From: Candidatus Dojkabacteria bacterium UBA2259
Lineage (GTDB): Bacteria > Patescibacteriota > Dojkabacteria > SC72
Assembly: GCA_002347605.1 (NCBI GenBank)
Contig: DDXN01000001.1
Span: 9,701 to 73,700, forward strand
Length of the DNA stretch: 64,000 nucleotides
Direction of reading: 5' to 3'
The translations under genes and the position numbers were made by a program. The notes under the pieces are model-generated. The model did no database searches, had not been told where the DNA came from, and saw only the letters and a list, made by a program, of their open reading frames with translations. Of this stretch, positions 1-64,000 are shown piece after piece; within the stretch, counting starts at the first letter, position 1; every line of letters starts with the position of its first letter.

Positions 1-133
1 AGAGAGAAAGAGAGGAATACAAATGTAGTTTTTGTGGGAGAGTACCTTACTGATGTAAAAAAGATTGTAGAAAATACAAAAGGGCTCCATATGAAAGAAC
101 CCTTTAATATCTATATCCTTGTACTATTTGAAC

Positions 134-2395
134 CTATTCCGTAGCTTCGTCTATCTCCTCTATTTCTTCTACATTGATATCAGCACCTAACTCTTTAAGT
201 GAGTTTACAATACTTTCATATATCTCACCTGTATCCTGTTTGTTTACTTCTAGAATCTCTTTTGCTGCTTCAAGATAGGCTATAGAATTCTCTTTATCCC
301 CCTGCTCATTTAATATACTTGCTGAAAGGACAAGAGATGGAACATGTTGACGATTAATTGTCAACACAGTATTAAATGCAGACAGAGCCTTCTCGTAATC
401 TTCTTTTACCATATATATCTGACCTGCCTTGTAGTATGAATCATAATCCAAAGGATTAATATTTACAGAATTTTGAAGTGCACTTAATGCATCTTCGCTG
501 TAATCAGATAGACCCACACCAATTAAACCAACATATACTGATGCTCTAGTGTTCCAGTTAGCATATGTAAGTGGAGATGTTTTTACGGCTTCCTTAGATA
601 GATCTATTGCAGTATTTTTCCAAAGAGTAATACTTGATAAAATACCGTCTTTAGTAGTATCCTCTGCATCTTCGTATTGTTCACTCAAGAGTCTTACTAT
701 TTCAAGAGATACTAAACTTGCTTTTCTGTTAACATATGGATCCTTTGCATCATACTGAAGAGCTTTGTCATAGTACCCCGCCATCCTTTCCAGATACTCC
801 TCTCTAACATCCATTGGCACTTCTCCTTCATAATCTGCATACTCTGCATTCTTCTCAAGATTATATGACTCTGCCCTTACTACGTAAGCAACACTCATTG
901 TTTTGACAAAGAGAAACACCATCCCTGCAGTAACCATAAGAGTAACAAGAATTGTAAAGAACCAATTAATACCCTCCATTGTCTTGTTAATATTCTTTGT
1001 TTCTTTCCCAACATTTACAGCCCAGAACTTGAGAATAAACTCTTCATTATTATCCTCTTTGTTATTAAAGACTATTAGAAGTAATGTTGATACAAACAGA
1101 AGGAAGTAAATCAAGAAAGAGAAAGGCAAGAATATTGATCCTAAGAATATGAATAGACTGTTTAGACCAAGTAAAAATACTAATGTACCTCTTTCGCTTT
1201 TTGCGGAGGCAATCTGTTTGATGAGAAGTTTTAGGTATGAAAGACCCAAGATTACCCATACAGTAACACCAATTAACCCTCGATTAGCTAGAACCGTAAA
1301 GACTTCATTCGAACCAGAAACAAAGGTAGTATTACCAAGTGCAATAACCCCATCGGTAGAAGGTTTAAATAGGTTGTATGCAATACCAAATGAATCATTC
1401 CCTAAACCAATCAGACCTCTTAGAAAATCATTCACTATTGAGGAACTGGCAACTACCCAAGATATATCAGCACCTAATCGAATTGGATTTAATGTACTAA
1501 AGGTATCTCCCAATATTGATTTAATAAAGGACTCATATTGGAATCCAATACTAAAAGCAAGAGAAAGGGCAGAGAACGCAAACAACAAAATTGGAATAGC
1601 CTTAAGTGATTTCTCAAGCTTTAACCAAAGTAGTATACATACAGGTATCATTACAACAAAGAATAGTACTGGTATCAAGGCACCCTGACTAACTGAGAAC
1701 ATAGTTAAAGAGAGAAATGAAACAACTAAAGCAACAATAGGGTATATTATTGCTTGGATTTTTTTCTTCTGAATGAAATTGATTAACAAGAAAACATTAA
1801 GAAATATTGAAACACCCGAAAGTAGCATTATCTCTTGAAATGAGAAAGTTAGTGGTAATCCAACTACAAAGAAATTTTTTACATATGGAATCCAACCAAA
1901 CACATTAACTTTTAACATTGATAATGCACTTATTCCAATAAGGGAAAGTAAACCAAGAGAAAGTGCTGTAACAGCTTTTACTATCTCTGACTTCTTCTGA
2001 AGAAAACCTCTTGATAGATAGAAGAAAAGGAAAAGGAATATCATTACAAAGAATCCTGTCCCAAACCTCCCATCATAACCCCACATGGACATCCATGGAT
2101 CCCTTGCAAACACCGTTGATAGCAGGAAAGAGATTAAAAGAAGGAGAAATATCTTATCCAGTGAAGATTTAACAATAGATATTTTACCATCCCAAATCCA
2201 CTTAATAATCTCTAGAAGAATTATTAAAGAGGAAAGGAATATAAAGACAATACCCTTTATCTTCTCTGTTGAATCGTATGGTAGGGGAATAATAAACCAT
2301 GGAATCACAAAGAGTGTGATGTAAAGTACAATCCTTTGTAATTTCGAAATCATATCGAATACAGAAGATATAGATGTGTTTTTCTCTTCAGACAT
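134..2395 (-). CDS. Polytopic membrane protein, O-antigen ligase/Wzy-like N-terminal domain (about 12 TM helices) fused to C-terminal TPR repeats
   Basis: 753-aa ORF. The N-terminal ~430 aa is a run of hydrophobic helices typical of the O-antigen ligase family. The C-terminal ~250 aa carries TPR-like repeats (e.g. YYDKALQYDAKDPY, YYKAGQIYMVKEDYEKALSAFNTVL). Family assignment is by pattern only. Confidence 0.55.
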   Translation of the reverse strand: MSEEKNTSISSVFDMISKLQRIVLYITLFVIPWFIIPLPYDSTEKIKGIVFIFLSSLIILLEIIKWIWDGKISIVKSSLDKIFLLLLISFLLSTVFARDPWMSMWGYDGRFGTGFFVMIFLFLFFYLSRGFLQKKSEIVKAVTALSLGLLSLIGISALSMLKVNVFGWIPYVKNFFVVGLPLTFSFQEIMLLSGVSIFLNVFLLINFIQKKKIQAIIYPIVALVVSFLSLTMFSVSQGALIPVLFFVVMIPVCILLWLKLEKSLKAIPILLFAFSALSLAFSIGFQYESFIKSILGDTFSTLNPIRLGADISWVVASSSIVNDFLRGLIGLGNDSFGIAYNLFKPSTDGVIALGNTTFVSGSNEVFTVLANRGLIGVTVWVILGLSYLKLLIKQIASAKSERGTLVFLLGLNSLFIFLGSIFLPFSFLIYFLLFVSTLLLIVFNNKEDNNEEFILKFWAVNVGKETKNINKTMEGINWFFTILVTLMVTAGMVFLFVKTMSVAYVVRAESYNLEKNAEYADYEGEVPMDVREEYLERMAGYYDKALQYDAKDPYVNRKASLVSLEIVRLLSEQYEDAEDTTKDGILSSITLWKNTAIDLSKEAVKTSPLTYANWNTRASVYVGLIGVGLSDYSEDALSALQNSVNINPLDYDSYYKAGQIYMVKEDYEKALSAFNTVLTINRQHVPSLVLSASILNEQGDKENSIAYLEAAKEILEVNKQDTGEIYESIVNSLKELGADINVEEIEEIDEATE

Positions 2396-2439
2396 TTTAG
2401 GACAGTAATTAATTTATCTTAGAGTATATGCTAACAGAA

Positions 2440-2470
2440 AATTGAGGGGGCTCCAAGCCCCCTTTAATTT
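2440..2470 (-). terminator. Rho-independent terminator-like GC hairpin downstream of dnaK
   Basis: GGGGGCT-cca-AGCCCCC perfect 7-bp stem at 2446-2462, flanked by T/A-rich runs on both strands. GC-rich hairpins are rare in this AT-rich sequence. It sits directly 3' of the dnaK stop on the minus strand. Confidence 0.5.
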
Positions 2471-4396
2471 TTATTCAACTACTTCTCCCTCTTTGACATC
2501 CTCGTCCTTTTTTTTGTCATCATCATCACCCTTCTTCTCCTTGTCATCATCATCTTTCTTCTCTTCCTTTTTAGAAGAGTCTGCTGATGCTTTCTCATAC
2601 ATTTTTTTACTAACCTTTTGCATCTCCTCTGTTAGTTTCTCTACTTTCTCTTCAACTTCTTCACTATTAAAATCGTCCTTCTCAATTAATTTCTTTACTT
2701 CTTCAACTCCTTTCTCTAACTCTTTTTTGTCATCTTCCTCAATCTTGTCTCCATTCTCTTTAAGAAGTTTCTCTATGTTGAAACATAGTGAATCTGCATT
2801 ATTTCTCTTCTCTGCCCTCTCCTTTTTCTTTTTGTCTTCATCTGCATGTTTTGCAGCCTGGGCAACCATCTCTTCAACCTCTTCGTCCTTTAACCCTGTA
2901 GATGCGGTAATAGTAATCTTTTGCTCTTTATTAGTTGCTAGATCTTTAGCGTTAACATTTAAAATACCATTAGCATCTATTGTAAAGATAACTTCAATCT
3001 GAGGGATACCTCTTGGTGCAGGTGGAATACCATCAAGTATAAATCTACCCAAAGTCTTGTTATCCTCTGCCATCTCTCTTTCTCCTTGAAGAATATGAAT
3101 CTCTACACCAGGTTGATTATCAGCAGCCGTACTAAATATCTGTTTCTTCTCAACGGGTATAGTTGTATTTCTGTCTATCAATTTAGTCATAACACCACCT
3201 AAGGTTTCTAAACCTAAAGATAGGGGAGTGACATCTAAAAGAGTAATATCTTTAACATCTCCGCCTAATACACCTCCTTGAACAGCAGCACCAATAGCGA
3301 CTACTTCATCAGGGTTTACTCCTTTGTTTGGTTCTCTGTTAAATATCTCTTTGACCTTTTTAATTACAGCCGGCATTCTAGTCATACCACCAACAAGTAA
3401 GACCTCATCAATATCCTTTGTACTTAGTTTTGCATCTTTAAGTGCTTTCTCACATGGTTTAACAGTTTTCTCTATTAAATCAGCTGTTAATTTCTCCAAA
3501 TCAGACCTATTCATCTTAACTTTAAGATGTTTTGGCCCAGAGGATGTAGCAGTAATGTATGGAATATTAATTTCTGTTTCTTCTGATGTAGAAAGTTCAA
3601 TCTTCGCTTTTTCAGCAGCCTCCTTAAGTCTTTGAAGTGCAGTCCTATCTCCTTTAAGATCTACTCCATCACTATCTTTAAAATCTTTAGCAAGCTTGTC
3701 AATTATCTTTTGATCAAAATCATCACCACCAAGATGTGTATCTCCATTTGTTGAAAGTACTTCAAATACTCCATCACCAATCTCTAACAGGGAAATATCA
3801 AATGTACCACCACCTAGGTCAAAAATAGCAATCTTTTCATCTTTGTGATTATCCAATCCATAAGCAAGAGCTGCTGCTGTTGGTTCGTTTACAATCCTTT
3901 TAACATCTAAACCAGCTATTTTACCTGCATCCTTTGTTGCTTGTCTTTGAGAATCATCAAAGTATGCTGGAACTGTAATTACAGCCTCAGTAACTTTCTC
4001 ACCCAAAAACTCTTCAGCATCTTTTTTCATCTTAGCTAATATCTTTGCTGATATCTCTTGAGGTGTGAACCAGTTATCACCCATCTTAACCTCAACACCA
4101 TCACTTTTGGATTTCCTCATCTCAAAAGGAAGTAACTCCCTATCCCTTTGGACCTCTGGATCATCCCAAGATCTACCAATTAATCTCTTAACAGAGTAGA
4201 TTGTTCCCTCTGGATTTGTAATTGCTTGGTTTTTTGCTGGAGCACCAACCAAAGTTTCTCCTTTATCATCTAATGCAACCACAGATGGAGTTAGTCTCCC
4301 TCCCTGTGCATTCGCAATAATGTTTGGCTTACCACCAGACATATATGCCATGGCACTATTAGTAGTACCTAGGTCTATTCCTATAATTTTACTCAT
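2471..4396 (-). CDS. dnaK: Molecular chaperone DnaK (Hsp70)
   Basis: N-terminus [26 protein letters not shown] and [13 protein letters not shown] are Hsp70 signatures. The C-terminus has a ~50-aa K/D/E-rich tail. Confidence 0.97.
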
Positions 4397-4414
4397 TATT
4401 GTATATATAAAAAA

Positions 4415-4990
4415 TTATTTACTCTTAGTAACGACCACTCTTGATGGTCGTATAACAGTATCATCTAAAACATATCCCGGTTGAATCACATCAAAAATAA
4501 CTCCTGGAGTATCTCCATCTACTACACTTAACGCCTCATGGACAGACGTATCAAATTTTGTACCTTTCTGGGGTACAAACTTTTTCAACCCAATATCCTC
4601 TAATCCTTTTTCTAAATTACTTAATATCCCAATTACACCATTAGCCCAAGAGAGTGATTTCTCATCAAAAGTAATACTCTCTTTGCTTTTAATAGCCATC
4701 GTTAAATCATCAACAACAGGTATTAATTTTTCAACCAAAGATTTCCTTGATTGTAGATACAAAAGATTTAATCTCTTTTGAGTATTAGCCTCAAGGTTAT
4801 GATAATCTGCTAATGCTTTCTTAAGCTGATTAATAATTGTCAACTTCTCATCCTCAACAGTATCAATAAGTAAAGCTAACTCTTGTATTTTCTTTTCTAA
4901 TTCAACTTCTTTTTTTACAGTCTTTTCCTTTGTAACACCTTTTGTGTTATTAATATTTTTCATAATACTTGATATATATTTTAACTCCAT
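4415..4990 (-). CDS. grpE: Nucleotide exchange factor GrpE
   Basis: 191 aa, coiled-coil N-terminal half and beta-rich C-terminus (VIQPGYVLDDTVIRPSRVVV) typical of GrpE. Sits between hrcA and dnaK as in the canonical operon. Confidence 0.85.
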   Translation of the reverse strand: MELKYISSIMKNINNTKGVTKEKTVKKEVELEKKIQELALLIDTVEDEKLTIINQLKKALADYHNLEANTQKRLNLLYLQSRKSLVEKLIPVVDDLTMAIKSKESITFDEKSLSWANGVIGILSNLEKGLEDIGLKKFVPQKGTKFDTSVHEALSVVDGDTPGVIFDVIQPGYVLDDTVIRPSRVVVTKSK

Positions 4991-5721
4991 CCTCTCATAA
5001 CATTACGCATAGAGTGTTGGACCTCTCTTAGCGCAGGAACACTTTTTGCATAATCCATTCGTTTGGAACCAATTACTCCAATATGTGCATTGCTTGTATC
5101 CCAAAATGGCAATTGTGTGAATACCATTGAACACTCTCCCAACCCCTCTATACCTGATTCTTCTCCTATGACAAGGGATACTCCAGAGCCACTGTATTTC
5201 TTCATCATATTATTTAGAAAATCACTATCTTCTAAAATATTTACTATCCTTTGTAACTTCTCCCAATCTCTTAACTCTTCATATTTAAACAGATTAGAGA
5301 TTCCCCAATATCTAGAAATATTCTCGATTACAATAAAGGCAACAGAGTCTGTTTCTTCTGAGAGTATCTTAAGTATTGAATTGATTACACTCTCTTTCGA
5401 GAATCTATCTCTAAAAATTCCCTGTCTAATTTCAACAGTAATCATTGGATTTAAAGAGCTACTACCTAATACATTCCCTACATACATTCTGAGTGCTTGA
5501 TCTGTAGGATATCTACCAGAGGAGATATGACTTTTTTCAAGTAAACCAAGCTCCATTAATCTAGACATTTCATTTCTAATTGTTGCAGAGCTAACTCCTA
5601 AGTCATATTTCTCAAGTAAAGAGAGAGACCCTATCTCATCAGCACTTTCCATAAACTCACTTATTATCGCCATTAATATCTCTCTTTGTCTTTCTGTTAT
5701 ACTTTGCATATTAGCACTCAA
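4981..5721 (-). CDS. hrcA: Heat-inducible transcription repressor HrcA (short form)
   Basis: N-terminal winged-helix region matches HrcA (TERQREILMAIISEF...ATIRNEMSRLMELGLLEKSHISSGRYPTDQALRMYV). The ORF track starts at a TTG (5721); an in-frame ATG at 5709 is the more likely start. The overlap with grpE suggests coupling. Confidence 0.85.
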   Translation of the reverse strand: MSANMQSITERQREILMAIISEFMESADEIGSLSLLEKYDLGVSSATIRNEMSRLMELGLLEKSHISSGRYPTDQALRMYVGNVLGSSSLNPMITVEIRQGIFRDRFSKESVINSILKILSEETDSVAFIVIENISRYWGISNLFKYEELRDWEKLQRIVNILEDSDFLNNMMKKYSGSGVSLVIGEESGIEGLGECSMVFTQLPFWDTSNAHIGVIGSKRMDYAKSVPALREVQHSMRNVMRGWS

Positions 5722-5737
5722 TCAGTTTACCTGCTAA
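5711..5737. promoter_or_regulatory. CIRCE-like inverted repeat (HrcA operator candidate)
   Basis: TTAGCACTC-N9-ACCTGCTAA versus consensus TTAGCACTC-N9-GAGTGCTAA. The left arm is a perfect 9/9 match and the right arm 6/9, with a perfect TTAGCA/TGCTAA core. It lies immediately 5' of, and overlapping, the hrcA start. Confidence 0.5.
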
Positions 5738-5823
5738 GAGTATATTGGTAAATTTTAAATCCGTCAAGAGCAATTGGCTATAAATTGCAAAATGCCTTCT
5801 TCTTTGCTATACTCTGACTCATT

Positions 5824-6507
5824 ATGGAAAAACTGAAACTACAAAAAAGGGAGGTCGTTGGTAAAAAAGTAAGACATCTTAGACAGAAGGGATTAACTCC
5901 AGCTGTTGTTTACAATGCAAAAGGAGAATCAATTAATACCTTAATGAGCAACTCTGATGCAGATTGGCTATACAGAAATACTACATCAACAACGATATTA
6001 GATACTCAATTAGACAAAGACTCGTACAAAACATTAGTAAAAGAATTTAGCATTAATCCTGTTACCGAGGAAATTAATCATGTATCTCTCTTTCAAATAG
6101 ATGAGAATGCTCCAATGGTATTTACAATACCTTTCAATCTTACTGGTATCTCCCCTGCAGTTAAGAATAACTTAGGAGTATTAGTAAATGTTTTGGATAG
6201 CATTGATGTAAAATGTAAACTCTCCGAATTACAACCATACATTGAGATAGACATATCAAGTCTCGAGAACGTTGGTCAGAATATAAATGTTGATGATATT
6301 AAACTTCCTAAGGGAATGAGTTTAATAAATGACGATTTAGCGAATGCTACAATCGTAACTATTACTGAGATACAAAAGATTGAGGAAGTTGAAACTCCTG
6401 TAGCAGAAGAGGGTGTTGAGGGAGAAGAGGCCTTAGCAGAAGGAGAAGTTCCTGCAGAGGGAGAGGTTCAAACACCACAATCCACACAAGAAGAAAACAA
6501 AAAGTAA
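5824..6507 (+). CDS. rplY: Ribosomal protein L25 / general stress protein Ctc
   Basis: N-terminal L25 fold (LKLQKREVVGKKVRHLRQKGLTPAVVYN), then a Ctc-like C-terminal domain and an acidic tail. Confidence 0.85.
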   Translation: MEKLKLQKREVVGKKVRHLRQKGLTPAVVYNAKGESINTLMSNSDADWLYRNTTSTTILDTQLDKDSYKTLVKEFSINPVTEEINHVSLFQIDENAPMVFTIPFNLTGISPAVKNNLGVLVNVLDSIDVKCKLSELQPYIEIDISSLENVGQNINVDDIKLPKGMSLINDDLANATIVTITEIQKIEEVETPVAEEGVEGEEALAEGEVPAEGEVQTPQSTQEENKK

Positions 6508-6547
6508 AACAGCTATTCATTTTTCCTATTTCTATATATAATCGAAC

Positions 6548-7489
6548 ATGATATCGATAGTTATTACATCTTGGAAAGAACCAGAAACAATAGGGAAATG
6601 TATAAGGTGTATTGCAGATAGAAAATACTCTGGTTTAAATAAACCTTTCGAAATACTACAGATATCTCCTGATAAAGAAACCCTAGATGCCGGATTATTA
6701 GAAGCAAAGAATCTTAATCTTTCAAATACAGAGTATATACAAATTCAAGATCCGAGAAAGGGAAAACCTTCTGCGCTTAACTTAGCTTTTAAGAAGGTAA
6801 AGGGAGAGATAATTATTCTCACTGACGGAGATACATATTTCGAAAAAGATGCAGTAAAAAATCTTCTCATACCATTTAAGAATAAAAATGTCGGGGGAGT
6901 AAGTGGAAGACCGGTATCACAAGACCCACTAAATAACATGTTCGGATACTGGGGACACCTACTCTCTGATTCTGCTCATCATAGAAGATCTCATACAATG
7001 TCTAAGGTTAAAGATACTGAGTACCATATTAGTGAGAAGACTTTTTTCCCACTGAGTGGGTATATTTCGGCTATAAGGAATTTGGAAATAATTCTACCTG
7101 AAAATGTCCTCATTGATGATGGCTACATTTCTTATGCAATCAGAAATCTTGGGTTTGAGATAGCCTATACGCCCAAAGCAATCTCTTATGTAAAATTCCC
7201 CCAGAACATGAGTGATTATATGAAACAAAAGATAAGAGATTTAAGTGGTTTCATACAATTAAAGAAATTTGGATTATTTATTAGAGATAAACAAACAAGA
7301 AGTTTCTGGATTGAACTACAATATGGATTATGGGTATTACTATATGCTAAGAATTTAAAAGAGTTTTTTTGGTCTCTCTATCTCTTTCCTATCAGACTAA
7401 TCGCATGGATTAGATCTTTTTGGAGAGCAAGAATTCTTAATCAAGATTTACCTAAAACTGGATGGGAACGCATCGAGAGTACAAAGTAG
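6548..7489 (+). CDS. Family 2 glycosyltransferase
   Basis: IVITSWKEPETIGKCIRCI and ILTDGDTYF (DxD) are GT-A/GT2 motifs. Hydrophobic C-terminal segments are present. Confidence 0.7.
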   Translation: MISIVITSWKEPETIGKCIRCIADRKYSGLNKPFEILQISPDKETLDAGLLEAKNLNLSNTEYIQIQDPRKGKPSALNLAFKKVKGEIIILTDGDTYFEKDAVKNLLIPFKNKNVGGVSGRPVSQDPLNNMFGYWGHLLSDSAHHRRSHTMSKVKDTEYHISEKTFFPLSGYISAIRNLEIILPENVLIDDGYISYAIRNLGFEIAYTPKAISYVKFPQNMSDYMKQKIRDLSGFIQLKKFGLFIRDKQTRSFWIELQYGLWVLLYAKNLKEFFWSLYLFPIRLIAWIRSFWRARILNQDLPKTGWERIESTK

Positions 7490-7565
7490 CTTCTATTTAC
7501 AATTTCAATATATACTTTAAGATATGTTATCATCCTTAATATCTAACATTTATTAGTAGAATATC

Positions 7566-8475
7566 ATATCTAAACGACCAGTTGCATTCATAACGGGAAT
7601 AACAGGCTAAGATGGATCATATTTAACAGAATTACTATTAGAAAAAGGTTATGATGTTCATGGTATGGTAAGAAAAGCCAGTAATTTCAATACTCAAAGA
7701 TTAGATTCTATCTACAAGGATCCACATGAGTTAGATTCGCATCTTTTTTTTACATTTTGGTGATTTAGCCTCTTCTTCTGTTGTCGATTATCTAATCAGA
7801 CAAATACAACCCAACGAAGTATATAATCTCGGCGCACAAAGCCCACAGAATGAAGATACTCCGTTCTATCCTAGATCTCCATATGGATGTGCGAAGTTAT
7901 TTGGGTATTGGGTTACTAAAAATTACAGAGAAAGTTTCAATATGTTCACATGTAATGAGATACTTTTTAATCATGAATTACCTAGAAGAGGAAAAACTTT
8001 TGTCTCTAGAAAAGTTACACAGGCAGTTGTAAATATCAAATTAGGTAAACAAGAATGTGTATATATGGGAAATATGGACTCCAAAAGAGATTGGGGATAT
8101 GCAAAAGATTATGTAGAAGCTATGTGGCTCATGTTACAAAGAGAAAAACCTGATGATTATGTAATATCTACAGAAGAGACACACTCTGTAAGAGAATTCG
8201 TCGAATTATCATTTAAGTATGTCGACATAGATATTGGATGGTAAGGGAAGGGGTTGGATGAGATAGGTGTAGACAAAGCAACTGGGATAACTAGAGTAAA
8301 AATTGATGAAAAATATTTTAGACCTGCAGAAGTAAATTCCCTTATGGGAGATTCTTCTAAAGCAAGAAAGCTTCTTAATTGGAAACCAAAGGTATCATTC
8401 GAACAATTAGTAGAAATGATGGTTAAGTCTGATTTAGAAAATGAGACCAAAGAGGATACAAAACATCAATTCTAA
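7566..8475 (+). pseudogene. gmd: GDP-mannose 4,6-dehydratase pseudogene (degraded start, nonsense codons, frameshift, internal deletion)
   Basis: Conceptual translation gives (I)[48 protein letters not shown]...FGDLASSS...NLGAQS/...[63 protein letters not shown]...[17 protein letters not shown]...[19 protein letters not shown]...[37 protein letters not shown]. This is a clear GMD sequence, but ATA replaces ATG at 7566 and there is an in-frame TAA at about 7608. A frame break occurs after a T-run near 7745, about 50 codons are missing after NLGAQS, and there is an in-frame TAA at about 8244. ORF-track pieces 7850-8032, 7942-8244 and 8254-8475 are fragments of this pseudogene. Confidence 0.8.
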
Positions 8476-8489
8476 TTAAGATAGGCTAA

Positions 8490-8957
8490 TTACCATCTAA
8501 AATGTGCAAATGCTTTATTCGCTTCCGCCATTCTCTCAACATCATTCTTCTTCTTAATAGCATCTCCCTCTCCGTTATATGCATTTACCATTTCAACTTC
8601 GAGTAACTTCTCAAAGGATTTACCTGTTTTTGATCTTGACATATCAACAAGCCATCTTACAGCTAAAGTCTCTTGCCTTCTTGGACTAACAGGAACTGGG
8701 ACCTGGTAGTTTGCACCACCGACTCTCCTTGATTTAATCTCAAGTGCAGGCCTAACGTTATCAATTGAGGTATGAACAAACTCAATTACAGGAGAGCTCA
8801 CTTTCTTAGCACCAGACTCAATTGCTTCATACACAAGCTCTTGGGCAATTGACTTTTTCCCTCCTTGCATAACCTTATTGATTAGTCTCCCTATAACCTC
8901 ATCGTTATACTTACTATCTTTTGCAATTATTCTTCTTTTAGATCTCTTACCTCTCAT
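8490..8957 (-). CDS. rpsG: 30S ribosomal protein S7
   Basis: MRGKRSKRRIIAKDSKYNDEVIGRLINKVMQGGKKSIAQELVY, full-length S7. Confidence 0.95.
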   Translation of the reverse strand: MRGKRSKRRIIAKDSKYNDEVIGRLINKVMQGGKKSIAQELVYEAIESGAKKVSSPVIEFVHTSIDNVRPALEIKSRRVGGANYQVPVPVSPRRQETLAVRWLVDMSRSKTGKSFEKLLEVEMVNAYNGEGDAIKKKNDVERMAEANKAFAHFRW

Positions 8958-8975
8958 TACTTATTTCTTAATATA

Positions 8976-9392
8976 TTATTCCTCTTTTGGTTTTTTGGCA
9001 CCATACTTAGATCTAGCCTTCTTTCTACCTTTTACACCAGCAGTATCATACTTACCCCTTACTACAATATATTTAACACCTGGTAAGTCTCTTTTTCTAC
9101 CTGCTTTAACCATTACTACTGAGTGTTCCTGAAGATTGTGTCCCTCACCTGGTATATATGCAGTTACTTCCATTCCATTTGAAAGCCTTACTCTTGCAAC
9201 CTTACGAAGTGCTGAGTTAGGTTTTTTAGGAGTCATAGTTTTAACTTGAATACATACAGCCCTCTTAAACGGGTTATTAACTCTTTTATACCTATTCTTT
9301 AAAGGATTAAAATTTGTAGCTAAGGCGATATGTTTCCTTTTCTCTTTCTTAGCTTCCCTAGGTTTTCTTATCAACTGATTAATAGTCGGCAT
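8976..9392 (-). CDS. rpsL: 30S ribosomal protein S12 (with N-terminal region insertion)
   Basis: [10 protein letters not shown]...[42 protein letters not shown] is the S12 core. A ~25-aa insertion follows the N-terminal segment. Confidence 0.95.
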
Positions 9393-9417
9393 GGTTCGTA
9401 TTATACAACAAAATCAA

Positions 9418-12400
9418 TTAAATTTTAATCTCTTCTAGATCCTTTATCTCTGTTAGCGCAGCACTCGCTCCAGATGGAATCCTTCTTCCAATTATTACAT
9501 TCTCTTTCATACCTCGAAGGAAGTCTGTCTTACCAAGAATTGCACTATTAGTTAAAACTCTTACCTGCTCTTGGAATGACATAGCCGAAAGGAAGCTTTC
9601 TGTATACAGTGCAGAGGCTTTAATACCAAGTAATTTTGGAACTATTCTAGCTTTTCTCTGTCCCTTATCTACAAGTATTCTGTTTTTTACATCTGATACA
9701 AACCTATTTACCATTGATCCAACCAAATACTCGGTATCCCCTGAGCTCATAACTTTTCCTAATCTTGCCATCTGTCTAATAATTACCTCAATATGAAGGT
9801 CATCAATTGCAACAGCTTGCTCATTGAAAACTTTCTGTACTTGATCAAGTATGTACTTTTGTGCAACCTGAAGACCAGCGACCTCTGCTAACTTCTTAGG
9901 GTCAACTGCACCACCTACAAGTTGTGTACCTGCCTCAATCTCTTGGCCATCATGAACCAAAATCTCAATATTTGGTAAAACAGATACGCTCTCTTCTGCT
10001 TTAACTGAGCCCGAAAGAGTTAATACTCCTCCCTCTATTTTCACATCACCCTCAAACGGTGCCTGTTTTTCCATCCCCTCAGAATCAATATATATAGCTT
10101 GACCACCCTTTACCTTAGCTCCATCAGTAACCAATACACTCTTAGCATCAGAAACAACTTCTTCTTTTATCATATCTCTCTTTCCTACAATTGTTATTGT
10201 TGCGGAATCATCTTCTGCCCTATCTATATGTACCTTTCCACTAATACTGGATATTTCGGCTTCTGCTTTTGGAGACCTTGCTTCAAACAACTCTTCAATC
10301 CTAGGCAATCCTTGTGTTATATCTGTGGTCTGAACACCTCCTTTATGGAATGTCTGCATAGTCATTTGGGTACCAGGTTCACCAATGGATTGAGCAGCAA
10401 TTACTCCAACAGCTTTACCCATTTCTATCTCTTCACCATTTTCCAGATTAAGACCGTAACACTTCTTACACATTCCTAAGGGTGATTTACATAGAATTGG
10501 TGTTCTAACAGATACCTCTTCAATTCCCTCATTGTTTATTTTTTCTGAAAGCTCTCTTGTAATCTGTTCGTTCTTTTTGATTATGACATTTCCTTTGGAA
10601 TCTTTTAAATCCTTTGCAACTACTCTTCCAAACAATCTTTTGTCAAATGGCATTCTTCTATCATCACTTCTTCTAATTGGGAATCCGTCTCCTTCATATC
10701 CACAATCGTCAACCCTAATTATTACATCATGTGCAACATCGACTAATTTTCTAGTTAAATAGCCTGAAGAAGAAGTCCTTAAAGATCTATCAGCAATACC
10801 TTTTCTTCCACCATTTGCTGAAACAAAGTATTCAAATGCATTAAGCCCATCTCTATAGTTTCCCTTAATTGGAAGTGGGACCCAATTTCCTCTAGAATCC
10901 CTAACTACACCTTTAATTGTTAATACCTGTCTTGCCTGAATCTTTCCACCATTTGCCCTTGATTCAACCATTTCATATACAGGATTATTCTTGTCCAATG
11001 TCTTCCATGCTTCATCTGCTAAATCAGAAGCAAAGTCATTCCACATCTCTGTAGAAAGATTAATCTTCTCTTTCTCAGTAATCAGTCCTTGAAGATAGTT
11101 TTCCTGGAGTTGAATATCCTTCTCTTCCATCTCTTTAATCTGAAGTTTTACATCAAAATCTACCTTACAATCTTCAGTACCAAATGAGAAACCAAGGTTA
11201 GTAGCAAATTTAAATCCCATTTCTTTGAGATTGTCTAAAAGCTCAACTACTACTTCTAAAGGATATTTATCCTTTATGCCTTCAACAATATGTGAGATTG
11301 TTTCTCCACTAACTCTTTCGTTAACAAATGGGTATCCTTGTGGCATGATACTGTTGAAAATACATCTCCCAACAGAAGTACTTACTACTTCTTCACCGAT
11401 TTTAACAAGTATCTCCTCACTTATACTAATAATCTCTCTTTCATATGCTTTTATTGCTAAATCAACTGAACCAAAGATTCTTGGTTTTTTACTCTCGTTT
11501 TTGTCAGTCATTAGGTAGAAACCAATTAACATATCTTTTGCTGGGGTAGCTAATACCTCGCCATTAGATATATTAACAATATTTCTAGATGCCATAATAT
11601 CTCTTTTAGCCTCTTCTAATGCCTCTTGGGTTAGAAGTACATGAACAGACATTTGATCTCCATCGAAGTCGGCATTGAAAGCTTTACATACTAATGGGTG
11701 TAACCTAATAGCTTCTCCCTCAACTAGCTTAGGATAGAAGGCTTGAATACTATATTTGTGTAGTGTAGGCGCACGATTCAGCAACACAGGTTTCCCATCT
11801 ATGACCTTTTCTAAGATATCCCATATCATATCCTCTTCCTCTTCTATCATGTCTTTTGCAACCCTAACATTTGGTGCAAACTCTTTATCTAATAGCTCGT
11901 GTATTACAAAGGGCTTGAACATCTCTAGTGCAACAGACTTTGGGATACCACACTGGTCTAATTTCAAGCTAGGGTCTCCAACAATAACGGCACGGCCAGA
12001 GTAGTCAACTCTTTTACCTAGAAGATTCTTTCTAAAGATTCCCTTTTTACCTCTTAAATCGTCCGTAAGTGATTGGTATGGTAATCTCTTACTGTTCATC
12101 ATAGCCTTAGATGGCCTATGAGAGTTATCTATTACAGCATCCACAGACTCTTGGAGCATTCTTTTCTCATTTCTTAATATTACATCTGGTGCTCCTATCT
12201 CAATCAATCTAGCTAACCTATTATTTCTGTTAATTACCCTCCTGTACAAATCATTTAAATCAGAAGTAGCAAATTTACCCCCTGAGAGAGGAATAATTGG
12301 CCTTAACTCTGGTGGAAGTACTGGCAGAATCTCAATAACCATCCAACTTGGGTCAATACCATTTTGATTAAAACCTTCTAGATACTGTATTCTCCTTATT

Positions 12401-13302
12401 GTAGAAAGTTTTTTATCTCCTTTCTCTTTCTTAACATCCCTTCTTAATCTTTCTAACTCTTCATCAACATTAAGATCTTTTAGAAGTTTCTTTACTGCCT
12501 CTGCACCCATCATCGCTGTAAAGAAAAGTAGCTCTCTATCATACAGATCAATATATTCATCCTCCGTTAATACTGACCCTATTTCAACTTTTTCAATAAT
12601 CTGCTGTAATTTAGAGTAGAAGTTATCAACCTCTTCCTCTCTCTCTGCGAAATCTTTTCTTACCTTTGCAACCGCCTGTTTTTTTCTGTGATCTAACTGG
12701 TTAATCTTAAAATCTGTTCCTCCCTTTTCCTTTTTGGAAGCTTTGATATCTGCATCGTATGTAGCCTCTGTTGCTTTTAACTCCTCTTCTAACTCAACCT
12801 TTAGGTCATTAAATTCATCTTTCTTTAACTTCTCAATCTTTGATACCATATCCTTTCTCTTGTCCTCTTCAATCTCTACCACCATATATCTTGTGTAGTA
12901 TATTACAGACAAGAGTTTCTTATGTGACATATCCAAAACGATAGACATCTTGTTAGGAATCCCATATGCAAACCAAACATGAGCCACAGGAACAGCTAAC
13001 TTGATATGGCCCATTCTCTCTCTTCTTACATCCTTAGTAGTAACTTCTACACCACACTTATCACAAACTATTCCCTTATATCTAATCTTTTTATACTTAC
13101 CACAGTAACATTCATAGTTTTTTGTAGGACCAAATATCTTTTCACAGAACAAACCATCTGGTTCAGCTCTAAATGTTCTGTAGTTGATTGTTTCAGCTTT
13201 TGTTACCTCTCCATATGACCAATCCAGTATCTGGTCAGAAGAGGCTAACGTTAGTCTTAATGCATCGAAATCTTCGAATGCGTTTTTAGTATGATTATTC
13301 AT
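9418..13302 (-). CDS. rpoC: DNA-directed RNA polymerase subunit beta-prime
   Basis: 1294 aa. Zn-binding CYCGKYKKIRYKGIVCDKCGVEV, the NADFDGD catalytic loop, and trigger-loop/bridge-helix regions are present. Confidence 0.97.
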   Translation of the reverse strand: MNNHTKNAFEDFDALRLTLASSDQILDWSYGEVTKAETINYRTFRAEPDGLFCEKIFGPTKNYECYCGKYKKIRYKGIVCDKCGVEVTTKDVRRERMGHIKLAVPVAHVWFAYGIPNKMSIVLDMSHKKLLSVIYYTRYMVVEIEEDKRKDMVSKIEKLKKDEFNDLKVELEEELKATEATYDADIKASKKEKGGTDFKINQLDHRKKQAVAKVRKDFAEREEEVDNFYSKLQQIIEKVEIGSVLTEDEYIDLYDRELLFFTAMMGAEAVKKLLKDLNVDEELERLRRDVKKEKGDKKLSTIRRIQYLEGFNQNGIDPSWMVIEILPVLPPELRPIIPLSGGKFATSDLNDLYRRVINRNNRLARLIEIGAPDVILRNEKRMLQESVDAVIDNSHRPSKAMMNSKRLPYQSLTDDLRGKKGIFRKNLLGKRVDYSGRAVIVGDPSLKLDQCGIPKSVALEMFKPFVIHELLDKEFAPNVRVAKDMIEEEEDMIWDILEKVIDGKPVLLNRAPTLHKYSIQAFYPKLVEGEAIRLHPLVCKAFNADFDGDQMSVHVLLTQEALEEAKRDIMASRNIVNISNGEVLATPAKDMLIGFYLMTDKNESKKPRIFGSVDLAIKAYEREIISISEEILVKIGEEVVSTSVGRCIFNSIMPQGYPFVNERVSGETISHIVEGIKDKYPLEVVVELLDNLKEMGFKFATNLGFSFGTEDCKVDFDVKLQIKEMEEKDIQLQENYLQGLITEKEKINLSTEMWNDFASDLADEAWKTLDKNNPVYEMVESRANGGKIQARQVLTIKGVVRDSRGNWVPLPIKGNYRDGLNAFEYFVSANGGRKGIADRSLRTSSSGYLTRKLVDVAHDVIIRVDDCGYEGDGFPIRRSDDRRMPFDKRLFGRVVAKDLKDSKGNVIIKKNEQITRELSEKINNEGIEEVSVRTPILCKSPLGMCKKCYGLNLENGEEIEMGKAVGVIAAQSIGEPGTQMTMQTFHKGGVQTTDITQGLPRIEELFEARSPKAEAEISSISGKVHIDRAEDDSATITIVGKRDMIKEEVVSDAKSVLVTDGAKVKGGQAIYIDSEGMEKQAPFEGDVKIEGGVLTLSGSVKAEESVSVLPNIEILVHDGQEIEAGTQLVGGAVDPKKLAEVAGLQVAQKYILDQVQKVFNEQAVAIDDLHIEVIIRQMARLGKVMSSGDTEYLVGSMVNRFVSDVKNRILVDKGQRKARIVPKLLGIKASALYTESFLSAMSFQEQVRVLTNSAILGKTDFLRGMKENVIIGRRIPSGASAALTEIKDLEEIKI

Positions 13303-16300
13303 TCTCTATGACCTCCTCAGACTTTTTAGAAATTAATTCCATATTTAAACAGAGAGCGTTTAGCTCTTTTATTAATACTTTAAAAGATTCTGGAACATTT
13401 ACACTCTCTATCTTCTCTCCATGAATTATAGCTTTGTAAGCACTAGACCTACCCTTTATGTCATCAGATTTAATTGTTAACATTTCTTGCAAAGCGTAAG
13501 GTGCACCATGAGATTCAAGTGCCCAGACTTCCATTTCTCCAAATCTCTGTCCACCTCTCTGAGCTTTTCCACTTAAAGGCTGTTGTGTTACTGCAGTATA
13601 TGGTCCAGTGGATCTAGCATGAACCTTTTCATCAGCAATATGGTGTAACTTTAATATATACTTCATACCTACTGTAACCTTTCGTGGGAATTTCTTACCC
13701 GTTCTACCATCGTATAGATCTGTTTTTTGTTCAATTTTATACCCCTGCTTCTTCATTTCCTTTTCTAACCACTCCATATTTACTTCCTCAAAAAGTGGGA
13801 ACGCAAATTTATCCTTAAGAAGTTTCGCATACAGTCCGAAGTGAACTTCCTCTGCTTGACCCATGTTCATTCTTTTTAAGAAAGTAGGTGTAAGAACAAT
13901 ATCAACTGGTTCCCCATCTGCTGTAAAAGGCATATCCTCAATTGGGCGAATTGCAGAAACAGTGTTTTTATCCCCATGTCTACCTGATATTTTATCTCCA
14001 TAACCTAATTTTTTAGTATCAGCAACCCATATCTTTACCTCTTCTAACACTCCAGGTGGTAATTTGTCTCCCTTGTTTGCAGAGAGTCTCTGAGAGTGTA
14101 TTACAATTCCTTCCTCTCCATGTGGTAATCGAAGCGAGTTATCTCGGACATCACTTGCAGACTCACCAAAGATTGCTCTAAGCAATCTTTCCTCAGCTGT
14201 TAATTCTTTTTCTCCCCTTGGTGCAATAACACCAACAAGAATGTCTCCTGCCTTTACTTTCATTCCTTCTCTTACTATTCCTAACATATCTAATTTTTGT
14301 AAAATCCTATCATTAACATGTGGAATATCAGCTGTAATTAACTCAGGTCCTAACTCTGTATCTCTTACTTCAACCTTATGCTCTCTAATGTTTATGGATG
14401 TTAAAAGATCATCTCTAACAATTCTTTCAGAGATAACCACAGCATCCTCATAGTTATACCCTTCATAGAACATTAAAGCTGCCCTAAGATTTATACCAAT
14501 AGCTAATTCACCTCCTACACATGTAGGTCCATCAACTATGGCATCTCCTTTTTTAAATTTCTGACCCAGTTTTACTGCTGACTTCTGTGAGAAAGACCTG
14601 TTATCATTTGTTCTGTAGAAGTTAACTAATTTGTAATCCTGTATCCCATTCTTTTTGTATTTAACAGTCACCCTGTTTGCATCAACATACGTGACCTCTC
14701 CATCGTCTATTGCAAATACTGACCAGTTAGATTGTCTTGCAACAATTTCTTCAACCCCAGTCCCAACTAATGGTGCCTCCTGTTTAACTAAAGGAACTCC
14801 CTGTCTCTGCATATTAGCACCGGCTAGTGCTCTCATCGCTTCGTCATGAGAAACAAATGGAATTAAAGCCATACCTAAACCTGCCTGTTGATATGTTAAT
14901 ACATCTACATGACTAACAAGATTAACATCCTCTAAAATGAAATCTCCTGCGTGTCTTACAGGAACTAATAGCTCAAGTATGTTGTTGTATTCATCAGTAT
15001 TAACAGATGGAATACTAATATATTTATCCTCTTCATCCAAAGCATCAAAGTAATCAACCTCTTCAGAGATGAAGGGCTTTACTTTAAGTGTCTTAATATC
15101 TTTTTTAGCAGTAATTTTTTCAGACAATTCTTTTGTAATCATTGTCCCACTCTTTGCGATTCCTTTTATATCCTCATCTAATATCCTGTTTAAGACCTCT
15201 GTTTTGGTATTCTTTACACTCTTTTTTACTCTTCTGTATGGAGACTCTAAAAATCCATACTCATTTACTCTTGCAAGAATGGAAAGCTGTGTAACTACAC
15301 CTATATTTGCACTCTCAGGACTTGTTACTGGGTCAAATTTCGCATACTGAGAGTTATGAACCTCACGAATTGAAAAGGTTGCCCTCTCTTTGACAATACC
15401 ACCAGGACCAGCAGCTGTAACTTTCCTTTTATGCTCTAATTCAGCTAGAATATTTGTTTGATCCATAAATGCAGAAAGCTGATTTGCACCAAAGAAAGAC
15501 TGAATGGAAGCTGCAATAGGTTTTGTACCAACTAACATAGATGGAGTAACCTTTGCATCCTGTCCATACAAACTCATTTTATCTTTGATATTCTTCTCTA
15601 ATCTTCTAATACCAGCAAGTAACTGTCTCTCTAATACTTCACCCACACTTCTAATTCTCCTATTAAAGAGATGGTCTATATCATCTGGTGCATCTACACC
15701 ATTATTTATTCTTATTAATTTCTTTACTATTAATATGATATCTTCCGGATACAAAACTGCTTCATCTGGTTTATTTACATCGTATGATGTTCCTAATTTT
15801 CTGTTTAACTGATATCTTCCAATTTTACCCAAATCAAACTTTCTTTTATTAAAGAAATTGCTCTTAATATATTTTTCTGCACTCTCTATGGTAACGGATT
15901 CGTCTGGTCTTAATTTGTTGTAAATACTAATAATTGCATCCTCTTTGCTCTTTGTAAAATCTCGAGCTAATGTAGCCTCTATATATTTGTACTCCTCATG
16001 TGTATCCACATCTTTAAAAAGTTTAAGAATCTCCTGATCACTCTCGTAACCAAGAAGTCTTAAAAATTCAGTAACTAATACCCTCGGTCTTTTAGGTAAT
16101 ATTCTCATTGAGATAACATTGTATTTATTTGTTTCTATCTCATACCAAGGACCTCTTCCAGGCATAAGTCTTGCTTTATACAAAGTTCTGTATGGAAGAA
16201 CATCTGCCTCTTCAAAGAGAACTCCCTCGGCTCTGACTATCTGGTGTGTAACAACTCTTCGAACACCATTAACTATAAAGGAACCATCATCTGTCATCAT

Positions 16301-16648
16301 TGGTAAATCTGCAACAAAAATCTCTTGCTCTTTAATCTCTCCTGTCTTGTTGTTTAGAAGTTGAACTGTTGCATATACAGGAATTTCATAGGAAAGCCCC
16401 TTTGCTAAAGCTTCCTCTATACCTCTGTACGGATCTCCATATCTGAAAGATTTGAATTCCAGTGTCCACATCCTCTCCATTGTGTCCTTTACTGGGTTGA
16501 TTTCCTCAAAGAGTCTATCAAAACCTCCGTCATAAAAATCTTTGAACGAAGATTTCTGAGCTTCTATTAGACTGGGTATCTCGAATGAAGAAGAGAAGCC
16601 TTTTCCGAGATTCAATCTAGAGGCTCTATTTCGCTTGGGTTCTATCAT
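13295..16648 (-). CDS. rpoB: DNA-directed RNA polymerase subunit beta
   Basis: 1117 aa. Rif-region and beta signature blocks are present (GPGGIVKERATFSIREVHNSQY..., KLHHIADEKVHARSTGPY). There is an 8-nt overlap with rpoC. Confidence 0.97.
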   Translation of the reverse strand: MIEPKRNRASRLNLGKGFSSSFEIPSLIEAQKSSFKDFYDGGFDRLFEEINPVKDTMERMWTLEFKSFRYGDPYRGIEEALAKGLSYEIPVYATVQLLNNKTGEIKEQEIFVADLPMMTDDGSFIVNGVRRVVTHQIVRAEGVLFEEADVLPYRTLYKARLMPGRGPWYEIETNKYNVISMRILPKRPRVLVTEFLRLLGYESDQEILKLFKDVDTHEEYKYIEATLARDFTKSKEDAIISIYNKLRPDESVTIESAEKYIKSNFFNKRKFDLGKIGRYQLNRKLGTSYDVNKPDEAVLYPEDIILIVKKLIRINNGVDAPDDIDHLFNRRIRSVGEVLERQLLAGIRRLEKNIKDKMSLYGQDAKVTPSMLVGTKPIAASIQSFFGANQLSAFMDQTNILAELEHKRKVTAAGPGGIVKERATFSIREVHNSQYAKFDPVTSPESANIGVVTQLSILARVNEYGFLESPYRRVKKSVKNTKTEVLNRILDEDIKGIAKSGTMITKELSEKITAKKDIKTLKVKPFISEEVDYFDALDEEDKYISIPSVNTDEYNNILELLVPVRHAGDFILEDVNLVSHVDVLTYQQAGLGMALIPFVSHDEAMRALAGANMQRQGVPLVKQEAPLVGTGVEEIVARQSNWSVFAIDDGEVTYVDANRVTVKYKKNGIQDYKLVNFYRTNDNRSFSQKSAVKLGQKFKKGDAIVDGPTCVGGELAIGINLRAALMFYEGYNYEDAVVISERIVRDDLLTSINIREHKVEVRDTELGPELITADIPHVNDRILQKLDMLGIVREGMKVKAGDILVGVIAPRGEKELTAEERLLRAIFGESASDVRDNSLRLPHGEEGIVIHSQRLSANKGDKLPPGVLEEVKIWVADTKKLGYGDKISGRHGDKNTVSAIRPIEDMPFTADGEPVDIVLTPTFLKRMNMGQAEEVHFGLYAKLLKDKFAFPLFEEVNMEWLEKEMKKQGYKIEQKTDLYDGRTGKKFPRKVTVGMKYILKLHHIADEKVHARSTGPYTAVTQQPLSGKAQRGGQRFGEMEVWALESHGAPYALQEMLTIKSDDIKGRSSAYKAIIHGEKIESVNVPESFKVLIKELNALCLNMELISKKSEEVIENE

Positions 16649-16860
16649 AGAACAGTGATTTATAGGTTATAAATTACATCCAACAAAGCGATAAATCCTA
16701 AACCACTCTAAAAATGATCTAGGAAAACTGTAATAACCGCTTTAATTAAAGCAAAAATTAGGTAACTTAGCGAGTCTATCACATTTGAACGATATAGTCA
16801 AAGGATTCTTACATCTTTTGCAATCCTTTTACATAAAGGATAATATATGTTGAGGAGTCT

Positions 16861-19113
16861 TTGTCAAAAGACCTATGTTCCTCTATTATTATATATATCT
16901 TTACTACGATGTCACGGAAGAAAAAAAAGAAAGAAATCAATATTAAAAGCTCAGAGACCAAAATATTCTTTGGTTTAGTACTTCTGGTGCTTGGTATTGC
17001 ATTGATTTTAACCCCCTTTATTAAAGACGAAGCCGATATCTTCATCTACATCTCAACTTTACTTGGGTGGCCATCAATGGTTTGGGGAATAGCCGTTAGT
17101 GCAATATCAATTAATTTACTTACTCAGGGTAAGAATTTTAATAAAAAGATTCAGATATTAGGATTTCTTCTTCTTTCTGTCTCACTTAACACCCTTTTAA
17201 CTTTCTGGATTCCTGTCGACACATTAGAAAACACAGCTACTTTGCAAAAAGCAGGTGGTACTCTTGGAAAAATTATTCATGTTGCACTAAATGATACAAT
17301 GGGCGATATTTTAGAGCTCATAATAGTACTAATAGTACTAATCGTTGCCTTCTCCTTCATAACTGGAATAGCCATTAAACAGATTGCAGAGGTAATTAGC
17401 CAACTCTTTACAAAGATTAATATAAATGATTTGAAGGGGAAAATTGGAAGTACTGTAAGTGAAGGGAAGATGATAATTAGTGGAGCAGATGGTGAGGATG
17501 ATGGCTTAGATATTGATCAAAACGAGCAGATACATATTCAAGAGGGTATCCACGAGATAGCCCAAAATCCTGTCATAGCTCCAATAAGTCCAATTCCTGT
17601 GGAACCGAACCTAGTTGATAACAACAAGAGTCACAATATTGATACTGCTCCTGCTAAACCAAAATATCTAAACTGGAAATATCCAAGTATTGATAAGTTA
17701 CAAGAACCCTTAAAAACAGAACAGCCAAAAGAGGTCTACAAAAATGAAGCAAGAGTAATTGAAAGTGTACTTAGAAGTTTTAAAATCCCTGCAAAAGTTG
17801 TAGAGATTACGATAGGACCAACCGTTGTAAGATACGCCCTTTCCATACCTGCTGGTGTTGCAGTAAATAGAGTTAAAAGACAAAGTAGCGATATAGAGGT
17901 GGCACTAAGAGTATCAAGAGGTATGATGAGAATAGAAGCCCCTATACCAGGTACATCATATATAGGAATAGAGATACCAAATAAGAGTCCTAACTACGTG
18001 TATATGAAAGAGATGGCTAGAAAACTCCTTTCAGAAGCAGATAGATATGAGCTTCCTCTAATACTTGGAAGGGATATTGCTGGAAAACCTGAAATTAGAG
18101 ATTTAGTTAATATGCCACATCTTTTAGTTGCAGGTATGACCAGAGCTGGAAAATCTGTAGGTATAAACTCCATACTTGGAGGTTTTCTTCTTTCTAAAAC
18201 ACCTGATGAATTAAGGTTACTTCTTGTAGACCCTAAAATTGTTGAAATGGAGGCATATAATGGGATACCACATCTACTTGCACCAGTTATTAACGATATG
18301 GAACTTGTTGTTAATGCACTGCAGTGGGCAATAGTTGAAATGATGAAAAGATATAGAATGTTAAAGCAGGTATTAACAAAAAATATTGTTCAGTACAATC
18401 AGAAAATGGGGTACCCTGCAATGCCATATTTAATAATCGTGATCGATGAAATGGCTGACTTAATGCTTGTTGCAGGACCAGAGGTTGAAGCAAAAATACA
18501 AAGAATTGCGCAAATGGGAAGAGCTGTTGGTATACACTTAATTCTAGCCACACAAAAACCCGTAGTTACAGTAATAACTGGATTAATAAAATCGAATATC
18601 TCAGGAAGAATAGCCTATGCAGTACCCTCTGCAATGGACTCTAGGGTAATACTTGACCAAACAGGAGCAGAAAATCTCTTAGGTAATGGTGATATGTTGT
18701 ATAAAGATCAAACAATGTCTAAACCAATCAGAATCCAAGGCTGCTTTATATCCACTGAAGATACAATGGATATTATTGAACAAATAAAGACACAGAGTAT
18801 TGAAGAAAACGAAGATGATAAAGTAGATATTATGAAATCTGTTAACTCCGGAATCGGAACCAGTGGGATATCAAACGAGCGAGACCCTGAGTTCCCTCAG
18901 GCACTCCAGGTAGTCATATCAGAGGGAAAAGCATCTGCATCTTTACTACAAAGGAGGTTAAGTATAGGGTACAACAAGGCAGCAAGACTAATGGAACAGC
19001 TTGAAAAGGCTGGCGCTATAGGTAAACAGGATGGAGTCAAACCAAGAGAAGTACTTGTATCATCTTCCTCTGATATCCTGGGAAAATCAGATGATATGTC
19101 GGAGGATTTCTAG
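16861..19113 (+). CDS. ftsK: DNA translocase FtsK/SpoIIIE
   Basis: N-terminal TM helices, a linker, a motor domain with Walker A GMTRAGKSVGINS and Walker B IIVIDEMADL, and a C-terminal gamma winged-helix (LLQRRLSIGYNKAARLMEQLEKAGAIG). The true start is probably the ATG at about 16909 (MSRKKKKK...). Confidence 0.9.
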   Translation: MSKDLCSSIIIYIFTTMSRKKKKKEINIKSSETKIFFGLVLLVLGIALILTPFIKDEADIFIYISTLLGWPSMVWGIAVSAISINLLTQGKNFNKKIQILGFLLLSVSLNTLLTFWIPVDTLENTATLQKAGGTLGKIIHVALNDTMGDILELIIVLIVLIVAFSFITGIAIKQIAEVISQLFTKININDLKGKIGSTVSEGKMIISGADGEDDGLDIDQNEQIHIQEGIHEIAQNPVIAPISPIPVEPNLVDNNKSHNIDTAPAKPKYLNWKYPSIDKLQEPLKTEQPKEVYKNEARVIESVLRSFKIPAKVVEITIGPTVVRYALSIPAGVAVNRVKRQSSDIEVALRVSRGMMRIEAPIPGTSYIGIEIPNKSPNYVYMKEMARKLLSEADRYELPLILGRDIAGKPEIRDLVNMPHLLVAGMTRAGKSVGINSILGGFLLSKTPDELRLLLVDPKIVEMEAYNGIPHLLAPVINDMELVVNALQWAIVEMMKRYRMLKQVLTKNIVQYNQKMGYPAMPYLIIVIDEMADLMLVAGPEVEAKIQRIAQMGRAVGIHLILATQKPVVTVITGLIKSNISGRIAYAVPSAMDSRVILDQTGAENLLGNGDMLYKDQTMSKPIRIQGCFISTEDTMDIIEQIKTQSIEENEDDKVDIMKSVNSGIGTSGISNERDPEFPQALQVVISEGKASASLLQRRLSIGYNKAARLMEQLEKAGAIGKQDGVKPREVLVSSSSDILGKSDDMSEDF

Positions 19114-19134
19114 ATTTGATATACTCTCTTTAAT

Positions 19135-20064
19135 ATGATAACTGCAGGAGAGGTAATCAAAAATAAAAGGGAGTCCCTTGGTAAAAATTTACATACTGTA
19201 AGTACAGATACAAAGATACAGCAAAGATTCCTAGAATATATTGAGAATAATGAGTTTAATAGGTTTGATTCTGAAATTTTTGCATCTGGATTTCTAAAAA
19301 TATATTCTAAATATCTTGGTTTAGATGAAGAAAAGATACTTGCACTTTACAGGAGAGGAAGACATCCAGTAACAAAAACAACTAAGAAAAACCAAATTAA
19401 CACCGTAAGAAAAAAATTGTCCATATCTCCTAAATCAATTGGCATAATTACTTTAATATTCTTTTTAGCCTCAATCATAGGATATATTGGATATCAGATA
19501 TACAAATTTCAAAAGCCCCCCGCATTAACAGTAACAGAACCCCTAAACGAATATGTCTCAAAAAAAGAGATCATTACAGTAAAAGGAAATACAGAGATAT
19601 CAACCCTTGTAGAAGTAAATGGCTCCCAAGCAACAGTGAACGAAACTGGTGAGTTTGAAATTGAATTGAAATTAAAAACTGGTGTGAATAGTATATCAGT
19701 AAAAGCTTGGAAAGAATCTAATACAAAATTACAGACAACTCATACCCTAAAAGTTATATATTCTCCAGAAGATGAGCTCCCTCTTGAAAATCAACAGGAA
19801 GAATTTCTACTTGTTCTGACAATATCTCAATCTCCTTCTTGGATAAAATTAGATATTGATGGAGAAAGTAAAATATCTCAAGTACTACAACCTAACACAC
19901 AACATGAATATCCTGTATTACAAGGATTCTCGTTGGTAACAGGTAGAATACAAAATACAAAATTACAAATAAATGAGGAGGAGCTTCAAATACCTTCTTC
20001 CAGTACAACTGGTATCGGGCAAATTACCTGCAAAATTGAAAATAACGAATTGTTATGCGAATAG
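19135..20064 (+). CDS. RodZ-like protein (N-terminal XRE-type HTH, single TM, C-terminal extracytoplasmic domain)
   Basis: The N-terminal HTH-like region (AGEVIKNKRESLGKNLHTVSTDTKIQQRFLEYIEN) plus the TM IGIITLIFFLASIIGYIGY and a beta-rich C-terminal domain match the RodZ/DUF4115 architecture. Confidence 0.5.
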   Translation: MITAGEVIKNKRESLGKNLHTVSTDTKIQQRFLEYIENNEFNRFDSEIFASGFLKIYSKYLGLDEEKILALYRRGRHPVTKTTKKNQINTVRKKLSISPKSIGIITLIFFLASIIGYIGYQIYKFQKPPALTVTEPLNEYVSKKEIITVKGNTEISTLVEVNGSQATVNETGEFEIELKLKTGVNSISVKAWKESNTKLQTTHTLKVIYSPEDELPLENQQEEFLLVLTISQSPSWIKLDIDGESKISQVLQPNTQHEYPVLQGFSLVTGRIQNTKLQINEEELQIPSSSTTGIGQITCKIENNELLCE

Positions 20065-20089
20065 TACCAAGAAATTGGTATAATTAGAG

Positions 20090-21814
20090 ATGGATTCATC
20101 AAGAGACCAAATACAAGAGATAAAAGAGCGCCTAGATATTGTAGATATTGTTGGAAAGTATGTTCAATTAAAACAGACTGGAAAGAACTTTTCAGGTCTC
20201 TGTCCATTTCATACTGAAAAGACACCCTCCTTTATAGTCAGTCCTGAGTTACAAAGATACAAATGCTTTGGATGTGGTGAGTCTGGAGATATATTTAACT
20301 TTGTTCAAAAGATAGAAAATATTGACTTCCCCGAAACCTTAGAGAAACTTGCAAAAGAAGCAGGTATTACATTGAGAAAACAAAATACAAACACACAATA
20401 TCAAAGGATTGAAGAGATAAATAAAAGGGCAACAATATACTTCTTTAGAGAGTTAAAGAATAAAAGAAATATTAAGGTACTTGAGTATGTATATAGCAGG
20501 GGGATTACTGATGATAGTATTAAAAGCTTTGGCTTAGGATACTCTCCCGGAGGAATAGGCCTATTAGATTTTATCCAAAAAGAGGATAAATACTCCAAAG
20601 CTGAGCTACTAGCTTCTGGTCTCTTTGTTGAAAAGGAAGGCAAACTTAGGGGAAAGTTTTACAAAAGGGTAATGTTTCCGATTAGGTCTAGCTCTGCAAA
20701 GGTAATCGCATTCACAGGAAGAGTGTTACCAGGCAATGATTTCGGTCCTAAGTATATGAATTCTCCAGAGACCCCAATATATCACAAAAGTGATAACCTC
20801 TATGGTCAATACGAATCAAGACAAGAGATTAGAAAACAGGATTTAGCAATAGTATGTGAAGGAACAACTGATGTAATATCTTCTCACCAAATAGGTATAA
20901 AGAATATTGTTGCACCTTTGGGAACAGCTCTAACCAAAGAACAGTTAACAAAAATATCTAAGTTGACAAAAAATGTTCTCTTTCTCTTTGATAGCGATAG
21001 TGCTGGCCAAAATGCATTAGAAAAAGCCTTTCAACTTTCCCAAGAGCTATCCTTGAATACTTATGCTGCAAATACTCTCCCATACAAAGATATTGATGAG
21101 ATGATTAAAAAGAACCCAAAGCTATTTATTAAGCTTGTTAAAACAAGAATAGATGCATACACCTATCTACTCGCTCAATTTATCAAAGACAAGGATCCAA
21201 ATAAGTTCGAAGATTATCATCGGATTGTTTCATGGATGGAGAGTATGCTTTCTCATGTCAAGAATCGTTCAAATTTTTTATTCTATGTGAAATCGTCTTA
21301 TCAAATGACACGAATTCACCCATTCAAAAAAGTCTCTAATAAAGCCTTTTCGGATGATGAGGGTTTTCGTGGAAATTTGGCACCTCAAAAGCCTAGTAAA
21401 GACGCCATATTTTTACAGCATCTTCTTTTTCAAAATAATTTTAACGTCTGGAAAAAATTTGATATAAAATTTTTTGAAGATGAAAAAATTTTGGAAATCC
21501 TTTCCTTTGTTTCACAAAACCCTGATTCTAATAGGGAAGATATACTATCACATTTTGAGGAGAATCCCGTTATTAAAGGATTAATTGAAGATAGCATCTT
21601 TTCTTTCTCAAAAGGAGAGAGTAATATTGAAGAATTAGAAAACATATACAACAATATTGTAAAGGATTACTACAAACGAAAAGAGCTTGAATACAATATG
21701 AGAATAGCCTCAGCTGAACAAACTGGGGATTTGAAAGAAAGCGAAAAGCTTTTTAAAGAGTTTCAAGATTTAACAAGAGAGAAACAGAAATATGAACAAA
21801 ATAGCAGATTATGA
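20090..21814 (+). CDS. dnaG: DNA primase
   Basis: CHC2 zinc finger CPFHTEKTPSFIVSPELQRYKCFGCGESGD and Toprim AIVCEGTTDVISSHQ...LFDSDSAGQNA. Confidence 0.9.
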   Translation: MDSSRDQIQEIKERLDIVDIVGKYVQLKQTGKNFSGLCPFHTEKTPSFIVSPELQRYKCFGCGESGDIFNFVQKIENIDFPETLEKLAKEAGITLRKQNTNTQYQRIEEINKRATIYFFRELKNKRNIKVLEYVYSRGITDDSIKSFGLGYSPGGIGLLDFIQKEDKYSKAELLASGLFVEKEGKLRGKFYKRVMFPIRSSSAKVIAFTGRVLPGNDFGPKYMNSPETPIYHKSDNLYGQYESRQEIRKQDLAIVCEGTTDVISSHQIGIKNIVAPLGTALTKEQLTKISKLTKNVLFLFDSDSAGQNALEKAFQLSQELSLNTYAANTLPYKDIDEMIKKNPKLFIKLVKTRIDAYTYLLAQFIKDKDPNKFEDYHRIVSWMESMLSHVKNRSNFLFYVKSSYQMTRIHPFKKVSNKAFSDDEGFRGNLAPQKPSKDAIFLQHLLFQNNFNVWKKFDIKFFEDEKILEILSFVSQNPDSNREDILSHFEENPVIKGLIEDSIFSFSKGESNIEELENIYNNIVKDYYKRKELEYNMRIASAEQTGDLKESEKLFKEFQDLTREKQKYEQNSRL

Positions 21815-22718
21815 TACATATGACTATGACTACAGTACATACTGGAACAAAAGAGAGTATGAACATAAGTCAGAGATATTAGTATTGGAAAAATTACTAA
21901 AACATAATAGTGGAAGATGGTTTCTTGATATAGGAGGCTCTTTTGGGAGATTAACTAAAACATATTCCAAAAGATATACAAATCCCGTTATTGTTGACTA
22001 CTCATTAAAAACATTACAAAAAAACTACGCTTCTTTAAAAAAGGAAACTCCAAGTATAGAATTAATAGCTGCTAATGCTTACTTTCTACCATTCAAAAAC
22101 AATACATTTGATGGATCCTTAATGGTAAGGGTATTACATCATATTGAAAAACCAAAAGAGTGTGTAAGAGAAATATATAGAGTGCTAGGCCATAATGGGA
22201 TATACATACAAGAGTATGCAAACAAACTACACATAAAGGCCGTAATTAGAGCGATATTAACATTAGACTTCTCGCTTTTTAATAAGGAACCGTATCAGCA
22301 GCCTGACAAACACCATTACGAAGGAACAAAAGAGGGTTCGAAGGTACTCTTTTTCAATTATCACCCACGTTGGATTGCTACTCTTTTGACAGATATAGGC
22401 TACAATATTAAGAAAAAGTATGGTTGCTCCTTTCTTAGATTAAATATTCTAAAAAAGCTTTTGAGTACTAAATTCCTACTCTTTTGGGAGAATATATTCC
22501 AATATACTCTTTCCTGGTCAAATATTTCTCCAAGCATATTTATTAAATCCCTTGTAAACAAGAAAACTGAAAATACAGAAGAACCTAATGATTTCGCCTC
22601 CATTCTTCTTTGTCCCAGATGTAAAGGAAATTTAGATATACAAAACAACAGGGCAATATGTAACAACTGTAAAAACGAATACCTTAAAAAGGAAAATATT
22701 TGGGATTTTAGAATATAA
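21792..22718 (+). CDS. Class I SAM-dependent methyltransferase with C-terminal Trm112-like zinc ribbon
   Basis: Motif I FLDIGGSFGRLT and motif post-I/II are present. The C-terminus has CPRCKGNLDIQNNRAICNNCKNEY, a CxxC...CxxC Trm112-like ribbon. Overlaps the dnaG 3' end by 23 nt. Confidence 0.7.
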   Translation: MNKIADYDTYDYDYSTYWNKREYEHKSEILVLEKLLKHNSGRWFLDIGGSFGRLTKTYSKRYTNPVIVDYSLKTLQKNYASLKKETPSIELIAANAYFLPFKNNTFDGSLMVRVLHHIEKPKECVREIYRVLGHNGIYIQEYANKLHIKAVIRAILTLDFSLFNKEPYQQPDKHHYEGTKEGSKVLFFNYHPRWIATLLTDIGYNIKKKYGCSFLRLNILKKLLSTKFLLFWENIFQYTLSWSNISPSIFIKSLVNKKTENTEEPNDFASILLCPRCKGNLDIQNNRAICNNCKNEYLKKENIWDFRI

Positions 22719-23447
22719 ATGAAAGCTAAAAAATCTTTAGGTCAGAATTTCTTTATTAACAAAAACTTAGGTAATCATATTCTTAATATACTTAAAGATA
22801 CCCATTGTGACTCCGTTGTTGAAATAGGCCCAGGTACGGGTTTTTTTACCGAGAAGTTACAGGAGATATTTACCAATGTTACTGTAATTGAAAAAGATTC
22901 TGAACTATCAAAACAATTACAGCAAGAATTCCCCAATATTCAGATAATTAACCAAGATTTTCTTGAAACCAATCTAGATTTAATTTCAAACAAGGATTCC
23001 TTCTTCTTTGGTTCTTTACCTTTTAATGTCTCAAAACCAATTATACGAAAGATTATTGAAAGTAATCATTTCTTAAATCCTGCCTTCTTCATAATTCAAA
23101 ATGAAGTAGCAAAAAAGTATTTATACAAACCACCATATTCTCCCCTCTCCCTATTAACTTCAGTATATGCTGATTGTAAAAAAATCCTTGATATATCACC
23201 TGATTCTTTTAGACCAAAACCCCACGTAAACAGTAGCCTAATATCTTTTTTACCAAACCGTAAAGAAGTAAAAGATCTCTCTTTACTGGAAAGCTTAATA
23301 AATAGCGCGTTTAAACATCCAAGAAAAAATATACATAACAATTTAAAGGGCACAAAATTTGAAAAAGGAGCTTTCGGATTTCTCACCCTAAGACCTGGGC
23401 AACTATCCTTAGACGAGTATCTTAAGATTTGTGAATATTCTCTTTGA
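22719..23447 (+). CDS. rsmA: 16S rRNA (adenine1518/1519-N6)-dimethyltransferase RsmA/KsgA
   Basis: KKSLGQNFFINKNLGNHIL...VVEIGPGTGFFTEKL is the KsgA signature. Start abuts the upstream stop. Confidence 0.85.
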   Translation: MKAKKSLGQNFFINKNLGNHILNILKDTHCDSVVEIGPGTGFFTEKLQEIFTNVTVIEKDSELSKQLQQEFPNIQIINQDFLETNLDLISNKDSFFFGSLPFNVSKPIIRKIIESNHFLNPAFFIIQNEVAKKYLYKPPYSPLSLLTSVYADCKKILDISPDSFRPKPHVNSSLISFLPNRKEVKDLSLLESLINSAFKHPRKNIHNNLKGTKFEKGAFGFLTLRPGQLSLDEYLKICEYSL

Positions 23448-23467
23448 TCTTTTGATATAATTGGTGG

Positions 23468-23914
23468 ATGAAAAAGCAAAAGAAAGAGAAACAGTTACAA
23501 TTTGGTCTAAAAAACACTCCCCAAAATGTATATTACAAATACAAAAAACAGTATGAGCTTTGGTTGGCTGGTCTTGAAACAAAAAAATACATTAAAGACC
23601 CATTAACTTGGTTTTCAATTATTCTCTCTCTCTCTCTTATAGCTACACAGATATATCTGATTGAAACTAAGGAGAAAATCCCTAACAAAGTAGCTATTCT
23701 AGGATATTTCCTTAATCCCTCAGAAAGATTAATGTCTAGCGACTATATCTACCTGTTTCCACTCATATGCATAGTAATTCTCATCCTAGCAATTGCTCTT
23801 TCAAACAAATACTACCACAAAGAAAGAGATCTCTCTAAAGTAATTATAGTTGTAACCCTTCTTGCTAATCTCTCTCTCTGTTTGATATTTCTCAAATTAT
23901 TTTTAATTTTTTAA
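23468..23914 (+). CDS. Hypothetical small membrane protein (3 TM)
   Basis: ORF with three hydrophobic helices. No recognisable motif. Confidence 0.4.
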   Translation: MKKQKKEKQLQFGLKNTPQNVYYKYKKQYELWLAGLETKKYIKDPLTWFSIILSLSLIATQIYLIETKEKIPNKVAILGYFLNPSERLMSSDYIYLFPLICIVILILAIALSNKYYHKERDLSKVIIVVTLLANLSLCLIFLKLFLIF

Positions 23915-23916
23915 AT

Positions 23917-25125
23917 ATGGATATCTCAATACCAACAAAGTTCCTTGAAAAAATACTACAAATTGGAAATCTCAGTATCTCATCTCAGTATGATAAATAC
24001 TTAAATTATTGGCCACTATTCCTTTTCGGATTACTACTCTCCTTCCTGTTATTACCCATAATTGGAAAAATCGCAACAAAATTTGGTATTACATACAAAC
24101 CAAGAACAAAAAGAAGAAATAGGGAGTTTGATAATCCCGAGAAAGCCCTCCATGACAAGGAAACTCCCGCATTGGGAGGACTTGCAGTAACAATACCCGT
24201 ATTGATACTAATCCCTATACTCTTTAGATTAGATCCCTTTACCTTACCTATTTTCCTAGCTATAGCAGTTCTTGTTATTGGCTCTGTACTAGACGACATC
24301 TTTAACCTACCATCAAAAGTTCAACTTGGATACCAAATCCTAGCTGCTGGAATAATTGCTTTCTCTGTATTAGATCTATCCCATGTTAGCTTTTTTACCA
24401 ACGATTTTCTTAACTTAGCGGGAATAAGCTGGAGTGCCAAGATTTTCTCCTTCCCAATCTCATTTGTATTCCCAGGAGATTTAATACTCCTAGGTTGGAT
24501 ACTACTCTGTATTAACTCTGTAAAATGGGTAGGAGGCTCTCCAGGTTTGGTAGAATCCTACTCCCTAGCAATCTTCCTTCTCATCTTTGTCCTTGGTATA
24601 AGTACTTTCTCATTATTTTCATCAAGTTTAAGCATATTAATATCTGGATCTTTAATCTCTCTGTTGTACTTTGCATTTCCACCTCCTAAGATTATGTCTG
24701 GTTCAAGTGGAAAATCCATCTACGGTTTTCTAATCAGTGTACTGGCACTACTAAGTGATGCAAAATTCTCAACAACAATTATGCTACTAGCATTACCAAT
24801 AATTGATGCTTTTTACGTTATTATTTACAGATATATAACATACAAACCAAAGAATATCTTAGAACTAATGAAGATAAATGATACCTCTCATTTACATCAC
24901 CAATTGCTTAAACTTAATTTCTCGAACAGGCAGATTCTCCTCATAGAAACATCCTTTTCTCTGCTTGTTGGTTCCTTTGCAATCCTTTCAACTGGAGCAT
25001 TAAGATACTTCGCTTTGATATTTGGAATAGCCTTGGTAATCGTGTTTGTTGTATATATAAACTACAGGGCTAGAATGAAGGAGAAAGACAAAAAAGAGTC
25101 TCCTGAATCAAAATACTCATACTAA
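23917..25125 (+). CDS. Polyprenyl-phosphate N-acetylhexosamine-1-phosphate transferase, MraY/WecA (GT4 family)
   Basis: Polytopic protein with ALGGLAVTIP, the DDIFNL aspartate-rich motif and a later HHQL region typical of MraY/WecA-type transferases. The mid-region is low-complexity S/L-rich. Confidence 0.65.
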   Translation: MDISIPTKFLEKILQIGNLSISSQYDKYLNYWPLFLFGLLLSFLLLPIIGKIATKFGITYKPRTKRRNREFDNPEKALHDKETPALGGLAVTIPVLILIPILFRLDPFTLPIFLAIAVLVIGSVLDDIFNLPSKVQLGYQILAAGIIAFSVLDLSHVSFFTNDFLNLAGISWSAKIFSFPISFVFPGDLILLGWILLCINSVKWVGGSPGLVESYSLAIFLLIFVLGISTFSLFSSSLSILISGSLISLLYFAFPPPKIMSGSSGKSIYGFLISVLALLSDAKFSTTIMLLALPIIDAFYVIIYRYITYKPKNILELMKINDTSHLHHQLLKLNFSNRQILLIETSFSLLVGSFAILSTGALRYFALIFGIALVIVFVVYINYRARMKEKDKKESPESKYSY

Positions 25126-25156
25126 TTTCTAGACAAATCACGGTACCCTGATATAA

Positions 25157-25819
25157 TTGATATATATGAAAAAATGGAAACCTGCCCTCATAATTATGCT
25201 ACTTGTCATACTCCTTTCTGTCTTCTTTTTTTTCGTTCCTCTAGATAATATTGTTAAGAATATTCCTGTCATAAAAAGCTTTTACAAAAATACTACACTA
25301 GATATAACGACTCCAAATGGGAAAGCTACTGTAAAAATAGATGGAAAAGAGTATGGGGATACTCCTGTAAATATCACAAACCTAGTAGCTGGAACCTATC
25401 AAGTTGAATTGAATAGGACATCACAAAAAGAGGGTTTTTACAAGCCCCATTTCTTTAACATTGAACTAACGAAAAACTCAACATCAAGAATAAATATGGA
25501 GATAGGGCCTGGTGATTATCTACATGGAGTCGTCCTTTTCTACATAGAAGATAAAACTATTGAGTCGGGAAAAGGGAAAATAATGCTGACCTCTAGCGCA
25601 GATGATGCAAAGGTATATATTAACGATGAGTACTTCGATACAACCCCACTTACAAACATTGTGCTTGAAAAAGGGGAATATAGTATCAAATTAGAAAAAA
25701 CAACCTTTGAGGATTTAGAGTTCCCAATTGTAGTTAGTGCTGGTCATGTATTGAATATCAAAGGGTATCAATTCCCTCTTCCTATAACTTTTGTAACAGA
25801 GAAAAAAGATGAGCAATAA
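25157..25819 (+). CDS. PEGA domain protein (N-terminal TM anchor, two PEGA repeats)
   Basis: GKATVKIDGKEYGDTPVNITNLVAGTYQVEL and AKVYINDEYFDTTPLTNIVLEKGEYSIKLE fit the PEGA pattern. Confidence 0.6.
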   Translation: MIYMKKWKPALIIMLLVILLSVFFFFVPLDNIVKNIPVIKSFYKNTTLDITTPNGKATVKIDGKEYGDTPVNITNLVAGTYQVELNRTSQKEGFYKPHFFNIELTKNSTSRINMEIGPGDYLHGVVLFYIEDKTIESGKGKIMLTSSADDAKVYINDEYFDTTPLTNIVLEKGEYSIKLEKTTFEDLEFPIVVSAGHVLNIKGYQFPLPITFVTEKKDEQ

Positions 25820-28817
25820 AGAGGATTTAAGTAAAATTAAAGGACAAACCCCTATCTCCGTAATAGTACATGGAGGCAATTATATATCTTTCTTACTCGC
25901 AAAAACCCTTCTTGAACAGGGTAGCCATGTTGTAATGATAGATAAATACACAAATACCTCAAAACAGTATTTTACTGAGTTAAAAAAGACTGGAAGAGTC
26001 AGCTTCATAGATTTTAAAGGTCTTAAATCCTTCTATGAAAAAATTGCGAGGGTAGACTACCTCTACTACATGCTTGGCGAAAAGGTTGAAGGAAGTAAAA
26101 ATGTTGATAGTAAAGACTTTCTTTCAGAAACTGACTATCTTAACCAAAGCTTAACATGTGCTAACAAATACAAAGCGAAGATGTCACTAATTACCTCTTT
26201 GAGGTTAAACAGAGAGCTTTCAAATAGAATAAACAACGAGAAAGATGGAAAAACAAAACCATACTCCCCACTTGAGTTACAAAGGTATGGAGAGAACTAT
26301 ACTGCAGAGTATGTAGACAAAACAAAAGCCAATTTACGAATAATTAGATTAGGAACAGTAATTGGGAAAGGAGTAAATCAAATATCAGATGATACCTTAG
26401 ATAAGCTATTTACCGATGCAACTCAAAGACACCAAATTGATATCGAGGGAGAGGGTTTAGAGATACACAACATTATTCATGAAAGTGATGCAATATATGG
26501 AATACTTAAATTAACATTCTCGGATGATACAAAAGGGGAGGTAGTATCTCTCTGTAATAAGAACGATTACTCAACTCTTTCGATTGCATATAAATTACTT
26601 GAGCTAGATGTTGAAGCAAAGGCTATAAAATTTGTTGAAAGAGAAGATAGTAGTATGGTACTTCAAGATCTCTATGTCCCAGCACCAAACGCTTCTGAAT
26701 ATGGATGGAAACAGAATGTCTCCTTAGAAGAAAGTACACTTGACCAGGCTAAGGCTTACTACGAGAAATCAGATAAAAAGTGGGAAGGAGACAAAACAGA
26801 GGGAGTATCAAAATACAAGGTCCAGGAAGATACAACAAATGTTTCCAAAACCAAACTCGGAAACATGCTTGCCTCTCTTATCAAGCCCTTTAGAGTCCTC
26901 ACTAACCCTAAACAGCTTTTTAAAAAGATTGACTATTTAAAGATATTAAAATGGGTATCACTTTCTGCACTATTTCTTTCCTTTGTATACTTCTTTTTGG
27001 CACCATTAATTAGTATCTCTTTAGGTGGAATCTTAATATACAGACAAGAAAAATCCCTAGAGGAGTCCATCTCTAATCTCGATTTTGATAATATTGAAAA
27101 AAGTACTTCCTCTCTTTCAAAAAATGTCTCTAAAATTGAAAACAGTTTAAATCGATTGTTTTGGGTATTTGTAATAACAGACCTAAGAGGTGAATATACA
27201 AACCTCTTCCAGGTTGTCCAGGGAACTAAATATATTGCAGAGAGTGGAAAGGATTTGGTTGTAGGATTAAAACCTTTAGGACAATATATTAAAGATTTTC
27301 AACCATCAATACGATTAGAAAACAGCAAGCCAGAGACAGTAGAGGAGTACAACCAGTATTTAGAATCTATCGATGACAACAAATATCTCATAAAAGAGGG
27401 AATATACAAAATGTCTCTTGCTCAAAACCTAATTACAACAACCAATACAAGTAACTTCCCACCCTTTTTAAAGAATTTTGTGTTTGATTACAAAGAGTTG
27501 GTTACAAATATTGACAATATAGTTAAACCCTTAGAAAAAGTCTCTCAGTTTCTACCTGATATATTGGGATTAAATGAAAGAAAAAGATACCTAATACTAC
27601 TTCAGGATAACGGAGAGATAAGAAGTACAGGAGGAAGAATATCTAGTTACGCTATTGTAGCAATAGAGAACGGCCAGATAAGAGAGCTTTACGTTGATGA
27701 CGCATACAATGCACAAGCGATACTAAATCTTAAAGGCTACTACTACAGACCACAAAACTCCCTAGTCAGGGCACTTCCTAGCACTCCATTTGCCCTACCT
27801 TTGGTAAACTGGGATCCAAACCTTGATAATGTGCTTCTCTCTTCAGAACAGTTTATCTATGACCTTGGAAAAGGAGACTCTCTTGATGGAGTTATTACTC
27901 TCGACATAGTCTTTTTACAAAAACTCTTAGATAAATGGAATGGTATTCAAGTTCCAGGAGAAAGCGAACTAACAACCTCAGAAACTCTTTACTCAAAAAT
28001 ATTCGAAACATACTCAGAGGAGGGACCAAATACTCCAAGTAAATCTACATTTCTAACAGACTTCTTTAACGCAGTAATCACAAAGATATTCTCAACCAAG
28101 ATAACGGATAGTAAAGATATTTACAATACAATATCGGAGACAATTGAAGAGAAACATATCCTTTTCACCTTTAAAAACTCAATGGCCAGATCCTATGCCG
28201 ATGACAGAGGATTCGATGGGAATTTAGATGCCAAATTCCAAAGTGCCCCAATTAATATTGATTGGAATTGGGGAAATAACAAAGCTAATCTGTATATTAA
28301 GAAAAATCATACACTAGATATATATATAAAGGATGAGAATACAATTGACTATACATACCAAATTGCTATACAAAATGACTCAACAAAAGAAGAGTACCCA
28401 CAAGGAACATACAAAAACTATGTAAGAATATATATACCATACAGTGCAACAGTAACTGGAATAAAGGGGATTACAAATAACAAGTATGATGTATACGAAG
28501 AGGGTGGATACAAAGTAATTGCTGGGTGGTTTAATATCCCAATTAAAGACACTTCAATATTAGAAATAAAGTACAGGGTATCCAATCAGAGTAATGATTC
28601 TAACTTCCTTTTAACTAAAGATGAAACTCATTACAAAATGGATATAAATATATACAAACAGCCTGGAAGTAGAAAAGATGCATATAATCTCTCAATTAGT
28701 TATCCAACTGCATGGGTAATTGAAAGTAGTGATGGATTAACAAGAATAGAAAACAATATAAACAGAAGGTTTGAACTATCCTCAGATCAATATTTCTATC
28801 TATCTTGGCAAAGATAA
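25809..28817 (+). CDS. Large membrane-anchored protein: N-terminal Rossmann/NAD-binding epimerase-like domain, TM, C-terminal DUF4012-like domain
   Basis: 1002 aa. N-terminus VIVHGGNYISFLLAKTLLEQGSHVVMID is Rossmann-like. A TM lies at about aa 380-405. The long C-terminal region resembles the DUF4012 proteins common next to cell-envelope genes in CPR genomes (pattern-level call). Confidence 0.5.
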   Translation: MSNKEDLSKIKGQTPISVIVHGGNYISFLLAKTLLEQGSHVVMIDKYTNTSKQYFTELKKTGRVSFIDFKGLKSFYEKIARVDYLYYMLGEKVEGSKNVDSKDFLSETDYLNQSLTCANKYKAKMSLITSLRLNRELSNRINNEKDGKTKPYSPLELQRYGENYTAEYVDKTKANLRIIRLGTVIGKGVNQISDDTLDKLFTDATQRHQIDIEGEGLEIHNIIHESDAIYGILKLTFSDDTKGEVVSLCNKNDYSTLSIAYKLLELDVEAKAIKFVEREDSSMVLQDLYVPAPNASEYGWKQNVSLEESTLDQAKAYYEKSDKKWEGDKTEGVSKYKVQEDTTNVSKTKLGNMLASLIKPFRVLTNPKQLFKKIDYLKILKWVSLSALFLSFVYFFLAPLISISLGGILIYRQEKSLEESISNLDFDNIEKSTSSLSKNVSKIENSLNRLFWVFVITDLRGEYTNLFQVVQGTKYIAESGKDLVVGLKPLGQYIKDFQPSIRLENSKPETVEEYNQYLESIDDNKYLIKEGIYKMSLAQNLITTTNTSNFPPFLKNFVFDYKELVTNIDNIVKPLEKVSQFLPDILGLNERKRYLILLQDNGEIRSTGGRISSYAIVAIENGQIRELYVDDAYNAQAILNLKGYYYRPQNSLVRALPSTPFALPLVNWDPNLDNVLLSSEQFIYDLGKGDSLDGVITLDIVFLQKLLDKWNGIQVPGESELTTSETLYSKIFETYSEEGPNTPSKSTFLTDFFNAVITKIFSTKITDSKDIYNTISETIEEKHILFTFKNSMARSYADDRGFDGNLDAKFQSAPINIDWNWGNNKANLYIKKNHTLDIYIKDENTIDYTYQIAIQNDSTKEEYPQGTYKNYVRIYIPYSATVTGIKGITNNKYDVYEEGGYKVIAGWFNIPIKDTSILEIKYRVSNQSNDSNFLLTKDETHYKMDINIYKQPGSRKDAYNLSISYPTAWVIESSDGLTRIENNINRRFELSSDQYFYLSWQR

Positions 28818-29162
28818 TTACACTAATACTCTCTCTTTTTCTTTCAGATAGAGATACAAATCTAAAATCTCTTCTACAGATGTTTCCTTCATAGATGCGA
28901 ACTTCCCTATCTCTTCAACATCCAAATCTGTATTAATAGGCATTCTATTACTAATACCAATTGGTTTAAAAAATGTTGCTATGTGATTAGATTTACAATT
29001 TGGGCATGAGAAGTGTATAATACTTGATATGTTCGTGTCCTGTATTATTTCTAGATTACTCTTAGAATAAAGGTTACCACACTTGTCACAAAATTTAGCA
29101 ATTGTATCAATAAAGAACTGCTTCTTTTCATCTAAATTGTTTATACTTGAACGTTTTACCAT
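28818..29162 (-). CDS. Hypothetical zinc-ribbon protein
   Basis: CDKCGNLY...CPNCKSNH four-Cys ribbon. Convergent with the upstream gene. Confidence 0.4.
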   Translation of the reverse strand: MVKRSSINNLDEKKQFFIDTIAKFCDKCGNLYSKSNLEIIQDTNISSIIHFSCPNCKSNHIATFFKPIGISNRMPINTDLDVEEIGKFASMKETSVEEILDLYLYLKEKERVLV

Positions 29163-29186
29163 ATCTAATTATACCATAACAAAATT

Positions 29187-30272
29187 ATGAGTAACTCAGC
29201 GAAATCAAAACATATTCAAGAATTAGTTAAGAAGGGAAAAGAACAAGGCTTTCTTTCTCAGGAGGATATCTTAGAGGTATTTCCCACTATTGAGGAGGAT
29301 ATTGTACTGTTGGATGATATTTTTAGAGAGTTACAAGAAAATGATGTAGAGGTATTAGAGCCCGAAGAGGATACTGTATCTGACAATGAGGAGTTAACCT
29401 TAGAAAAAAAGATTAGAATACTAAAAACAATTCAGTCAAGTCTTTCAACCGACGCAATTAGATCCTATCTTTATGAAATAGGAAAGATTCCACTTCTAAC
29501 GGGGGAGGAGGAGGTAATACTTGCAAAAAGAATAGAAAAAGGAGACAAAGAAGCTGGACAACTTTTAATAACAGCAAACCTTAGATTGGTTGTAAGTATC
29601 GCTAAAAAATATAGTAAGAGTGGCTTAGAGTTATTAGATCTAATCCAAGAGGGAAATATCGGATTAATGAGGGCTGTAGAGAAATTTGACTATCACAAAG
29701 GATTTAAATTCTCAACATACGCTACATGGTGGATTAGACAGGCAATAACTAGAGCCATTGCAGACCAGGCAAGAACTATAAGGGTACCTGTTCATATGAT
29801 AGAAACTATTAATAAATTCAACAAAGTAAATGGTACTCTTACAACAAGATTGGGAAGACAACCAACTGATGAAGAGATAGCAAAAGAAATGGATATTGAA
29901 TTAGAAAAGATAGCCGAAATAAGGAAGATAAAACAGAACCCTTCCTCTTTAGCAACACCCATAGGTGATGAGAAAGATAGTAAATTACAGGATATTCTTC
30001 CTGACGAATGGTCACAAAGTCCAGAAGATTTTGCTACTGCAGAATATTTGAAAAACCAATTAAAAGATATTCTAGACTCTTTACAAGATAGAGAAAGGAG
30101 GGTCCTTTCACTTAGATTCGGATTGACAGATGGGGTAACAAGAACATTAGAAGAGGTTGGTAGAGAGTTTGGCGTAACAAGAGAAAGAATAAGACAGATA
30201 GAAGCAAAAGCACTTAAAAAACTAAAGGAGAAGTCCTCTGAAAAGAAACTGGACGACTATATAGATACTTAA
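29187..30272 (+). CDS. rpoD: RNA polymerase sigma-70 factor RpoD
   Basis: Region 2 ([54 protein letters not shown]) and region 4 ([27 protein letters not shown]) are present. Confidence 0.93.
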
Positions 30273-30526
30273 TTGGTAGAATCCTCTTCTCCCTCTGTCA
30301 TTTCAAAAAAGGAATCAGGTTGAATTGCAAAACCATTTTCTATTTTCTCTGACACTAAATCGAGAATCTCTTCGTTAAATTTTGGGCTTAGTGTCTTTGT
30401 ATATCTTTCTGCATTTGGGTTAATAGTTGTTAGGGATTTACTTGAAAAAACAGCTATTCCTCCCCACACAATAGCGATTATTACTGACAAAAGAATTATT
30501 ACAAAATATTTTCTAAAAGTTTCCAT
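30269..30526 (-). CDS. Hypothetical small membrane-anchored protein (possible PilP-like accessory)
   Basis: 85 aa with a single N-terminal TM. Last gene of the pilN-pilO-like operon. No motif. Confidence 0.35.
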
Positions 30527-30530
30527 ATTT

Positions 30531-31160
30531 TTAATCGTAAAAGTTTACATTCTCTATCTGATATATCCTTAATCCAAGAGAGTAATCAGTATTCCCTCGT
30601 TCATCAACATCACTGCTATATGAAATACTTTCGATAACTGGAAACATTGGTAATGCCTCTAAATCTTTAAGAAAACTTATTAGATTTATTCTATTCCCTG
30701 AAACTGATAATCTCACTGAGTATGGCTTTAAAGCTGATGTTTTTAATTCTGTTTCCGTTTTTTGTGATTTCTTCTGATCCGAAAATCCAATGGATTTAAG
30801 TACAAAATTATTTCTTGTTACAATCGCATCTATGTTTGCTAAAAACAAACTAAAATTCTGGGATGTAGGAAATATTAACGTTAAATTCTCAAATGTCTCT
30901 CTATTTTCCGTGTACTGTCCATCTAAACTTGTTAATGCTTCTAGTTTACTCTTGAGTGCAGATGATATTTGCTCTTTTTTCTTTATCTCAGAGTTAATAT
31001 TCTTCACTGTTTTAAACGTTGGAACCAGGGCAAACACAATTAATAGTATCGCCACTATATATGTTAAACCTGTGAAAATCATCTCTCTTTTCTTTCCTGT
31101 ACCACCTTTAACCATTTTCACATATTCAACTTTTCTTGCACTACTTTCTAATGTCCCCAT
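30531..31160 (-). CDS. PilO-like type IV pilus assembly protein
   Basis: Short cytoplasmic N-terminus, one TM, a coiled-coil, and a C-terminal alpha/beta domain. Immediately downstream of, and 1 nt from, the PilN-like gene. Confidence 0.45.
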   Translation of the reverse strand: MGTLESSARKVEYVKMVKGGTGKKREMIFTGLTYIVAILLIVFALVPTFKTVKNINSEIKKKEQISSALKSKLEALTSLDGQYTENRETFENLTLIFPTSQNFSLFLANIDAIVTRNNFVLKSIGFSDQKKSQKTETELKTSALKPYSVRLSVSGNRINLISFLKDLEALPMFPVIESISYSSDVDERGNTDYSLGLRIYQIENVNFYD

Positions 31161-31161
31161 A

Positions 31162-31719
31162 CTATTCTATTTCCTTAATAACAGTAAAATTAATAGATAC
31201 ATCATACTCATTCCCAACCTTGTCTATACTAACTCTCACATCACTATAATATGTATTATTCTTTAAAGAATCCTCATAGTCCCTTAATGCTTTGAAATCC
31301 GAAGTGGTTAGAGAAAGAGTTACTCTTTGACTACTAATTGAAATACTCTCAACATTCATTGTAAGAGGAATCCCATTTATAATCTCTGATATTAGGTTAG
31401 AATTAAGCTCTTGTCCCTCCTTAATAACTTTTATGTCACCCAAAAGAGTTTGGAGATTTTCATACTTAATAACATTCTTTTTCCATGTTTCGTTTTCAAG
31501 TACCTTTACCTGAGCATCAATCTTAGATGTTAAATCATTGTTTTTCCCATCATTTATTAATCTGAAAGCGAAAGCCCCCAGAACTATCGCTTGAACACCC
31601 ATTAACATCCATTTCCCAATAGTTGTAAGCCACGAAAAAGAGGTCTGTAAAACAGAATCTGTACTTCCTGCAGGTTCTAAGAAATTAATAGATTTTGTTT
31701 GATCTTTTGCTTTTAACAT
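31162..31719 (-). CDS. PilN-like type IV pilus assembly protein
   Basis: N-terminus contains SINFLEP, which resembles the conserved PilN INLLP PilM-binding motif. This is followed by one TM and a periplasmic coiled-coil/ferredoxin-like region. Confidence 0.5.
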   Translation of the reverse strand: MLKAKDQTKSINFLEPAGSTDSVLQTSFSWLTTIGKWMLMGVQAIVLGAFAFRLINDGKNNDLTSKIDAQVKVLENETWKKNVIKYENLQTLLGDIKVIKEGQELNSNLISEIINGIPLTMNVESISISSQRVTLSLTTSDFKALRDYEDSLKNNTYYSDVRVSIDKVGNEYDVSINFTVIKEIE

Positions 31720-31821
31720 TGGGCAGTATCTAGTATTACTATTACAGTATACAAAGCTTTATGAAAAGTTTCCATATGTTAGTACACAAAAACATATTCT
31801 GATATAATAAAAACTGTAAAT

Positions 31822-33561
31822 ATGAACAAATTTGAATCAAATAAAATCTTTGTAGGTGTCTCATGGCCATATGCTAGTGGTGAAATTCATCTTGGACATC
31901 TTGCTGGACAGAATATTGCCTGTGATGTTTTTGCTAGATACCATAGGTTAAAGGGCAATAGAGTCTTAATGGTATCAGGAAGTGATAGTCATGGAACACC
32001 AATACTTTACAAATCAGAAGAGCTGGGGATATCTCCGCAAGAGCTTGTAGAAACATCACATAAGAATATCTTAGATACTTTTAAGAAACTTTCCCTAATC
32101 TATGAGAACTACACCTCAACAACTACACAAAATCACAAAAAGGTTGTACAAAATATTTTTTTGGTACTTAAAGAATTGGGCTACCTGTATGTACAGAAAT
32201 CAGAACAGTACTATGATGAGAAAGTAAAAAGATTTCTACCTGATAGGTATGTAAGAGGAAAATGTCCAGAGTGTGGAGAAGAGAATGCAAGGGGAGATGA
32301 ATGCTCCAAGTGTGGTAAGTTCTTGTTCCCAAATGATTTAATTAATCCTTACAGTACACTCTCAGATACAAAACCTGTATTAAAAGAAACGGAGCACTTC
32401 TATCTCGATTTAAAGAAACTTGAACCACAGCTAAGGGTATGGATAGAAAAGAGCAGTGGAAACTGGAGGAAATGGGTTAGAGAGTTTTCTAAAGGATGGA
32501 TAAAAGAGGGATTAGAGCCAAGGGAGGTAACTAGAGATATGAAATTTGGAATACCTGTTCCAGTAGAAGGTTGGGATGAGAAAGTAATATATGTATGGAT
32601 TGAGGCTGTTGTAGGATATCTTTCTGCTGCCATAGAGTGGGCAGAAAATATTGGAGAACCAAGTAAGTGGGAAGAGTTTTGGAAAGACCCAAATTGCAAG
32701 CACTACTACTTTATAGCTGGGGGAAATGTACCTTTCCATACAATAATATGGCCTGCACAGTTACTTGCATACAGCGAGAAATACAGCAATGACCAGCTTT
32801 GGGCAAAATACAAATTACCCGGAGAAAGTAAAAGGGAGAAATTAAATCTCCCCTTTGATGTACCTGCAAACAAAATGTTACTTTCAAAAGGGAAAAAAAT
32901 GTCAAAAGAAGATGGTACTGGTACGTCTGTAAGCTCTTTGCTTGAAAAGTATAGTCCAGATTTAATTAGGTTTTTCTTTGTACGTAACGCTCCAGAAAAC
33001 CATGATAGGGAGTTTGAATGGAAAGACTTCATAAATTGCAATAATAACGAACTAGTTGGAAATATTGGGAATTTCATTAATAGAACACTTACATTCGTAA
33101 ATAGTAAATTTTCTAATACGGTTCCTAATGGAGTCTTAGATAGTGAAGTTAAACAGTGTATTGATACCACATTTAAAGAAATTGGAGGGTATTTAGAAAG
33201 TTGCGAGTTTGTTAAAGCAAGTGAATCCCTACTTAAATTTGGAGATTTCGCTAACAGGTACTTTAATGAAAAAGCCCCTTGGATATCATACAAAGAAAAT
33301 ATAAAAGATTGTGAAAATACAATATACAACTCAATCCAACTTGTGAATGCTTTTAGAATCCTGCTTAAACCATTTGTTCCTAATAGCTCTAAAACCCTCT
33401 CTAATATGCTGAATATAGGGGAGGAGTATGATCCAAATATTGATTTAGAGAAAACGGGAAAAGTAAGTAAGATAGAAAACCATTGGAGTTTCTTTCCCCT
33501 AGAGCTTGGCACAAAACTCAATACACCAAAGATCCTCTTTGAGAAGATACAAGAGGGTTAA
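31822..33561 (+). CDS. metG: Methionine--tRNA ligase
   Basis: HIGH motif (HLGHLAGQ), a CxxC...CxxC zinc knuckle (CPECGEEN...CSKCGK) and KMSKE. Confidence 0.92.
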   Translation: MNKFESNKIFVGVSWPYASGEIHLGHLAGQNIACDVFARYHRLKGNRVLMVSGSDSHGTPILYKSEELGISPQELVETSHKNILDTFKKLSLIYENYTSTTTQNHKKVVQNIFLVLKELGYLYVQKSEQYYDEKVKRFLPDRYVRGKCPECGEENARGDECSKCGKFLFPNDLINPYSTLSDTKPVLKETEHFYLDLKKLEPQLRVWIEKSSGNWRKWVREFSKGWIKEGLEPREVTRDMKFGIPVPVEGWDEKVIYVWIEAVVGYLSAAIEWAENIGEPSKWEEFWKDPNCKHYYFIAGGNVPFHTIIWPAQLLAYSEKYSNDQLWAKYKLPGESKREKLNLPFDVPANKMLLSKGKKMSKEDGTGTSVSSLLEKYSPDLIRFFFVRNAPENHDREFEWKDFINCNNNELVGNIGNFINRTLTFVNSKFSNTVPNGVLDSEVKQCIDTTFKEIGGYLESCEFVKASESLLKFGDFANRYFNEKAPWISYKENIKDCENTIYNSIQLVNAFRILLKPFVPNSSKTLSNMLNIGEEYDPNIDLEKTGKVSKIENHWSFFPLELGTKLNTPKILFEKIQEG

Positions 33562-33626
33562 TACTTTACAATTTTAATATCGCTAACTCTCTCCATCTCT
33601 TTCTTTTAAATATTTATCAGGTTGTA

Positions 33627-35864
33627 TTAAATTTGTTCACCCATTAATACCCCACTTGCAAGATTTAGTGATACTAACTCCTGCCATACGGATTCAGTAA
33701 CAAATGGTATAAAGGGATGCATAATCTTTAGATTCTGTTTAAGAATGTATAGCAGCTCGGACAGTTTTGATATCCTAACCTCAGACCCTATCTCTTCATT
33801 CTGAATCTCTGTTTTAATCTCCTCTATCCAGATATCACATAGCTGATGCCAAAAGAACTCTCTAATTGCTTCTGCTCCTAAATTAAATTGGTACCTCTCA
33901 AGATATTTAGAAACTGTTTTAACATGCTCCTCTGTTTTGGAAATCCTCTCTGTATCAGTACTAACTTCATACTTAGATATCTTCTCAATCTCGGTATCAT
34001 CAATATTCATTAGAATGAACCTACTAGCATTCCATATCTTGTTTACAAAATTCCTGTTCCCTTTAATCTTTTCTTCCCTAATTGGAGCGTTTGAACCAGG
34101 TAGCGCATCTGAATAGTACCAAAACCTAAGTGCATCTGCCCCATATTTCCCTATAATCTCACTAGGCTCTACACCGTTACCCTTAGACTTCGACATTTTG
34201 GTTCCATCTGCCGCAAGTATTATGCCATGCAAAAAGACGACTTCAAATGGAGTGTGTCCTGTTCTGTAAATACCCATCATTATCATTCTTGCAGACCACC
34301 AATAGAGGATATCTCTTGCATGAATCATCATTTGCGTAGGATAGTATGATTTGTAATCTTTACCATCTATGCCTCCTAAGGTGGAGTAAGGTAGTTGACT
34401 AGAACTAAACCAAGTATCAAACATATCAGTTTCAGCTTCCCAACTACCAGATTTGTCTGGTGCTTCCTCTCCCAGATAGATTTCTCCTGTTCCATTTACC
34501 TTGTTTTTTGTTTCTTTAATATAGTCATCGACACTTTTACCTTTGTTCTCCCTTAACCAATCATACAGATGTTTTCCTCCGCTATACCATACTGGTATTC
34601 TTTGTCCCCACCAAAGCTGTCTTGATATACACCAAGGCTGGATATTTTCAAAAAAATACTCTAAAGCCTTCTGTTGGCCAGAAGGTATCACATATATCTC
34701 TTTACTCTTTAATGCTTCTAACGCTCTTTTTGCTAATGGTTTTACATCAACATACCACTGGTTAGAAATAATGGGTTCTATGGGTGTTCGACATCTTTCA
34801 CATACCGCCACCTCATGTTTAATATTTTGAATATCTTCTAAAAGCCCTAATGCATCTAACTCTTCACACAGCTTTTTTGAGCAAGATAGGGTATCTAAAC
34901 CTTTAAATCTTTCAGGTATATCTCCAACCATTACCCCGTCCTCATTAATTACATTTACAATCTCTAAGTTATGCTTTTTACCTAATTCAAAATCTACTGG
35001 AGAGTGAGCCGGAGTAACTTTTACAGCACCAGTTCCTAGCTCCATATCAACATCTTTGTCTGAAATAATGGGGATCTCTTTGTTCTGGATAGGAAGTAAA
35101 ACATTTTTGCCAATATATTTTTTGTATCTATCATCCTCTGGATTAACTGCAACTGCACTGTCTCCAAGCATTGTTTCGGGTCGAGTGGTTGCTACCATGA
35201 TATATTCATCCTTACTACCAACTACTGGATACTTAATATATGCAAATATACCTCTCCTTTGCTCATACTCAGTATCAACATCTGCTAATGCTGTTTTACA
35301 GTTAGGACATTGGTTTACAATCCTTTTGTCTCTGTATACCAAACCCTCCTTAAACATTTTGTAGAATGTTTCGTAAACAATCTTTGTTAATTTGGGATCT
35401 AATGTAAAATACTCCCTTGAATAGTCAGCAGAAAGACCAATATTTTTTTCCTGTTGTCTAGCGTTCTCAGCATTTTTAAGACTAAATTCATAACACATAT
35501 CATAGAATTTTTCCCTACCTAACTCCCATTTATCTATACCTCTCTCCTTTAGAACTTTTGTAAACGATGTCTCTGTTTGAATACCTGCATGATCCTTCCC
35601 TGGAAGAAGTAGTGTAGGATGTCCTGTCATTCTCATATATCTTCCAATTGCATCATGGAAAGAGTAACCACACATATGACCAATATGTAAATTGGCATTT
35701 GCATTTGGAGGAGGTAGTGAAATTGTAAAAGGTTTTTTTATCTCATCTCCCCACTTCTTAAGATACTCTTTCATGCCCTCTGGACTAGCAAGTTTTGAAC
35801 TTTCCCAAAGAGAGTATATCTCTTTTTCTTTCTGTTGGAATGTTTTTGATATTTCTCTTTTCAT
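33627..35864 (-). CDS. valS: Valine--tRNA ligase (short form lacking long C-terminal coiled-coil)
   Basis: PPPNANANLHIGH (HIGH), editing-domain blocks, KMSKSKGN. 745 aa. Confidence 0.88.
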   Translation of the reverse strand: MKREISKTFQQKEKEIYSLWESSKLASPEGMKEYLKKWGDEIKKPFTISLPPPNANANLHIGHMCGYSFHDAIGRYMRMTGHPTLLLPGKDHAGIQTETSFTKVLKERGIDKWELGREKFYDMCYEFSLKNAENARQQEKNIGLSADYSREYFTLDPKLTKIVYETFYKMFKEGLVYRDKRIVNQCPNCKTALADVDTEYEQRRGIFAYIKYPVVGSKDEYIMVATTRPETMLGDSAVAVNPEDDRYKKYIGKNVLLPIQNKEIPIISDKDVDMELGTGAVKVTPAHSPVDFELGKKHNLEIVNVINEDGVMVGDIPERFKGLDTLSCSKKLCEELDALGLLEDIQNIKHEVAVCERCRTPIEPIISNQWYVDVKPLAKRALEALKSKEIYVIPSGQQKALEYFFENIQPWCISRQLWWGQRIPVWYSGGKHLYDWLRENKGKSVDDYIKETKNKVNGTGEIYLGEEAPDKSGSWEAETDMFDTWFSSSQLPYSTLGGIDGKDYKSYYPTQMMIHARDILYWWSARMIMMGIYRTGHTPFEVVFLHGIILAADGTKMSKSKGNGVEPSEIIGKYGADALRFWYYSDALPGSNAPIREEKIKGNRNFVNKIWNASRFILMNIDDTEIEKISKYEVSTDTERISKTEEHVKTVSKYLERYQFNLGAEAIREFFWHQLCDIWIEEIKTEIQNEEIGSEVRISKLSELLYILKQNLKIMHPFIPFVTESVWQELVSLNLASGVLMGEQI

Positions 35865-35945
35865 TCTTCTTCCTGTATTATATCAGCCTCTTTCAACTTA
35901 ATACACTTTTCAATATGTTTAAGAGTAATTTGATATAATTGGAGA

Positions 35946-37643
35946 ATGAACAATACAAAAACAAAATATTACAAGAATGACAACCTTAAGTTGTGCACCC
36001 TGTCAGGAACAAGTGAGATAGGTAGAAATTGTAACTTTCTTGAATACGGAGACGAAATCATCATAGTTGATTCTGGTTATTCATTTCCTGGGCAAGAGAT
36101 GTACGGCATTGATTACCTGATTCCAAATATTAAATATTTAAGAAAAAACAAAAAAAGAGTTAAAGCTATACTAATAACCCATGGGCATCTTGATCATACA
36201 GGAGCATTAAGATGGATATTACCTGACTTAGACTTCCCTCCAGTATATGCTGGAGCTTTTGCTAAGGCATTAATAGAAGAGAGACTAGAAGAATACGGTT
36301 TGAAGAGTAAAACTAAAATATTTGGAGTAACAAGGCATACAACTATAAATATTGGAAAGAGTTTTAGAGCTACCTTTATAGGGATTAATCATAGTATCCC
36401 AGATGCTTTTTCAATATTTGTACAAACCCCTAGGGGTAATGTTTTCTTTTCAGGAGATTACAAAATAGATACACAACCAACTAACGAACTTGAGGCTGAC
36501 TATGAAAAATTAAAATCCTTAAGAGGCCGTGTTGATTTAGCACTCATGGATAGTACAAACGCATCTAACACAGGAAAGTCTCCCTCTGAAACCGAGGTAT
36601 ACAGGAATTTAGAGAATGTAATTGCAAAGATAGAAGGTAGAGTCATAGTTGCTGCTTTTTCATCTCTTCTTACAAGGCTTTACTCACTCTTTGAAATCGC
36701 AAAAAGAACAAACAGAAAAATCGTAATATCTGGAAGAAGCCTAGACCAATCGATATCTATTGCAAGTAAACAGGGATATATAAAGATACCACAAGGATTA
36801 ATGATTAAAGAGAGAGATATCCCTAAGTACAAAGATAACGAGCTATTAATTCTTTGTACAGGTAGTCAAGGGGAGAGATTTGCTGCTCTAAACAGAATAT
36901 CCTTAAATGAGCATAAATATATTAAGATTAAAAGGGGAGATCTTGTTATCATGTCCTCTTCTGAGATACCTGAAAACGTTTCTAGTATTGAGCATATGAC
37001 AGACAGATTAATTGCATTAGGATCAGACTTAATTAAGGATACAATTGAAACAAAAATACACTCCACAGGACACGGAAATCAAGAAGATATGAAAATTATG
37101 CATGACCTTATCCAACCCAAAGCAGTAATGCCGATACACGGACCACTCACATTTAGATACTTTAATAAAAAGAATTATATTTCTTGGGGGATGAAAGAGG
37201 AGAATGTATATCTTACTAACGATGGTCAAATATGGGTATTTAATGGTAAGTATTGGACAAAAGATAAATCTATTGAATCCAAGCCAATCCTCATAGATGG
37301 ATTGGGTGTAGGAGATACTGGAGAGATTGTTTTAGGTGACAGGAAGCAACTTTCAGAGTATGGTATGTTCATAATTGTTCTTAATTTAAGTACAAAAACA
37401 CATAGGTTGCTTGGTCGACCACAATTTGTCTCTCGTGGATTCATATATATGAAAAAATCTCAAGAGTTACTCAAAGAAATTCAAACTATAATATATGATG
37501 TACACAAAGGGTGGGAAAATACTTCCAGATCAAAGAATAAATATGAATATGACGAGCTAAAATCCTTAATGGAGAAATCAATAGGGAAGTATATTTACAA
37601 AAAAACAGAAAGGGAGCCAATTATTCAAATAGTTGTTGTATAG
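35946..37643 (+). CDS. rnj: Ribonuclease J (metallo-beta-lactamase/beta-CASP)
   Basis: HGHLDHTGAL motif, beta-CASP region and a C-terminal domain. 565 aa, typical RNase J length. Confidence 0.9.
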   Translation: MNNTKTKYYKNDNLKLCTLSGTSEIGRNCNFLEYGDEIIIVDSGYSFPGQEMYGIDYLIPNIKYLRKNKKRVKAILITHGHLDHTGALRWILPDLDFPPVYAGAFAKALIEERLEEYGLKSKTKIFGVTRHTTINIGKSFRATFIGINHSIPDAFSIFVQTPRGNVFFSGDYKIDTQPTNELEADYEKLKSLRGRVDLALMDSTNASNTGKSPSETEVYRNLENVIAKIEGRVIVAAFSSLLTRLYSLFEIAKRTNRKIVISGRSLDQSISIASKQGYIKIPQGLMIKERDIPKYKDNELLILCTGSQGERFAALNRISLNEHKYIKIKRGDLVIMSSSEIPENVSSIEHMTDRLIALGSDLIKDTIETKIHSTGHGNQEDMKIMHDLIQPKAVMPIHGPLTFRYFNKKNYISWGMKEENVYLTNDGQIWVFNGKYWTKDKSIESKPILIDGLGVGDTGEIVLGDRKQLSEYGMFIIVLNLSTKTHRLLGRPQFVSRGFIYMKKSQELLKEIQTIIYDVHKGWENTSRSKNKYEYDELKSLMEKSIGKYIYKKTEREPIIQIVVV

Positions 37644-38930
37644 TTGAATAGGTTTAATGATATAATCTGGGGTATGATTAAACTGCCAAAGAAAAAATCA
37701 AAAAGAGGTACTCTGTTAGATGGAATAACTCCCATAGTTGCTTTGGACATTGGTACAGAGACTATTAAAAGTCTCCTTTTTACAATGGGAGAATATGGTG
37801 TATCTGTAAATAGAATATCCAGAATACAACAGCAACAGCATGCAATGAGAAGTGGAATTATCAAAAATCTTGATACGGTGCTCGAGAACTGCAAACTATC
37901 CATAAATCAACTACTTAGCAACCTGAAACCTGAAGAGTATCCCAAGAAGGTAATGATGGGTATAGCTGGAGAATATATACAAGGAGTCTCAATAGTCGTT
38001 AACTACGAGAGAGAAGAGCATTTTGAAAAAGAAGTAACTAAAAAAGAACAGGATAGGATTATAGGGGAAGTTAAATCTCAGATAGCTGTAAGTGGTAGAG
38101 AAGACTTAGGTCTTAGAACAGGTTTAAAGAATGAAGATATCGAAATACTACACATTACCCCAACTGGACTTGAGATAGGGGGTATGCCTGTAAACTCATT
38201 AATAGGGTATAAGGGTAGAGATGTTAGATTGAATTTCTACGCATCCTTTGCCCCTAAAACATATACTGAAGCTCTTAGGAAAGTTGCTTCTTCGCTCAAT
38301 TTTGATGTTTTAGAGATAGTATCTCAACCATTTGCAGTAGCTAGAGCACACTCTGGGGGTAAAAATACTAATTTCTCAGCAATCTTTATAGACGTTGGTG
38401 GTGGTACTACAGATGTTGCAATAGTAAAACATGGGAACGTTGCAGAAACGCAAATGTTTGCATTTGGAGGAAGAGCATTTACAAAAGAGTTGGCAAGATT
38501 AACAGATTCTGATTTTAGACATGCAGAGCAAAGAAAAATAAAGTACTCAGAAAAAGATTTACCAAAAGAAGTTATGAGACAGGTTCAAAAGACTATGTAT
38601 TCAACGGCAACACTTTGGATGAGAACATTAAAGGTTGCTTTGGAAAGCTGTGAAGATGTAGGACCTCTTCCAACACAGATATATCTTTGTGGTGGTGGTG
38701 CACTACTTCCTGATATTAAACAGTCTTTAATGGAATTCCCTTGGAAGAAGTATCTACCAATTGCTGTTGTTCCAAAAATTGATATGTTTACACCTAATCT
38801 GCTAGGCTCAGTTGTTGATAATAGTGGTGATTTGCAAAATCTTTACGATATTACTCCAGCATCTTTAGCAAAATTCTTGTATGATATGGAAATAGATAGG
38901 ACAACTAAGAATATAAATTGGGATGCATAA
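37644..38930 (+). CDS. Actin-like ATPase of the FtsA/PilM family
   Basis: IVALDIGTETIK (phosphate 1), FIDVGGGTTDVAIV (phosphate 2) and IYLCGGGALLPDI (adenosine) are actin-fold motifs. The sequence cannot distinguish FtsA from PilM. Confidence 0.75.
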   Translation: MNRFNDIIWGMIKLPKKKSKRGTLLDGITPIVALDIGTETIKSLLFTMGEYGVSVNRISRIQQQQHAMRSGIIKNLDTVLENCKLSINQLLSNLKPEEYPKKVMMGIAGEYIQGVSIVVNYEREEHFEKEVTKKEQDRIIGEVKSQIAVSGREDLGLRTGLKNEDIEILHITPTGLEIGGMPVNSLIGYKGRDVRLNFYASFAPKTYTEALRKVASSLNFDVLEIVSQPFAVARAHSGGKNTNFSAIFIDVGGGTTDVAIVKHGNVAETQMFAFGGRAFTKELARLTDSDFRHAEQRKIKYSEKDLPKEVMRQVQKTMYSTATLWMRTLKVALESCEDVGPLPTQIYLCGGGALLPDIKQSLMEFPWKKYLPIAVVPKIDMFTPNLLGSVVDNSGDLQNLYDITPASLAKFLYDMEIDRTTKNINWDA

Positions 38931-40789
38931 ATATGGAAGAAAAAATCTCTACAGCAAAAATCATAATAGATGAAAACAATGAAATTACAGACTTAGTGAG
39001 AGAAATTCACAAAAGTAAGGCAGAGAGAGTTGTGCTTACTTTTACAGAACAAACAGATATCTTAATTAGCCCTATTAATCTAAAAGTTCTACACGAAGCA
39101 GCCGAAAGAGAAGGGAAATTACTAATTGCTCAGATAATACAAAACCCAACAGGTATACGTAATTCAAAGTTAGCTGGTATTAAGACTATAGATACCCCTT
39201 CTAATCCAACAGAGTATGATTGGGAAGAGGCTTTTGAAATGATACAAGCTAAAAAGAAAGAGAAGCTTGAAAAAAAGAAACTCCTTGAAGAGTTGCCAAC
39301 AAAAGAAGATGAGAAGGAGATATTTGAAGAGAAAGTAGAAGATAGTATTGAAAAAGTAAAACCTCCTAAGGTAGAGACTACATCGCAGTATATAGATAAG
39401 AGGGGAGTTAAGCGTGCCACCCCCTTTATATCCATAGATGATGATATACCTCAAACTTTAGAGAGTAATCCTGTACAAGCCGGTATTTTGCCTGCTGTAG
39501 GTGCCATTCCTTTAAAAAAGAGGTTTAGAATTAATATATTTAAGAATCTTAAGAGTTCAATTAGGCCAAAAGTTGGTGAAACTGTTAGAGTAGGAAACAA
39601 AAAGAAGATACTTAAGATTTTACTCTTTACACTCGTTCCTTTAGTATTACTTTCTGCATTAGGTTTCTTCCTGTATAACAGGTATGCAACATTTGTAAAA
39701 GTAAGAGTGTTTGTAGAATCCAAACCTGTTGAAGTAGAAAATCTCCTCGTCGGTGATACGACTATTGAAGAGATTGATTTTGAGAGCTTAAAGATACCAA
39801 TAAAGATGGAGGAGAAAACGAAGAGTCTTTCTAATAGTATCACCGCTACTGGTAAAGCATATAGAGGAGAGAAGGCAAAAGGTACAATTGTAATTTTTTA
39901 CAATGGGGATTGTGATGGAGATACCCCAGATATTTCCCTTCCTGTTGGGCAAGCTGTTACTTCAAGTGGACTCTCATTCAAATTAATTAATAGCGTATCT
40001 TTTACATGTAGCGAGGCTTTCTCATCGGGTGTTCAGGTTGAAGCAGATACTTTTGGGGATGAATATAATATTGTGTCTGGTAAAAGTTTTTCAATTGATG
40101 GACACTCCCTTGATACTCTTTTTGCAAAAAGTACAAGTAATTTTACTGGTGGTACTAAAGAGGAATACACTGTTCTTTCTCAAACAGATGTAAATAATGG
40201 AGTTGAAGCTTTGAGTACTACTGCTATTGAAGAGGTTAAATCAGAGTTAAGAGAAATTGCTGGGGACTGGGAGATTATCGAAGACACTATTCGTAGTGAG
40301 GTAGACAAGACTACTATTGTAACAGACAAAAAGGTCGGTGTACAAGCAGATATTGTTAATTTAGATCTTACTATTAAGGGTAGTGCCACCTATTACAAAA
40401 CAACTGGTTTAGATGAAAAGCTTACACAACTTTTAGAAAATAAGGCTCAAGAGGAGAATCTTTTTGAAAGTAATAAAGATTTAGAGCTTGTCTTGGGTGA
40501 TGATATCCAAAAGAGTATTACTGTAGAAGAGAGTAAGAAGAGTGTAGTAAAGATAAAGATTGTAGCAAAGGCAACTATTAAACCTAAGGTAGATAAAGAC
40601 CAGCTACAGAACAAGTTAAAGGGTATGGAGTGGGATGAGGGAAAAACATATTTAAATACATTGAATTATGCACAGAGAAAACCTGAGGCTGTGTTTAATC
40701 CCTTAAACTATCCAGCTTTTTTACAGAGGTTCCCTGATAGAAGGGGAGGGGTCTTAGTGAGTATTGTTGAACTTGAGGCTGAGGAATAA
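38918..40789 (+). CDS. Hypothetical bitopic membrane protein (cytoplasmic N-domain, KE-rich linker, TM, ~370-aa extracytoplasmic domain)
   Basis: 623 aa. Overlaps the ftsA/pilM-like gene by 13 nt. TM KILLFTLVPLVLLSALGFFLY at about aa 225-245. No recognisable motif. Confidence 0.5.
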   Translation: MGCINMEEKISTAKIIIDENNEITDLVREIHKSKAERVVLTFTEQTDILISPINLKVLHEAAEREGKLLIAQIIQNPTGIRNSKLAGIKTIDTPSNPTEYDWEEAFEMIQAKKKEKLEKKKLLEELPTKEDEKEIFEEKVEDSIEKVKPPKVETTSQYIDKRGVKRATPFISIDDDIPQTLESNPVQAGILPAVGAIPLKKRFRINIFKNLKSSIRPKVGETVRVGNKKKILKILLFTLVPLVLLSALGFFLYNRYATFVKVRVFVESKPVEVENLLVGDTTIEEIDFESLKIPIKMEEKTKSLSNSITATGKAYRGEKAKGTIVIFYNGDCDGDTPDISLPVGQAVTSSGLSFKLINSVSFTCSEAFSSGVQVEADTFGDEYNIVSGKSFSIDGHSLDTLFAKSTSNFTGGTKEEYTVLSQTDVNNGVEALSTTAIEEVKSELREIAGDWEIIEDTIRSEVDKTTIVTDKKVGVQADIVNLDLTIKGSATYYKTTGLDEKLTQLLENKAQEENLFESNKDLELVLGDDIQKSITVEESKKSVVKIKIVAKATIKPKVDKDQLQNKLKGMEWDEGKTYLNTLNYAQRKPEAVFNPLNYPAFLQRFPDRRGGVLVSIVELEAEE

Positions 40790-40839
40790 TCCTTTATTTT
40801 AATCAAATTTATTGATAGAATTGCGTACTTATCTATTAT

Positions 40840-40916
40840 GTACCCGTAGCTTAATTGGATAGAGCAATTGCCTTCTAAGCAGTAGGTTGCCGGTTCGATT
40901 CCGGCCGGGTACACCA
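40840..40916 (+). tRNA. tRNA-Arg (anticodon TCT), CCA encoded
   Basis: Cloverleaf: acceptor GTACCCG/CGGGTAC, D-arm GCTTAATTGGATAGAGC, anticodon loop CTTCTAA, T-arm TGCCGGTTCGATTCCGGC, then ACCA. Confidence 0.85.
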
Positions 40917-41003
40917 GGAGAGATGCCTGAGCGGTCGAAAGGACACGCTTGGAGAGCGTGCGTATGAGAAATCGTACCGTGGGTTCGAATCCCACTCTCT
41001 CCG
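40917..41003 (+). tRNA. tRNA-Ser (anticodon GGA), long variable arm, no encoded CCA
   Basis: Acceptor GGAGAGA/TCTCTCC, anticodon stem CACGC/GCGTG with loop TTGGAGA, a 19-nt variable arm, and T-arm TGGGTTCGAATCCCAC. Starts immediately after the tRNA-Arg CCA. Confidence 0.85.
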
Positions 41004-41262
41004 TTTGATAAGGTTAATACAAAATAATTCCAAAACTACCCTATATCTTTTTTACACTAGATATCTCATTTTGTATAAAACCAATTAAACTATCTTTAAG
41101 GTGAAGTAAAAGCATATCTTTCCTGTAGAAAAAACAAACAGAATACCATTAATGCACTTAAATTTGAGATAAACTTAGAACAAAACCTTCTAACTCTTCA
41201 AAAACTACTACCACTTCGTGGATGGGTAAATTAAAAATTCCTAAATTACCAAATTCTAAACA

Positions 41263-42603
41263 CTAGTCCCGGGAGACACAACGAACACCGAAGGAAGTAT
41301 ACGTCTTCTCGTCATTGTGGGTATCCCCATCGCCCAAGCGTACGTACCAAGCAAGAAAGGAAAGGAAGGCAGTCTCGGACGAAGACCAATATGTCCCATA
41401 GTGTATTGCCCGACCATCTCCAGTTGTAAACTCTGCCGCTTCTTGTAATGTGTTCCCTGCTTGATTATACATCCCATCTATATATGCTAACATTAACTCT
41501 TTTTGTGATGGTAAATACCAATTACTTCTACCATCTAGTTCCAACTCTGCACACCAGTTTATTGCATTACCACAATCAGCGTCTAAACCATCATATAAAC
41601 TTCTTGGTACTGAATTAAAGTAATCACAGACTCCAAGAGATATTTCTGTAAAATTATTTGTATTAGATATTGGTGGATCTTGTGATAACATTACAGGAGT
41701 CTGATCACTACTCCAATATATTCCTGCTCTCTCATCCTTCCATATATTGTCTGATACATAGGTCCATATGGCTTCTTCCCCATGATAGTCTTCTGGTGAT
41801 AACGGCTTTTCAAACCATCCAAAATAGTCTACTCCTCCCATATTATCATATGCACTGTACTGCATATTACTAAAATCTATTGGTGTTGGTGGGGTATATG
41901 TACCTGTTAATAGTGTTCCTGAATTTGAATAGAATTTCTTCCCATCTAATACCTCATCTACTCCTGCATCTCCTAGAAATGACCATGTACCTGTTAATAG
42001 TGTACTTGAGTTAGAATAGAATTTCTTGCCTGACATTACGTCTGTTACAGATGTATCTCCTAAATACGATACTACTGGTGGAGTATATATACCTGTTAAT
42101 AATGTCCCTGAATTTGAATAAAAAGTCTTACCCGCTAATACATCTGATACTGATGCACTCCCCTTATACGATACTATTGGTGTTGAAGGAAGTACAAGAG
42201 TACCTGTAAGTAACTCCCCTGAATCTGAATAGAATCTATTTCCTGTTAAAACATCCTCTACCGATGTGTCTCCTAGGAATGTAAACTCCTCTGGAGTGTA
42301 TGTACCCGTTTGAATATCCCTAGACCTATTGTAAAAAGTCTTCCCCTCTAACACATCACTCGCTGTTACACTACCATTAGGAGCCCATTCTGAAGCTTCT
42401 GTTACTTTCTGTACTATTACATCAATATCATCCTCTGGGACATCTTGAGTATATCCTAGCTCTACTAACTTCCCATATATACCTTTTACATCTCCCTCTA
42501 TACTCTTGGTACTTACTTCTTCTTTAAGTGGTTTAAAAAGGAATACTATTATCAAAGTTACTATTGCACCAATTATGAACGAAAGGATATATTTCTTGTT
42601 CAT
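41263..42603 (-). CDS. DUF1566 (Lcl C-terminal domain) protein with N-terminal TM anchor and internal tandem repeats
   Basis: The C-terminus ...WYLPSQKELMLAY...YWSSSETAFLSFLAWYVRLGDGDTHNDEKTYTSFGVRCVSRD matches the DUF1566 pattern (YWSS...vRCVR). The middle has at least four copies of a ~38-aa unit (DTSVxDVLxGKxFYSNSGTLLTGTYTPP). Confidence 0.6.
   Translation of the reverse strand: MNKKYILSFIIGAIVTLIIVFLFKPLKEEVSTKSIEGDVKGIYGKLVELGYTQDVPEDDIDVIVQKVTEASEWAPNGSVTASDVLEGKTFYNRSRDIQTGTYTPEEFTFLGDTSVEDVLTGNRFYSDSGELLTGTLVLPSTPIVSYKGSASVSDVLAGKTFYSNSGTLLTGIYTPPVVSYLGDTSVTDVMSGKKFYSNSSTLLTGTWSFLGDAGVDEVLDGKKFYSNSGTLLTGTYTPPTPIDFSNMQYSAYDNMGGVDYFGWFEKPLSPEDYHGEEAIWTYVSDNIWKDERAGIYWSSDQTPVMLSQDPPISNTNNFTEISLGVCDYFNSVPRSLYDGLDADCGNAINWCAELELDGRSNWYLPSQKELMLAYIDGMYNQAGNTLQEAAEFTTGDGRAIHYGTYWSSSETAFLSFLAWYVRLGDGDTHNDEKTYTSFGVRCVSRD
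41895..42370. repeat. Intragenic tandem repeats (~114 bp x ~4, diverged) inside the DUF1566 gene
   Basis: Recurrent DNA blocks (e.g. tacctgttaatagtgt[a/t]cctgaatttgaatagaatttcttccc...). Coordinates are approximate. Confidence 0.5.
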
Positions 42604-42878
42604 TTAATATATATAATTTGATGTTTAATAATATGGTTAATGATAGCAATATATGAAAAATATTTCAAAAACTTATGGAGGTTATAGTAGAAGGCTATAT
42701 GTAATACAAGTAAAAAGTTCCAAAATATTTCTATATGCATATTTTTATATAATCTTTTGTAACATTAATAACCCTTTGATAAGGAAAAACTTTTTATTGT
42801 TTTCAATATTCTGTTGAAATCTATTAAACACTTAATACTCTATTAAATAGGTAGTAGAAAATATGTGAACAATAAGTA

Positions 42879-43397
42879 TTATTCCTCGCTCTCTTCCTCT
42901 TTTTCTTTACTATCTGAATCTTTCAATATCTTTTTATCACTGACTGGAATAATCTTTACTCTTCTGTCTTCTCCCTCTCCAACGCTCTCTGTTTTAATAT
43001 CATCAAATACCTGAAGTGTAACATGAACTGTTCTCCTATCTGATGGACTCATAGGCTCTAACTCAATAGGCTCTCCTAGTATTCTTGCATCATCTGCTTT
43101 CTGCATAGCAATACTCTCTATTTTTTTGTTTCTCTCCTGCTTGTACCCACAAACATCTAAGAGTACTCTGTAGTTAGTACCCTCCGCTAACTTCTTTCTC
43201 AAGATCATACTAAATATATATTGAAGAGATTCCAAGTGTTTACCACGATTTCCAATTAAATACCCTAGGTTGTCTCCAGAAAAAGAAACTTTAATATATG
43301 AAACTCCATCTGTCTCTTCAATTTTAAGTTCATATATTGCATCTATATCTAAAAATGAAAGTAGGGAATCTAATTCTTTTTTAATAGTTTCTTCCAT
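42879..43397 (-). CDS. jag: Jag/R3H RNA-binding protein (KH + R3H)
   Basis: KH-like IGNRGKHLESLQYI and the R3H region. Position downstream of yidC is canonical. Confidence 0.8.
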   Translation of the reverse strand: MEETIKKELDSLLSFLDIDAIYELKIEETDGVSYIKVSFSGDNLGYLIGNRGKHLESLQYIFSMILRKKLAEGTNYRVLLDVCGYKQERNKKIESIAMQKADDARILGEPIELEPMSPSDRRTVHVTLQVFDDIKTESVGEGEDRRVKIIPVSDKKILKDSDSKEKEEESEE

Positions 43398-43414
43398 CTA
43401 AATATTTATTAAAA

Positions 43415-44263
43415 TTATTTCTTCTTTTTCTTAAGAACATCTAAGAGGTTTTGGACACCCTTTTTTGTTTTGTTAAAATCAAATGATACATATTGAACAA
43501 CTAGGAGAAGGGACTGTATCATCCAATACCATCCCAGTGCCGTTGGCATACTAATTGTAAAGAATACTGTCATAGCCGGAAGTAAAAACATTGTAGATTT
43601 CTGCATACCTGCTTGCATCCCCTCCATCGGAGATGCCTCTGCCCTCTTCTTTGTATTGTCCTTTTTAGGTGCAGACACATTCTGCATCTTCTGTGTAAAG
43701 AGAGTGGTAAAGTACTGAGTAACACCTACAAGTACTGAAAGAAGAATGTACGGAATACTCTGCCCAGAGAATTTACCAAACTCAGCAGCTACATCTTTGT
43801 ATGATTTTGTTAATTCCCAAAACAGAAACTTTGTATTAATGCTAACATCTTCTGATATGTTCGTGACATTTACAACCCATGGATAGAGACCCTCTAGGTT
43901 ACTTGAGGTCACGGCCCTGATAACCCCTATTAATGCGGAGAGTATTACTAACTGTGGTATAAAGGTACCTATACAACCAAGTGGGTTATACCCTGTCTTT
44001 TTATACAACTTTACCTGCTCTTGTGCTAATAGCTCTTTGTTGTTTGCATACTTCTTTTGTAATTTGTCTAACTCTGGTTTAATAGCTGCCATCTTTCTTG
44101 TCATACCTGTTTGCTTTTTTACAAGAGGTATCATTACAATCCTTGCTACAACAGCAATACCTAGTATTGCCAACCCTAGGTTGTTACCAAAAAAATGGTA
44201 AAACAAAATCATTAGGTTAAGTATCGGATAGAAAAGGACTGTATTCCAAATTGTTGAAAACAT
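43415..44263 (-). CDS. yidC: Membrane protein insertase YidC (short form)
   Basis: 282 aa with 5 TM and the conserved block GLAILGIAVVARIVMIPL...KMAAIKPELDKLQKKY. Confidence 0.88.
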   Translation of the reverse strand: MFSTIWNTVLFYPILNLMILFYHFFGNNLGLAILGIAVVARIVMIPLVKKQTGMTRKMAAIKPELDKLQKKYANNKELLAQEQVKLYKKTGYNPLGCIGTFIPQLVILSALIGVIRAVTSSNLEGLYPWVVNVTNISEDVSINTKFLFWELTKSYKDVAAEFGKFSGQSIPYILLSVLVGVTQYFTTLFTQKMQNVSAPKKDNTKKRAEASPMEGMQAGMQKSTMFLLPAMTVFFTISMPTALGWYWMIQSLLLVVQYVSFDFNKTKKGVQNLLDVLKKKKK

Positions 44264-44315
44264 ATTATTATTAAGAAAAATATTAGAAATCTAGAGAATT
44301 ATACACTAAACTTAA

Positions 44316-44621
44316 CTATTTTTCAGGTATTGGGTCATACTGCCCTGGCTTACTCCACGGATTACATCTTACAACCCTTCTAATTAGTAAATAATTGCCT
44401 TTAAATATTCCAAATCTTTTTACAACACCATATCCATATTCTGAACATGTTGGAGTAAACTTGCATGCCCTTAGATTTGGGTATATTTTACCTAAATACC
44501 CATGATCTAGAGAGAGTGTTCTTTTATACAGGTCTATTGTTAGTAGTTCAAGCTTTAAGAGTATCTCGAAGGGCAGTTTCAAACTGTATATTAAAGTCTT
44601 TTTCCAGTTTTTCATATTCAT
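44316..44621 (-). CDS. yidD: Membrane protein insertion efficiency factor YidD
   Basis: YPNLRACKFTPTCSEYGYGVVKRFG...RCNPW matches the YidD/hemolytic-domain pattern. Confidence 0.8.
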   Translation of the reverse strand: MNMKNWKKTLIYSLKLPFEILLKLELLTIDLYKRTLSLDHGYLGKIYPNLRACKFTPTCSEYGYGVVKRFGIFKGNYLLIRRVVRCNPWSKPGQYDPIPEK

Positions 44622-44883
44622 TACAATATTTATATGCTATATATATTCCTTTCATACCAATCCCATCCTTAATGTGCGTTTTAGTAATCTCCCTAAGTAG
44701 TCTTGTCATCCTATTTCTTTGTACTGCGTTCCCTATTTTTTTACTTACTACAAAGGCAAACCTAAACTCCTTTTGGGTACTTTTTTGTATAACCAACATA
44801 CCATACTCTCCACGAAATTTTTTACCCTGTTTATGAAGTAGTTGAAAGTATTTTTTGTTCAAACGATTTTCTTTGGGAAGCAT
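44548..44883 (-). CDS. rnpA: Ribonuclease P protein component
   Basis: Basic 111-aa protein with FRFAFVVSKKIGNAVQRNRMTRLLRE (RNR motif). Overlaps yidD by 74 nt in another frame. Confidence 0.85.
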   Translation of the reverse strand: MLPKENRLNKKYFQLLHKQGKKFRGEYGMLVIQKSTQKEFRFAFVVSKKIGNAVQRNRMTRLLREITKTHIKDGIGMKGIYIAYKYCNEYEKLEKDFNIQFETALRDTLKA

Positions 44884-44896
44884 ATGCTAGTATACA

Positions 44897-45079
44897 CTAT
44901 CTGGCTCTAGACAGTGGTCTTTTTCTCTTAAGTTTGTATTCATTACTTACTGTAAGGAATTTTCTTCCTTTGGCTTTTCTCCTCTTTAAAACCTTTTTAC
45001 CATTGGCATTTTTGTTTCTTGCCATAAATCCAAACTTTCTGATTCTTTTTAAATTTTTTGGCTGATATGTTCTTTTCAT
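44897..45079 (-). CDS. rpmH: 50S ribosomal protein L34 (C-terminally extended)
   Basis: [45 protein letters not shown] is L34. A ~15-aa basic extension follows. Confidence 0.85.
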
Positions 45080-45357
45080 TTTTATTTATTCATTCAAAAG
45101 CAGGCCTATTATATATTACCTTGTGGAGAGATAGCAAATATATTACATAAATTCTTTAAAGAAGAAATTCCCTTCCTATATGTATATTACTGATAGACAA
45201 AGGGCCAATAGAAAAGAAATCTTTCTTTACAAGCCTTTTTAAACATACAACTCTACTTTATCCACATTTTTTAGGAAATCAATATAATGAGATATTAGTC
45301 CCAATCGACCATGACTGCCCCTGTGTTTTATATATCTTCTTTATACTTTAATAGAGT
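45080..45357. promoter_or_regulatory. rpmH-dnaA intergenic region with a perfect DnaA box (TTATCCACA at 45257-45265), probable dnaA promoter and origin-associated region
   Basis: Exact consensus 9-mer seen in the sequence. Canonical rpmH<->dnaA divergent arrangement. Confidence 0.6.
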
Positions 45358-46830
45358 ATGGATAAAATTGATTTTGAACAGTATGCCCAAAATATTCCAA
45401 AACCAGAGATAAAAGAGGTAGACGCATCTACCCTTGATATAGATGTGGATGATGTATGGAAGATTGTTAATGAGAATTTAAGGATGGTGTTAGATAGGGT
45501 AGAGTATGATTCTTGGTTTTCAGGTGCATATCTTGAAAGGATTCAAAACGGTGTAGCTACAATTTCATGTCCAAACGAATTCAAAAGGTCTGCAATATTA
45601 AAAGATTACAATAAGTTTTTGCAAAGCTGTTTAACTAAAGCTACTGGTCAGAATTTGCAGTTAGAGGTTGTTGTAAAGGCTGGTGAATCACAAAGACCTA
45701 AAGAGAGATACAGGTTTGTTACTCAAACGGGTAACCCAGTAGTTGACCTATTTACAAAAATGGAGGGAGACAAAAAGAAGTATGAAGATGCTGTTAAAAA
45801 GGCTAGATTAAATCCAAGATATACCTTTAAGACCTTTGTCGTGGGAAGTAACAATAGACTAGCAGAGGCTGTTGCCCAATCTGTTGTTTCAGATATGGAG
45901 AATGAAAGTATTGCTAAATCATATAACCCAGTTTTTTACTATGGTAATACCGGCGTAGGTAAAACTCACTTAATGCAAGCAATCGGGAATGAAGTATTAA
46001 GAGTAAATCCTACCAGAAGTGTAGTATATGTTTCAATTGAACAGTTCCTTAATGAAATGATAGAGGCTATTCGAACTAAAAAGAATGAAGATTTTAGAAC
46101 AAAGTACAGGGATGTGGACCTTTTAATAATTGACGATATTCAGTTTGTAGAAACATACCCTAAAACCCAAGAGGAGCTCTTCCACACCTTTAATACCTTG
46201 TACCAAGCGAATAAACAGATTATTCTAGCTTCAGATAGACCTCCAAGAGATATCAAAAATATTACAGATAGATTAAGAACAAGGTTCGAAGGAGGTATGG
46301 TGTGTGATATCCAGGCTCCAGAGTATGAGACAAGGTTGGCCATTCTAAAACAGATTATGCTTGAAAAAGGAGTAACCGTTCCAGATGCATTCTTGGATTT
46401 AATAGCTAAAAACATTGTAAATAGTGTAAGAGAGTTAGAGGGTGCTCTTAACAAAGTAATTACTCTCACAAAGCTTGGTCAGGTTCCATCTTACGAAGAG
46501 GTTGCTAGAATTTTACAAGTTGATATTGAGAGTAAAAGAAGAAGAGTTACTCCTGAAAAGGTTCTAGAAGTTGTATGCTCTGTCTTTGATGTATCAATAC
46601 GTTCAATTAAAAGTCCTAAAAAGACAGCAAGTTTAGCAACACCAAGACAGGTTGTTATGTTTCTTCTTAGAACGGAGTTAGAAACTTCATTGCTAGATGC
46701 GGCGAAGTGTGTTGGAAGAAAGGATCACACAACTGTGCTTCATGCTTGTGCTGCGATTCCAAAAAAAATAAAGTCAGATTCTACATTGTCAGAAAAAATT
46801 GAAAAGTGTAGGGGAGATCTCTTCTATTAG
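45358..46830 (+). CDS. dnaA: Chromosomal replication initiator DnaA
   Basis: Walker A GNTGVGKTHL, Walker B LLIIDDIQF, the sensor region and the C-terminal DNA-binding domain. Confidence 0.95.
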   Translation: MDKIDFEQYAQNIPKPEIKEVDASTLDIDVDDVWKIVNENLRMVLDRVEYDSWFSGAYLERIQNGVATISCPNEFKRSAILKDYNKFLQSCLTKATGQNLQLEVVVKAGESQRPKERYRFVTQTGNPVVDLFTKMEGDKKKYEDAVKKARLNPRYTFKTFVVGSNNRLAEAVAQSVVSDMENESIAKSYNPVFYYGNTGVGKTHLMQAIGNEVLRVNPTRSVVYVSIEQFLNEMIEAIRTKKNEDFRTKYRDVDLLIIDDIQFVETYPKTQEELFHTFNTLYQANKQIILASDRPPRDIKNITDRLRTRFEGGMVCDIQAPEYETRLAILKQIMLEKGVTVPDAFLDLIAKNIVNSVRELEGALNKVITLTKLGQVPSYEEVARILQVDIESKRRRVTPEKVLEVVCSVFDVSIRSIKSPKKTASLATPRQVVMFLLRTELETSLLDAAKCVGRKDHTTVLHACAAIPKKIKSDSTLSEKIEKCRGDLFY

Positions 46831-47248
46831 TTAGTGTGGATTGTATGTGTATTATTGTTGATAACCTACTTAGTACTCCACATTCAAAAACGTTGATCTG
46901 TTAATAGAGTCCCTATTTAACAATGTTTCTTTAACAGACTCTTAAACACATAAATGCACATATTAACGATATTTATACACATTTTGTATACACATAGAAG
47001 AGAGACGGTAGTGAAGATATTTTAATGTATTGATAACTAAAATGAACAGTTAGGTTATCAACATTTGAAATTTATGAAAAAATCATTTACTAGAATCTGT
47101 AATTTAATTAATTTAAAACAGTTATCAACTTATCCATACTCTCTACTACTATGATAACTATATATATTTAATATTATAATAGTAGCAAAGAGATCCAATT
47201 TTAAGTAAAATATACTAGATAACTGCCTACTATCTAATATTAAATAAT
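46831..47248. other. Probable oriC: AT-rich dnaA-dnaN intergenic region with multiple DnaA-box-like 9-mers
   Basis: TTATACACA, TTATCAACA and TTATCCATA (each one mismatch), TTATCAACT, and reverse-orientation GATAACT boxes, plus long AT runs. Boxes counted by eye. Confidence 0.6.
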
Positions 47249-48376
47249 ATGAAAATGCAATTTACATGTAACCAAGATACCTTAGCGAAATACCTAGAGA
47301 TTATTAGCAGGGTAGTAAGTAGTAAACCAGGATTACCAATCCTTAATAATGTTCAGTTTGAAACAAGTAAGGGTAAGCTTCTAATGACTGCAACTGACTT
47401 AGAAATTGGGATTAGTACATGGATAGGTGCAGATGTTAAATCTGAGGGAAAAACTACAGTACCTGCTAAGCAGTTGACCGAGTTTGTTACATCTATTCCT
47501 TCTGATACAGTAGATGCTACTTTAGATAATCAAACTTTTAATATATCTACTACAAATAACTCTGCGAATTTCAATACCATGTCTGCAGAGGAATTTCCCT
47601 CAGTTGCTACTGTTACAGGGAAAAAACCTCTATTTAAGATATCTAAAGAGGATCTTTCTAAGGCTGTAAATAGAGTTGCATTTGCATCTGCCACAGATGA
47701 TATTAAACCTGTTTTAACAGGAGTACTTCTTGAAGTTTTAGGAGAGAGTGTTTCTTTTGTAGGTACAGATGGTTTGAGATTATCAAGACAGATTATCAAG
47801 TTAGACTCTAGTGCTGAAAAAGATGTAAACATATTAGTACCTGTTAAAGCCCTATTTGAGTTAGCACATATTGTTTCAGAAGTAGGGGATGATGATGATG
47901 TAGAAGTATATTTAATAGAGGACAGAAATCAGATTCTGTTTAGGTATAGCGATGTAGATTTGGTATCAAGATTAATTGATGGGCAGTTTCCAGAGTACAG
48001 GCAGATTATTCCTACTGGATACAAAACAATGTGTAAGGTATCTAGATCGGATTTTCTTAACTCTCTAAAAGTAACCAATATTATAGCCAAAAGTGTGCTT
48101 GGGAATAAATTGATATTGGATATTGACCCCTCTAATGACAAGATAGTTCTTTCTGCTACACAAACAGATTTGGGTAGCAACAAGAGCACATTTGAAGGGA
48201 AGATAGAAGGGGATAGTTTAAAAATAGCTTTTAGTTCGAGATTACTTGCAGATATTTTAAATCACTTAGATTCAGAAGATATATCTTTTGAATGTTGCGA
48301 AACTGTTAAACCAGGAGTGTTTAAAATTATTGATGATCCTGATTTTGTTCATCTAGTAATGCCGATGATGCTTTAA
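47249..48376 (+). CDS. dnaN: DNA polymerase III beta sliding clamp
   Basis: 375 aa with three-domain clamp pattern. N-terminus MKMQFTCNQDTLAKYLEIISRVVSSK...LMTATDLEIGIS. Confidence 0.9.
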   Translation: MKMQFTCNQDTLAKYLEIISRVVSSKPGLPILNNVQFETSKGKLLMTATDLEIGISTWIGADVKSEGKTTVPAKQLTEFVTSIPSDTVDATLDNQTFNISTTNNSANFNTMSAEEFPSVATVTGKKPLFKISKEDLSKAVNRVAFASATDDIKPVLTGVLLEVLGESVSFVGTDGLRLSRQIIKLDSSAEKDVNILVPVKALFELAHIVSEVGDDDDVEVYLIEDRNQILFRYSDVDLVSRLIDGQFPEYRQIIPTGYKTMCKVSRSDFLNSLKVTNIIAKSVLGNKLILDIDPSNDKIVLSATQTDLGSNKSTFEGKIEGDSLKIAFSSRLLADILNHLDSEDISFECCETVKPGVFKIIDDPDFVHLVMPMML

Positions 48377-49040
48377 AATCTTTGATTCTGTAACCCTGCC
48401 CATGAACAGTTTCAATTAAGCTTTTTCTAGGTAGCTTGTCTCTAAGCCTTTTAATATGTACATCAATTGTATTGGAACCTGTATAGCTTCTGTAATCCCA
48501 TACATGATCTAGTAGTTCACACCTACTAATGGTTCTATTTTTGTTTCTAACCAGATATTCTAATAACTGATACTCCTTCTTTCTTAAATCAATATCACTA
48601 TTCTTTGTTGATACAGTCTTGTTATTAGTATCAAGTAAGACATCTCCAATATACATTTTACTATCGACATAACTTAAAGGTCTTCTAAGTAGAGATTGTA
48701 TTCTTGCTATTAACTCTTGCATAGGAAAAGGGTAGGAAAGAACATCATCCCCACCATTATTTAGGAAACTAACCTTATCTTTCCATGTACCAATACTACA
48801 TATGCCCAATATCTTACTTTTGGAGTCTTTCTTACCCTTAACCTTTTTTAATATATCTAAAGTAGAATATTTACCTACCAGATTTGTATCTATAATTATT
48901 ATCTCAAAAAGACCCCTATTTACTAAATTTACACTAGCGAAATCTGCACTATCCTGGGTGATATTATACCCATATGCAAGTAAAGAATGTTTAAGGATAT
49001 GGGAAATGGTCTTAGATTTCTCTATAATTAAGATATTCAT
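48327..49040 (-). CDS. OmpR/PhoB-family response regulator with atypical receiver domain (orphan)
   Basis: The C-terminal winged helix ...LLEYLVRNKNRTISRCELLDHVWDYRSYTGSNTIDVHIKRLRDKL...VHGQGYRIKD is canonical. The N-terminal receiver has ILIIEKSK in place of the acidic DD pocket, though a central IIIDTNL aspartate is present. No histidine kinase is nearby. The 3' end overlaps dnaN by 50 nt (convergent). Confidence 0.7.
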   Translation of the reverse strand: MNILIIEKSKTISHILKHSLLAYGYNITQDSADFASVNLVNRGLFEIIIIDTNLVGKYSTLDILKKVKGKKDSKSKILGICSIGTWKDKVSFLNNGGDDVLSYPFPMQELIARIQSLLRRPLSYVDSKMYIGDVLLDTNNKTVSTKNSDIDLRKKEYQLLEYLVRNKNRTISRCELLDHVWDYRSYTGSNTIDVHIKRLRDKLPRKSLIETVHGQGYRIKDFKASSALLDEQNQDHQ

Positions 49041-49084
49041 ATATTAATGTATAAAATTAATTTTAAAGAATAGAACTAAAGAGA

Positions 49085-49483
49085 ATGGATTCAAAACCCT
49101 ATAATCCAAGAAATCTTAAATTTGTATTTGTACTTACATTTCTATTAATACTCTCTGTTGTAATTTTGTTGTATTTACTCTCATTAAGAAATTTCTTACC
49201 ATTTAATACACAAAATCAGTATAACTGGATGAATATATTTACAGTTAGCTCTCTTCTTTTTTCATCTCTTTTTTCTCTTTCATCCTTGATATCCTACTTT
49301 TTACTACGTGTTGTTCTTAAAAAAGAGGAGGGTAGAGAGTTAAAGATAGTTTGTATAAAATGGGGGATGTTTTTTACACTTGGGATATTTCTCGTTGTAT
49401 TACTAAATTTCTTCCATATACTTAATATATATTGGGGATTAGGAATCCTTTTAGTTGTTATTGCTACCTCCTTTGTTATATGA
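49085..49483 (+). CDS. Hypothetical small membrane protein (4 TM)
   Basis: Hydrophobic ORF. No motif. Confidence 0.4.
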   Translation: MDSKPYNPRNLKFVFVLTFLLILSVVILLYLLSLRNFLPFNTQNQYNWMNIFTVSSLLFSSLFSLSSLISYFLLRVVLKKEEGRELKIVCIKWGMFFTLGIFLVVLLNFFHILNIYWGLGILLVVIATSFVI

Positions 49484-49492
49484 TATTGATAT

Positions 49493-50182
49493 ATGGCTGA
49501 ATCTTTCAAAAAGACAATAAAAAACGAATTTAGTGATATTATGGATATTCTCTCTGGAGAAATGAAACTGAGAGAGAGGGAGGAAAGTATTCAAAGGCTT
49601 AAAGAAGAGGCAAAAACTAGACAGAAAACTGAGAAAAGAAGAAGAATTGCCCAAAAGGAAATGGTATTAGAGGAGAGTGATATACCAACCAAAAAGGTAG
49701 TACAAAATATTAAGCTTTTTGAATGGGAAGCACCTGATAGATATAAACTTGATTTCAATAGGAAGAGTTTTTGGGTAATACTTGCATTTACACTTCTCTT
49801 TGTTCTTTTTTTGGCTATATTAGAACAGTATTACTTAATGGCTGCAATGATCTCCCTAATCTTCTTTATATATGTTGCTGGAACAAATAAACCAGTTACT
49901 ATTAAACATAGGATAACAGCAAGGGGAATAGATGCAGGGGGGAAGCTGTATGAATGGTTTATGTTAGATTCTTTCTGGTTTTCAATAAAAAATGGGCAGT
50001 ATTTTTTAATTGTTGAAACTAAACTAAGATATCCAAAGTCTTTAATTTTGCTTTTGGAAGGGGCAGACAAGGATGCAATATTTGTATTACTTCAGGAGAA
50101 AGTTTTGTACAAGGATATTAGGAAACAGAGTAGGATGGATATTCTCACTTATGGTAATTACATCCCATTTGAAGAGATTTAG
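49493..50182 (+). CDS. Hypothetical membrane protein (charged N-terminus, 2 TM, C-terminal soluble domain)
   Basis: ORF of 229 aa. No recognisable motif. Confidence 0.4.
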   Translation: MAESFKKTIKNEFSDIMDILSGEMKLREREESIQRLKEEAKTRQKTEKRRRIAQKEMVLEESDIPTKKVVQNIKLFEWEAPDRYKLDFNRKSFWVILAFTLLFVLFLAILEQYYLMAAMISLIFFIYVAGTNKPVTIKHRITARGIDAGGKLYEWFMLDSFWFSIKNGQYFLIVETKLRYPKSLILLLEGADKDAIFVLLQEKVLYKDIRKQSRMDILTYGNYIPFEEI

Positions 50183-50218
50183 TATATATTGATGTATAAT
50201 TTCCAATAAGATATAGAT

Positions 50219-50312
50219 GGAGAGGTGCTAGAGTGGTCGAATAGGGCACACTCGAAATGTGCTGTTCGGGATATTTCCTGAACCGTGGGTTCAAATCCCA
50301 CCCTCTCCGCCA
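50219..50312 (+). tRNA. tRNA-Ser (anticodon CGA), long variable arm, CCA encoded
   Basis: Acceptor GGAGAGG/CCTCTCC, anticodon stem GCACA/TGTGC with loop CTCGAAA, a ~21-nt variable arm, and T-arm GTGGGTTCAAATCCCAC, then GCCA. Confidence 0.8.
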
Positions 50313-50408
50313 TTATTAATATGTTTCAAGAACACTTTTTCTATAATTTACAAGTATATATAAAAATGTTAATGTGTACTTGGAATAAATTCATAAAACT
50401 ATTGAAAG

Positions 50409-51233
50409 ATGGACAACCAAATACAAACTGATAATCAAGAAACTCAAAACCCCAAAAAGGTTTCTATAAAAAGGATACTTATCGTCCTATGTATCATATT
50501 TTTACTATTTACCTCCCTTCTATTTGCATACCTTTATTATTCGGAGACACAGAAGGATATCAATACACCAGACCCTTCAAAGGCAGGAGCTGAAGATCAA
50601 CCCCAAGAGGATGAAGATAATCAAGCAAACGAGGATGATGAACAGGGAGATAAAAATCAAATAACTTTTAGATTTAGAGAGGAACTCCCAGACTTGTTAG
50701 TTAAATTAGATTATTTAGGAGAATTTGAAGAAGTAGGGGACCCTGTTTTCCCCTCACACCAATCATATTGCACTAGGGGTAGGGATGTGTATGTTCCTGA
50801 CTGTTTCTCTTATTATCCGAACAAAGAGATAATGATAAAATCTCTAGCAGATGACGAGACGATTGAATATCAAGATTTAAAGAAAGTTGCAAATATGAAT
50901 GATACCTATTACTTAAAAAGAGAGATTTCATGTGATGATTGTGATCCAACAGGCCGGGTTATTTCATGGACCCCAAAAATACAGGTAAAGGGCTACGAGG
51001 CAATACATATAACTTTTTATTATAATCCAACAGAGCTTGCTGGTGAAAAAACAGATTATAATAAAGATGCTTACTCTAGGGATGGTGGGGAAGATTGCGT
51101 AATTGATCTTAGCAAGATTCGTAGTACAGAAGAAGGATATTTGGTATTCTCCGGAATGCAAGCAGGAGAATCAAATATAGACTCCTGTGAGACATTAAAT
51201 AATATGACTACTTTTGAAATCAGCTTTCTTTAG
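50409..51233 (+). CDS. Hypothetical signal-anchored, acidic, Cys-rich secreted protein (paralogue of 52033-52794)
   Basis: N-terminal 55 aa align with the 52033 ORF (same polar head / TM / SETQKDINTPDPS vs SEVSRDTNSPDTS). An acidic QPQEDEDNQANEDDEQGD stretch follows, with at least 8 Cys in the extracytoplasmic part. Confidence 0.45.
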   Translation: MDNQIQTDNQETQNPKKVSIKRILIVLCIIFLLFTSLLFAYLYYSETQKDINTPDPSKAGAEDQPQEDEDNQANEDDEQGDKNQITFRFREELPDLLVKLDYLGEFEEVGDPVFPSHQSYCTRGRDVYVPDCFSYYPNKEIMIKSLADDETIEYQDLKKVANMNDTYYLKREISCDDCDPTGRVISWTPKIQVKGYEAIHITFYYNPTELAGEKTDYNKDAYSRDGGEDCVIDLSKIRSTEEGYLVFSGMQAGESNIDSCETLNNMTTFEISFL

Positions 51234-51460
51234 ATTAGAGGTTTAACGATATTTTGAATATACTCTTGTAGAACTATACAATCTTATCAATCAGTTTTAA
51301 ATCCAACGCCTGTTGAGCAGTTGGGTATATACCCATATTTGAATTAGCTTTTATCATCTCTTCAACCCCTAAAGAGTTTTCTTTGGAAAGATTTTTTGTT
51401 CTTGTGCAATTATACCTGTTGATATATATTTGATTATATTAAATTTTTAAAATACCCCCG

Positions 51461-51931
51461 ATGAAGAGAAAAGGCCTTCGAATTTTTGTTATCCTGGCAG
51501 TATCAATTTCTTTTCTAATATTATTCCTGTTACTAACGAAAGATTCCGATATACAAGAAACCATCGGTAGCAAAGTATTTACAAATATAAATAAGATATC
51601 TTGTATACGTGTAAACGATGATACACAGAGTCTCGAAGGTATTGAAGCATATGAAAACGGATCCAAAACAGTGGAGGGTATCCTATACGACGGAGGGGAC
51701 AAAGAAACTTTTATTTATACTCTTATAAAAAATGGAGATATTATTACCTTTCAGCATGCATATGCAGACGTATGCCTAGTGTCGGAGTCAGAAGATAGCG
51801 AATTGGACATCTTAACCTATAAAGTTAGGCAGGTATATTTCACAAGCAAGAAAAATGTTGAAAAATATACTTTCTCTGTAACGATAGATAAGAATACTAA
51901 CCAGGTTAAAGTAGTAACGCCAGGATTATAA
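51461..51931 (+). CDS. Hypothetical small signal-anchored protein
   Basis: 156 aa with an N-terminal TM. No motif. Confidence 0.4.
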   Translation: MKRKGLRIFVILAVSISFLILFLLLTKDSDIQETIGSKVFTNINKISCIRVNDDTQSLEGIEAYENGSKTVEGILYDGGDKETFIYTLIKNGDIITFQHAYADVCLVSESEDSELDILTYKVRQVYFTSKKNVEKYTFSVTIDKNTNQVKVVTPGL

Positions 51932-52032
51932 AAGGCTGGAAAGCTTTAAAAATAGTTATTTTAAAACCCTCCAATTGACGACCTCAGAATTTTACTTTAA
52001 ACTAGAAGTTAATAAAATTATATCTTAAACAA

Positions 52033-52794
52033 ATGGACGAACAAATTACTTCCGTTTCCCCTCAAAAGAGAATCTCCCTCAAAAGAGTTGTTGCGGTTTC
52101 TTTAATTGCCATTTTAGCATTTACATCTCTTGTTCTGGCATATCTATACCTTTCTGAGGTATCTAGAGACACTAATTCTCCTGACACATCAAGTACACAG
52201 GATGGAGAAAACGAGGAAACAGAAGAAGGGGTTATCTGCGACTTTGATAAGCTAAAAGGAGATGCACAAAAAGACAATGCCAGGGTTAAACTAGCATATG
52301 AATATATTCTAGAACCCAACGCTTCACCAGCAAGTCCTTATGCAGCATGTAAAGAAACATTAAAAACAACAATTAAGAATATTTTTACTGAGCAAGAAGA
52401 TATTACATCTGACAAAGAGGAGTTAGCAATGCTTAAATCGGAGATTGACGAAGATATGGTAAAGTATCTTATAGATGATATCTTTGTTGTATATACCCCC
52501 TATGGGAAAATATGGGAAGTCGATATAGTGAAAGAAACTGTTGATCTGCTTTGGGAGATAGAAAGTGAAAGCAGAATTGGAATTTATGATGCACATATCA
52601 TAAGTGAATATAATACTTCCAGAATGTTTTTCTCCACAAAAGTAGATGGACTTGGAGGAGCAACCGAAGAAGACAACGAGGCTATCGATAACTTGATAGA
52701 ACAATTGTGTAAGGAGAAAGATTTGGCAATATGGATGTATGACACTGCAACAGAGGCCGTAACAAGAATTGCAGATTCTGAACAATGTTTATAA
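52033..52794 (+). CDS. Hypothetical signal-anchored acidic protein (paralogue of 50409-51233)
   Basis: Conserved N-terminus with the 50409 ORF. Acidic segment STQDGENEETEEG. Four Cys. Confidence 0.45.
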   Translation: MDEQITSVSPQKRISLKRVVAVSLIAILAFTSLVLAYLYLSEVSRDTNSPDTSSTQDGENEETEEGVICDFDKLKGDAQKDNARVKLAYEYILEPNASPASPYAACKETLKTTIKNIFTEQEDITSDKEELAMLKSEIDEDMVKYLIDDIFVVYTPYGKIWEVDIVKETVDLLWEIESESRIGIYDAHIISEYNTSRMFFSTKVDGLGGATEEDNEAIDNLIEQLCKEKDLAIWMYDTATEAVTRIADSEQCL

Positions 52795-52949
52795 ATTGCT
52801 ATGTATTAGGAGTTGAATTTTACCAAAGGAAGATACTGTTTAAGTAGCTTGTGTATTTCTGGGTTATTCTCAAATGTAAGTAATTCTAATTCTCTATCTA
52901 AATCTATCCACTGGTTCTTTACTACAACACCATCTTCATATGTTTCGGG

Positions 52950-53327
52950 CTACTTTCCTTCTCCCTTAGAACTATTTAATAGAGCTAAGAAATAGTGATC
53001 TGGTTTCATTTGTATTTCATCCCAATCTATTTCATACGTACTTGAACCCAAATACCTTAATAACGTTATATCTGTATAGCCAGATTCCTCCATTACCTCT
53101 CTTAAGGCAGCCTCTTCTAAGCTCTCCTCTCCTTCTTTATGACCTTTAGGTAATACATACCTTTCATTACCATCTTGCCAAACCTTCTTTATTACTAGCA
53201 ATTGGATGTTGTTATTATCGTTTTTACGTACAAGATAACATCCCGCTGACGTATTAACTCTTCTTTGTTTTGCTAAAGACGAACTGTTTCCAATTCTTAT
53301 TGTTTTTGGTAATACATCATTTCCCAC
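52950..53327 (-). CDS. NUDIX hydrolase
   Basis: Nudix box GHKEGEESLEEAALREVMEESG (GX5EX7REVXEESG). Confidence 0.75.
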   Translation of the reverse strand: MGNDVLPKTIRIGNSSSLAKQRRVNTSAGCYLVRKNDNNNIQLLVIKKVWQDGNERYVLPKGHKEGEESLEEAALREVMEESGYTDITLLRYLGSSTYEIDWDEIQMKPDHYFLALLNSSKGEGK

Positions 53328-53521
53328 GTCAACTCTAATTAATTTAATTATTAAAGTATATCAAATTTGTGTAAGTAAGAAGATACCCACATTTTTAGTT
53401 CCTGTGTGGACAAAAGAAAAAGAGTTGCTATATAGGGGTTTTAGGTATATATATTACTATATTATTCCAGTTATCATATTATCGGCCGTTATCTACTGCT
53501 ATATTAAATCCCTTACATTTT

Positions 53522-54067
53522 TTGTATTATGTATATATGGGAGAGTCTGATTTAAATGCAGAAACAATTAATTTTGTTCCTACAATTCCAAAAGAAAAGA
53601 AGGAACCTAAAAATAAGCTGAAAATAACAGAAATAATGTTAATACTCTCAGCAGTAGGTATAGTCATATTTCTTGTCCTCCTTGCAATTAATCCAAACAA
53701 AGAGGCTGCAGAAGCAAGAAATTTAAAAAGATCTGCAGATATATCAACAATTCTTACATATGTGAGCTCTTTTGTTGTAGCTAATGACAAAACCATACCT
53801 ACAGAGATTCCTAAATCCATGACCTGTGTTGAATATACTCACGAAATATGTAAGACAGGACCGTATGACTGCACCGATTTAGTTAATATGGGTTTTCTGA
53901 CTAAGGAAGGTGACGAAGAGTTAGTTAATATTCCTAACGACCCCCTTTACATTTCAGTGAATGGTACAGGGTATTTCATATCTCATGATGGAGGAGGTAG
54001 TGTTACTGTTTGTGCCCCTCACGCAGAAAGAAATGAACAGATATCATTTTCTAAATACATGTATTAG
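53522..54067 (+). CDS. Hypothetical signal-anchored protein, weakly pilin/pseudopilin-like
   Basis: A charged N-terminus, then KLKITEIMLILSAVGIVIFLVLLAINPNKEAAEA. The hydrophobic helix followed by P..K..A resembles the ComGC/pseudopilin layout, but there is no canonical G/FTLIE cleavage motif. Confidence 0.3.
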   Translation: MYYVYMGESDLNAETINFVPTIPKEKKEPKNKLKITEIMLILSAVGIVIFLVLLAINPNKEAAEARNLKRSADISTILTYVSSFVVANDKTIPTEIPKSMTCVEYTHEICKTGPYDCTDLVNMGFLTKEGDEELVNIPNDPLYISVNGTGYFISHDGGGSVTVCAPHAERNEQISFSKYMY

Positions 54068-54086
54068 AATGTAATTAGATATATCT

Positions 54087-55043
54087 ATGAACAAAGAAAT
54101 AACAAAACTAAAGGTTAAGGAAAGGGAGTTAATAATACTGGTATCTGTTTTTCTTTTTCTCTTGTTTGCATACCTATCTGGGAATTTTGCTTGGATGAAG
54201 GACTTTCAGCGCTTAGTAGACCTGTTTGCAAGCGTATTTGCTTTTTTCATTGGAATTCTAGCACTAGTTCGCTTCTATACAAAGAAAACATATACAAACT
54301 ATCTGCTATTAGGTTTGGGATTTCTCACAATCTCTGTTTTAGATGGTTTTCAATTACTACTCTCATTTGAAGGATTTTCGGAATTTCTCTCAGTTAATAC
54401 ATCTGAAATGTTTCCAAGCAGTATTGTACTCTCAAGAGTTTTTCTCTCTTTGATTTTCTTTTTTAGCTGGATTCTAATGAAAGAGGAAAAGATAGTAAAA
54501 AGTTTTAAAGAGAAAGCTGCTTTTGCATCACTATTATTCTCCGTTTCTCTGTTTACAATAGTTGTTTCAACCTTTACCAATTTTTTTGAAGGTTTTGAAT
54601 CATATACTTTTGCTATAGCGATGCAAACAATTGCCCTTATGGTGTATCTGATAACACTACTTGGTTACACACAAAGCAAGGGGATGTATAAACGAAATTT
54701 TGATTTTTGGATAGTATTTTCACTAACCTTTTCAATTCTTGCACAGATATTTTTCCTCCCATACTTAAATATTGAATACGAATTAATGTTAAACCTTTCA
54801 ACATTAGCAAAGTTCTTTAGTTATACAATACTGATGATAGGGTTTCTTTCTAGCATATATGAGATGTACAAAAGCGAAGAGAGAGCTCAAAATGAATTAA
54901 AAAGAAAAAATATGCTTCTTACTTTAACTAAAAAGAAAGTAGAGGAGGCGTATATGATTTTAAGGGAAGAGAAGTGGAAAATATCTAAAGAACAGAAAAA
55001 GAAAAGTACAGACAAGATATTTAAAGATATATTAAAGAAGTAA
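54087..55043 (+). CDS. Hypothetical polytopic membrane protein (about 7 TM) with C-terminal coiled-coil
   Basis: Resembles a membrane sensor module but has no kinase or other output domain. Confidence 0.45.
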   Translation: MNKEITKLKVKERELIILVSVFLFLLFAYLSGNFAWMKDFQRLVDLFASVFAFFIGILALVRFYTKKTYTNYLLLGLGFLTISVLDGFQLLLSFEGFSEFLSVNTSEMFPSSIVLSRVFLSLIFFFSWILMKEEKIVKSFKEKAAFASLLFSVSLFTIVVSTFTNFFEGFESYTFAIAMQTIALMVYLITLLGYTQSKGMYKRNFDFWIVFSLTFSILAQIFFLPYLNIEYELMLNLSTLAKFFSYTILMIGFLSSIYEMYKSEERAQNELKRKNMLLTLTKKKVEEAYMILREEKWKISKEQKKKSTDKIFKDILKK

Positions 55044-55044
55044 T

Positions 55045-55773
55045 ATGTACTCTCCTAAGATAAAGAGGTATCAAAAGAAGTTTGAATATTCATATGCCTT
55101 TGGTGCGTATCCTGTATTAGATTTACTTAAACAGTATCCAGACAAAGTTTACAAGATTATACTATCAAGAGATGGGCTAAGTAGTGATGGGATAGAAGAG
55201 ATAGGGGGCATATGTAAAGAGAAGAATATATTTGTGGAGGTAAATGACAGGTTAATAGAAAAGATAGCCGTAAAGGAGAACACATACGTTGTTGGAGTAT
55301 TTAAAAAGTATGAGCTACATATTCAAGAGAATGAAAACCATGTTGTTTTAGTTAACCCTTCTAATATGGGAAATCTTGGAACCATTATTAGAACAATGTT
55401 GGGTTTTGGATTTAGAGATTTAGCAATAATTAGACCAGGCGTAGATATCTTTGATCCATTGGTTATTAGATCTACAATGGGAGCTATCTTTAAAATTAGG
55501 TTTGAATATTTTAGTAGTATAGAAGAATATTTAGAGAGGTTTCCTAAGCAGAATAAATATGCATTTATGTTAAAGGGAAGCAAAAGTATCAAAGAGATAG
55601 AATTTGTTAAGCCGTATTCCATAATACAAGGTAATGAATCAAAGGGATTAGATAGTTCATATTTGAATATTGGTCAGAGTGTATATATTCCTCATGGGAA
55701 AGAAATAGACTCTTTAAATCTTTCAGTAGCAACGGCAATTAGTTTGTGGGAGGCTTCCCAAAAGAGTAGGTAG
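55045..55773 (+). CDS. TrmH/SpoU-family RNA 2'-O-methyltransferase
   Basis: SPOUT motifs VVLVNPSNMGNLGTIIRTMLGFG, IIQGNESKGL and IPHGKEIDSLNLSVATAI. Confidence 0.85.
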   Translation: MYSPKIKRYQKKFEYSYAFGAYPVLDLLKQYPDKVYKIILSRDGLSSDGIEEIGGICKEKNIFVEVNDRLIEKIAVKENTYVVGVFKKYELHIQENENHVVLVNPSNMGNLGTIIRTMLGFGFRDLAIIRPGVDIFDPLVIRSTMGAIFKIRFEYFSSIEEYLERFPKQNKYAFMLKGSKSIKEIEFVKPYSIIQGNESKGLDSSYLNIGQSVYIPHGKEIDSLNLSVATAISLWEASQKSR

Positions 55774-55828
55774 TATAATAGTAAGATTTGTGTTATTATT
55801 GTATATTAAATTATACAAATTTAACACA

Positions 55829-56137
55829 AATATGAACAAAGTAAAAACATACAAAAGTATTACAAAACAGATAACATTTCCACAAAAGTTGATGGACAGA
55901 GTTGAGAGTAAGGCTGAAAGTTTAGGGTATTCTCTTCCTGCATATGTTAGATATGTACTTACCAAGGAGATTGAAAAACAATCATATCCAGTACTTGATG
56001 GTGTAGTGATAGATGAAGAGATGGTCAATAGTCTTAAAAAGGGTATAAAAGAACACAAGGAAGGGAAATCAAAAGAGCTCAAAAGTGTAAAAGATATTGA
56101 AATGTTCTGTAGGGGGATTTTGAAAGATGAGAATTAA
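55829..56137 (+). CDS. DinJ/RelB-family antitoxin
   Basis: ITFPQKLMDRVESKAESLGYSLPAYVRYVL resembles the DinJ N-terminal ribbon-helix-helix (IDEDLKNQAADVLAGMGLTISDLVRITL). The ORF track starts at 55790 (MLLLYIK...), but the ATG at 55829 (MNKVKTYK...) is the more likely start. Overlaps the toxin gene by 11 nt. Confidence 0.6.
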   Translation, partial: NMNKVKTYKSITKQITFPQKLMDRVESKAESLGYSLPAYVRYVLTKEIEKQSYPVLDGVVIDEEMVNSLKKGIKEHKEGKSKELKSVKDIEMFCRGILKDEN

Positions 56138-56420
56138 ATATCCCTTTAAATATACCCAAGACTTCTATTATAATTTCAAAAGGATTGCGAAAAAGGATAG
56201 GCGTTTAATAATTAGTATAGAAAAAGTTTTAAAGACACTATCTATAGAACCTTTTTCAAAATCTCTCAGAACTCATTATGTGGAAGTATCTTCTCTAGGA
56301 AAGGTATATAGCTCAAGAGTAAATGGAGATATCCGAATCTTATGGATAATTGATAATCAAGGGACCATTCTTATTCTAAGAGTCGGTAGTCACTCTGGTA
56401 GTTCAAAGGTATATAGATAA
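56127..56420 (+). CDS. RelE/YafQ-family mRNA interferase toxin
   Basis: C-terminus GDIRILWIIDNQGTILILRVGSHSGSSKVY parallels the RelE YRLVYQVIDEKVVVFVISVGKRERSEVY. 97 aa. Confidence 0.7.
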   Translation: MRIKYPFKYTQDFYYNFKRIAKKDRRLIISIEKVLKTLSIEPFSKSLRTHYVEVSSLGKVYSSRVNGDIRILWIIDNQGTILILRVGSHSGSSKVYR

Positions 56421-56451
56421 ATGGTATAATATACACGTTCTTTAAGAATAT

Positions 56452-56863
56452 GGGGACGTTAGGCTTTCGACAGAAGTATATAGGTGCTGTTGTCACAAAT
56501 CGTTTTTTAGTTCGTAAAACTAAAACACAGATAAGTGTAGAAAACAAACTTAACGCTTTTGCAAGTAAGCTAAGGGCTGCATTTATTGCACCTTCTTATG
56601 CTTACAATTTTGCATAAGTTTGATCAATTAATTTTGGTCAATGTCTACCTTTCTTATCCCTAGTTAGGGGAGATAGACAGTCGTTACTAGGGTATAGTAT
56701 GTATTCTTTGTCAGTAGAGGATCCATAGTGAATATAATTACTGAGTAGGTTATACTTTTTGTTAGATTTTTTAGTGTAATCTAGCTATATAAATCTAAAT
56801 ATATTTGTAAATGACATTGTACTTAGCTTTTGGACGTGGGTTCAAATCCCACCGTCTCCACCA
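56452..56863 (+). ncRNA. ssrA: tmRNA (ssrA)
   Basis: 5' GGGGACGUUAGGCUUUCGACAG... and 3' ...GGACGUGGGUUCAAAUCCCACCGUCUCCACCA closely resemble Bacillus-type tmRNA ends (from memory). The acceptor 5' GGGGACG pairs with 3' CGUCUCC, including the G3:U70 alanine identity pair. A T-arm and encoded CCA are present. The tag ORF is not assigned with confidence. Confidence 0.75.
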
Positions 56864-58412
56864 TATCAGGTTCGTTATTGGTAATTGCTTCAAAAAGGGT
56901 TATTGGAAGAGAATAGTTAGGGGTTCGATAACCCTCTATTTTGTCATACTCTAAATTCGTATCAAAGATAAAAGAAAAGAACTTCTGTTTTTGATATACA
57001 TCGTAGTTTTCCCATACAGTATAAGGTTTCTGTAAAACCTCAAGAACTTCTTTAGAAGAGGTTCGATAAGGAATAGAGTAATCAACATCTGTCTTTATTC
57101 TGTTTTCCAGTATCTCTACCTCTTCTCCATATTTCTGAATTTGTTTTTCGTATTGTTTTAACACGGTTGAATTAGTGGTTCTAATTGCGAAAGAGGCGTA
57201 TTTCTCTATTTCGTGTTCTATTTTCTCCTTGTTTCCTATGTCTTCTTCTCTTGCGTTTTGGAGGTTACCTATCTCTATCTTCCAAGCATCTTCAAAGATA
57301 GCAAGGGATAGGTTTATTAGGTCCTCTGACGCCCTGATTTGACCTAGAAGGGCACTAAAACCTGCATGTATGTCTTCTGCCCTAATGCTTTTCCCATACA
57401 TCTCACACTCCTTGTTGGCACATTTGTAATAAGGGTGTAGTTTCCCTGTTTTACTTCTAGAAGATGCACCTGTCAGTTTCTTCCCGCAACAAGCACAGTT
57501 AATTAATCCTCTGAGGAAAAAATCCTCTCTTATATCTTTTCTTACAAAGGAAGGTGTTTTACCTTCTAAGATTTTCTGATTTCTTTCAAAGGTCTTAATA
57601 TCTATAATACCCTTATGATGTCCCTCCCTTCTAATTACTTCCCATTTTGGAAACTCTATATAACCTGCATAAAAGGGGTTCTTAAGAAGGTTTGTAAAGG
57701 TTACAATCCCTTTGTTGGCGTGTTGGTTGTTGCTTATAACACCTTTCTTTTGGAGATATCTTACAGCATCAATTTTATTTTCGAATCTTCTATTAGCAAA
57801 ACCCTCTAACGCCCCTTTAATAAACTCTGCATTCCTTGTAGGGATATCTATAGTCCCATGTATAGGGTCTTTTATTTTCTTGTATCCTAGAGGCGCACAG
57901 AACGCCCAATAACCGTTTCTAAGTCGTGCTTGTTGTTTCTGTATCACTTGTCTTTGGTTTTGTTGTCTTTCTAGTTGATTATGTGCCGCCTGCAATGTCT
58001 CAAAGTAGATTCCCTCAGGAGTATCATCAAAATCGTAATTCAAACACAATAGAATAACATCTCTAATTTTTAAGGCACTTCGTAATTTAATATGACCTTC
58101 GGTATCTCTTGCAAACCTCTTAAGGTCATCAAATACAACAACAAAACTTTTATGCGGATTTTTATCTATATACTCTAGCATCTCTCTCATTGCGGGTCTT
58201 TTCATAAAATCTCCTCCCCCTGTAAAACTGTCAAAGAAACTCCTTTCATAAGGGATGTTTTCTTCTCTTAATTTGGATAAGCACCTTTCTTCTTGACTCT
58301 CTAATCCATGTCCTTCCGTTCTCTGTTTTCTTGCAGATACCCTTGCATATATTAATCCAACTTTGTTTTTATAAAGGTTGTTATTGCGAAACGAACCCAT
58401 TTCACTATCCAT
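56823..58412 (-). CDS. Large serine recombinase (phage-type integrase)
   Basis: N-terminal resolvase catalytic domain GLIYARVSARKQRTEGHGLESQEE with the catalytic Ser in YARVS. Also a recombinase domain, a zinc ribbon CACCGKKL...YYKCANKEC and a C-terminal coiled-coil. The last ~13 codons overlap the ssrA 3' end. Confidence 0.85.
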   Translation of the reverse strand: MDSEMGSFRNNNLYKNKVGLIYARVSARKQRTEGHGLESQEERCLSKLREENIPYERSFFDSFTGGGDFMKRPAMREMLEYIDKNPHKSFVVVFDDLKRFARDTEGHIKLRSALKIRDVILLCLNYDFDDTPEGIYFETLQAAHNQLERQQNQRQVIQKQQARLRNGYWAFCAPLGYKKIKDPIHGTIDIPTRNAEFIKGALEGFANRRFENKIDAVRYLQKKGVISNNQHANKGIVTFTNLLKNPFYAGYIEFPKWEVIRREGHHKGIIDIKTFERNQKILEGKTPSFVRKDIREDFFLRGLINCACCGKKLTGASSRSKTGKLHPYYKCANKECEMYGKSIRAEDIHAGFSALLGQIRASEDLINLSLAIFEDAWKIEIGNLQNAREEDIGNKEKIEHEIEKYASFAIRTTNSTVLKQYEKQIQKYGEEVEILENRIKTDVDYSIPYRTSSKEVLEVLQKPYTVWENYDVYQKQKFFSFIFDTNLEYDKIEGYRTPNYSLPITLFEAITNNEPDMVETVGFEPTSKS

Positions 58413-58887
58413 TTCTTTTTAATTCTAAGAGTTTATTTATTGCTTTATACATGCGATTCTCTATCGAGGTCTCATATCTTGCATAATAAGAGGATAAATA
58501 CTCCATGTGAGATGTTGTAACTACTGGTTTATAACCGTCCCTTTCTTTAAAAGTATCTAAATCAAGTAGTTTTGATACTATTGTTGGGTCGATGGCGGTC
58601 TTCATTAGTTCTGCTTCTGCTTTTGCAACTCTTAAAAGTTTTATATAGGCAACTGAGATTCTTTCTATCAAAATCTCTTCTAGAGTGTTTTTAGGTGGGA
58701 AATCTTGAGATAGTGAATTATAAAAATTAAGGAAATCAAACTCCTCATACTCAGATACACTTTTTTTTAAGATACCATGCTTAACTGCATTGAATCTTGA
58801 TACCTCTTTTCCTTCTTCGGTTTTGACTCCTCCCAATTTACTGTTTTCCCTGTTCGCCTCTAACTGTTTTTCTGTTATGTTCTTCAT
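58405..58887 (-). CDS. Hypothetical protein (island cargo)
   Basis: 160-aa ORF overlapping the recombinase start by 8 nt. No motif. Confidence 0.4.
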   Translation of the reverse strand: MKNITEKQLEANRENSKLGGVKTEEGKEVSRFNAVKHGILKKSVSEYEEFDFLNFYNSLSQDFPPKNTLEEILIERISVAYIKLLRVAKAEAELMKTAIDPTIVSKLLDLDTFKERDGYKPVVTTSHMEYLSSYYARYETSIENRMYKAINKLLELKRNG

Positions 58888-59053
58888 AAATCTTAATGTT
58901 TTTATTTATTATCTCTTTTGCTAAGGAATATATGTAATATCTGATTTTTTCAATGTCATCATTGCTTATATCCCTAGTGGGAAGGTATTCCCGACATTTT
59001 TCTACACTTAACATTTTATGTAATGGATAATCTGGTTCTAGGGTTTCTAGCAA
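58838..59053 (-). CDS. Hypothetical small protein
   Basis: 71-aa ORF. Weak support. Confidence 0.25.
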   Translation of the reverse strand: MLETLEPDYPLHKMLSVEKCREYLPTRDISNDDIEKIRYYIYSLAKEIINKNIKIYEEHNRKTVRGEQGKQ

Positions 59054-59092
59054 CTCAGATTAATAAGTAAGGGTTTCGATTTGTTCGACAAC

Positions 59093-59902
59093 CTATTTCT
59101 TATCAATGCGTTCTAAAAGAACAACCTTGCCGTTTTCTTGCTTAATTAATAGTTCCTTTCTTCCCTCTTCCTTGAGTGCTTTAGATATATACTCTTGGAC
59201 ATTCTTAGGATTTTGAGTTTTCTTAACATAATCAATTCTGTTAATCTTTTTATCTTGCACGGATATTCTAACCTCTCCTAAATTCTCTTCTGTCATTATA
59301 GAAAAGAGTAAATCAGTTTCCTTCTCGTTTGGACTTATTACTAAGTTTGTATTGTAACTAAGTTCTGGTTTTTTAACACTTCTCGAGAATATATCATTTA
59401 ATCTTATTACGATATGAGGGGAGGGAAGGGGACTAATTAATTGGGAATTTATATATTCTGTATCCAAGCAAAGGTCTGCCTCTCCTTTGGGAGTAATGAC
59501 CAGAAGGACATTGTCTTTAATAAACATTCTTCCAATAAACAATTCAAAGTAGAGGGTGTCCTCCTTTCCATCTTCTCTTCTATGGAAAATACATTTTTTG
59601 ATATTGTTAATCTTATCAAGGGGGAACCCGATTTTTCTTAGATCTCCTACAACACCTATCCAGAGAATATCAATTAAACTGAATTTCCTCCAACCAGAGT
59701 TTCTTCCTTTCTGTTTTAGTAATATATTTTTCTCTTCCCAATGATTGATGATTCTGTAACTTTGAGATGTAGAGGACATAGACACTTTTCTTTTTCTAAT
59801 AATCTCTCTTACGGGAGAAAACTTTTCACCTTGATAATCCCCTAACCAGAAGTCAAACCAATCGCTGTGATGTATTGTAAAAGGTAAGATGTTTATTCCC
59901 AT
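59093..59902 (-). CDS. MerR-family-like HTH protein (candidate element regulator / recombination directionality factor)
   Basis: The segment ILLKQKGRNSGWRKFSLIDILWIGVVGDLRKIGFPLDKI fits the MerR wing/helix pattern (ESGYRLYS..DL..L..I..LR..GFSL.EI). The remaining ~180 aa are unassigned. Confidence 0.45.
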   Translation of the reverse strand: MGINILPFTIHHSDWFDFWLGDYQGEKFSPVREIIRKRKVSMSSTSQSYRIINHWEEKNILLKQKGRNSGWRKFSLIDILWIGVVGDLRKIGFPLDKINNIKKCIFHRREDGKEDTLYFELFIGRMFIKDNVLLVITPKGEADLCLDTEYINSQLISPLPSPHIVIRLNDIFSRSVKKPELSYNTNLVISPNEKETDLLFSIMTEENLGEVRISVQDKKINRIDYVKKTQNPKNVQEYISKALKEEGRKELLIKQENGKVVLLERIDKK

Positions 59903-60004
59903 ATATAAATTATACGCCAGTGTATAATTTAGTCAAGGGGATTGTTTAATACCCATCTTTGGTTATTCAAGCGATGTGGGATATAATAAATAACAAAAAG
60001 ATAT

Positions 60005-62131
60005 ATGGACTCCACTTACAATAACAAAAAATTGACTTTATCAGAGATGCAGCAAATTGCAAAAGAAAGAGGAGGGGAGTGTCTGTCAGAAGAGTATGTA
60101 AATGTTATAACCCCATTAGAGTGGAAGTGTTCAGAAGGGCACAAATGGAAATCAACGCCACATAATATTAAAAGAGGAAGATGGTGTCCTGTTTGCGGTA
60201 GATACAAGAAAAGAAAGTATAAAACCAAATACTCTATTGTTGATATGAGGGAAATTGCAGAAGAAAGAGGAGGAAAGTGCTTATCTAAAGAATTTCTTAA
60301 TAGTAACACGCATTTAGTATGGGAGTGTAAGAGGGGTCATCGATGGAACGCCCGTCCAACACAAGTAATTAGTGGTTCATGGTGTCCCTTTTGTGTGTAT
60401 GAGGATAGGAAAAGAACCATAGAAGAAATGCAGCAAATTGCAAAAGAGAGAGGAGGGAAGTGCTTATCTACAGAGTATATAAACATTGATACAAAATTAC
60501 TTTGGGAGTGTTCGAAGGGTCATAAATGGGAAGCAATACCCTACAATATTGTTTCTGGGAGAAATTGGTGTCCTGTTTGTAGGAAAAAATATATTGCTAC
60601 TGATAATCCTTCGGGCTACACAATAAAAGACATGCAGAACATTGCTACTCAGAAAGGTGGAAAGTGTTTGTCAAAGAAATATCTGGGAAGTCATTATAAA
60701 TTGACATGGAGATGCAAAGTAGGTCACGAATGGGAATCTCGTCCAACAACTATACTTAGTGGTGGGTGGTGTCCTATATGTTCAATAGAGAAGAGGGCGA
60801 ATTCCTCAAGAAAGTATTCAATAAAAGATTTTAAAATAATTGCTGAAGAGAGGCATGGGGAATGTTTATCAACAGAGTTTACAAACAGTGATTTAAAATT
60901 AAGGTGGAGATGTAACAAAGGGCACGAATGGGAAGCAAGTGGGCGGGCAATTATTAACGGACAATGGTGTCCAATGTGTAGAACATATAGGAGAGAAGAG
61001 ATTTGCCGTAATATTATTGAGTATTATTTTGAAAAGCAATTCCCTAAGAAAAGACCTAAATGGCTAATCAATTCCAAAGGAAATATTATGGAATTGGATG
61101 GATACAACGAAGAGTTAGGGGTAGCATTTGAACACCAAGGACTTCAGCACTATGAGGAAACAGAATTTTTCAATAGGGAGAAAGATTTAGCAACTCAGAA
61201 AAAACTTGATAGGGAAAAACGGGAAAAATGCTTGGAGAAGGAGGTCTTTTTATTAGAAATCCCTTATTTAATACCTGTTGAAGAGTTGGAGAAATACATC
61301 TTGAATCTTTGTGACGAGAATTCTCTTGCAAGAAAAATAAAGAGGGAAATGACAAGGGATGAGATTTTAAATGTTTATAGTCCTAAGGAGACGGAAGAAC
61401 TAAGGGAGATAGCAAAGATGAGAGGTGGGAAACTGTTGTCTAAGGTTTATGTCACTGCCACGATACCCCTTGTCTGGAGGTGCAGCAAGGGGCACGAATG
61501 GAAGGCAAATCCCCACATGGTGAGAAGAGGAACCTGGTGCCCTATATGTGGCAATGATGTCCGTAGGGGCAACATAGAGGAGTGTATACAGTTAGCGAGG
61601 AAAATGGGTGGGGAATGTCTGTCTACAGAATATTTGAATAGTTACAAAAAGATGAAATGGAAGTGCAAAGAAGGTCATATTTGGTTTGCATCTTTTGGTC
61701 AATTGAAAAATGAAAACACATGGTGTTCAATATGCAGTAATAAAAAGAGGAGACTTGGCTTAGAGAGGATGAAAGAACTTGCGAGAGAACGGGGGGGAGA
61801 GTGTTTATCAACAGAATATTTTGGGATTGGGGAGAAATTAAAGTGGAGATGCAAATATGGTCACGAGTGGAATGTTGCACCAAAACATATTGTGGCAGAT
61901 GACTCATGGTGTCCTGTATGTGCCAGAGAGGGGAGGAAAAAAACAATAGAAGAGATGCAACAAATTGCAAAAGATAGGGGAGGAAAGTGTTTATCAAAAA
62001 AGTATGTAGGCGTAAATGCACATTTACTTTGGAAATGTAAACAAGGTCATAAGTGGAAAGCAACACCAAGCAATGTTTTGCGAGGAACGTGGTGTCCTGC
62101 ATGTGCTTTGACGCAACGGAAGAGGGGATAA
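60005..62131 (+). CDS. Multi-zinc-ribbon repeat protein (9 x ~62-aa GHxW...WCPxC modules) with a central Vsr/DUF559-like putative endonuclease domain
   Basis: Nine repeats of the form [ST]IEEMQQIAKERGGKCLSxEYxNxxxKLxWxCxxGHxWxAxPxxIxxGxWCPVC; five lie N-terminal and four C-terminal to the core. The central ~130-aa region ...IMELDGYNEELGVAFEHQGLQHY...DREKREKCLEKEVFLLEIPY resembles the DUF559/very-short-patch-repair-like PD-(D/E)xK pattern (vDG..H...D..R..L...G..VlR). The repeat resembles the GHEW/CP probable zinc-ribbon family (recalled as DUF4379). Confidence 0.6.
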   Translation: MDSTYNNKKLTLSEMQQIAKERGGECLSEEYVNVITPLEWKCSEGHKWKSTPHNIKRGRWCPVCGRYKKRKYKTKYSIVDMREIAEERGGKCLSKEFLNSNTHLVWECKRGHRWNARPTQVISGSWCPFCVYEDRKRTIEEMQQIAKERGGKCLSTEYINIDTKLLWECSKGHKWEAIPYNIVSGRNWCPVCRKKYIATDNPSGYTIKDMQNIATQKGGKCLSKKYLGSHYKLTWRCKVGHEWESRPTTILSGGWCPICSIEKRANSSRKYSIKDFKIIAEERHGECLSTEFTNSDLKLRWRCNKGHEWEASGRAIINGQWCPMCRTYRREEICRNIIEYYFEKQFPKKRPKWLINSKGNIMELDGYNEELGVAFEHQGLQHYEETEFFNREKDLATQKKLDREKREKCLEKEVFLLEIPYLIPVEELEKYILNLCDENSLARKIKREMTRDEILNVYSPKETEELREIAKMRGGKLLSKVYVTATIPLVWRCSKGHEWKANPHMVRRGTWCPICGNDVRRGNIEECIQLARKMGGECLSTEYLNSYKKMKWKCKEGHIWFASFGQLKNENTWCSICSNKKRRLGLERMKELARERGGECLSTEYFGIGEKLKWRCKYGHEWNVAPKHIVADDSWCPVCAREGRKKTIEEMQQIAKDRGGKCLSKKYVGVNAHLLWKCKQGHKWKATPSNVLRGTWCPACALTQRKRG
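60029..62120. repeat. Intragenic DNA repeats encoding the zinc-ribbon modules
   Basis: For example, agagatgcagcaaattgcaaaagaaagaggagg at about 60043, agaaatgcagcaaattgcaaaagagagaggagg at about 60424, and agagatgcaacaaattgcaaaagatagggg at about 61950. Confidence 0.55.
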
Positions 62132-62210
62132 TTAAACCATCTTTATCCTAAAAGAAATATGTAACCGAGATTTTGAGAACTTTAATTTCTCAAGGTATCT
62201 TTATATAATC

Positions 62211-62924
62211 GTGGTAATGCAAGGAAAGAAGTTTAAAGTTAAAAGCGAAAGCGGTGATATTCAAGAAATTCTGAGTTTTGTCCTTGTTATTTTTAATGAA
62301 GTTTTACCAATTGCTGGGGAAGAAGAGTGTATTGTATTTAATGATTCCAGTGCAGAATGTCCTATGCTTATTACTAACAAGAAATCCTTAGAAATCAGAT
62401 TAAACGTAGAGGAAGAATCTAAGTGGAACCAAGTTATCTATCAAATGTCTCACGAAATAATGCATTATGCTCTACGGCAGAAAAGAGAAAAGAAGGGTGA
62501 GATATTGAGTTGGTTTGAGGAAACTCTTTGTGAAGCATTTTCTTTATATACTATGTCGATTGCAATGACAAAGTGGAAGATTTGTAGTTTCTATAAATTG
62601 AATAAGAACTATTATAAGTATATTGGAAGTTACTTTAATAAAGAGTTGAATAAAAAGGGTGACAAAATATCAGAATGTGTTACCCTTGATTGTTTAAGAG
62701 AGATAGATAAAGAAGCAGAAACCCATCGAGAATGGAGATACGACATTAGAAATGCGGTTTTTGAATTGTTTAAGGTGTATCCGAAGGGTATTGCAGAGAT
62801 TCTTGACTATTCAGAATACGTTGAAGAAGATATGTTAACGATCAACTTTTATAAGTGGGAGCAAAATAGCAGGTTCCCTCAATTTATAAAAAAACTAGCA
62901 CTAATACAACCAGAGGTTTGTTAA
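62211..62924 (+). CDS. Hypothetical protein with HExxH motif (possible zinc metallopeptidase, ImmA/IrrE-like?)
   Basis: MSHEIMHYAL contains HEIMH. No other motif is confirmed. Confidence 0.35.
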   Translation: MVMQGKKFKVKSESGDIQEILSFVLVIFNEVLPIAGEEECIVFNDSSAECPMLITNKKSLEIRLNVEEESKWNQVIYQMSHEIMHYALRQKREKKGEILSWFEETLCEAFSLYTMSIAMTKWKICSFYKLNKNYYKYIGSYFNKELNKKGDKISECVTLDCLREIDKEAETHREWRYDIRNAVFELFKVYPKGIAEILDYSEYVEEDMLTINFYKWEQNSRFPQFIKKLALIQPEVC

Positions 62925-62935
62925 TAATTACATAT

Positions 62936-63382
62936 TCAATTTCTCTGTCCTGGTTTCTTTTTCTCTTGGTTCTTCAAATTTTCCCATTTCTTTTGTTCCT
63001 CCAGTTCCAAGACAGGATCTATATACTCTTTCCCTAATAATTTCTTAATTCTTCTGTGAATTTCATCTATCTGAGTCCATAATCTTTGAACCTCGTTTAC
63101 ATGTCTCTCATATTCTTCATTGTCCGATACGTCCATAAGTTCACGTTCATAAACATTTTGACTCAATGCCTTAATGTATTCCTTCCAATCGTTAATAATT
63201 TCTGGAATTTTTGAATTATCAAATTTGTATCTCTCATAAAGTCGAGTAAAATTTTTACTACCACAGTCAAAGAATACTCTTGGATCAGTAAGGTGCTGTT
63301 TGAGATGGGAATTGTTAATCTGATTTAAAAGTTCAAATTCCATCTCTCTCACAGCATCATATTCATTGGAATAGTTATTCAT
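62936..63382 (-). CDS. Hypothetical protein
   Basis: 148-aa charged, helical ORF. No motif. Confidence 0.4.
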   Translation of the reverse strand: MNNYSNEYDAVREMEFELLNQINNSHLKQHLTDPRVFFDCGSKNFTRLYERYKFDNSKIPEIINDWKEYIKALSQNVYERELMDVSDNEEYERHVNEVQRLWTQIDEIHRRIKKLLGKEYIDPVLELEEQKKWENLKNQEKKKPGQRN

Positions 63383-63536
63383 ATTACTAAATACTAAGAT
63401 ATTATCTTAAGTAGCAGAATTATAAATAAACTTTAATAATTTGTCCAATAGGTCCGTATTGTAAGTTTTTATTCTCCCAATTATGAGAGTGTTAGAGATA
63501 TTATTGTTGTATATATTCAATACCAATGTAGTGTAT

Positions 63537-63770
63537 CTATTCATACAGATTATTCTTGTCATTTAGGATATAATTAAGGGCAGGGGGATTGTATTTAAAG
63601 AATTCTGCCCATTGAAGAATAAAGGTTCTTAATGGGTTCGAACTTTTAACTACGATGTCCACCACTTTGATATTTGGGATATTAAGCTCGTTAACTATGC
63701 TGTAAGTAAGATACAATTCATTGGTTCGACATCCTTTATTTTGGAAATATTGAAATCCCTCTGGAAACAT
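63537..63770 (-). CDS. Hypothetical small protein
   Basis: 77-aa ORF. Weak support. Confidence 0.25.
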   Translation of the reverse strand: MFPEGFQYFQNKGCRTNELYLTYSIVNELNIPNIKVVDIVVKSSNPLRTFILQWAEFFKYNPPALNYILNDKNNLYE

Positions 63771-64000
63771 CTATTGTTGATTCAATGGTTCTCCACTCAA
63801 AATCTGGTCTGTTGCGTGGAGTTAGTATAATCCTCTATCTTGTTTTATGTAGTTTGTTTGCGATTGTTTTGCTAATATCTGAACTTAATTCTGTTATTAA
63901 AGCTGTCCTATTTATTCCATCATAGCTGTGGACATTTGTTGTTTATCTCCTTTAGATATTTGCTAAGATTAATACAATAATACCTAACACCATAAAAGGT

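What the first reader, a model, noticed from the sequence alone, without database searches (positions are those of the whole stretch)
60005..62131. 708-aa protein built from nine GHxW/WCPxC zinc-ribbon modules flanking a Vsr/DUF559-like putative nuclease core
Nine near-identical ~62-aa modules surround a central domain with an ELDG...H...D..R..L...G..V pattern like very-short-patch-repair / DUF559 PD-(D/E)xK endonucleases. Each module has two absolutely conserved Cys pairs, C-L-S then W-x-C, and GH-x-W then WCP-x-C. Nine zinc ribbons are consistent with a multivalent nucleic-acid or protein recognition array. Located on the putative island, this is a plausible homing-nuclease-like, defense or anti-defense effector of a kind not functionally characterised. 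The repeats are also near-identical at the DNA level, which implies recent expansion or ongoing recombination.
Basis: partly seen in the sequence, partly recalled or inferred. Interest (0 to 1): 0.75.

Follow-up and report, generated by a model that had tools for sequence, protein, structure and literature searches.

The report
Zinc-finger-array Vsr-like homing-type endonuclease
This gene encodes a DNA-cutting enzyme whose Vsr-like nuclease core sits between nine small zinc-finger DNA-binding modules; it belongs to a very large, widely scattered and recently recognised family of homing-endonuclease-like selfish genes, so it is real but not a new kind of system.

Summary

Three details are wrong. 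The modules are only 34-63% identical in protein and 60-75% in DNA, with no tandem repeat found. The C-L-S cysteine is absent from module 6 and is probably not a zinc ligand; the likely ligands are C-x3-H...C-x2-C. The kind is also already described: a 2025 NAR paper reports CapR/DUF4379-like domains plus an EDxHD/Vsr-like nuclease as a large homing-endonuclease outgroup.

The core family has about 31,000 clusters at 50% identity across bacteria, archaea and phages. In 72 of 77 genomic relatives, modules flank the core on both sides. No neighbouring gene is conserved. Here the gene rides on a serine-recombinase island in the tmRNA gene of a Candidatus Dojkabacteria genome and is under purifying selection (dN/dS 0.11).

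Verdict: a new member of a known kind, of modest interest.

The parts
60005..62131 (+). CDS of the 708-aa zinc-finger-array / Vsr-like nuclease protein
   Evidence: ORF list. An identical protein P0001 occurs on 13 metagenomic or genomic contigs. dN/dS is 0.11 against the 80%-identical orthologue P0002.
60029..60205 (+). Module 1 (DUF4379/CapR-like zinc finger; predicted ligands C42, H46, C61, C64)
   Evidence: Module-HMM domain hit, E 4.5e-32; ligand positions.
60227..60403 (+). Module 2 (C108, H112, C127, C130)
60410..60589 (+). Module 3 (C169, H173, C189, C192). This module was modelled by AlphaFold2.
60617..60790 (+). Module 4 (C237, H241, C256, C259)
60812..60988 (+). Module 5 (C303, H307, C322, C325). 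Its last ligand is the first residue of the core alignment.
60977..61417 (+). Central Vsr/EDxHD-like nuclease core (residues 325-471). Invariant residues and their codons are E331 (60995), D365 (61097), E376 (61130), H382 (61148) and D402 (61208). Q378 (61136) occupies the 'x' position.
61385..61558 (+). Module 6 (C493, H497, C512, C515). It lacks the 'C-L-S' cysteine and reads K-L-L-S.
61568..61744 (+). Module 7 (C554, H558, C574, C577). It has WCSIC instead of WCPxC.
61754..61930 (+). Module 8 (C616, H620, C636, C639)
61937..62113 (+). Module 9 (C678, H682, C697, C700). It is the closest paralogue of modules 1 and 3 (59-60% aa; 75% nt to module 3).
56452..56863 (+). tmRNA gene, the integration site of the island that carries the nuclease gene
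   Evidence: ARAGORN. The same arrangement is seen in L001 and L003, and in degraded form in L007.
56823..58412 (-). Large serine recombinase (Resolvase + Recombinase + Zn_ribbon_recom). Its 3' end overlaps the last 41 nt of the tmRNA gene.
59093..59902 (-). MerR-type HTH protein of 269 aa, transcribed divergently from the nuclease gene; possibly an island regulator or excision factor
   Evidence: Pfam MerR_1, E 3.8e-6. It is deleted together with the recombinase in L007.
62211..62924 (+). 237-aa ORF directly downstream (HEIMH motif, no family hit). It is the only neighbour retained with the nuclease gene in the related locus L007.

Best explanation
The gene encodes a stand-alone, sequence-specific DNA endonuclease of the homing-endonuclease type.

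The catalytic centre is a Vsr/EDxHD-fold domain at residues 325-471. By analogy with Vsr and I-Bth0305I:
- D365 and D402, probably with E376 and E331, would hold the catalytic Mg2+.
- H382 would act as the general base.

The core is flanked by five N-terminal and four C-terminal CapR-like/DUF4379 zinc fingers, each probably binding one Zn through C-x3-H...C-x2-C. These fingers would lie along the DNA on both sides of the cut and jointly read a long target site. Each finger has its own set of surface residues.

The gene has no conserved partner and is scattered patchily over bacteria, archaea and phages, often next to integrases. This is the pattern of a selfish gene that spreads by cutting sites that lack it, or that hitch-hikes on mobile elements. 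In this window it is cargo of a roughly 7-kb serine-recombinase island inserted in the 3' end of the tmRNA gene of a Candidatus Dojkabacteria genome.

Shown: the domain content, the fold similarity, the invariant residues, the distribution, the context and the purifying selection. Inferred: DNA as the substrate, the roles of individual residues, the zinc ligands, bipartite target reading, and homing as the biological role.
For: Domain content and fold:
- Nine DUF4379 stretches and CapR homology.
- PHROG 559 (324 bits) and PHROG 681 match the whole protein. The core alone matches phrog_559, phrog_9084 'homing endonuclease' and phrog_7140 'intron encoded nuclease'.
- 417 phage records match, many annotated as homing endonuclease, including the Campylobacter phage Hef proteins.
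- E331, D365, E376, H382 and D402 are invariant in 32 diverse homologues. Their order and their secondary-structure positions follow the EDxHD scheme E170/D196/N208/H213/D222 of I-Bth0305I (PMC3239194).
- hhalign aligns ELDGY..AFEHQG with ELDFY..AIECNG of CP81 Hef-9 (E 2e-5). PMC3239194 assigns the Hef class to the EDxHD family.

Literature:
- PMC12350094 describes CapR/DUF4379/DUF723-like domains plus an EDxHD/Vsr-like nuclease as intron-borne homing endonucleases, with thousands of unannotated relatives.
- CapR-type fingers bind DNA in experiments, and mutating their cysteines impairs that activity. They are repeated in phage homing endonucleases.

Distribution and context:
- The core family has 31,463 clusters at E<=1e-3.
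- There are 448 loci in species-representative genomes spanning CPR bacteria, DPANN, Asgard and many bacterial phyla.
- 72 of 77 have modules on both sides of the core.
- Among 108 immediate neighbours, the commonest family is Phage_integrase (5), then IS200 transposase (2); the rest are unrelated.
- Serine-recombinase or integrase islands carry homologues in a B. thuringiensis assembly, in the P0077 contig and in a Saccharibacteria MAG.

Selection:
- dN/dS is 0.11 in all three parts of the gene, and the gene is kept where the recombinase is deleted.
- At hypervariable module positions, orthologous modules are 65% identical but paralogous modules only 21%. Each module therefore has its own constrained identity.
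Against: - No biochemical data exist for this protein or for any close relative.
- No target site, empty site or presence/absence polymorphism was identified, so homing itself is untested.
- Sequence HMMs do not place the core in Vsr or DUF559.
- Foldseek against the PDB gives no significant match (best E 0.6; Vsr TM 0.44).
- The link to Hef-9 has only 77% hhalign probability.
- The gene persists under purifying selection at a fixed chromosomal locus in two lineages. That fits a host- or island-beneficial function at least as well as a purely selfish one.
- Some homologues lie in defence islands.
- A single Vsr-type active site nicks only one strand. A double-strand break would need dimerisation, which was not examined.
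Confidence: 0.55

Rival explanations
1. It is a single-gene defence or inter-element competition nuclease. The island, or the host, would use the finger array to recognise the DNA of a phage or a rival mobile element and cut it, in the manner of a stand-alone restriction-like effector.
For: - The gene is kept intact under purifying selection after the island's recombinase was lost.
- Homologues sit among McrA/EVE-HNH, NucS-like, SIR2-HEPN and HsdR genes in Priestia.
- Another homologue sits beside Mrr, HNH_repeat and cREC genes in Paenibacillus.
- CapR-domain proteins are used in phage-satellite and phage-CRISPR conflicts.
Against: - PADLOC has no match to the protein, the core or its neighbours.
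- No partner is conserved: there is one DNA methylase among 108 neighbours and no recurring immunity gene.
- Many homologues lie between housekeeping genes.
- The closest annotated and studied relatives are phage and intron homing endonucleases.
Confidence: 0.2
2. It is a domesticated DNA-binding protein, a repressor or silencer like PLE CapR or the CasPR anti-CRISPRs. It would use the finger array to sit on DNA without cutting, and the nuclease fold would be only a scaffold.
For: CapR and the CasPRs show that this finger type has repeatedly been recruited for transcriptional repression. Purifying selection acts on the finger arrays.
Against: - All five EDxHD-type residues are invariant across 32 diverse homologues.
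- The core is as constrained as the fingers (dN/dS 0.106).
- The domesticated relatives described in the papers read (CapR and the CasPRs) carry the fingers without a nuclease domain.
Confidence: 0.08
3. It is an RNA-directed protein. The Vsr-like core would work like a RAP domain, and the DUF4379 fingers like those of trypanosome mitoribosome assembly factors, binding or processing structured RNA. The adjacent tmRNA would be one candidate.
Against: - These are fold-level similarities with low Z for the module (3.5-3.7).
- The two best core hits are DNA enzymes.
- The bacterial and phage members of this finger family that have been tested bind DNA.
- Relatives are encoded in introns as homing endonucleases.
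- There is no conserved linkage to any RNA gene across 75 loci.
Confidence: 0.07
4. It is a true very-short-patch-repair-type mismatch nicking enzyme that counteracts deamination at methylated cytosines.
For: The best structural match is E. coli Vsr.
Against: - There is no sequence-level Vsr or DUF559 membership.
- Only 1 of 108 neighbours is a C5 DNA methylase, whereas vsr is classically paired with dcm, as in the E. coli locus fetched.
- Nine DNA-binding fingers and a patchy, island-borne distribution are not features of a repair gene.
Confidence: 0.03

Closest known systems
CapR-like/DUF4379/DUF723 + EDxHD/Vsr-like homing endonucleases of phage group I and II introns (NAR 2025, PMC12350094)
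   Same: The same two building blocks are present: repeated ~60-aa CapR/DUF4379-type zinc fingers and a ~100-150-aa nuclease distantly related to EDxHD/Vsr. The authors note thousands of unannotated relatives, and this protein appears to be one of them.
   Different: The described examples have three to five fingers followed by a C-terminal nuclease and are encoded in introns. This protein has nine fingers split 5 + 4 around a central nuclease, and it is a free-standing gene on a chromosomal island. The split layout is the norm among cellular relatives: 72 of 77 loci.
I-Bth0305I, prototype of the EDxHD homing endonuclease family (PDB 3R3P; PMC3239194)
   Different: Sequence identity is about 15% and sequence searches do not detect it. 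I-Bth0305I uses N-terminal helix-turn-helix NUMOD motifs rather than zinc fingers. The spacing from x to His is one residue shorter here.
Hef homing endonucleases of Campylobacter phages (e.g. CP81 hef-9)
   Same: These are multi-zinc-finger proteins with an internal Vsr-like nuclease. They are detectable from this protein by tblastn and by profile comparison (E 2e-5). They were assigned to the EDxHD family by PMC3239194. They occur in several copies per phage genome.
   Different: Identity is only about 24%. The Hef nuclease strand reads E-C-N-G-D-Y-W-H, whereas here it reads E-H-Q-G-L-Q-H. They are phage-borne.
E. coli Vsr mismatch endonuclease (PDB 1CW0) and DUF559 proteins (PDB 3HRL)
   Different: No sequence-level match was found. 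The zinc site inside the Vsr nuclease domain has no counterpart here. There is no mismatch-repair context.
PLE CapR, ICP1 T5orf172 homing endonucleases and CasPR anti-CRISPRs
   Same: They use the same class of small zinc finger (Pfam CapR homology hit, E 2.2e-14). It serves as a portable and often repeated DNA-binding unit.
   Different: In those proteins the fingers are paired with a GIY-YIG-like T5orf172 nuclease, with AP2/HTH domains, or with nothing. The cysteine pattern is CxxC...CxC, whereas here it is C-x3-H...C-x2-C.

Membership tests
Pfam PF14311 DUF4379 (probable treble-clef zinc finger) / PF21817 CapR homology domain | Match to the family HMM above the curated cut-off | tested here: met
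   DUF4379 scores 147.9 bits against a cut-off of 24.5, with nine stretches. CapR scores 53.8 bits against 24.2, with five stretches.
Pfam PF14311 DUF4379 / CapR | Four zinc ligands arranged as a knuckle plus a helix N-terminus (treble clef) | tested here: inconclusive
Pfam PF14311 DUF4379 / CapR | Sequence-specific DNA binding | not testable with these tools
   Shown experimentally only for PLE CapR and the CasPRs.
EDxHD / Vsr-like homing endonucleases (I-Bth0305I family) | Vsr-type restriction-endonuclease fold of the catalytic domain | tested here: met
EDxHD / Vsr-like homing endonucleases (I-Bth0305I family) | Composite motif E, D, x, H, D conserved in that order | tested here: met
   E331, D365, H382 and D402 are invariant, and Q378 (Q/H/N across homologues) occupies x. 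The order and secondary-structure positions agree with E170/D196/N208/H213/D222. The residue-by-residue structural superposition was inferred, not computed.
EDxHD / Vsr-like homing endonucleases (I-Bth0305I family) | Detectable sequence homology to family members | tested here: inconclusive
   No PDB sequence hit to 3R3P or Vsr, even with a profile. hhalign to Hef-9 gives probability 77%, E 2e-5. Hef-9 itself hits the Vsr-clan family MTES_1575 only below threshold. The core hits PHROG homing-endonuclease families at 1e-9 to 1e-12.
EDxHD / Vsr-like homing endonucleases (I-Bth0305I family) | Site-specific DNA cleavage and homing into sites that lack the gene | not testable with these tools
   No target or empty site was identified. 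The only indirect evidence is the patchy distribution and the variable contexts.
Pfam DUF559 (PF04480) / Vsr (PF03852) | Match to the family HMM | tested here: not met
   There is no Pfam hit to the core at E<=10 apart from an unrelated DUF3752 at 0.061. NCBIfam gives nothing relevant. hhalign against E. coli Vsr gives probability 0.3%.
Known anti-phage defence systems (PADLOC-DB 2.0) | Match of the protein or its neighbours to a defence-system model | tested here: not met
   No hits for the protein or the core. Neighbours give only weak chance-level hits.
HNH endonucleases (the annotation attached to phrog_559) | HNH / beta-beta-alpha-Me catalytic motif | tested here: not met
   There is no Pfam HNH hit. 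The core folds as an alpha/beta restriction-endonuclease-like domain. The PHROG label appears to be a misnomer for this family.

The most novel reading that the evidence does not exclude
The 7-16-finger arrays on both sides of the nuclease could form a natural modular DNA-reading code. Each CapR/DUF4379 finger would read a few base pairs through its hypervariable hairpin residues. These proteins would then be natural zinc-finger nucleases whose specificity is rewired by shuffling or mutating fingers. That would explain the roughly 31,000 diverged clusters and would offer a new programmable DNA-targeting scaffold. The finger-plus-methyltransferase fusion seen in one homologue (P0055) would fit a portable targeting array.
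Probability: 0.15. Interest if true: 0.75.

Novelty: new member of a known kind. Interest (0 to 1): 0.3.

Why it matters
The finding shows that a gene usually labelled 'zinc-ribbon domain-containing protein' belongs to a very large nuclease family: about 31,000 clusters at 50% identity, spread over CPR bacteria, DPANN and Asgard archaea, many bacterial phyla and phages. The family combines a Vsr/EDxHD-type active site with long arrays of CapR-like zinc fingers.

None of the cellular members has been studied biochemically. The layout with fingers on both sides of the nuclease, which is the norm in genomes, is not the one drawn in the literature.

If the fingers read DNA in a modular way, the family could be a source of long-target nickases or nucleases. 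For this window specifically, the result is mainly an annotation: the gene is cargo on a small tmRNA-integrated island in a reduced Dojkabacteria genome.

Tried and rejected
- Tandem Repeats Finder on 59000-63000 found nothing. The 'near-identical DNA repeats' idea was dropped.
- Pfam and NCBIfam on the isolated core gave no nuclease family.
- phmmer and profile searches of PDB sequences gave no hits for the whole protein or the core, and only chance-level hits for the module.
- hhalign of the core profile against E. coli Vsr found no relationship.
- PADLOC on the protein, the core and five neighbours gave no defence system.
- A search for a second copy of the tmRNA 3' end, as an attR-type direct repeat, found only the tmRNA itself and a tRNA-Ser in the 8 kb downstream. 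The far island boundary therefore stays undefined; serine recombinases need no long repeat.
- A search for the 237-aa downstream ORF and the other island genes next to homologues elsewhere found them only in the orthologous locus L007. No conserved partner exists.
- The Pfam BRCT, PTCB-BRCT and POPLD hits were rejected as artefacts of summing weak matches over nine repeats, since no or only one stretch passes on its own.
- The 'HNH endonuclease' label of phrog_559 was rejected because no HNH motif or fold is present.
- The promoter and terminator scan around the gene gave counts at or below the shuffled expectation.
Full report

The window has an ATG-to-stop ORF of 708 aa at 60005-62131 on the + strand. 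Motif searches find nine GHxW and nine WC[PS]xC motifs. An HMM built from the modules places nine domains at 60029-62113, and nowhere else in the 64-kb window. Pfam recognises nine stretches of PF14311 (DUF4379, 'probable treble clef zinc finger', E 9e-44) and five of PF21817 (CapR homology domain). Residues 325-471 are not repetitive. They separate five N-terminal modules from four C-terminal ones.

Three of its details are not:
- The modules are not near-identical. Pairwise protein identity is 34-63%, mean 45%.
- The DNA copies are 60-75% identical, and Tandem Repeats Finder reports no array. Nothing points to recent expansion.
- The 'C-L-S' cysteine is missing from module 6 (K-L-L-S), and module 7 has WCSIC.

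Over 1263 modules from 120 homologues, the C-L-S cysteine is 96% conserved and is replaced by Leu or Phe. The Cys of W-x-C, the His of G-H, and the two Cys of WCPxC are 99-100% conserved. I infer that the zinc ligands are C-x3-H...C-x2-C and that the C-L-S cysteine is a buried core residue.

**2. What is the core?**

Sequence HMMs give no answer. Pfam finds nothing relevant for the isolated core, NCBIfam finds nothing, and PDB sequence searches find nothing even with a profile.

PHROGs does recognise it:
- The whole protein scores 324 bits on phrog_559 and 283 bits on phrog_681. Both families cover fingers plus core.
- The core alone hits phrog_559, phrog_9084 ('homing endonuclease', E 2.4e-9) and phrog_7140 ('intron encoded nuclease').
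- The 'HNH' label on phrog_559 is not borne out. No HNH motif is present.

An alignment of 32 diverse cores has invariant E331, D365, G366, E376, G379, H382 and D402, and near-invariant Q381 and K405. An AlphaFold2 model built on that alignment is confident (pLDDT 87.9, pTM 0.79), with a helix-strand-strand-helix-strand core.

The I-Bth0305I paper defines the family motif as E170, D196, N208 (x), H213 and D222. These equal Vsr E25, D51, H64, H69 and D97. The paper also notes an extra conserved acidic residue two positions before x (PMC3239194). The invariant residues here follow the same order and sit in the equivalent secondary-structure elements:
- E331 on helix 1
- D365 before strand 1
- E376-x-Q378 on strand 2
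- H382 just after strand 2
- D402 on the long helix

A profile comparison aligns M-E-L-D-G-Y...A-F-E-H-Q-G with K-E-L-D-F-Y...A-I-E-C-N-G of Campylobacter phage CP81 Hef-9 (E 2e-5, probability 77%). PMC3239194 places Hef proteins in the EDxHD family. Hef-9's own nuclease region touches the Vsr-clan family MTES_1575 only below threshold.

The register differs, however. The Asp of E-L-D-G is the first catalytic Asp, and F-E-H-Q-G-x-Q-H is the counterpart of the DUF559 E-x-D-G-x-x-H strand.

**3. What are the modules?**

The literature gives the function of the bacterial and phage relatives:
- CapR of the Vibrio cholerae PLE satellite is a DNA-binding repressor derived from phage homing endonucleases, and its conserved cysteines are needed for activity (bioRxiv 10.1101/2020.11.28.402263).
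- CapR, DUF723 and related fingers are found, often repeated, in most T5orf172 homing endonucleases (bioRxiv 10.1101/2023.03.23.533998).
- CasPR anti-CRISPRs use CapR domains to bind cas genes (bioRxiv 10.64898/2026.02.23.707548).

**4. How common is this architecture, and where is it found?**

A search of 5.8 billion proteins returned 2955 hits from 8000 scored candidates. Of the best 120, 113 contain the same core, with 7-16 modules each and a mode of 10. They include proteins that NCBI names 'zinc-ribbon domain-containing protein' in the Bacillus cereus group, Priestia and Paenibacillus, and in archaea.

A profile of the core finds 31,463 clusters (50% identity) at E<=1e-3, and 9,941 at E<=1e-10. 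One strict peptide pattern finds 448 loci in species-representative genomes. These span Proteobacteria, Chloroflexota, Planctomycetota, Verrucomicrobiota, Bacteroidota, CPR groups, DPANN archaea, Methanosarcinales, Thermoplasmata and Asgard archaea. In 72 of 77 of these, modules lie on both sides of the core.

Among 108 immediate neighbours from 75 loci, the commonest Pfam family is Phage_integrase (5). Next come IS200 transposase (2) and further DUF4379 genes (2). The rest are unrelated housekeeping genes, and only one is a DNA methylase.

Individual contexts are mixed:
- a resolvase/integrase/ANT island in a B. thuringiensis assembly
- a defence island in Priestia
- a site next to Mrr and HNH_repeat genes in Paenibacillus
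- a large-serine-recombinase island with a MerR gene, for P0077
- a site between ThrRS and an acetyltransferase in an archaeon

This is a single-gene, horizontally scattered element without a fixed partner.

**5. The local context**

RpoB from the window is identical or near-identical to proteins named Candidatus Dojkabacteria. A tmRNA gene lies at 56452-56863. A large serine recombinase (56823-58412, minus strand; Resolvase + Recombinase + Zn_ribbon_recom) overlaps its last 41 nt. Next come a 160-aa ORF, a MerR-type 269-aa ORF, the nuclease gene, a 237-aa ORF and two small ORFs. After these, type IV pilus-like genes resume.

In a related contig (L007) the nuclease orthologue is 80% identical. 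There the same tmRNA is followed by only the last ~165 codons of the recombinase. Window 57320-59877 is missing, yet the nuclease gene and the 237-aa ORF are intact. dN/dS between the two nuclease genes is 0.11 overall, and it is similar in the N-terminal array, the core and the C-terminal array. The gene is therefore functional, and it was retained after the island lost its mobility gene.

At the positions that are hypervariable across the family, orthologous modules are 65% identical but different modules within the protein only 21%. This suggests that each module has its own constrained surface.

**6. Mechanism and rivals**

The best-supported model is a sequence-specific DNA endonuclease of the homing type. 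It would have a Vsr/EDxHD active site held over the DNA by two finger arrays that read the flanks of the cut. It would spread as a selfish gene or as cargo of mobile elements (confidence 0.55). DNA as substrate, the roles of individual residues, bipartite reading and homing are all inferences.

The main rival is a single-gene defence or competition nuclease (0.2). The purifying selection at a fixed locus and the defence-island contexts favour it. No PADLOC match or conserved partner supports it.

Three further rivals are less likely:
- A non-cutting repressor (0.08) is disfavoured by the invariant catalytic residues.
- An RNA-directed role (0.07) is suggested only by fold-level resemblance to RAP and mitoribosomal DUF4379 proteins.
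- True Vsr repair (0.03) lacks the methyltransferase linkage.

**7. Novelty**

A 2025 NAR paper on phage group II introns already reports homing endonucleases made of three to five CapR/DUF4379/DUF723-like domains plus a C-terminal EDxHD/Vsr-like nuclease. [quoted passage not shown] The present protein is one of these. It differs in having nine fingers split around a central nuclease, which is the usual layout of the cellular relatives.

I found no paper that characterises this subfamily. I file it as a new member of a known kind, with interest 0.3. The open question of interest is whether the finger arrays form a modular DNA-reading code.

Noticed in passing
window 56452-58412: The tmRNA gene has an unusually long predicted tag peptide (VENKLNAFASKLRAAFIAPSYAYNFA). 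Its last 41 nt are overlapped by the 3' end of a large serine recombinase gene on the opposite strand, so the island supplies the end of the tmRNA. No attR-like repeat of the tmRNA end was found within 8 kb downstream.
   Followed up: partly
window 59878-62940 versus L007 3118-6155: Nucleotide identity between the two orthologous nuclease genes falls from 85-95% in the 5' half to 71-75% in the 3' half. dS is 0.58 in the N-terminal array and about 3 in the C-terminal array. This may mean recombination inside the gene has made it a mosaic.
   Followed up: partly
window 62211-62924 (+): The 237-aa ORF directly downstream carries an H-E-I-M-H (HExxH-like) motif and has no Pfam or PADLOC family. 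It is the only neighbour kept together with the nuclease gene in L007 (72% identity). It is not found next to homologues elsewhere.
   Followed up: partly
L007 2625-3120: In the related contig, only a remnant of the serine recombinase (its last ~165 codons) survives next to the tmRNA. A glutamine synthetase gene is present downstream that this window lacks. The island is decaying differently in the two lineages.
   Followed up: partly
window 60005-62131 (Pfam table): BRCT (E 1.2e-9), PTCB-BRCT and POPLD appear as whole-protein hits, but no or only one stretch passes on its own. They look like artefacts of adding weak matches over nine repeats. The same families are listed for many homologues in the precomputed annotations.
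   Followed up: no
P0055: One 1131-aa homologue combines DUF4379/CapR modules with SAM-dependent methyltransferase domains. This suggests the finger array is a portable targeting unit that can be joined to other enzymes.
   Followed up: no
L095 and L096 (contig CAZWLZ010000001.1, 43,772 bp): The same nuclease gene, with identical match statistics, occurs within about 10 kb of both ends of one contig, in opposite orientation. This is either a long terminal inverted repeat of a linear or mobile element, or an assembly artefact.
   Followed up: no
L019 4111-7050: A Micrarchaeota contig carries two family members in tandem (501 and 465 aa), each with its own core and fingers. This recalls the multi-copy Hef genes of Campylobacter phages.
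   Followed up: no
L013 2861-6730: Next to the P0077 homologue lies a 1289-aa helicase fused to an MTES_1575/RAP-type (Vsr-clan) nuclease domain. Two different Vsr-like nucleases therefore sit on the same serine-recombinase island.
   Followed up: no
window 60001-62000: The gene stands out in composition: GC 0.385 against about 0.34 for the window, GC skew +0.35 and AT skew +0.20. This probably reflects its Lys/Glu/Arg/Gly/Trp-rich repeats rather than foreign origin.
   Followed up: no
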